In this document: positions 1 to 7,176 of the stretch, piece after piece
How positions within the stretch are numbered: the first letter of the stretch is position 1
How the letters are laid out: every line of letters begins with the position of its first letter
NCBI RefSeq assembly: GCF_965641715.1
Contig: NZ_OZ282458.1
From: Escherichia coli
GTDB lineage: Bacteria > Pseudomonadota > Gammaproteobacteria > Enterobacterales > Enterobacteriaceae
Length of the DNA stretch: 7,176 nt
Direction: 5' to 3' (one strand)
Made by a program: the position numbers and the translations under genes
Notes under the pieces: model-generated
The model's database searches: none
What the model was told of the DNA's origin: nothing
The model's input: only the letters and a program-made list of their open reading frames with translations

Positions 1-285
1 TTACTTGAACGCTGTGAGGGTAAACAACTGGCGGTATGGATGCGGCGGGTCTGCCTGGGGGAGCCGGTTGCCCGTTCCGGGAAGCTGCCGACACTGGCAC
101 CGCCGTTACTGCGTCAGCTGGCCGCCATCGGGAATAACCTGAATCAGACGGCGAGGAAGGTGAACAGCGAGCAGTGGTCTTCCGGTGACCGGGTTCAGGT
201 GGTGGCCGCACTGATGGCCATCGAGAGAGAGTTGCGCAGCTTACGGCAGGTCGTCAGGGAACATGGAGCGCGGGATGATAGTTAA
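1..285 (+). CDS. mbeC: MobC/MbeC mobilization accessory protein, 5'-truncated by the window edge. The frame is open from position 1 and the C-terminal 81+ aa are present.
   Basis: Frame 1 is open from base 1 (LLERCEGKQLAVW...) into the listed ORF 40..285. The motif LLRQLAAIGNNLNQ is typical of the MobC/MbeC family of ColE1-type plasmids. It sits immediately upstream of, and overlaps, the relaxase gene, as in ColE1. Confidence 0.8.
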   Translation, partial: LLERCEGKQLAVWMRRVCLGEPVARSGKLPTLAPPLLRQLAAIGNNLNQTARKVNSEQWSSGDRVQVVAALMAIERELRSLRQVVREHGARDDS

Positions 286-1828
286 GTTTCATGCCAGGGG
301 AAAAGGCGGTGGCAGTGGTCCGGTTGATTACCTGCTGGGAAGGGAGCGTAACCGGGAAGGGGCAACGGTGCTTCAGGGTGATCCGGAAGAAGTCCGGGAA
401 CTCATCGATGCCACGCCATTTGCGAAGAAATACACGTCAGGTGTTCTGTCGTTCGCGGAGAAGGAGCTGCCGCCGGGAGGACGTGAAAAGGTGATGGCGA
501 GCTTTGAGCGTGTACTGATGCCCGGTCTCGAAAAGAATCAGTACAGCATCCTGTGGGTAGAGCACCAGGACAAGGGACGGCTTGAGCTGAATTTTGTCAT
601 TCCGAACATGGAGCTACAGACCGGAAAACGCCTCCAGCCGTACTACGACCGGGCAGACAGGCCGAGAATTGATGCCTGGCAGACGCTGGTGAATCACCAT
701 TACGGGCTGCATGACCCCAACGCCCCGGAGAACCGCCGGACGCTGACCCTTCCTGATAACCTGCCGGAAACGAAACAGGCGCTTGCAGAGAGCGTCACAC
801 GCGGGATAGACGCTCTTTATCATGTCGGGGAGATAAAAGGCCGTCAGGATGTGATTCAGGCGCTCACAGAGGCAGGGCTTGAAGTGGTCAGGGTGACGCG
901 AAGCAGTATCAGCATTGCAGACCCGAACGGTGGGAAGAATATCAGGCTGAAAGGAGCATTTTATGAGCAATCTTTTACAGACGGGCGCGGAGTTCGAGAA
1001 AAAGCTGAAAGAGAGAGCCGAATCTACAGAGACAATGCTGAACGACGAGTTCAGCAAGCTCGAAAAATCTGTAAGCAAGGCTGTGACATCAAACGAGACG
1101 AAAATCAAAGACGCTATAGCCCTGTTCACAGCTTCGACAGAGGAATCACTGAAAAAACACCGGGAAGGGGTGAAAGAGGCGATGATGCAGCACAGGAAGG
1201 ACGTGTTAAAGCTGGCAGGGAATACGGGCATGATGTTACTGGGGATGGTCATTTTCCTGTTTACCGTGAGTGGCGGGACGCTCTGGTATCTTGGCGGGAT
1301 GATACAGGCGAACCTGGAAGAAATCAGGATACAGGAAGAAACATTGCAGAAACTGAACGCGAAGACATGGGGCGTGGAGTTTGTGCAGGACGGGAGAAGG
1401 AAATTTCTGGTCATCCCGCAGGGGAAATCGGCAACGGTGATTCCCTATCAGGGGAAGGACTGGGTACAACTGACGGAGTGACACAGAGTGACGGAGCTGG
1501 AAAGACATTTGCTGAACGCCTTAGAGCAACTGCAACAGGACTATATGCAGCGGCTGAACGAATGGGAGAGCGCCTTCGTGGAATTGCAGAAAATGTTTTC
1601 GCTTACGCAACAGGACAACGCGATGCTGAACGAGCAGGTCATGCAGTTGAGTCAGCAGGTGCAGCACTTGAGCGAGCGGACAGAACGCTTGAGCCAGTTA
1701 TACAGCGAGAACAGGAGATAAGGGACGAACGGCTGATACAGGAGCGCGAACATGAGTTATCCCTGGAGCGTGAGCGCCAGCTGGAAATACAGGAACGGAC
1801 ACTGGATGGCCCTTCGCTGGGATGGTAA
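275..1828 (+). CDS. mbeA: MbeA/MobA relaxase (ColE1 MOB-P5/HEN family). The start is ATG 275 (MIVKFHARG...) or possibly the upstream ATG at 263.
   Basis: 521/517-aa ORF. The N-terminus MIVKFHARGKGGGSGPVDYLLGRERNREGATVLQG matches what I recall of the ColE1 MbeA N-terminus. It has an HHYGLHDP histidine motif and a charged repetitive C-terminal half. mbeB and mbeD are nested in an alternative frame, as in ColE1. Confidence 0.9.
   Translation: MIVKFHARGKGGGSGPVDYLLGRERNREGATVLQGDPEEVRELIDATPFAKKYTSGVLSFAEKELPPGGREKVMASFERVLMPGLEKNQYSILWVEHQDKGRLELNFVIPNMELQTGKRLQPYYDRADRPRIDAWQTLVNHHYGLHDPNAPENRRTLTLPDNLPETKQALAESVTRGIDALYHVGEIKGRQDVIQALTEAGLEVVRVTRSSISIADPNGGKNIRLKGAFYEQSFTDGRGVREKAERESRIYRDNAERRVQQARKICKQGCDIKRDENQRRYSPVHSFDRGITEKTPGRGERGDDAAQEGRVKAGREYGHDVTGDGHFPVYREWRDALVSWRDDTGEPGRNQDTGRNIAETEREDMGRGVCAGREKEISGHPAGEIGNGDSLSGEGLGTTDGVTQSDGAGKTFAERLRATATGLYAAAERMGERLRGIAENVFAYATGQRDAERAGHAVESAGAALERADRTLEPVIQREQEIRDERLIQEREHELSLERERQLEIQERTLDGPSLGW
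963..1481 (+). CDS. mbeB: MbeB/MobB mobilization protein, nested within mbeA in a different frame.
   Basis: 172-aa ORF entirely inside mbeA in another frame, the classic ColE1 arrangement. It has a coiled-coil-like N-terminus, a central hydrophobic segment (MMLLGMVIFLFTVSGGTLWYLGG), and an RBS-like GGAG upstream. Confidence 0.75.
   Translation: MSNLLQTGAEFEKKLKERAESTETMLNDEFSKLEKSVSKAVTSNETKIKDAIALFTASTEESLKKHREGVKEAMMQHRKDVLKLAGNTGMMLLGMVIFLFTVSGGTLWYLGGMIQANLEEIRIQEETLQKLNAKTWGVEFVQDGRRKFLVIPQGKSATVIPYQGKDWVQLTE
1488..1721 (+). CDS. mbeD: MbeD/MobD mobilization protein (GTG start), nested in the mbeA 3' region.
   Basis: 77-aa ORF starting GTG 1488 immediately after the mbeB stop, inside mbeA in an alternate frame. 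The Q/L-rich coiled-coil sequence and the position match ColE1 mbeD. Confidence 0.7.
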   Translation: MTELERHLLNALEQLQQDYMQRLNEWESAFVELQKMFSLTQQDNAMLNEQVMQLSQQVQHLSERTERLSQLYSENRR

Positions 1829-1949
1829 TCAGAGACAGGCTAAAATGTTGTCAGCGCGTTTCCGGTGCATTTTTTGGGATAATGGTTGGTTCGGGGGCAC
1901 CGGGAACGCGCTTCAGTCAGACCTTGCTGAAAACACAGGAACGCGTTAA
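1752..1949 (+). CDS. mbeE: MbeE-like small ORF overlapping the end of mbeA.
   Basis: 65-aa ORF beginning within the last 80 nt of mbeA. The position corresponds to the computationally defined mbeE of ColE1. There is no independent functional signature. Confidence 0.4.
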   Translation: MSYPWSVSASWKYRNGHWMALRWDGNQRQAKMLSARFRCIFWDNGWFGGTGNALQSDLAENTGTR

Positions 1950-2028
1950 AACGCATACGGGCGCGATTCTGGTGTGTCTTTTGTTGCTGTGTTTTGCCTC
2001 TATTGCCAGATCGCGCTCATTCCCCTGA
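1822..2028 (+). CDS. Hypothetical small protein with a hydrophobic C-terminal segment. Its ATG overlaps the mbeA stop (gATGGTAAtc).
   Basis: The start ATG 1822-1824 overlaps TGG-TAA, the last codon and stop of mbeA, giving a coupling-type overlap. The C-terminus AILVCLLLLCFASIA looks like a membrane helix. It competes with mbeE for the same DNA, so at most one of the two is likely real. Confidence 0.2.
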   Translation: MVIRDRLKCCQRVSGAFFGIMVGSGAPGTRFSQTLLKTQERVKTHTGAILVCLLLLCFASIARSRSFP

Positions 2029-2089
2029 ACTTCTGTTTTCCCGCTCCGGTCCCCGTCTTCTTCGCTTCCGAAAGCATGAAAAAAATCCG

Positions 2090-2280
2090 TTTCAGCAGTC
2101 TCTGGCTGGCAATTCCTGCGTGATTCACATGGCTGCATAGCTATGCATGTGGTTAAAATTTACCGGGTGCGATCGCGGCAGTTTTTCGGGTGGTTTGTTG
2201 CCATTTTTACCTGTCTGCTGCCGTGATCGCACCGAACGCGTTTCTGCGGTGCGGGCAACGGATGTTATGGTAAATACAAT
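2090..2280. other. cer: cer-like plasmid multimer resolution site (XerC/XerD core plus upstream accessory region with an ARG-box-like palindrome).
   Basis: The XerC-type arm GGTGCGGGCAA is at 2248-2258. A 6-bp central region CGGATG is at 2259-2264. The XerD arm TTATGGTAAAT at 2265-2275 is identical to the cer XerD arm. Upstream, GCCATTTTTACC...GCTGCCGTGATCGC..GAACGCGTTT resembles the cer accessory sequence. The palindrome TGCATAGCTATGCA at 2134-2147 lies about 107 bp upstream, where an ArgR box is expected. Confidence 0.75.
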
Positions 2281-2300
2281 ATGCAGCCAGTCTTAGAGAC

Positions 2301-2329
2301 GAAAAGTCCGCCCAGAAGACTGACTTTTC
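2301..2329 (-). terminator. Possible transcription terminator hairpin downstream of the 68-aa gene (8-bp stem GAAAAGTC/GACTTTTC, 13-nt loop, weak U tail).
   Basis: There is a perfect 8-bp inverted repeat at 2301-2308 and 2322-2329, 4 nt after the stop at 2333-2335 on the minus strand. The trailing sequence is only moderately U-rich. Confidence 0.3.
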
Positions 2330-2332
2330 AGA

Positions 2333-2539
2333 TCAACCTTCAGCATCTAACTTGTCTATCGCTTTTTTATTGCGCCGATAGGTAGCCATTAGTTCACCAT
2401 CGCCTGATTGTAAGTCACGACCTGCTTGCTCAGCATAGGTATCGTTTACAGTCTTAGCGCCTTTTTTATAGGCCTTTTTAACATCATCAAATCCGGCTTG
2501 GATGACTTCTTTCGGCTTTTCTTGAGGTAATTTAGCCAT
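2333..2539 (-). CDS. Hypothetical small basic protein (68 aa), the second gene of a coupled two-gene operon.
   Basis: Its ATG (rc of 2537-2539) lies inside the overlap ATGGCTAA with the stop of the upstream 127-aa gene, which implies translational coupling. It is Lys-rich and hydrophilic. I recognise no family by eye. Confidence 0.5.
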   Translation of the reverse strand: MAKLPQEKPKEVIQAGFDDVKKAYKKGAKTVNDTYAEQAGRDLQSGDGELMATYRRNKKAIDKLDAEG

Positions 2540-2915
2540 GCTGTGAATCCTCTATAAGGTTGATTATTTTTCCAACAGATAAGACGGCATCTTCTGTGTC
2601 GCTGATTTTATGATTTATCCAACCGTCCTCTATCTTTAATTTGTTCACTACTCCTAATGTAAAAACAACCTTTTTTTCAGGAAAGAAAATTGCAAAGGTT
2701 CTACTTTTCTCTTTCCAATCAGAGGGCGGCGTCGAACGGAACGCTACATTCCTCGATTTAAGTATCGCTTTGATTTTACTAATTAATTCTTTTTTTTGTT
2801 TATTGCTGAGATTTTTGACGAACCCTTTGCTGAGATTGTCTGTGTAATCATCAAAAGAAATATCAACTGGTTTGTTTTTTTGTTTTTTATCAGATAGATG
2901 AACAATGTTTGACAC
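2532..2915 (-). CDS. Hypothetical Lys-rich protein (127 aa), GTG start, AT-rich foreign gene.
   Basis: GTG start at 2913-2915 (rc), preceded by AGGA 6 nt upstream. An in-frame stop lies 10 codons upstream, so no longer ORF is possible. The protein has no internal Met. Its stop overlaps the start of the 68-aa gene. Codon usage is about 30% GC, unlike the plasmid backbone. Confidence 0.5.
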   Translation of the reverse strand: MSNIVHLSDKKQKNKPVDISFDDYTDNLSKGFVKNLSNKQKKELISKIKAILKSRNVAFRSTPPSDWKEKSRTFAIFFPEKKVVFTLGVVNKLKIEDGWINHKISDTEDAVLSVGKIINLIEDSQHG

Positions 2916-3059
2916 TGGATATCCTGCTTTTTGATGAATGAATACTCAGAAGAGTAGCGGAACTGTCTTGTTAGTCACAGAGGTAGAGTATCAATTCTAC
3001 GATAGATGGGTTCGAAGATCCGGCTGAGACCGTTCAGTACGCGGTCGAGATGTTATGTT

Positions 3060-3097
3060 GGGGTCTGAAGTCCAATGGAACGAAAACGTACGTTAGT
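3060..3097 (+). mobile_element. Solo 38-bp terminal inverted repeat of a Tn3-family transposon (gamma-delta/Tn1000-like). The GGGG outer end is at 3060 and the element interior points rightward.
   Basis: GGGGTCTGAAGTCCAATGGAACGAAAACGTACGTTAGT matches the Tn3 IR GGGGTCTGACGCTCAGTGGAACGAAAACTCACGTTAAG at 30 of 38 positions. Its core CCAATGGAACGAAAACGTACGTTA matches the gamma-delta IR as I recall it. I found no inverted partner copy anywhere in the window. Confidence 0.7.
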
Positions 3098-3519
3098 GAA
3101 GTAACTGTATGATATATCAAGACATAATAGACATAGAAAAACGCCATCAAAACGGTGTCTTTTTAATCGAAAATTGGCACTTAACGGACGGCATTGTCTA
3201 CTAATCGATTTTTAAGACGATAATTTTCCTCTTACCGTACATTTTCGTACGGTTGGCCCTCAAACCCCATGTTCAATGTAATGACCGTCGAAATTGCCTT
3301 TACGGGCATGAAGCAACCAGGAGCAATCATTGGCAAAGGTAACTAGAGTTCAATGCATGGTAATCATTTTTGAGCTTGTGATGCATAGAGTTGGTTGCTG
3401 TTCCATTGCGTCTCAAACTCCGTCAAGATGCTCGCCGTAAAAGCGAGCATGTCTAGTATGCCTGTTCCGCTACTGATTTTTGATGGGCGAATTCAGGGCT
3501 GGCTAGCCACCAAGAAAAA

Positions 3520-4581
3520 TTACTTTATTTCATCAAACAGGTGAGATGCAGTATAATAAACGCTTTGATCAAAGCGTCTCTCTGGGCTTAATTTATTTTG
3601 CCCGCCATTTAAAATTATTTCTTTTAATACTGATGGTGGAAGGATGGGTTTTGTTCTTCTTGGGTGATCCATATAAGCTTTTGTTATTTTTCCGTTTAGC
3701 GAGAACTCTTTATCACTTTGATATCCAAAGTTCATCTCAGTATAAATTCTATTGATGTTTGTCTTGTTTTTGCTCGCAATTTCATACACCATTCTGGCGA
3801 GTCTGGCTGATGATCTCATTAGTCTGCTGGCAGATGAATTGTTATATGAGGATCTATCAATAAAGGTTCGACACAAAGCAAAATCACTCCAGATGAATAT
3901 GTCAAAGGCATTTTGATCTAATATTGGGCTCTTGCCTTTTGTTTTCCATAATGGTTGCATTAAAAAAGGTTTCTGGTAATCAAGAAAATTTTCTTGGAAA
4001 GTGTTTAGGCAATTTAATATATTTTCTTTCTTTGAAAGAACTTCAGTTTCATTCCCCCAGTGCTGTATGCTTTCGCATGTGGATTCAAATATTTTTCTTA
4101 TTTCATGGAATTTATCGCTGCAAGAGTGCATTATGCCAAGGGCACAATAAGAAGTGCTTGCAGGTCTTATTACAATCTCTGAACTCCATTCGCTCTCGTT
4201 TTCTTTATATGTCGTGCTATCTGGGAGTACGGTTAATTTTATTTCTAGTGCTTTTAAAAAACTATTGTTTCCTTTTATAACTAGATCTATTCCTTTTATG
4301 TCATCATAAGCATACTGTTGGTATGGTTCATATTTTTTCTCAAATTGAAATTCAAGATCACTATTTTTTAATGTTGTGTTAAAAACGAAGTCAAAAGATA
4401 CTTCTTTGGCATGCACTTTTAAATCCTTATCTAAATAAAGATAAATCGGATTCATTTTGTTGTCTCTCATATAACATGCTAGAGAGGTGGGAAAAGAACT
4501 GTTAAATTGGTTCTTTCCCCACAGATCGCTCTCTTTCCTGTTGGTGTTTTTTAAACCATAAAGAGATTCTATTTTGCTCAC
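3520..4581 (-). CDS. Candidate Type II restriction endonuclease (353 aa) with a PD-(D/E)xK-like motif, divergent from the C5-MTase gene. GTG start with a strong AGGAG RBS.
   Basis: The ORF has low GC like the MTase. It sits head-to-head with the MTase, 87 bp apart. GID(99)...LE(113)IK(115) fits D-x13-E-x-K. The GTG start is 6 nt after AGGAG, and an in-frame stop just upstream rules out a longer ORF. I cannot place it in a named REase family by eye. Confidence 0.55.
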   Translation of the reverse strand: MSKIESLYGLKNTNRKESDLWGKNQFNSSFPTSLACYMRDNKMNPIYLYLDKDLKVHAKEVSFDFVFNTTLKNSDLEFQFEKKYEPYQQYAYDDIKGIDLVIKGNNSFLKALEIKLTVLPDSTTYKENESEWSSEIVIRPASTSYCALGIMHSCSDKFHEIRKIFESTCESIQHWGNETEVLSKKENILNCLNTFQENFLDYQKPFLMQPLWKTKGKSPILDQNAFDIFIWSDFALCRTFIDRSSYNNSSASRLMRSSARLARMVYEIASKNKTNINRIYTEMNFGYQSDKEFSLNGKITKAYMDHPRRTKPILPPSVLKEIILNGGQNKLSPERRFDQSVYYTASHLFDEIK

Positions 4582-4592
4582 TTTTTGCTCCT

Positions 4593-4612
4593 GACGTCAA
4601 TTTATTGACGTC
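4593..4612. promoter_or_regulatory. Perfect 9-2-9 inverted repeat GACGTCAAT-TT-ATTGACGTC in the R/M divergent intergenic region. It is a candidate operator.
   Basis: It is exactly palindromic, checked base by base. It directly abuts the AGGAG RBS of the endonuclease gene at 4588-4592 (rc) and lies about 57 bp upstream of the MTase ATG. TTGACG within it is a -35-like hexamer. Confidence 0.4.
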
Positions 4613-4668
4613 TATGGTGTGTTTCTATATCATGATGTGGAGTGATATGATAATGAGTTTTTTATGTT

Positions 4669-5826
4669 ATGAGAATAATTGATCTTTTTAGTGGGTGTGG
4701 GGGGTTATCCCTAGGCTTTTTGAAGGGGGGGTTTGATGTTGTAGGTGCTTATGATTTCTGGGATCCTGCTATTGAATGTTACAGAGATAATTTTAGCCAT
4801 CCGATAAAAAAACTAGATTTGAGCAATGTTGATGATGTGGTGAGGGAGCTTAAAGATATAGACTTCGATATGATTATTGGAGGGCCTCCTTGCCAAGACT
4901 TCAGTCATGCAGGTTTAAGAATTGAAGGTGCTAGAGCTAACTTAACTCGCTCATTTTCAGAAATTATAAAAAGAATAAAGCCAAAGTGGTTTGTGATGGA
5001 AAATGTAGATCGGGCATTAAGAAGTGGTGCCTATTTAGAAGCTCGAGGAATCTTTAAAGAATCAGGGTATGGGTTAACAGAAATTGTTTTGGATGCCAGT
5101 AAGTGTGGTGTTCCGCAAAAAAGAAAAAGATTATTTGTAATTGGAAAGCTTGACGTGAGGGATGGTTTTATCCTTAACGAAGTGATGTGCGGGATATCGA
5201 AAGATAGTATGACAGTTAGAAATTATCTTGGTGATTCATTGGGGATTGAGTATTATTACAGACATCCGAGAAATTATAACAGAAGGGCTATTTTCTCTAT
5301 TGATGAACCTGCGCCAACAGTAAGAGGGGTTAATAGACCGATACCTGATGGATATTTAGGGCATGCAGGCGATCCTGTCAGTATTTCTGAGAATGTAAGG
5401 CCATTAACAACCTTTGAAAGAGCAAGATTGCAAACATTTCCTGAAGACTTTAAATTTAAAGGTGCAAAAACAAATTTGGAGCAAATGATAGGTAATGCTG
5501 TTCCGGTTGAGTTAGCAAAATATGTTGCGGTGACAATCATGGAGTATGAAAAAAAACAAGTAAAAGGTATTTATGATAAAGAAGGCTTTAGGGCGTGGTT
5601 GCTGAATGAAAAGAAACTAACAAAAAGAACCTCTAGCGATATTATATCTAGATGTTGCAGAGGTGTTTCATTTTTTGATTCAGAGGGGGTGGATTTTTAT
5701 AACTGTGAAATAGATGAAATTATTATGAAACTGGAAAGGCTTGAATCGTTTGTCAGGCTTGGGGTTAGCCTGAAGTCTCAGTTAAGAAGGGCTTTTAAAT
5801 TATATTACGAATATTGTCGAAGGTAA
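4669..5826 (+). CDS. DNA (cytosine-5)-methyltransferase, HaeIII-like short-TRD architecture plus a C-terminal extension of about 90 aa.
   Basis: Motif I is DLFSGCGGLSLGF. Motif IV is GGPPCQDFS. Motif VI is ENV. Motif VIII is QKRKRLFVIG. Motif IX is RPLTTFERARLQTFPEDF. Motif X is GNAVPVELAKYVA. They occur in canonical order. It is close to the M.HaeIII N-terminus as I recall it (FSGAGGLDLGFQKAGF / GGPPCQSWS). An additional 90 aa or so follow motif X. Confidence 0.92.
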   Translation: MRIIDLFSGCGGLSLGFLKGGFDVVGAYDFWDPAIECYRDNFSHPIKKLDLSNVDDVVRELKDIDFDMIIGGPPCQDFSHAGLRIEGARANLTRSFSEIIKRIKPKWFVMENVDRALRSGAYLEARGIFKESGYGLTEIVLDASKCGVPQKRKRLFVIGKLDVRDGFILNEVMCGISKDSMTVRNYLGDSLGIEYYYRHPRNYNRRAIFSIDEPAPTVRGVNRPIPDGYLGHAGDPVSISENVRPLTTFERARLQTFPEDFKFKGAKTNLEQMIGNAVPVELAKYVAVTIMEYEKKQVKGIYDKEGFRAWLLNEKKLTKRTSSDIISRCCRGVSFFDSEGVDFYNCEIDEIIMKLERLESFVRLGVSLKSQLRRAFKLYYEYCRR

Positions 5827-5875
5827 TAAATACGAATTTATGTCTCTCAGGGGAGGGGGAGGGGATAAAAAGATC

Positions 5876-5902
5876 AAAGGATCCTCTTGTGATCCTTTTT
5901 TT
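5876..5902 (+). terminator. Rho-independent terminator-like hairpin (AAAGGATC / GATCCTTT stem, 7-nt loop, T7 tail). It is a conserved ColE1 element upstream of the RNAII promoter and would terminate MTase transcripts.
   Basis: The stem is at 5876-5883 and 5891-5898, followed by TTTTTTT ending at 5902. It is homologous to the pBR322 sequence aaaggatcttcttgagatccttttttt. Confidence 0.5.
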
Positions 5903-5915
5903 CTGCGCGTAATCT
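5887..5915 (+). promoter_or_regulatory. RNAII (primer) promoter: -35 TTGTGA at 5887-5892, -10 TAATCT at 5910-5915.
   Basis: It is homologous to the pBR322 RNAII promoter (TTGAGA-17bp-TAATCT) with the same 17-bp spacer TCCTTTTTTTCTGCGCG. Confidence 0.7.
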
Positions 5916-5926
5916 GCTGCCTGTAA

Positions 5927-6034
5927 ACAAAAAAACCACCGCTACCAACGGTGGTTTGTTTGCCGGAATCTAGAGCTACCAACTCTTTCTTCCGAAGGTA
6001 ACTGGCTTGGTGGAGCACAGATACCAAATACTGT
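5927..6034 (-). ncRNA. RNAI: RNAI antisense copy-number control RNA (108 nt).
   Basis: The rc of 5927-6034 begins ACAGTATTTGGTATCTG... and ends ...GGTGGTTTTTTTGTT, matching the ColE1 RNAI ends. Three stem-loops are preserved, with a few substitutions relative to pMB1. Confidence 0.85.
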
Positions 6035-6040
6035 CCTTCT

Positions 6041-6070
6041 AGTGTAGCCGCAGTTAGGCCACCACTTCAA
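6041..6070 (-). promoter_or_regulatory. RNAI promoter: -35 TTGAAG (rc of 6065-6070), -10 TACACT (rc of 6041-6046).
   Basis: It is homologous to the pBR322 RNAI promoter TTGAAGTGGTGGCCTAACTACGGCTACACT. Confidence 0.6.
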
Positions 6071-6449
6071 GAACTCTTAATATCTCAATCCACCTTGTCC
6101 AGTTACCAGTGGCTGCTGCCAGTGGCGCTTTGTCGTGTCTTACCGGGTTGGACTCAAGACGATAGTTACCGGATAAGGCGCAGCGGTCGGGCTGAACGGG
6201 GGGTTCGTGCACACAGCCCAGCTTGGAGCGAACGACCTACACCGAACTGAGATACCAACAGCGTGAGCTATGAGAAAGCGCCACGCTTCCCGAAGGGAGA
6301 AAGGCGGACAGGTATCCGGTAAGCGGCAGGGTCGGAACAGGAGAGCGCACGAGGGAGCTTCCAGGGGGAAACGCCTGGTATCTTTAAGTCCTGTCGGGTT
6401 TCGCCACCTCTGACTTGAGCGTCGATTTTTGTGATGCTCGTCAGGGGGG

Positions 6450-6485
6450 CGGAGCCTATGGAAAAACGCCAGCGGCGTGGCCTTC
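6450..6485 (+). other. oriV: ColE1-type origin of replication (RNase H processing and RNA-to-DNA switch region).
   Basis: It aligns to the pBR322 ori region ...gcctatggaaaaacgccagc.... The location is approximate, about ±15 bp. Confidence 0.6.
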
Positions 6486-6689
6486 TCTGGGTTCTTGTTT
6501 TTTGCTCACATGTTTCTTTTGGTGTTATCCCCTGATTCTGTGGATAACCGCATTACCGTCTTTGAGTGAGCTGATACCGCTCGCCGCAGCCGAACGACCG
6601 AGCGTAGCGAGTCAGTGAGCGAGGAAGCGGAAGAGCGTCGGAAGTTGCATTTTCTCCTTACACATCTGTGCGGCATTTCACACCCGGCA

Positions 6690-6800
6690 TGGCGCACTTT
6701 TCATACAATCTGCACTGATGCCGCATGGTTAAGCCAGTATACACTCCGCTATCGCTACGTGACTGGGTCAGGGCTTCGCCCCGACACCCGCAAGGTCAAC
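6690..6800 (-). other. oriT: bom/oriT region with the nic site CTGG|CTTA, between 6733 and 6734 on the minus strand.
   Basis: ccgcatggttaagccagtatacactccgctatcgctacgtgactgggtca is homologous to the pBR322 bom region. The rc gives ...GTATACTGG|CTTAACCATGCGG, the ColE1-family nick sequence. Confidence 0.65.
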
Positions 6801-6882
6801 GGCCTGACGCGCCCTGACGGGCTTGTCTGCTCCCGGCATCCGCTCACAGACAAGCTGTGACCGTCTCCGGGAGCTGTATGTG

Positions 6883-7074
6883 TCAGAGGTTTTCACCGTC
6901 ATCCCCGAAGCGTGCGAGGCAGCTGCGGTAAAGCTCATCGGCGTGGTCGTGAAGCGATTCACAGATGTCTGCCTGTTCATCCGCGTCCAGTTCGTTGAGC
7001 TTTTCCAGCAGCGTTAATGTCTGGCTTCTGATAAAGCGCGCCATGTTAAGGGCTGTTTTTTCCTGTTTAGTCAC
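6883..7074 (-). CDS. rop: Rop/Rom RNA-one modulator (63 aa, GTG start).
   Basis: The translation VTKQEKTALNMARFIRSQTLTLLEKLNELDADEQADICESLHDHADELYRSCLARFGDDGENL is identical to pBR322 Rop as I recall it. GTG at 7072-7074 (rc) is the known start. The longer 95-aa ORF is an artefact. Confidence 0.92.
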   Translation of the reverse strand: MTKQEKTALNMARFIRSQTLTLLEKLNELDADEQADICESLHDHADELYRSCLARFGDDGENL

Positions 7075-7176
7075 TGATGCCTCCGTGTAAGGGGGATTTC
7101 TGTTCATGGGGTAATGATACCGATGAAACGCGAGAGGATGCTCACGATACGGGTTACTGATGATGAACATGCACGG

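What the first reader, a model, noticed from the sequence alone, without database searches (positions are those of the whole stretch)
2532..2915. Translationally coupled two-gene operon (127 aa + 68 aa) of unknown function beside the R-M module: a candidate uncharacterised accessory or defence system
Two AT-rich minus-strand genes overlap in the ATGGCTAA configuration: the stop of the first lies inside the start region of the second. That kind of coupling is typical of toxin-antitoxin pairs, small regulators and two-component defence modules. The 127-aa protein starts at GTG, contains no internal methionine, and is strongly Lys-rich (KQKNKP, KQKKELISKIKAILK). The 68-aa protein is small, basic and hydrophilic. 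Neither resembles a ColE1 backbone gene such as imm, kil or exc, and I recognise no family by eye. They lie between cer and a Tn3-type IR relic, a textbook accessory-gene position next to a restriction-modification system. The whole operon spans 2333-2915.
Basis: partly seen in the sequence, partly recalled or inferred. Interest (0 to 1): 0.65.

Follow-up and report, generated by a model that had tools for sequence, protein, structure and literature searches.

The report
Orphan two-gene cassette beside cer
The two overlapping small genes are real, always travel together, and belong to rare uncharacterised protein families that sit beside defence and toxin-antitoxin genes on mobile DNA, so they are a credible but unproven new addiction or defence module.

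Summary
ORF127 (2915-2532, GTG start) and ORF68 (2539-2333, ATG start) overlap by ATGGCTAA on the minus strand. Each has its own Shine-Dalgarno sequence, and a terminator hairpin follows the pair. Both are under purifying selection (dN/dS 0.08-0.32).

Neither protein matches Pfam, NCBIfam, PADLOC, PHROGs or any PDB sequence. An exhaustive HMM search of 1.84 billion representatives found only 16 clusters. In every lineage examined, down to 24-43% identity, the ORF127 homologue is followed by an overlapping ORF68 homologue of 65-70 aa. They are an obligate pair.

The pair is not tied to the restriction-modification (R-M) system. Elsewhere it lies next to NsnA/GmrSD-like, Hachiman, RnlB, RelB/ParE and BrnT/CopG-like genes, at a prophage end, and alone in an Aeromonas chromosome.

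In ColE1-type plasmids it forms a unit of about 0.8 kb. This unit is bounded by the cer core and by a second site with a good XerD arm but a poor XerC arm. In this window an IS101-like element splits that second site.

Best reading: a new toxin-antitoxin-like or abortive-defence cassette (about 0.4). Its function is untested.

The parts
2532..2915 (-). ORF127. GTG start, 127 aa, pI 9.6. It has a conserved N-terminal MSN[IV][IV]xF motif and a disordered Lys-rich tail (about residues 8-20). Its core (residues 38-126) is helix, three strands, helix, predicted to resemble a Vsr/DUF559 endonuclease fold without conserved catalytic residues.
2333..2539 (-). ORF68. ATG start, 68 aa, very hydrophilic and basic. 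It is the obligate partner of ORF127. Invariant family residues are G27, N32, A39, G40, L43, G46, M51 and Y54.
2532..2539 (-). ATGGCTAA overlap. The start codon of ORF68 overlaps the last codons and TAA stop of ORF127, which gives translational coupling.
   Evidence: The overlap is identical in window, L005, L010, L013 and L026. Other lineages overlap by 14-74 nt.
2922..2925 (-). Shine-Dalgarno AGGA for ORF127, 6 nt upstream of the GTG.
   Evidence: Conserved in all plasmid lineages.
2548..2552 (-). Shine-Dalgarno GAGGA for ORF68, lying inside the 3' end of ORF127.
2943..2980 (-). Conserved upstream block, inferred to be the promoter. A GTGACT-like -35 and a TACTCT-like -10 are spaced 16 nt apart. 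The -10 overlaps a small palindrome TACTC-N4-GAGTA (2943-2956), a possible operator. Not validated.
   Evidence: The alignment shows conservation and one search gives coordinates. The simple consensus scan did not call a promoter here, so this is inference only.
2301..2329 (-). Intrinsic terminator hairpin directly after the ORF68 stop. It is kept in four lineages, with stem changes that preserve pairing.
   Evidence: (dG -13.6 to -25.9 kcal/mol, z -2.9 to -5.9)
2248..2275 (+). cer core, GGTGCGGGCAA-CGGATG-TTATGGTAAAT (XerC arm, 6-bp central region, XerD arm). It forms one border of the conserved cassette.
2134..2147 (.). Palindrome TGCATAGCTATGCA in the cer accessory region, resembling an ArgR box (recognised from memory of ColE1 cer).
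   Evidence: Conserved in all plasmid lineages.
3036..3059 (+). Proximal part of 'site 2'. It has a poor XerC-like arm AGTACGCGGTC (5/11 matches), a cer-like central region GAGATG, and the first 7 nt (TTATGTT) of a good XerD arm. It lies in direct orientation with cer and forms the other border of the conserved cassette.
3269..3277 (+). Remainder of the site-2 XerD arm (duplicated ATGTT plus CAAT), displaced by the IS101-like insertion.
   Evidence: The intact site GAGATG-TTATGTTCAAT is seen in pEC34B (L003 878-892).
3060..3268 (.). 209-bp Tn3-derived miniature element resembling IS101. It has 5-bp direct repeats ATGTT (3055-3059 and 3269-3273). It is not part of the operon, but it disrupts site 2.
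   Evidence: 92.3% identity over 209/209 nt to pSC101 2024-2232. PMC13367494 gives IS101 as 209 bp.

Best explanation
SHOWN. The region 2301-2980 is a self-contained transcription unit: a conserved upstream block, two translationally coupled genes and a terminator. It encodes an obligate pair of small basic proteins from two rare families with no described members. ORF127 has a conserved N-terminal peptide, a disordered Lys-rich tail and an alpha/beta core. The closest structural neighbours of that core are Vsr/DUF559-type PD-(D/E)xK endonucleases, but no catalytic acidic or histidine residue is conserved. ORF68 is a hydrophilic protein of 65-70 aa that evolves more slowly than ORF127. The pair moves as a unit between unrelated mobile elements and often lies directly beside known defence or toxin-antitoxin genes. 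In ColE1-type plasmids it is a block of about 0.8 kb whose homology ends at the cer core on one side and at a second Xer-like site on the other.

INFERRED. The pair most likely works as a selfish addiction or abortive-defence cassette of the toxin-antitoxin type. One protein would bind a nucleic-acid target, or a complex containing nucleic acid, without cutting it. The other would hold it in check through a direct complex. The weak GTG start on the first gene and the strong ATG with Shine-Dalgarno on the second would set the ratio of the two proteins. My tentative assignment is ORF127 as the effector and ORF68 as the neutraliser made in excess. The opposite assignment is not excluded.

In the plasmids the cassette was probably inserted or shuffled by XerCD recombination at cer, in the manner of an IMEX or a dif module.
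For: Real, coupled and selected:
- The frames, start codons, Shine-Dalgarno sequences and overlap are conserved.
- dN/dS is 0.08-0.32 for ORF127 and 0.11-0.25 for ORF68.
- A terminator hairpin is present in four lineages.

Obligate pair:
- Every ORF127 homologue whose locus was examined has an overlapping ORF68 homologue. These include L011, L013/L028, L014, L015-18, L019, L020, L021-24, L025, L026 and L031.
- A profile search with ORF68 found only proteins of 65-70 aa plus fragments (39-83 aa) of close relatives, and no other architecture.

Orphan status:
- No hit in Pfam, NCBIfam, PADLOC, PHROGs or PDB sequences.
- 16 clusters among 1.84 billion representatives.
- 22 of 72,556 plasmids, no phage record, and 2 of 185,579 species genomes.

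Fold:
- AlphaFold2 with 17 sequences gave pLDDT 75, with the core at about 80-92.
- Only K49 and W99 are invariant in the family.

Mobile, patchy distribution next to defence or toxin-antitoxin genes:
- HindVP R-M system in the window.
- NsnA/GmrSD_N in Cronobacter pA84-3.
- Hachiman in an integrase island next to mutS.
- RnlB antitoxin (L010), RelB+ParE (L020) and BrnT-like/CopG antitoxin (L025).
- A prophage end.
- Alone between trkH and a topoisomerase gene in Aeromonas.
- A decayed integrase island in Erwinia.

Stoichiometry hint: GTG start for gene 1 in the window, Cronobacter, L010, L011, L013, L026 and L031 lineages, against ATG with a good Shine-Dalgarno for gene 2 everywhere.

Xer-bounded unit:
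- Homology between the E. coli and Cronobacter plasmids runs from window 2248 to 3055-3057 in seven of the eight Cronobacter loci, which is cer core to site-2 core (L006 stops at 3007).
- Each operon-bearing lineage has two sites with GATG plus a XerD arm, in direct orientation and 786-797 bp apart where measured. A comparator plasmid has one.
- Homology of more than 1,300 other ColE1-like plasmids stops at the cer core.
- Acinetobacter has a 768-bp toxin-antitoxin 'add' dif module as a precedent (PMC6449649).
Against: - No toxicity, neutralisation, stability or phage phenotype has been measured.
- Neither protein resembles any known toxin or antitoxin family.
- Both proteins are basic, whereas classical antitoxins are acidic.
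- ORF68, the downstream and better conserved gene, would be the toxin by the usual rule of thumb. That conflicts with the argument from start codons, so the roles cannot be assigned.
- There is no partner swapping, which is common among type II systems.
- The XerC arm of site 2 is poor (5/11). Chromosomal copies show no Xer-like flanks. No empty-site or excised form was found.
Confidence: 0.4

Rival explanations
1. The pair is a non-toxic, nucleic-acid-binding heterocomplex that serves the carrier element. It could act as a small regulator, a nucleoid-associated or anti-silencing factor for AT-rich acquired DNA, or an accessory DNA-architecture factor near recombination sites. It would not be an addiction or defence module.
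For: - Both proteins are consistently basic across the family.
- ORF127 carries a strongly basic conserved helix (KKIKGILKSR) on a nuclease-like fold that lacks catalytic residues. This is how inactivated PD-(D/E)xK domains often act as binding modules (general knowledge).
- The pair lies at element borders: next to cer, next to P4-type integrases, and at a prophage end.
- The operon and its neighbouring cargo are AT-rich relative to the backbone.
Against: - The pair occurs alone between housekeeping genes in Aeromonas, where there is no element to serve.
- Its neighbours vary completely, so it has no conserved target locus.
- No recognisable DNA-binding motif such as HTH or RHH was found.
- The strong recurrent adjacency to toxin-antitoxin and defence genes is better explained by the main hypothesis.
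Confidence: 0.25
2. The pair is a recombination accessory for its own mobility. It would modulate XerCD, or tyrosine-integrase, recombination at the flanking sites, in analogy with XafT of TLC phage or with directionality factors. The dead nuclease fold would bind junction or branched DNA.
For: - In plasmids the cassette is bounded by cer and a second site with a XerD arm.
- Chromosomal copies lie 0.9-1.7 kb from P4-type integrase genes.
Against: - Aeromonas and other copies have no detectable Xer-like flanks or integrase nearby.
- The window's own site 2 is destroyed by IS101, yet the operon stays intact and under selection.
- There is no similarity to any known directionality factor or Xer activator.
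Confidence: 0.08
3. ORF127 is the Vsr-type very-short-patch repair nickase that commonly accompanies m5C methyltransferases. On this view the operon is a mundane accessory of the neighbouring HindVP/m5C R-M system.
For: - A C-5 cytosine methyltransferase lies 1.8 kb away.
- One remote family member gives a weak Pfam Vsr hit (E 0.078).
Against: - No Vsr catalytic residue is conserved. Only K49 and W99 are invariant.
- There is no significant Vsr profile match.
- The pair occurs in at least ten other contexts without any m5C methyltransferase.
- An obligate 68-aa partner is not a feature of Vsr.
Confidence: 0.03
4. The ORFs are chance reading frames in AT-rich DNA and are not expressed.
For: None beyond the general fact that AT-rich DNA yields long ORFs. 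The simple promoter scan found no consensus promoter upstream.
Against: - Purifying selection on both frames.
- Conserved starts, Shine-Dalgarno sequences, overlap and terminator.
- Protein-level homologues at 24-43% identity with the same two-gene architecture in unrelated genomes.
Confidence: 0.01

Closest known systems
Type II toxin-antitoxin (addiction) modules, including the 768-bp 'add' toxin-antitoxin dif module of Acinetobacter plasmids (PMC6449649)
   Same: - Two small overlapping co-transcribed genes with their own upstream region and terminator.
- Patchy distribution on plasmids, islands and prophage ends, and as a lone insertion.
- Frequent adjacency to other toxin-antitoxin and defence genes.
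- In plasmids, a unit of about 0.8 kb bounded by Xer-type sites.
   Different: - No homology to any known toxin or antitoxin family.
- Both proteins are basic.
- The upstream gene is the larger one.
- No recognisable DNA-binding antitoxin domain.
- Toxicity is untested.
- The Xer-like sites are in direct rather than inverted orientation, and one has a degenerate XerC arm.
Vsr / DUF559-type PD-(D/E)xK endonucleases (PDB 3hrl NGO0050, 1cw0 Vsr, 3r3p I-Bth0305I)
   Different: - No conserved catalytic Asp, Glu, His or Lys in the strands.
- The insert between strand 3 and strand 4 is missing.
- No significant sequence or profile match.
- It has an extra disordered Lys-rich N-terminal tail and an obligate 68-aa partner.
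- It is not linked to m5C methyltransferases outside this plasmid lineage.
Xer-dependent modules: IMEX elements and Acinetobacter pdif/dif modules
   Same: A short gene cassette flanked by XerC/XerD-type sites and found in different plasmid contexts. Inter-plasmid homology ends at the sites. The direct orientation of the two sites matches what is expected after integration of a circle at cer, as for an IMEX.
   Different: - One flank is the plasmid's functional cer with its accessory sequences.
- The other flank has only a XerD arm plus central region, with a weak XerC arm.
- No excised circle or empty site has been observed.
- pdif modules have inversely oriented sites.
- Chromosomal copies of the pair lack such flanks.

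Membership tests
Type II toxin-antitoxin system | Two adjacent, co-oriented, co-transcribed small genes, usually overlapping | tested here: met
   An 8-nt ATGGCTAA overlap, a single upstream region and a terminator. Overlaps of 8-74 nt in all lineages where both gene starts were mapped.
Type II toxin-antitoxin system | One product is toxic and the other neutralises it by direct binding | not testable with these tools
   This needs expression and rescue experiments. Co-folding of the pair was not available.
Type II toxin-antitoxin system | Homology of at least one component to a known toxin or antitoxin superfamily | tested here: not met
   No hits in Pfam, NCBIfam, PADLOC, PHROGs or PDB sequences for the window proteins or for 17 and 10 family members.
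Type II toxin-antitoxin system | Antitoxin with a DNA-binding domain and an autoregulated promoter/operator | tested here: inconclusive
   No HTH, RHH or AbrB domain was detected. A small conserved palindrome TACTC-N4-GAGTA overlaps the putative -10, but it has not been validated.
Type II toxin-antitoxin system | Patchy, mobile-element-associated distribution, often within defence or toxin-antitoxin islands | tested here: met
   Found on plasmids, integrase islands, a prophage end and as a lone chromosomal insertion. Neighbours include an R-M system, NsnA/GmrSD_N, Hachiman, RnlB, RelB/ParE and BrnT/CopG-like genes.
Vsr/DUF559 (PD-(D/E)xK) endonuclease superfamily | Restriction-endonuclease-like alpha/beta fold | tested here: inconclusive
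Vsr/DUF559 (PD-(D/E)xK) endonuclease superfamily | Significant sequence or profile similarity to the family | tested here: not met
   A Pfam Vsr hit at E 0.078 in 1 of 17 members, and none for the window protein. hhalign against E. coli Vsr gave probability 1.6% over 24 columns.
Vsr/DUF559 (PD-(D/E)xK) endonuclease superfamily | Conserved catalytic residues (metal-binding Asp/Glu, and Lys or His) | tested here: not met
   In the 17-sequence family alignment only K49 (in helix 1) and W99 are invariant. The strand positions hold hydrophobic or variable residues.
Vsr/DUF559 (PD-(D/E)xK) endonuclease superfamily | For Vsr proper: genetic linkage to an m5C methyltransferase | tested here: not met
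   Linked only in the E. coli HindVP-plasmid lineage. The linkage is absent in all the other contexts examined.
Xer-bounded module (IMEX or dif module) | Flanked by two XerC-central region-XerD type sites | tested here: inconclusive
   The cer core scores 20/22. Site 2 has a XerD arm of 10-11/11 plus a cer-like 6-bp central region, but a XerC arm of only 5/11.
Xer-bounded module (IMEX or dif module) | The same module appears in different backbones, with homology ending at the sites | tested here: met
   Window versus Cronobacter homology starts at 2248 and, in seven of eight Cronobacter loci, ends at 3055-3057. Four lineages carry different distal cargo. General cer homology in other plasmids stops at the core.
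Xer-bounded module (IMEX or dif module) | Inverted orientation of the flanking sites (pdif modules specifically) | tested here: not met
   The two sites are in direct orientation, 786-797 bp apart. Direct orientation is the IMEX-type arrangement.
Xer-bounded module (IMEX or dif module) | XerCD-dependent excision or integration | not testable with these tools
   No empty site or circle junction was found in the collections. This needs an in vivo assay.
Catalogued anti-phage defence systems (PADLOC-DB v2) | A match of either protein to a defence-system model | tested here: not met
   No hit at E up to 10 for the window proteins. Among 17 ORF127-family members there was only one stray hit, to Csm3 at E 0.023.

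The most novel reading that the evidence does not exclude
An enterobacterial minimal cassette of about 0.8 kb is mobilised by XerCD at plasmid cer sites. It carries a previously unknown two-protein toxin-antitoxin or abortive-defence system. Its effector is a catalytically dead Vsr-like nuclease fold that acts by binding rather than cutting, and an obligate 68-aa partner controls it.
Probability: 0.2. Interest if true: 0.7.

Novelty: new variant of a known kind. Interest (0 to 1): 0.5.

Why it matters
If confirmed, this would add a new protein-family pair to the toxin-antitoxin and defence repertoire. It would also give an example of an inactivated Vsr-type nuclease fold reused as a non-catalytic effector or binder.

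It would extend Xer-bounded gene cassettes, so far documented mainly in Acinetobacter, to ColE1-type plasmids of Enterobacteriaceae. That would make cer a cargo-exchange point as well as a dimer-resolution site.

The family is very rare: 16 clusters among 1.84 billion representatives, 22 of 72,556 plasmids, and 2 of 185,579 species genomes. Its ecological weight is therefore small, and its value is mainly mechanistic.

Tried and rejected
- **Family scans.** Pfam, NCBIfam, PADLOC and PHROGs scans of both proteins and of their family members gave nothing significant.
- **PDB sequence searches.** Single sequences and three profiles returned only chance hits.
- **Foldseek and AFDB.** Foldseek against the PDB gave no significant hit. 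The afdb50 library was unavailable.
- **Profile comparison with Vsr.** hhalign of the family profile against E. coli Vsr matched only a 24-column local stretch, with probability 1.6%.
- **Phage and viral collections.** There was no match.
- **Locus searches with the full family alignments.** A narrower ORF68 alignment found only two species genomes.
- **Literature.** No paper mentions the two RefSeq protein accessions. The one paper on pEC34B does not discuss these ORFs.
- **Rejected: a controller or accessory of the R-M system, or a Vsr repair nickase.** The pair occurs without an R-M system or methyltransferase, and no catalytic residues are conserved.
- **Rejected: a three-gene system with an upstream RHH protein.** The upstream genes in L015, L020, L022 and L025 are unrelated to each other. 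Those in L020 and L025 match other toxin-antitoxin families (RelB, CopG antitoxin and a weak BrnT hit).
- **Considered and dropped: Hha/TomB analogy.** The sizes are similar, but there is no sequence or fold support.
- **Xer-like flanks around chromosomal copies.** None were found.
Full report
**1. The observation**

The window carries a 127-aa ORF at 2532-2915 on the minus strand, starting at GTG. It also carries a 68-aa ORF at 2333-2539 on the minus strand, starting at ATG. The sequence reads ...CAG CAT GGC TAA in the first frame and ATG GCT AAA in the second. The two genes therefore share ATGGCTAA at 2532-2539.

ORF127 has an AGGA 6 nt upstream of its GTG. ORF68 has a GAGGA inside the end of ORF127. 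The operon is 36.9% GC, against 54.5% for the mob and ori parts of the plasmid. ORF127 has no internal Met, is 15.7% Lys and has pI 9.6. ORF68 is very hydrophilic and has pI 8.9.

**2. The genes are real and coupled**

The DNA matches about 20 small mobilizable ColE1-type plasmids of E. coli and Salmonella at 99% or more. These are the pEC34B family, in which both ORFs are annotated only as hypothetical proteins. It also matches a Cronobacter dublinensis plasmid at 91%.

Further copies came from Cronobacter-type plasmids (L004-L009) and from a 77%-identical metagenomic contig (L010). An alignment of four lineages shows the same GTG, both Shine-Dalgarno sequences, the same ATGGCTAA overlap and both frames intact. 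dN/dS is 0.08-0.32 for ORF127 and 0.11-0.25 for ORF68.

A GC-rich hairpin flanked by A and T runs follows the stop codon in all four lineages. Its stem sequence changes while pairing is kept (dG -13.6 to -25.9 kcal/mol, z -2.9 to -5.9). A block of about 120 nt upstream is conserved. It contains a plausible but weak promoter and a small palindrome. The consensus scan did not call a promoter there, so this part is inference.

**3. Both families are orphans and form an obligate pair**

No library gave a significant match, and neither did PDB sequences. The word-indexed search found only close relatives.

The exhaustive HMMER search of 1.84 billion representatives found 16 clusters, some at only 24-43% identity. 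I looked up the loci of these remote relatives. In each one an ORF of 65-70 aa, homologous to ORF68, follows the ORF127 homologue and overlaps it by 8-74 nt. This held even where the gene caller had missed it, as in L020, L025 and L026.

A profile search with the ORF68 family found mainly proteins of 65-70 aa, a few truncated or variant forms (39-83 aa), and no other architecture.

The ORF127 family shares four features:
- an N-terminal MSN[IV][IV]xF motif;
- a basic helix, KKIKGILKSR;
- 'FR' and 'GW' motifs;
- invariant K49 and W99.

The ORF68 family keeps G27, N32, A39, G40, L43, G46, M51 and Y54. ORF68 is at least as conserved as ORF127 in every lineage compared, and more conserved in all but one (for example 54% against 35% for L011). 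The GTG start of gene 1 recurs in the enterobacterial and Aeromonas lineages. Gene 2 always starts at ATG.

**4. Structure of ORF127**

With six close sequences the AlphaFold2 model was poor (pLDDT 61.5). With 17 diverse sequences all five models agreed (pLDDT 73-75), and the core (residues 38-126) reached roughly 80-92. Residues 1-18 were disordered.

The weaker first model gave the same theme. Other tests did not confirm it. Foldseek found nothing significant, although AbaSI, Vsr and PvuRts1I were again near the top. hhalign against E. coli Vsr aligned only helix 1 plus strand 1, with probability 1.6%. One remote member gave Pfam Vsr at E 0.078. No acidic, His or Lys residue in the strands is conserved.

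I therefore describe the core as a probable Vsr/DUF559-like fold that is catalytically degenerate. I do not file it as a member of that family.

**5. Context: the pair is not an R-M accessory**

In the window the upstream neighbours are a HindVP-family endonuclease and a C-5 cytosine methyltransferase. Elsewhere the same pair lies in these settings:
- next to an NsnA/GmrSD_N protein in pA84-3;
- next to two unknown proteins of 273 and 242 aa in the L004-L009 plasmids;
- next to an RnlB antitoxin in L010;
- between a P4-type integrase and a Hachiman system beside mutS in L011;
- at the end of a prophage tail module in L026;
- beside RelB and ParE in L020, and beside BrnT-like and CopG-antitoxin genes in L025;
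- on a 144-kb contig that carries KfrA, in L021;
- near a truncated integrase in Erwinia persicina;
- alone between trkH and a topoisomerase gene in Aeromonas sobria.

The pair is therefore an autonomous, horizontally mobile unit. It recurs beside defence and toxin-antitoxin genes, which is the classic signature of such modules.

It is rare. It occurs in 22 of 72,556 plasmids and in no phage record. It was found in no viral contig and in 2 of 185,579 species genomes.

**6. A Xer-bounded cassette in the plasmids**

The cer core is at 2248-2275 and reads GGTGCGGGCAA-CGGATG-TTATGGTAAAT. An ArgR-box-like palindrome lies at 2134-2147.

At the other end of the operon every plasmid lineage has a second copy of the central region plus XerD arm, in the same orientation and 786-797 bp away. 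An example is GAGATG-TTATGTTCAAT in pEC34B. The XerC arm of this second site is poor, at 5/11 matches.

Homology between the E. coli and Cronobacter plasmids starts at window 2248 and ends at 3055-3057 in seven of the eight Cronobacter loci (at 3007 in L006). This runs from one core to the other. Beyond site 2 the cargo differs in each lineage.

More than 1,300 other ColE1-like plasmids are homologous to the window's cer region only as far as 2253 or 2275-2277. One of them is 99.7% identical up to the last base of the XerD arm and unrelated afterwards.

This layout is what integration of a small circle at cer would leave behind, as with an IMEX element. Repeated Xer-mediated exchange at these sites would give the same result. 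It parallels the dif modules of Acinetobacter plasmids, which include a 768-bp toxin-antitoxin 'add' module (PMC6449649).

There are limits to this inference:
- one site is degenerate;
- the orientation is direct, not inverted as in pdif modules;
- no empty site or circle was found;
- chromosomal copies have no such flanks.

In this window site 2 is split by a 209-bp element with 5-bp direct repeats. The element is 92.3% identical over its full length to the IS101 region of pSC101. PMC13367494 gives IS101 as a 209-bp element.

**7. Mechanism**

The following is shown. The region is a self-contained, coupled two-gene unit. It encodes an obligate pair of basic proteins, is mobile, and associates with defence and toxin-antitoxin genes. 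One protein has a nuclease-like but catalytically degenerate core.

The following is inferred, at about 0.4. The pair is a toxin-antitoxin-like addiction or abortive-defence cassette. One partner would bind a nucleic-acid target without cutting it, and the other would neutralise it in a complex. The weak GTG on gene 1 and the strong ATG on gene 2 suggest that ORF68 is made in excess and acts as the neutraliser. The higher conservation of ORF68 and the usual gene order point the other way, so the roles stay open.

The basic charge of both proteins and the lack of any known toxin or antitoxin domain argue against a classical type II system. They keep alive the rival reading of a non-toxic nucleic-acid-binding accessory complex (about 0.25). 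A role as a recombination accessory is possible (about 0.08). A Vsr repair role for the m5C methyltransferase is essentially excluded (0.03). So are chance ORFs (0.01).

**8. Novelty and verdict**

Both protein families are undescribed. The kind of module is familiar: a small two-gene cargo cassette of the toxin-antitoxin or defence type, carried on a Xer-bounded unit. I rate it a new variant of a known kind with interest 0.5. It is a well-supported lead with clear experiments to run. The family is rare and its function is unproven.

Noticed in passing
window 3060-3268 (direct repeats at 3055-3059 and 3269-3273): This is a complete 209-bp Tn3-derived miniature element with terminal inverted repeats and a 5-bp target duplication ATGTT. 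It is 92.3% identical over its full length to pSC101 2024-2232, the IS101 region. pEC34B-type plasmids lack it. It is inserted inside the XerD-like arm of the second Xer-like site.
   Followed up: yes
window 2248-2277; L032 1987-2002: Homology of more than 1,300 ColE1-like plasmids with this cer region ends at the cer core (window 2253 or 2275-2277). One plasmid, CP122635, is 99.7% identical up to the end of the XerD arm and then carries unrelated ParA cargo. In this plasmid group cer acts as a cargo-exchange junction.
   Followed up: partly
L013 4855-4886; L026 9458-9517; L015 5583-5604: CA/TG-rich microsatellite-like repeats (CACATA and ACATAC units) lie 100-400 bp upstream of the gene pair in three lineages, two of them only distantly related. 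Their significance is unknown.
   Followed up: no
window 2532-2630 (last ~30 codons of ORF127): Synonymous change is reduced here, at about 1 synonymous-difference codon per 16 against 3-5 elsewhere, in comparisons with the 77%-identical lineage. This suggests an RNA-level constraint around the coupling region, such as the Shine-Dalgarno sequence or a hairpin at 2585-2601.
   Followed up: partly
L005 2357-3906 (273-aa and 242-aa genes); L001 4259-5905: The variable cargo beyond site 2 in Cronobacter plasmids takes two forms. One is an uncharacterised 273+242-aa pair, whose 242-aa protein has a weak PADLOC PD-Lambda-5_B hit (E 0.003). The other is an NsnA/GmrSD_N protein plus a 213-aa unknown. 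Both look like further defence candidates.
   Followed up: partly
window 3520-4581 versus L003 1135-2085: The HindVP-family endonuclease is listed as 353 aa in the window (GTG start). In pEC34B it is annotated as 316 aa. I did not examine whether this reflects a different start choice or a truncation.
   Followed up: no
window 5927-6032 (-): The only Rfam match at gathering threshold in the window is RNAI (65.9 bits). This confirms a ColE1-type replicon. No Rfam family covers the cer/Rcd region.
   Followed up: yes
window 2783-2905 (-); P0006, P0007, CP061256.1: Some database versions of ORF127 are frameshifted in the A-rich 5' part (runs such as AAAAAACAAAAAAACAAA). This gives the alternative N-terminus MITQTISAKG.... 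It is probably a homopolymer sequencing error, but real slippage at these runs was not excluded.
   Followed up: no

Follow-up and report, generated by a model that had tools for sequence, protein, structure and literature searches.

A 209-bp IS101-family miniature element in a ColE1-type mobilisable plasmid of Escherichia coli

Positions 3060–3268 of the window (the whole stretch of DNA that was analysed, 7176 bp) are very probably a complete 209-bp TIME (Tn3-derived inverted-repeat miniature element) of the IS101 family, which entered the plasmid by replicative transposition of the Tn3-family type. This kind of element is known, and so is its mechanism; the form found here is slightly divergent and common among plasmids of E. 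coli.

Read from its sequence, the window is a whole ColE1-type mobilisable plasmid, the backbone of which also carries a cer site, an RNAI/oriV replicon and rop. The genes and regions that matter here are the following.

Roughly 40–1830: mbe/mob genes, in several overlapping frames
2276–5867: accessory region, AT-rich, 3.6 kb
2333–2539 and 2532–2915, minus strand: two small overlapping ORFs
3274–3519: native spacer outside the element, between the stop codon of the restriction gene (3520, minus strand) and the small operon
3520–4581, minus strand: gene of a HindVP-family restriction endonuclease, with its stop codon at 3520
4669–5826, plus strand: gene of a C5 cytosine methyltransferase

The IS101-type element sits in the 604-bp spacer between the stop codon of the endonuclease gene and the start of the small operon, with the insertion point 144 bp upstream of the first start codon of the latter. 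The small operon (2333–2915, minus strand) consists of two genes, coding for 127 and then 68 amino acids, with an 8-bp overlap. These two ORFs, and a 49-amino-acid ORF at 3395–3544, were assigned to no family in Pfam, NCBIfam or PADLOC. The layout of the small operon is toxin–antitoxin-like; nothing else backs a toxin–antitoxin reading.

The element, its target duplication and the empty sites

The features of the element and of its immediate surroundings are listed below.

3036–3059, plus strand: larger part of a degenerate cer/Xer-like core, the last 4 nt of which are now at 3274–3277
3055–3059 (left copy) and 3269–3273 (right copy): 5-bp target-site duplication, ATGTT, directly outside both inverted repeats
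3060–3268, plus strand: probable IS101-family TIME, 209 bp, ORF-free
3060–3097, plus strand: left terminal inverted repeat (IR), 38 bp, GGGGTCTGAAGTCCAATGGAACGAAAACGTACGTTAGT, the 38-mer of the preliminary description
3106–3219: putative res site with three subsites, 114 bp
3106–3133, plus strand: res subsite I-like, 28 bp, half-sites TGTATGATA and TGTCTATTA, centre AA
3141–3158: short hairpin between A and T runs, terminator-like, in the spacer of res subsites I and II
3156–3189, plus strand: res subsite II-like, 34 bp, half-sites TGTCTTTTT and (C)GTCCGTTA
3195–3219, plus strand: res subsite III-like, 25 bp, half-sites TGTCTACTA and CGTCTTAAA
3231–3268, minus strand: right terminal IR, 38 bp, inverted, reverse complement GGGGTTTGAGGGCCAACCGTACGAAAATGTACGGTAAG
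3384–3421, minus strand: third Tn3-family IR-like 38-mer, degenerate, GGAGTTTGAGACGCAATGGAACAGCAACCAACTCTATG, in native DNA

A preliminary description of this region had recognised the left IR at its exact position, and had correctly assigned it to a gamma-delta-like end with the interior of the element to the right. This 38-mer matches the IR of Tn1000 (gamma-delta) at 33 of 38 positions, taking as reference the F plasmid record, in which the ends of Tn1000 are at 4191 and 10171; the match to the IR of Tn3 is 30/38. The same description had found no second IR in the window. There is one, in inverted orientation at 3231–3268, which is 28/38 identical to the left IR and 33/38 identical to that of Tn1000, and ATGTT is present at both ends. 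A repeat search of the window returned the corresponding 37-nt inverted pair (3059–3095 and 3233–3269).

From end to end the element is made of an IR of 38 bp, 8 bp, the putative res site of 114 bp, 11 bp and the second IR of 38 bp, and nothing more. The ORF list contains no ORF of at least 40 amino acids inside the 209 bp, and, as had been stated before, the ORF list and a protein family scan reveal no transposase or resolvase gene in the window. The 7176-bp plasmid has one copy of the IS101 family: no other IR match within 3 mismatches was found, the next best being 23/38. A TIME-COMP around the restriction–modification (R-M) genes was considered and rejected, since it requires two flanking TIME copies and the plasmid has a single one. 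The definition of the TIME class that we applied consists of Tn3-type IRs of about 38 bp, a size of 50–500 bp, no transposase, a 5-bp duplication and an empty site. In the case of 3060–3268, the IRs, the size, the lack of a transposase, and the duplication together with the empty site are all found, in addition to the similarity to IS101 and the res site.

The earlier suggestion that the segment may hide a res site proved to be a good one: by its sequence and geometry, 3106–3219 is a putative res site. The succession of subsites and spacers (28 + 22 + 34 + 5 + 25 = 114 bp) is identical to that of gamma-delta res; the length of subsite II becomes 35 if the right half-site is taken as CGTCCGTTA. 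In an in-register alignment with the gamma-delta res of the F plasmid (the tnpR–tnpA intergenic region of Tn1000), the interior of the element is identical at 59 of 114 positions, a modest 52%, compared to 31.8 ± 4.6 for shuffled sequences (z = 5.9), and this position gives the best score on either strand of the whole window. The six half-sites fit the TGTCYNNTA-type motif about as well as gamma-delta's own half-sites do.

The insertion itself can be read from related plasmids. A megablast search of PLSDB with the whole window returns near-identical plasmids that vary in size, and five of these sister plasmids were aligned over 2900–3560. Three of them, L001 (6965 bp), L003 (6715 bp) and L004 (pEC34B, 6952 bp), are shorter here by exactly 214 bp, the 209 bp of the element and one ATGTT; apart from this gap, the flanks are essentially the same as in the window. 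The other two, L002 (NZ_CP148354.1, 10,981 bp) and L005 (7178 bp), are occupied by the element. The empty site reads GAG-ATGTT-ATGTT-CAATG, with the junction sequence AGTACGCGGTCGAGATGTTATGTTCAAT; in the occupied site, the element is followed by a third ATGTT. The preliminary description had recommended a search for a 5-bp target-site duplication in related plasmids, and ATGTT and the empty sites of L001, L003 and L004 are what this search gave. Judging by the pattern of coverage, the site is occupied in 4 and empty in 17 of the 21 PLSDB records of the lineage, whose plasmids are 97–99% identical and yet polymorphic for the element. The exact 214-bp difference is the textbook signature of a Tn3-family insertion. 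Elements of the Tn3 family do not excise precisely, so the empty form is the ancestral one. The insertion at 3060–3268 is recent.

We propose the following sequence of events. A gamma-delta/Tn1000-type transposon in the same cell would have provided TnpA in trans; TnpA would bind both IRs and link them to the target, cut at ATGTT with a stagger of 5 bp. A cointegrate with two copies of the element would then arise by replication, and this cointegrate would be resolved at the internal res site by a TnpR of the Tn3/gamma-delta type, or by RecA. The end product would be the element flanked by the 5-bp duplication. The dependence on the TnpA of Tn1000 and the use of the res site are expected by analogy with the published work on canonical IS101. 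Neither a helper transposase nor a resolvase is encoded in the window, so that we infer both the identity of the helper and the current mobility of the element.

Divergence from IS101, distribution and possible helpers

IS101 was found in pSC101, is 209 bp long and encodes no transposase (PMC4133298; PMC13367494). It forms cointegrates with the transposase of Tn1000 provided in trans, and its res site works poorly with the resolvases of Tn3 and Tn1000 (PMC4133298; PMC13367494); the mobilisation in trans is credited to Ishizaki and Ohtsubo 1985, as cited in these two papers. IS101 is now placed among the TIMEs, as TIME-IS101 (PMC4133298; PMC13367494).

The alignment of 3060–3268 with IS101 of pSC101 (NC_002056, 2024–2232) is ungapped and extends from end to end, with 193 of 209 positions identical (92.3%, E = 1e-86), the element running along pSC101 in the order 2232–2024. 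This identity is below a 95% threshold of the isoform type, so that the window element does not count as the same isoform but as a divergent member of the family. The 16 substitutions include two in each IR, five in res subsite I, four in the spacer of subsites II and III and one in subsite III; subsite II is the same in both, and so is the spacer of subsites I and II, except for two positions. The hairpin at 3141–3158 is unchanged in canonical IS101. The centre of subsite I is AA in the window element and GA in canonical IS101, and the perfect half-site is swapped. Both IRs of the variant score 33/38 against the IR of Tn1000, which is also the score of canonical IS101.

In the pSC101 reference (L006, 2024–2232), IS101 has no matching 5-bp duplication (GATAT on one side, TTTGA on the other). 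Its right flank, TTTGAGCGTGGCAAG, on the tet(C) side of pSC101, also lies beside IS101 in Aeromonas pRAS3.3, and the same flank with IS101 is present in contigs labelled Advenella, Limnohabitans and Peptococcaceae (L011, L012, L014 and L020 are the set that shares it). Either IS101 and the adjoining DNA of the tet(C) region move as a larger unit, or these contigs hold vector-like sequence.

The element is widespread. It has matches in 1754 PLSDB plasmids, mainly of Klebsiella, Escherichia and Citrobacter; in 431 of these the match extends over at least 80% of the element. At least 80% of the element is present in 183 of 5426 complete E. coli genomes, and 394 of the 396 places where it occurs are on plasmids. 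At an identity of at least 99%, and with partial matches included, the window variant accounts for 123 E. coli records vs 9 for the pSC101 form: among complete E. coli genomes, the variant predominates. A 2026 survey of TIMEs (PMC13367494) used a cut-off of 95% identity and coverage, below which the window variant falls. It may be that the prevalence of the IS101 family is underestimated, as surveys that require 95% identity would miss a variant at about 92%. A scan of genome contigs with a pattern made of 50 nt of the conserved interior returned four loci only, which is too few for a census.

Twelve copies of the family were taken out with their flanks, so that their contexts could be compared. 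Copies 99–100% identical to that of the window are found in four further unrelated flanking contexts (L015–L018), and independent 5-bp duplications border other copies of the family: a contig of Vibrio mytili has TTAAC and a plasmid of E. coli AATTA. Several copies, including that of pSC101, lie at rearrangement junctions and have no target duplication, which fits replicative or intramolecular events and indicates that not every copy came by simple insertion.

These data bear on the idea that the 209 bp are a true IS101-family insertion that has since become an immobile fossil, passive cargo whose altered IRs and subsite I block the response to TnpA and TnpR. The 16 differences from the IS101 that has been tested experimentally are concentrated in subsite I and also affect both IRs, the two IRs are only 28/38 identical to each other, and the window has no helper. 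On the contrary, 99–100% identical copies occur in at least four other unrelated contexts, the occupancy is polymorphic in a plasmid lineage that is 97–99% identical, the variant is far commoner than the canonical form in E. coli, and its IRs are as close to that of Tn1000 as those of canonical IS101. We consider it quite unlikely that the element is a fossil.

Regarding the helper, a Tn1000-like tnpA (at least 80% covered) is present in 170 of the 5426 E. coli genomes, so that a helper is available in this species. In L015 (NZ_CP025895.1, 4001–4652), the final 442 bp of a Tn1000-like transposon, which comprise the 3' end of tnpA and an IR, lie directly beside a 100%-identical copy of the element. 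PGAP labels the junction as a partial 'Tn3 family transposase', and there is no target duplication. This junction suggests an insertion into a Tn1000-like element that was followed by a deletion. Many large plasmids of E. coli, as well as one chromosome, also contain isolated 66-bp fragments of the right end (query 144–209, 98.5% identity).

The classes of partial matches in PLSDB contain no closer autonomous parent. The interior matches at 76% in Klebsiella pQil-type plasmids (L008) have no resolvase or transposase beside them, the short IR-only matches (L009, L024 and L025) lie next to ars or blaKPC without an intact helper, and the 66-bp right-end matches (L007) are isolated fragments only. 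One of the occupied sister plasmids, L002, also carries a Tn3-family transposon of about 3.8 kb at 5978–9760, inserted in mbeA, with co-directional tnpR and tnpA and an ATTAC duplication. This transposon is unlikely to have been the helper: its IRs (GGGGTTCCGTGGGCATTTCTGCG... and GGGGTTCCGTGGGCATTTCTGCGATAACACACGCTAAG) are unrelated to those of the element, except for the GGGG and ...ACGCTAAG ends.

The adjoining spacer and the accessory modules

Beyond the right copy of the duplication, the DNA belongs to the plasmid. The segment 3269–3519 is found only in the 21 PLSDB plasmids of the lineage of the window, at an identity of at least 99% and including those with an empty site; in the empty-site sisters it is contiguous with 2916–3059. 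It is native spacer of the accessory module, unrelated to the transposon. The same distribution speaks against a larger conserved unit in which the 209 bp and 3269–3519 are always found together. The preliminary description had taken the whole of 3098–3519 as transposon DNA. This is right for 3098–3268, which is inside the element, and wrong for 3269–3519, so that the element accounts for no more than 171 of the 422 bp that had been assigned to it beside the IR; the description had named as contrary to its own reading the outcome that this DNA is native and unrelated to any transposon, and this outcome is half borne out. The absence of any ORF of at least 60 amino acids from 3098–3519 is confirmed (the only ORF is the one of 49 amino acids at 3395–3544), and the GC content, which had been estimated at about 45%, is 41.9%.

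It had also been suggested that the segment encodes a non-coding RNA, and a small RNA or another structured regulatory element could in principle be sought in 3269–3519, which is ORF-free, at least 99% conserved in the lineage and contains a hairpin with an 8-bp stem at 3427–3451. However, a search of the whole window against Rfam at gathering thresholds returns only the RNAI of the replicon, and a permissive search of 2850–3650 gives no match at E up to 1. The folding of 3269–3519 is no better than that of shuffled sequences on either strand (z = −0.6 and −0.2). There is no sigma-70-like promoter in 2850–3650, and the sole terminator-like site of that interval is inside the IS101 element, which gives no ground for a regulatory role. 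As to conservation, it is uninformative, as all 21 copies are near-identical. A small RNA or other structured regulatory element in this spacer is very unlikely.

Another possibility is that the 209 bp came by recombination between two res sites, or by homologous exchange with a plasmid that bears the element, rather than by transposition at this place. The element does carry what looks like a res site, and the copies mentioned above that lie at rearrangement junctions show no duplication. On the contrary, the window and the empty-site plasmids have identical sequence on both sides of the element, and the duplication is of exactly 5 bp, which is the signature of Tn3-family transposition, while the res route needs a second res in the target and makes no duplication. 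We therefore find recombination extremely improbable as the origin of this copy, and return to transposition.

The limits of the accessory modules can be located by comparison with other plasmids. The backbone homology with a sister plasmid that has an EcoRI R-M system (L022) ends at 2275/2276 and resumes at 5868. The segment 2248–2275 is the cer core, GGTGCGGGCAA-CGGATG-TTATGGTAAAT, and the homology with L022 ends right after its XerD arm. The window is 85% identical to the cer site of ColE1 over 2130–2278, and the core was checked in the ColE1 record; the model used for cores of the cer type is an 11-bp XerC arm, a central region of 6–8 bp and an 11-bp XerD arm. No Tn3-type IR is present at the module boundaries 2275/2276 and 5867/5868, where the closest plus-strand sequence scores 20/38, as expected by chance; these boundaries are the cer core and the edge of the replicon.

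The reading that we regard as least credible of all, to which we give next to no weight and which is refuted for 3060–3097, is that of a solitary IR left by a deletion or by one-ended transposition, with 3098–3519 as the degraded interior of a transposon that brought the R-M module and/or the small operon: the window indeed has no tnpA or tnpR, and the IR-like sequence at 3384–3421 leaves room for an older Tn3-family event in the spacer, but the 209-bp unit has an IR at each end and a perfect 5-bp duplication outside, nothing has been deleted from it, the empty sites keep 3269–3519 joined to 2916–3059, this segment occurs in the plasmid lineage of the window and in no transposon, and nothing IR-like marks the cer core or the replicon edge. 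The R-M genes and the small operon are also present in sister plasmids into which the element never inserted. The R-M module was thus in place before the insertion, and the element captured neither this module nor the small operon, contrary to what the preliminary description had suggested for one or both of them.

The IR-like sequence at 3384–3421 matches the gamma-delta IR at 26 of 38 positions, with 18/22 in the outer part, and is the best match of the window once IS101 is removed; 26/38 was reached by none of 1000 dinucleotide shuffles. It has no partner IR in the window, and the comparison of the copies of the spacer, all near-identical, is uninformative. It may be an old relic or a product of chance, and is the one remaining support for the relic reading.

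If not by a transposon, how were the modules assembled? The small operon acts as a separate module, and a ColE1-type plasmid of Cronobacter has it without the R-M genes. This Cronobacter plasmid (L026) shares only 2248–3055 with the window, that is the cer core and the small operon, and the homology ends exactly at the IS101 target. L026 has cer-like cores at 2791–2818 and 3577–3604. The second, at the junction, reads CGTACGCTATC-GAGATG-TTACGGTAAAT and is 20/28 identical to L026's own cer core (P = 0.005), with 16/17 over the central region and the XerD arm (0/1000 shuffles). The corresponding, more degenerate candidate core of the window is AGTACGCGGTC-GAGATG-TTATGTT|CAAT in the occupied form and AGTACGCGGTC-GAGATG-TTATGTTCAAT in the empty-site form; the latter is 18/28 identical to the window's own cer core, the top non-self match, with P = 0.16 when taken alone. 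The ATGTT target is inside the part that resembles a XerD arm, which means that the insertion split the Xer-like core.

There are precedents for small plasmids of the ColE1 type that exchange modules at Xer sites (Tran et al. 2012 and Zakharova et al. 2002, as cited in PMC6764390). The sequences at the boundaries argue that the accessory modules of the window were probably assembled by recombination of the Xer type and not by a Tn3-family transposon.

A bolder proposal, which we put forward tentatively and hold to be rather unlikely, is that IS101 hit, instead of a random AT-rich place, a degenerate second cer/Xer-like core joining two Xer-bounded modules, the small operon (2276–3055) and the HindVP-type R-M unit, that it locked both together and added a res site, and that the AA/GA difference isolates the lineages. 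If this were so, the core would have been destroyed, and the res site, dependent on resolvase, could fuse the plasmid to conjugative plasmids bearing Tn1000 or Tn3; the AA or GA crossover dinucleotide of subsite I could then separate the variant and canonical IS101 in terms of recombination.

Implications and comparison with known systems

That a complete IS101-type element is present implies that, not long ago, the plasmid and a gamma-delta-type transposon were in the same cell. By homology, the plasmid would carry a portable res site and two ends able to bind transposase, and it could drive cointegration with conjugative plasmids. The main value of the result is for annotation, since gene callers miss miniature Tn3-derived elements and a lone IR is easily misread as a scar.

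The closest relative of the window element, IS101 of pSC101, has the same size of 209 bp, 38-bp IRs of the gamma-delta type and the same internal res layout, and both belong to a mainly plasmid-borne family with 5-bp target duplications; the two differ by the substitutions described above.

Tn1000 and Tn3, both autonomous transposons of the Tn3 subgroup, resemble the element by their IRs (33/38 and 30/38, respectively) and by the equal spacing of res subsites I, II and III. Tn1000, Tn3 and the window element have in common a 5-bp target duplication and an AT-rich target. Unlike Tn1000 and Tn3, the window element lacks tnpA, tnpR and any passenger genes, and it would depend wholly on functions provided in trans.

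Last, the enterobacterial TIMEs TIME244/MITEEc2, MITESen1 and IMU and the TIME-COMP composites are, like the element described here, non-autonomous miniature elements, have IRs of the Tn3 family and 5-bp duplications, and reside mostly on plasmids (PMC13367494). They differ from it in the subgroup of their IRs, which is Tn21-like for TIME244 and IMU.

Follow-up and report, generated by a model that had tools for sequence, protein, structure and literature searches.

BsaHI has been cloned and groups with HgiDI and HgiGI, all of which recognise GRCGYC (Neely and Roberts 2008, PMC2413257). BsaHI cleaves GR/CGYC and its methylase, M.BsaHI, modifies the central C (PMC2413257). The putative enzyme HindVP is placed in the same group, and the motifs WGKNQF, (Q/K)(T/N)DKAF(A/S) and SPERRFD are specific to the family (PMC2413257). 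A PD-(D/E)xK core with catalytic E130-V-K132 has been proposed for BsaHI; alanine at P, E, the first R, F or D of PERRFD impairs the enzyme and R351A abolishes its activity (PMC2413257). The Pfam family PF09519 is listed inside the PD-(D/E)XK superfamily by Steczkiewicz et al. (PMC3424549), and no fold was assigned to HgiDI by Orlowski and Bujnicki (PMC2441816). Not all members are active: HindVP (H. influenzae Rd HI1040) lacks E-x-K and is inactive both in vivo and in vitro, and a Crocosphaera homologue likewise lacks E-x-K and is inactive (PMC2413257, PMC2615612).

Two other systems for restriction-modification (R-M) bear on gene control. In CfrBI, from the Citrobacter freundii plasmid pZE8, the cognate site lies in the -35 element of the methylase promoter, and methylation of this -35 lowers the expression of M and raises that of R (bioRxiv 10.64898/2025.12.04.692298). 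In Ecl18kI the promoters of R and M face each other (PMC3874152).

The endonuclease gene and its methylase

The window, which is the whole analysed stretch of 7,176 nucleotides of Escherichia coli DNA, carries a restriction endonuclease gene of the HindVP/HgiDI/BsaHI family at 3520-4581 on the minus strand, encoding 353 amino acids (R). The R-sense strand upstream of the start reads GACGTCAGGAGCAAAAAGTG, in which the Shine-Dalgarno sequence AGGAG (4586-4590, minus strand, found by inspection) is followed after 6 nt by a GTG start codon. The N-termini of 28 relatives align from M1 and from L7-Y8-G9, which backs the GTG start, and RefSeq gives an identical 1062-nt CDS. The open reading frame, its orientation and its start were given in the same way in a preliminary description of this DNA, and sequence and homologues agree with it.

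R matches the Pfam family PF09519 (RE_HindVP) with E=6.8e-102 and 341.3 bits, where the cut-off is 25 bits, and the match covers residues 21-344 of R and positions 1-328 of the 332 in the model. It also matches the PADLOC model for Type II endonucleases PDLC03484 (REase_II) with E=3e-88, and NCBIfam has no model matching the protein. R is 100% identical to the RefSeq protein WP_000034299.1, "HindVP family restriction endonuclease", on the plasmid p2009C_3675-2; the product name derives from HindVP, a member of the same Pfam family. Together with the cognate methylase alongside, the matches to PF09519 and REase_II argue for the earlier proposal that this is a restriction endonuclease gene. The protein is no orphan; it belongs to a characterised family and already carries that annotation. 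The preliminary description recognised no family, which holds for reading by eye only, given that the PF09519 score, 341 bits, is far above the cut-off of 25 bits. Its suggestion of a new endonuclease lineage has to be abandoned because R belongs to PF09519 and is annotated in RefSeq. A new specificity finds no support either: the family is known for GRCGYC, to which the two sites of the palindrome described below also conform. This family specificity also puts the earlier comparison in size with GGCC-type enzymes beside the point.

The family is large, with 3220 relatives in a word-index search and 482 clusters at 50% identity in an exhaustive library. HgiDI and BsaHI were not found by name in the clusters of ten distant representatives, where the members are called 'HindVP family' or are unnamed; R is likened to BsaHI and HgiDI through the Pfam family and the published motifs and not through pairwise identity. 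Two of the family motifs are exact in R, WGKNQF at residues 21-26 and SPERRFD at residues 332-338 (codons for S332-P-E-R-R-F-D338 at 3565-3585, minus strand), the latter being the C-terminal motif that is essential in BsaHI. The third is QSDKEFS (residues 288-294), which agrees with the published (Q/K)(T/N)DKAF(A/S) in 5 of 7 positions. In larger alignments of the family most sequences have DKEF, and thus the published motif, built from 8 sequences, is probably too narrow.

R shares with BsaHI, HgiDI and HgiGI the PF09519 domain, WGKNQF, SPERRFD, E-x-K and a C5 methylase as partner, and it is close to BsaHI in size (353 amino acids against 369, the latter deduced from the 1110-bp bsaHIR gene). 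It differs from the published consensus in the third motif. The gene arrangement is also different, since the genes here are divergent with a dual-site operator between them whereas the BsaHI genes are just six bases apart (PMC2413257). Unlike BsaHI, HgiDI and HgiGI, R is found on a ColE1-type plasmid in Enterobacteriaceae. The gene itself matters little, being a correctly annotated member of its family with a commercially available isoschizomer, BsaHI, at the specificity expected for it.

The cognate C5 cytosine methyltransferase (4669-5826, plus strand, 385 amino acids) matches PF00145 with E=7e-63 over residues 1-290 and PADLOC PDLC03270 with E=2.8e-136 and 452 bits. As previously described, the two genes are head to head, with 87 bp between the start codons. 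A methylase homologue adjoins the R gene in 75 of 83 related loci. The methylase begins with MRIIDLFSGCGG; its residue 1 aligns with residue 1 of M.HaeIII, and motif I starts from residue 5. Beyond the C5 methyltransferase domain there is a C-terminal extension of about 90 amino acids (5539-5826, residues ~291-385) with no match in Pfam. The extension is present in a subset of the homologues, for example in Clostridia and Lentisphaerae (coverage 1-382 of 385), and in other homologues, where the palindrome is still there, the match stops near residue 295.

A separate group of loci from Pseudidiomarina and Idiomarina (L030-L035 and L065) has R homologues that match from about residue 46 on, and no methylase homologue was found within 4 kb of them. 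These copies look like solitary or truncated genes.

Catalytic motif, fold and expected activity

The PD-(D/E)xK motif proposed in the preliminary description, D99-x13-E113-x-K115 (codons from D99 to K115 at 4237-4287, minus strand), is borne out by conservation, by its position in a structural model and by comparison with BsaHI. It lies within residues 97-117, GIDLVIKGNNSFLKALEIKLT. None of the three residues varies among 28 close homologues (52-81% identity). Among 49 distant representatives (26-49% identity), D99 is kept in all 49, E113 in 43 and K115 in 44; E135, R139, P333, E334, R335 and D338 are invariant, and the position of E81 is acidic in 45. The E-x-K is lost in a small subclade of the distant homologues, which matches the published inactive members. 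E113-I-K115 in R corresponds to E130-V-K132 in BsaHI (PMC2413257).

AlphaFold models reached a pLDDT of 91.7 and 95.0, the first of these being the model of R, which was built from an alignment and has a pTM of 0.92. In the R model, D99 is at the start of the strand 98-104, E113 is on the adjacent strand 107-114 and K115 is one residue past its end. A strand at 76-82, which includes E81, precedes them, and a helix (140-169) and further strands (205-232) follow. As modelled, this order of core strands and helix is the canonical PD-(D/E)xK arrangement. The only coherent structural neighbours of the model are PD-(D/E)xK nucleases (SfsA, I-Ssp6803I and FAN1), with weak Z-scores of at most 6.8. A Foldseek comparison of the full model with the PDB brought no meaningful match, and no relative of the protein was found among PDB sequences at E up to 10. 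The family is without a solved structure, and the confident model resembles known nucleases weakly. The model thereby supports, at low scores, a PD-(D/E)xK fold class for R, and the different nuclease fold that had been raised as a possibility finds no coherent neighbour outside this class.

By homology, R would carry out Mg2+-dependent PD-(D/E)xK catalysis with D99, E113 and K115, probably assisted by E81 and/or E135, and the PERRFD element at its C-terminus would be essential. It would cleave unmethylated GR^CGYC, and the divergent C5 methylase would shield GRCGYC by methylating the central cytosine. Methylation to GR(m5C)GYC would create R-m5C, the motif recognised by McrBC of E. coli. The host of a plasmid with this modification should therefore lack McrBC or tolerate the modification.

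We consider it very probable that R is an active Type IIP enzyme cutting GR^CGYC, with a protecting divergent C5 methylase and a control region shared by the two genes. Because HindVP is inactive (PMC2615612), membership in PF09519 alone is no proof of activity, and R could be a family member that is enzymatically dead like HindVP of H. influenzae, so that the plasmid is effectively methylase-only. Neither HindVP nor the Crocosphaera homologue has cleavage activity (PMC2413257, PMC2615612), and several distant members of the family lack E-x-K. However, the inactive members are those without E-x-K, and R retains D99, E113, K115, E135, R139 and PERRFD. In comparisons with the orthologues in Citrobacter, Morganella and Providencia, pS is 0.65-0.77, which is saturated, and pN is 0.05-0.11, giving a dN/dS of about 0.04. 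This low ratio across enteric plasmids speaks against a dead enzyme, as do the full length of R with at least 99% conservation in 39 E. coli genomes and the upkeep of an elaborate R-M control region. Purifying selection, the kept catalytic and essential motifs and the intact methylase argue for an active enzyme and not a HindVP-like relic, and a dead R is very unlikely. GRCGYC is found 3 times in the plasmid where 4.2 are expected; there is no depletion, and the count is uninformative on the activity of R.

R could also be of the same family and fold with another or narrower specificity, for example GACGTC only. The operator sites are indeed always GACGTC in the window and in the relatives from Citrobacter, Morganella and Providencia. 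All characterised members of the family nevertheless cut GRCGYC (PMC2413257), and clades with 45-60% identical methylases and nucleases have GGCGTC...GACGCC at the same operator positions. The inner base of each operator site is fixed as T/A by TTGACG, and therefore only the outer position is free to vary. These outer R/Y positions do vary across clades (GACGTC, GGCGTC and GACGCC), as expected under GRCGYC recognition, which leaves little probability for a deviating specificity.

The palindrome upstream of the methylase gene

The 87-bp spacer contains a 20-bp palindrome, GACGTCAATttATTGACGTC (4593-4612), which is a predicted operator of the methylase promoter. It is a perfect 9-2-9 inverted repeat with the arms GACGTCAAT (4593-4601) and ATTGACGTC (4604-4612), which are 100% complementary, and it holds two GRCGYC sites 14 bp apart. 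Of the three GRCGYC sites in the window, the palindrome accounts for two, each in the form GACGTC and one in each arm. The plasmids of Citrobacter and Morganella have two GACGTC with the same 14-bp spacing in diverged flanks. The preliminary description had noted an operator-like palindrome between the genes, and both its conservation and its overlap with a candidate promoter make it look regulatory.

The palindrome was surveyed in 80 loci from one-genome-per-species contigs, with R identities of 42-81% and with R and M located in each. Of 83 related loci, 41 have the consensus GRCGTCAA-N4-TTGACGYC upstream of M. By gene order, it is found in the intergenic region of 34 of 36 divergent loci, upstream of M in 4 of 5 convergent loci, and in 3 of 26 loci with R followed by M, where it is again upstream of M and occurs only with a gap of more than 65 bp between the genes. 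None of the 8 loci with M followed by R has it. Since it is always upstream of M across these gene orders, the palindrome tracks the methylase's own promoter region. The density of GRCGYC in the divergent intergenic regions is 16.5/kb compared with 0.31/kb elsewhere in those loci, a 53-fold enrichment.

One of the two divergent loci without the palindrome, L008 in Chitinophaga silvisoli, has GACATCAAAATACTGACATC at the equivalent place, with both CpG changed to CpA. Deamination of m5C would produce just this change, which suggests a decayed operator.

The arm closest to M provides the -35 of a candidate methylase promoter (4605-4633, plus strand), with -35 TTGACG at 4605-4610, a 17-nt spacer and -10 TATCAT at 4628-4633, matching the consensus in 10 of 12 positions. 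With TTGACGTC at 4605-4612, this -35 overlaps the GACGTC site at 4607-4612; a change such as TTGACGTC to TTGACATC destroys GRCGYC and keeps TTGACG. All 39 distinct upstream regions share this layout: the M-proximal arm gives TTGACG, and a TATAAT-like -10 in the direction of M follows after 16-18 nt. The -10 agrees with TATAAT in at least five of six positions in 25 of the 39 regions and in all six in 11.

A candidate promoter for R (4647-4675, minus strand) has -35 TTCTCA at 4675-4670, a 17-nt spacer and -10 TATCAT at 4652-4647, and matches the consensus in 9 of 12 positions, so that its assignment is weak. Its -10 is upstream of the palindrome on the R-sense strand and faces the methylase promoter. 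TATCAT or TATTAT is found at the same offset in the compared enteric relatives, and 17 of 33 divergent loci have an extended -10 (TGnTAnnnT) in the corresponding place. A leader RNA made from this upstream promoter would contain the palindrome, which as RNA forms a hairpin of 8 bp with a loop of 4 nt, its end lying 1 nt ahead of the Shine-Dalgarno sequence; the 89-nt leader has a minimum free energy of -15.5 kcal/mol and a z-score of -1.9.

The palindrome overlaps the putative methylase -35 (TTGACG) and would be part of the 5' leader of R. In a naive cell that the system has just entered, the methylase promoter, still unmethylated, would be strong and would compete with the R promoter facing it. 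When the methylase modifies or occupies its two sites, the methylase promoter would weaken and the expression of R would rise, and such a switch would hold restriction back for as long as the host lacks protection. By analogy, this suggests control by self-methylation or by methylase occupancy as in CfrBI. The signal may be the methyl group, the occupancy or both, and the sequence does not discriminate between them.

The locus resembles CfrBI in being plasmid-borne, in having divergent M and R genes and no C protein, and in having its own site in the methylase -35, which is a prediction here. CfrBI, however, has a single CCWWGG site and m4C, in contrast to two sites in a 20-bp palindrome and a predicted m5C. 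The likeness to SsoII and Ecl18kI consists of divergent genes, facing promoters (candidates here) and a methylase acting on its own promoter (predicted here) (PMC3874152). The SsoII and Ecl18kI methylases bind a separate operator by an N-terminal helix-turn-helix (HTH), whereas the methylase here has none and the operator consists of its own target sites.

In a simpler explanation the palindrome is no operator for methylation or for the methylase: it would be just a strong -35, or else a hairpin in the leader RNA of R with an effect on translation or on the stability of the mRNA. TTGACG is in itself a near-consensus -35 hexamer, and the hairpin would be placed directly 5' of the Shine-Dalgarno sequence. 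A -35 needs neither the trailing YC nor an inverted copy 14 bp away, though, and both are conserved. The palindrome is also kept in convergent loci and in loci with R followed by M, which have no R downstream of it and where an R-leader hairpin is impossible. As the palindrome persists without a following R and the fold is unremarkable, with a z-score of only -1.9, a leader hairpin is rejected as its purpose. A 53-fold excess of the sites that the system itself targets is difficult to account for otherwise than by an operator, and the simpler explanation is unlikely as a whole. Methylation of the -35 in its simple form, on the other hand, does not account for the conservation of the distal half, which the -35 can do without. 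The distal arm is kept even in loci lacking a divergent R, a hint that two methylase molecules bind cooperatively or that both sites have to be modified.

Other known modes of control were considered for the locus. SsoII/EcoRII/MspI-type control is excluded because the methylase lacks the N-terminal helix-turn-helix extension. Control by a C protein is excluded because there is no C-protein gene, neither in the 87-bp spacer nor beside M and R, and the palindrome consists of target sites and not of C-boxes. The C-terminal extension of the methylase was rejected as an operator-binding domain since many loci with the palindrome align over only the first ~295 residues.

A broader reading is that the palindrome is an ancient operator, consisting of two of the methylase's own target sites over the -35 and travelling with the methylase gene. 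The palindrome goes along with HgiDI/BsaHI-type methylase genes in at least six bacterial phyla and in each gene order that gives M a promoter of its own. We hold this reading tentatively, as one that may well be right but about which doubt slightly prevails. A dual-site operator in the HindVP/HgiDI/BsaHI family was not found described in the open-access literature; the enzyme is known, and the conserved dual-site operator is the sole point that is mildly novel. If the reading is true, the epigenetic switch of CfrBI would have a relative here that uses two sites and m5C, and no R-M operator of this kind described so far would be conserved nearly as widely. The dual-site operator would also offer an uncomplicated case, open to testing, of an R-M system that needs no controller protein to sense its own methylation.

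Plasmid context and distribution

The replicon has a match to RNAI, the ColE1 copy-control antisense RNA in Rfam (5927-6032, minus strand, 65.9 bits), a Rop open reading frame (6883-7170) and mobilisation genes of the mbeA/B/D type (263-1828), and is therefore a mobilizable ColE1-type plasmid. The R-M genes are part of a 3.6-kb cargo cassette of low GC content (2254-5867, about 35-40% compared with 52-60% in the backbone). The backbone (1-2253 and 5868-7176) shares 99-100% identity with that of the E. coli plasmid NZ_OW967970.1, in which the EcoRI R-M system occupies the same position as the HindVP-family cassette. A shared backbone with different R-M cargo implies that R-M cassettes have been swapped in one ColE1-type backbone. 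It is an example of how small mobilizable plasmids of E. coli exchange R-M modules.

Downstream of R, the cassette has two overlapping open reading frames that share its orientation, on the minus strand, of 68 and 127 amino acids (2333-2539 and 2532-2915). All related plasmids carry them as hypothetical genes, and searches of Pfam, NCBIfam, PADLOC and PHROGs gave no match above threshold for either. Between the stop codon of R and the next of these frames there are about 600 bp of non-coding sequence (2916-3519). Two segments, 3060-3268 (209 bp) and 1817-2129 (313 bp), are absent from plasmid variants of 6715 bp such as NZ_AP024118.1.

The plasmid p2009C_3675-2 of E. coli O111:H8 (7175 bp) is 99.9-100% identical to the window. 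Among 5426 complete E. coli genomes, the R gene with its upstream region is present in 39, plasmid-borne in all of them and with at least 99% identity. A tblastn search of PLSDB gave the R protein in 24 plasmid records, and the matches extend to Salmonella with 99.4% identity and to Citrobacter and Morganella with about 81%.

What the first reader, a model, noticed from the sequence alone, without database searches (positions are those of the whole stretch)
4593..4612. Perfect 20-bp palindrome GACGTCAATTTATTGACGTC abutting the R-gene RBS in the R/M divergent promoter region
Exact 9-bp arms with a 2-bp centre are a hallmark of a dimeric-regulator operator. The site immediately flanks the AGGAG RBS of the endonuclease gene and contains a TTGACG -35-like element facing the MTase gene. 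There is no controller (C) protein gene in the window. Candidate binders are therefore the MTase itself (through its extra C-terminal domain), one of the two small upstream proteins, or a host factor. A 16-codon uORF at 4632-4682 (MMWSDMIMSFLCYENN) overlaps the MTase start and might add translational control.
Basis: seen in the sequence. Interest (0 to 1): 0.55.

Follow-up and report, generated by a model that had tools for sequence, protein, structure and literature searches.

The report
Self-control switch of a restriction-modification system
The 20-bp palindrome is most likely the operator through which the plasmid's DNA methyltransferase shuts off its own promoter, using a small, unannotated DNA-binding domain at its C-terminus, and the operator is made of two copies of the sequence that this restriction-modification system itself probably methylates and cuts.

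Summary
The palindrome GACGTCAAT-tt-ATTGACGTC is present at 4593-4612. A repeat of this size is not rare by chance, so comparison with relatives carries the argument.

It consists of two GACGTC hexamers 14 bp apart. The flanking genes are a BsaHI/HgiDI/HindVP-type endonuclease and a C5 methyltransferase. The characterised members of that family recognise GRCGYC, so both hexamers are probably the system's own target sites.

The element GRCGTCAA-N4-TTGACGYC recurs in 46 distinct versions across many phyla. It always overlaps the core promoter of the methyltransferase (M) gene, whatever the orientation of the endonuclease (R) gene.

It co-occurs almost perfectly (23/1/1/55, Fisher p = 8e-18) with a ~75-aa domain. 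That domain is the window methyltransferase's C-terminal extension. In most relatives it is a separate small gene just downstream of M.

The domain has no Pfam family. It models with high confidence as a helical bundle resembling the core-binding domain of tyrosine recombinases. It is homologous (hhalign 99.2%) to the N-terminus of M1.LlaJI, a methyltransferase that reviews list as experimentally shown to repress its own gene. The LlaJI promoter on pNP40 carries the same element.

Verdict: a real operator of the LlaJI type, here in a new architecture. The two small upstream proteins and the uORF are not.

The parts
4593..4612 (.). Operator: GACGTCAA-TTTA-TTGACGTC, an instance of the conserved element GRCGTCAA-N4-TTGACGYC.
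   Evidence: for the window. There are 46 distinct versions in related loci, always at the M promoter. The same element lies in the LlaJI promoter of pNP40. It is invariant in the E. coli plasmid compared base by base; all 39 E. coli plasmid matches are at least 99% identical over 4440-4760.
4593..4598 (.). Left GACGTC hexamer, a GRCGYC site and therefore the inferred cognate methylation and cleavage site of this R-M system.
   Evidence: GRCGYC specificity is inferred from family membership.
4607..4612 (.). Right GACGTC hexamer, also a GRCGYC site. It overlaps the -35 element of the M promoter.
4605..4633 (+). Predicted M promoter: -35 TTGACG (4605-4610), 17-nt spacer, -10 TATCAT (4628-4633).
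   Evidence: 10/12 match. The TTGACG to -10 spacing of 16-17 nt recurs in most relatives.
4669..5826 (+). M gene: C5 cytosine methyltransferase of 385 aa. The Pfam DNA_methylase match covers residues 1-290, with no N-terminal extension.
5578..5823 (+). C-terminal regulatory domain of M (residues ~304-385): helical, resembling the core-binding domain of tyrosine recombinases. Proposed operator binder.
3520..4581 (-). R gene: HindVP/BsaHI-family restriction endonuclease of 353 aa, GTG start, with the WGKNQF, EIK (ExK) and SPERRFD motifs.
   Evidence: Pfam PF09519, E 6.8e-102. Motifs as described in PMC2413257.
4588..4592 (-). R ribosome-binding site AGGAG, abutting the operator.
   Evidence: Read from the sequence. 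In the divergent relatives the left site lies about 9-50 nt upstream of the R start in most loci.
4647..4675 (-). Candidate R promoter facing the M promoter: -35 TTCTCA (4675-4670), 17-nt spacer, -10 TATCAT (4652-4647). Inferred only.
   Evidence: 9/12 match. The block 4645-4662 is identical in the Morganella relative. The geometry leaves no room for an R promoter to the left of the operator.

Best explanation
The palindrome is the operator of an autoregulatory loop.

Proposed mechanism:
1. The M promoter (TTGACG-17-TATCAT) has its -35 hexamer inside the right arm of the palindrome.
2. The methyltransferase carries a C-terminal ~80-residue helical DNA-binding domain. Two copies of it bind the two arms (GRCGTCAA / TTGACGYC) and occlude the promoter, so M limits its own synthesis.
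3. The R gene's ribosome-binding site touches the left arm, so R must be transcribed from a promoter on the far side, probably one facing the M promoter at the start of the M gene.
4. Repression of the M promoter should therefore free the R promoter, as in Ecl18kI. This would delay R expression until M has accumulated.
5. Each arm contains the system's own probable target, GRCGYC, with m5C expected on the central C. The operator would then be methylated by the same enzyme, and its methylation state probably tunes binding of the regulator, of RNA polymerase, or of both, as reported for LlaJI and CfrBI.

What is shown: the anatomy, the conservation, the co-occurrence, the fold, and the homology to the M1.LlaJI N-terminus and its promoter element.

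What is inferred: binding, repression, the location of the R promoter, and any role of methylation.
For: (1) Two GACGTC sites lie 14 bp apart, and they are the only two in the window.

(2) R belongs to Pfam RE_HindVP (E 6.8e-102) and carries the BsaHI-family motifs. The characterised members (BsaHI, HgiDI, HgiGI) recognise GRCGYC, and M.BsaHI methylates the central C (PMC2413257).

(3) Of 80 loci fetched through the R protein plus the window and one plasmid relative, 24 carry GRCGTCAA-N4-TTGACGYC. It is always directly upstream of M: 15 of 19 divergent loci, 4 of 5 convergent loci, and 5 R>M loci with a gap between the genes.

(4) Element and domain co-occur 23/1/1/55, Fisher p = 8e-18. The one element-only locus is cut by a contig end. 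The one domain-only locus has a 48-aa remnant.

(5) The domain is fused to the C-terminus of M (as in the window), fused to the N-terminus of M (LlaJI type), or is a stand-alone gene of about 80 aa downstream of or overlapping M. The element accompanies it into systems with unrelated methyltransferases.

(6) The element overlaps core promoter elements in both geometries seen. Either its right arm is the -35 (17 nt to a -10), or its centre lies at the -10 position with a TTGACA 17 nt upstream.

(8) The profile matches M1.LlaJI residues 1-76 (hhalign 99.2%, E 1.2e-19). The pNP40 LlaJI promoter reads GGCGTCAAattcTTGACGCC-17-TAGAAT. Reviews list M1.LlaJI among methyltransferases experimentally shown to repress their own genes, and say that the recognition sites in its promoter control transcription (PMC3978073; PMC3695355; PMC11779793).

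(9) All 82 half-sites in the 41 distinct HindVP-associated elements fit GRCGYC. Variation occurs only at the degenerate R/Y positions, and 5 of the 41 are asymmetric.
Against: - No binding or expression data exist for this system. Everything functional is inferred.
- GRCGYC specificity comes from family membership and was not measured.
- Co-occurrence was not corrected for shared ancestry.
- Foldseek gives no significant match (E >= 1.2), and small helical bundles can match by chance. The domain has no Pfam hit to Phage_int_SAM families.
- Some domain-bearing loci have no recognisable element (L134/L135, L116/L118/L133), only a half-site (L137), or an everted arrangement (L107/L123).
- In L125/L126 the operator is GTCGTCAA...TTGACGAC, which is not GRCGYC, although one partner methyltransferase is 57% identical to the window's. 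Cognate sites are therefore not obligatory for the module.
- The candidate R promoter is only a 9/12 consensus match.
- The primary LlaJI regulation paper (O'Driscoll 2005) is not in the held library, so its details come from secondary citations.
Confidence: 0.75

Rival explanations
1. Pure promoter-methylation switch of the CfrBI type. The two cognate sites over the -35 element are methylated by M. The m5C lowers RNA polymerase binding at the M promoter and frees a competing R promoter. No dedicated DNA-binding regulator is involved, and the C-terminal domain does something else.
For: Two GRCGYC sites overlap the -35 TTGACG. All 82 HindVP-associated half-sites stay within GRCGYC while varying at the R/Y positions. 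There is precedent in CfrBI, and in AhdI and LlaDII (PMC12707154; bioRxiv 10.64898/2025.12.04.692298).
Against: This does not explain the near-perfect co-occurrence with the ~75-aa domain. It does not explain conservation of the left arm, of the flanking AA/TT, or of the exact N4 spacing, none of which RNA polymerase needs. It does not explain the non-cognate operator GTCGTC/GACGAC in L125/L126. The homologous M1.LlaJI is reported to act as a repressor. This rival could still be a second layer on top of the best explanation.
Confidence: 0.15
2. RNA hairpin in the 5' leader of the R mRNA. The palindrome folds next to the R ribosome-binding site and controls R translation or mRNA stability.
For: The R leader folds into an 8-bp stem with a 4-nt loop, -11.2 kcal/mol, z = -3.0. 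The hairpin abuts AGGAG. R transcripts must cross the element (geometry).
Against: The element follows M, not R. It lies upstream of M in convergent and R>M arrangements, where it is not in any R leader. Five of 41 elements are asymmetric (GGCGTC...GACGTC or GACGTC...GACGCC), which puts an A.C mismatch into one transcript while keeping GRCGYC. In LlaJI-type operons the restriction genes lie downstream of both methyltransferase genes, not next to the element.
Confidence: 0.04
3. Chance palindrome, or a site for a host factor or for one of the two small upstream proteins.
For: A 9-bp-arm inverted repeat arises in 19% of simulated windows. The TGACGTCA core resembles generic palindromic operators.
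Against: The element is conserved at 16 of 20 positions across many phyla while the neighbouring intergenic sequence is unalignable. The hosts are too diverse for one host factor. The 127-aa and 68-aa ORFs are not annotated on the Morganella plasmid and occur without the R-M genes in Cronobacter.
Confidence: 0.03

Closest known systems
LlaJI system of Lactococcus lactis plasmid pNP40: M1.LlaJI autorepression (O'Driscoll et al. 2005, Mol Microbiol 57:1532, known here only through citing papers)
   Same: The regulatory domain is homologous (hhalign 99.2%, E 1.2e-19). The operator has the same core, GGCGTCAAattcTTGACGCC, with TTGACG as the -35 and 17 nt to the -10. In both cases the operator arms contain the system's own recognition sequence: GCGTC/GACGC for LlaJI and (inferred) GRCGYC here. 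The regulator is physically part of a C5 methyltransferase.
   Different: In M1.LlaJI the domain is N-terminal; here it is C-terminal, and in most relatives it is a separate small protein. LlaJI has two methyltransferases plus a McrBC-like two-subunit nuclease in one operon. Here there is a simple pair of one M and one PD-(D/E)xK R, transcribed divergently, so the operator may also gate R through promoter competition. I found no published description of the domain family, its fold, or its spread beyond LlaJI.
SsoII / Ecl18kI regulatory methyltransferases
   Same: A C5 methyltransferase carries an extra DNA-binding domain that binds a single palindrome between divergent R and M genes and represses P_M. 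In Ecl18kI, P_R faces P_M from inside the start of the M gene and is relieved when P_M is blocked (PMC2760811). The window has the same geometry by prediction.
   Different: There the domain is an N-terminal helix-turn-helix and the operator (AGGACAAATTGTCCT) differs from the methylation site. Here the domain is C-terminal, is not an HTH family member by any test run, and the operator contains the probable methylation sites.
CfrBI promoter-methylation switch
   Same: Divergent R and M genes, with a cognate site inside the overlapping promoter region. Methylation lowers M expression and raises R expression.
   Different: CfrBI has one site and no dedicated binding domain. Here there are two sites at a fixed 14-bp spacing that co-occur with a specific protein domain.
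Classical controller (C) proteins such as C.PvuII, C.AhdI, C.Esp1396I, C.Kpn2I
   Same: A small protein of about 80-100 aa is encoded with an R-M system and binds a palindromic operator at the R-M promoters. The stand-alone relatives of the window domain look functionally like this.
   Different: C proteins are Xre-type helix-turn-helix proteins, usually encoded upstream of R, that bind duplicated C-boxes. This domain has no HTH or Pfam match, has a different predicted fold, sits downstream of or fused to M, and has a single palindrome.
Core-binding (N-terminal 'SAM-like') domain of tyrosine recombinases, and the recombinase-like repressors MrpR (SPbeta) and SroF (phi3T)
   Different: There is no catalytic domain and no significant sequence similarity (Pfam; PDB sequences). 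The role proposed here is transcriptional. The similarity is at fold level only.

Membership tests
M1.LlaJI-type regulatory module (domain plus operator) | A domain homologous to the M1.LlaJI N-terminal region is present in, or next to, a C5 methyltransferase. | tested here: met
   hhalign of the 77-sequence profile against M1.LlaJI residues 1-113: probability 99.2%, E 1.2e-19, 76 columns. The HMM matches window M residues ~306-382.
M1.LlaJI-type regulatory module (domain plus operator) | The operator (G-N-CGTCAA N4 TTGACG-N-C) overlaps the core promoter of the methyltransferase operon. | tested here: met
   Window 4593-4612, with TTGACG-17-TATCAT. pNP40: GGCGTCAAattcTTGACGCC-17-TAGAAT. 46 distinct elements in relatives.
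M1.LlaJI-type regulatory module (domain plus operator) | The operator arms contain the system's own recognition sequence. | tested here: inconclusive
   The arms are GACGTC, which fits GRCGYC, and all 82 related half-sites fit. The specificity of this particular enzyme pair is inferred from family membership and was not measured.
M1.LlaJI-type regulatory module (domain plus operator) | The methyltransferase binds the operator and represses its own promoter. | not testable with these tools
   This needs EMSA or footprinting and reporter assays.
BsaHI / HgiDI / HindVP restriction-modification family (GRCGYC) | The R protein has the RE_HindVP fold family and the motifs WGKNQF, ExK and SPERRFD. 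| tested here: met
   PF09519, E 6.8e-102, residues 21-344. WGKNQF, EIK and SPERRFD are all present in the translation. The motifs are defined in PMC2413257.
BsaHI / HgiDI / HindVP restriction-modification family (GRCGYC) | Cleavage and methylation at GRCGYC. | not testable with these tools
   This needs a digest or methylome sequencing.
SsoII/Ecl18kI-type regulatory methyltransferase | An N-terminal helix-turn-helix domain precedes the methyltransferase core. | tested here: not met
   The Pfam DNA_methylase match starts at residue 1 and motif I (FSGCGG) lies at residues 6-11. No HTH hit.
SsoII/Ecl18kI-type regulatory methyltransferase | R and M promoters face each other, with the R promoter at the start of the M gene. 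| tested here: inconclusive
   A consensus scan gives TTCTCA-17-TATCAT on the minus strand at 4675-4647. No transcript mapping exists.
Classical C-protein controlled R-M system | An Xre-type HTH controller protein and a duplicated C-box. | tested here: not met
   No such ORF or Pfam hit in the window. The element is a single palindrome.
CfrBI-type methylation switch | A cognate site lies within the M promoter's -35 region. | tested here: met
   GACGTC 4607-4612 overlaps TTGACG 4605-4610, given the inferred specificity.
CfrBI-type methylation switch | Regulation needs only methylation, with no dedicated DNA-binding regulator. | tested here: inconclusive
   The strict co-occurrence with a DNA-binding-type domain argues against this. 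An effect of methylation cannot be tested here.
Tyrosine-recombinase core-binding domain | Four- to five-helix core-binding fold. | tested here: met
Tyrosine-recombinase core-binding domain | Sequence membership (Pfam Phage_int_SAM families) and an attached catalytic domain. | tested here: not met
   No Pfam hit even at E <= 10. No catalytic domain: the protein ends at residue 385.

The most novel reading that the evidence does not exclude
The ~75-aa domain, with its stand-alone homologues, is a distinct and so far unannotated class of R-M controller, derived from or convergent with the recombinase core-binding fold. Its operator is built from two cognate methylation sites. The controller would then read the m5C state of its own operator and use it as a proxy for how far the genome has been methylated. 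It would switch off M, and in divergent systems release R, only once protection is complete.
Probability: 0.4. Interest if true: 0.75.

Novelty: new variant of a known kind. Interest (0 to 1): 0.6.

Why it matters
Restriction-modification systems must delay the nuclease until the host genome is protected. Four solutions are described in the reviews read here: HTH controller proteins, methyltransferases with N-terminal HTH domains, promoter methylation, and antisense RNA.

This locus links the single studied case of M1.LlaJI to a much wider module. The module comprises 757 clusters at 50% identity, has no Pfam family, and most members are anonymous 80-aa ORFs, some mislabelled as methyltransferases.

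The module has a defined operator. The domain can be fused at either end of a C5 methyltransferase or stand alone. It accompanies at least three kinds of restriction machinery.

It gives annotators a name for these ORFs. It gives experimenters a compact E. coli plasmid system, present in 39 of 5,426 complete E. coli genomes, for testing whether a repressor can sense methylation of its own operator.

Tried and rejected
- Small upstream proteins (127 aa, 68 aa) as binders: rejected. They have no family hits. They are present without the R-M genes in Cronobacter and are not annotated on the Morganella plasmid, which keeps the element.
- uORF at 4632-4682: rejected. Its ATG overlaps the predicted -10 hexamer and it is not conserved.
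- Leftward promoter using the left-arm TTGACG: rejected. The best -10 would be CAAAAT inside the R ORF, and in relatives the R start lies too close to the left arm.
- Frameshifted R as a common state in E. coli: rejected. The 1-bp deletion seen in pEC34B is absent from a 6715-bp plasmid whose R is annotated intact. The only difference in 4440-4760 is the synonymous A4707G.
- Searches that found nothing for the domain: Pfam, PDB sequence search, and a single-sequence word-index search (only near-identical hits).
- The search for related loci with the broad domain alignments failed for lack of a conserved stretch. A six-sequence alignment worked.
- Literature searches for a core-binding-domain regulator in R-M systems found nothing. 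The O'Driscoll 2005 paper is not held.
- L083 turned out to be a degraded remnant next to a tRNA-like sequence and was not used.

Full report
**Observation**

Window 4593-4612 reads GACGTCAATTTATTGACGTC. It has two perfectly complementary 9-nt arms around a TT centre. It abuts CTCCT at 4588-4592, which is the AGGAG ribosome-binding site of the leftward R gene (GTG start at 4581). Its right arm holds TTGACG (4605-4610), followed after 17 nt by TATCAT (4628-4633). That is a 10/12 match to a sigma-70 promoter facing the M gene.

A repeat of this size is not rare. It appears in 19% of Markov-simulated windows, and the window has another one at 3560-3577 inside the R coding sequence. The case for function must therefore rest on other evidence.

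**What the palindrome is made of**

It consists of two GACGTC hexamers whose starts are 14 bp apart. These are the only GACGTC in 7176 bp, and two of only three GRCGYC sites.

- The gene to the left (3520-4581, minus strand) is a RE_HindVP endonuclease (PF09519, E 6.8e-102). It carries the WGKNQF, ExK (EIK) and SPERRFD motifs that Neely and Roberts describe as specific to BsaHI homologues. [quoted passage not shown]
- The gene to the right (4669-5826) is a C5 methyltransferase whose catalytic core starts at residue 1 and ends near residue 290.

By inference from family membership, the palindrome is two copies of the system's own target site.

**Comparative evidence, anchored on R**

I fetched 80 loci encoding relatives of the R protein (40-81% identity, many phyla). 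I located R and M in each. With the window and one plasmid relative, the gene orders were 45 R>M, 19 divergent, 11 M>R and 5 convergent.

The element GRCGTCAA-N4-TTGACGYC is present in the following groups:
- 15 of the 19 divergent loci;
- 4 of the 5 convergent loci;
- 5 R>M loci that have a gap between the genes.

In every case it lies directly upstream of M. The element therefore follows M and not R.

The surrounding intergenic DNA is unalignable between phyla. Within the element, 16 of 20 positions are fixed. The N4 length never changes. The outer variable positions are exactly the degenerate R and Y of GRCGYC.

**The co-occurring domain**

tblastn showed that the last ~80 residues of the window M align, in many loci, to a separate reading frame just downstream of M. 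An HMM built from these segments finds the domain in 23 of the 24 loci that have the element. The exception, L018, is cut by the contig end. Among the 56 loci without the element, the HMM finds the domain in only one, L026, as a 48-aa remnant. Fisher's exact test gives p = 8e-18.

The domain is fused to the C-terminus of M in the window and seven other loci. Elsewhere it is a stand-alone ORF of about 80 aa, often overlapping the end of M.

Properties of the domain:
- It has no Pfam family and no PDB sequence relative.
- A profile search of 1.84 billion representative proteins finds 757 clusters at E <= 0.001. Nearly all of the top 150 are proteins of 75-110 aa.
- Some sources label these small proteins 'DNA (cytosine-5)-methyltransferase 1'.

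**Fold**

AlphaFold2 with a 77-sequence alignment gives a confident model (pLDDT 92.1, pTM 0.81) of four long helices and one short one.

Foldseek ranks Cre and XerA first as well, but with non-significant E-values. I therefore treat this as a fold-level resemblance to a DNA-binding module that works in pairs on inverted repeats. I do not treat it as proven homology.

**Comparative evidence, anchored on the domain**

A metagenome scan with the domain gave 51 more loci. Most repeat the pattern R | element | M | domain. Together with the first set they give 46 distinct elements.

Two promoter geometries occur, and in both a bound protein would exclude RNA polymerase:
- The right arm is the -35, with 16-17 nt to a good -10. 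The window is of this type.
- The element lies 26-43 nt from the M start codon. In L121 and L122, the two such loci examined, a TTGACA sits 17 nt upstream of its centre, which puts the centre at the -10 position.

**Other contexts and the link to LlaJI**

In L124, L129 and L112 the domain is fused to, or precedes, an unrelated C5 methyltransferase. That gene is followed by a second C5 methyltransferase and an AAA_5 protein.

- The L124 fusion protein is 66.7% identical to a methyltransferase of Lactococcus plasmid pNP40. In pNP40 this gene sits in the four-gene LlaJI operon, so it is M1.LlaJI.
- The pNP40 promoter reads ...GGCGTCAAattcTTGACGCC-17 nt-TAGAAT. M1.LlaJI begins MIDLINFKVWLTNNKDYSEKTVSNIVSRFKRV...SQLKQAAKLYSEF.
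- This N-terminus matches the domain profile at 99.2% probability, E 1.2e-19.

[quoted passage not shown] They state that the LlaJI recognition sites (GACGC/GCGTC) in its promoter control transcription (PMC3978073; PMC3695355; PMC11779793; PMC1459862). The primary paper, O'Driscoll et al. 2005, is not held.

**Do the cognate sites matter?**

For:
- All 82 half-sites of the 41 distinct HindVP-associated elements are GRCGTC (combinations GG..CC 22, GA..TC 14, and 5 asymmetric).
- In other contexts, 3 of 8 half-sites are GTCGTC (L125/L126 and L129; L127 was left out of this count because its contig is too short to show whether an R gene is present). Fisher p = 5e-4, uncorrected for phylogeny.
- In LlaJI the arms contain LlaJI's own sites.

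Against:
- L125/L126 has a perfectly good palindrome plus promoter (GTCGTCAAtctaTTGACGAC-17-TATAAT) that is not GRCGYC. Yet one of its methyltransferases is 57% identical to the window's.

I conclude that the core CGTCAA-N4-TTGACG is what the domain recognises. The cognate-site overlay is probably, but not certainly, a functional methylation-sensing layer.

**Mechanism proposed for the window**

1. P_M (4605-4633) is strong and initially unrepressed.
2. M accumulates. Its C-terminal domain, probably as two copies, occupies the operator and blocks P_M.
3. R cannot have a promoter to the left of the operator, because its ribosome-binding site touches it. R must therefore be transcribed across the operator from the right.
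4. The best candidate R promoter is TTCTCA-17-TATCAT on the minus strand (4675-4647). Its -10 block is identical in the 77%-identical Morganella plasmid, while the DNA between it and the operator has diverged.
5. This is the face-to-face arrangement demonstrated for Ecl18kI, where blocking P_M relieves P_R (PMC2760811).

Binding, repression, the R promoter and the methylation effect are all inferences.

**Rivals**

- A pure CfrBI-type methylation switch does not explain the domain co-occurrence, the conserved left arm, or the fixed spacing.
- An R-leader hairpin (-11.2 kcal/mol) is contradicted by the element's independence from R and by the asymmetric variants.
- Chance, host factors and the two small upstream ORFs are contradicted by the breadth of conservation and by plasmids that keep the element without those ORFs.
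- The uORF is not supported.

**Prevalence**

The locus is on small plasmids in 39 of 5,426 complete E. coli genomes, with every match at least 99% identical. In the one 6715-bp plasmid compared base by base, the palindrome is unchanged and the only difference in 4440-4760 is the synonymous A4707G.

**Verdict**

This is a real regulatory element. It is the operator of a LlaJI-type methyltransferase autoregulation module, found here in a new architecture: a C-terminal fusion in a simple divergent GRCGYC-family type II system. It belongs to a wider family of small controller-like proteins that is still unannotated.

Noticed in passing
window 3560-3577: A second perfect palindrome, ACGCTTTGA|TCAAAGCGT (18 bp, no spacer), lies inside the R coding sequence. 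It encodes the R-F-D-Q-S part of the conserved SPERRFD motif. It is probably a by-product of coding.
   Followed up: partly
window 4492-4495, compared with L002 (pEC34B, NC_019078): The pEC34B record lacks one A of the AAAA run, which frameshifts R near codon 30. Its R is therefore annotated as a shorter 316-aa protein. A 6715-bp E. coli plasmid (L139) has R intact, so this is specific to that record (a mutation or a sequencing error).
   Followed up: yes
window 2333-2915 (minus strand): The 127-aa and 68-aa ORFs have no Pfam or NCBIfam match. They occur at 91% DNA identity on a Cronobacter plasmid without the R-M genes (H24). Their function is unknown and appears unrelated to the R-M module.
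   Followed up: partly
L107 2120-2160; L123 1350-1390: Two R>M>domain loci lack the 20-bp element. They share CTTGACCTTATGAACAGGCGTCAATA just upstream of M, with the half-sites in everted order (TTGACc N9 GgCGTCAA). This may be an alternative operator geometry.
   Followed up: no
L016-L021 and L087-L101, about 35-50 nt right of the element: The termite-gut spirochaete-like group shares a conserved box, TATGTATA(G/A/C)CA, 13-15 nt downstream of the M -10 hexamer. On the other strand it reads TGnTATACA, which could be the -10 of the R promoter facing P_M.
   Followed up: no
L134 3305-3482; L116 560-722; L118; L133: Some domain homologues sit next to other C5 methyltransferases. In L134/L135 the domain gene is divergent from two methyltransferase genes. 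In L116/L118/L133 the order is M, a 489-aa protein, then the domain. None has a CGTCAA-N4-TTGACG element nearby, so these members may use different operators.
   Followed up: partly
L125 3410-7219 (L126 is identical): The operator GTCGTCAAtctaTTGACGAC-17-TATAAT precedes a stand-alone domain gene, two C5 methyltransferase genes and an MmeI-like enzyme. The half-sites GTCGTC/GACGAC are not GRCGYC. Whether they match the specificity of this system is unknown.
   Followed up: partly
L084-L086: A mobile element with a serine recombinase, TnpV and MobA carries, in order: R(HindVP) | element | M - domain - Vsr, followed by Thoeris genes (ThsA_Macro, ThsB_TIR). This is a small defence island.
   Followed up: no
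window 4487-4522: An inverted repeat with 13-nt arms, 92% complementary (GTGGGAAAAGAAC / GTTCTTTCCCCAC), lies inside the R coding region that encodes the WGKNQFNSSFP motif. The repeat is weaker in the Morganella relative, so it is probably incidental.
   Followed up: partly
window 1-2300 and 5900-7176: The backbone looks like a ColE1-type mobilisable plasmid. A near-identical plasmid is annotated with MobC relaxosome and Rop/Rom proteins. The R-M locus is found only on plasmids, in 39 of 5,426 complete E. coli genomes.
   Followed up: partly
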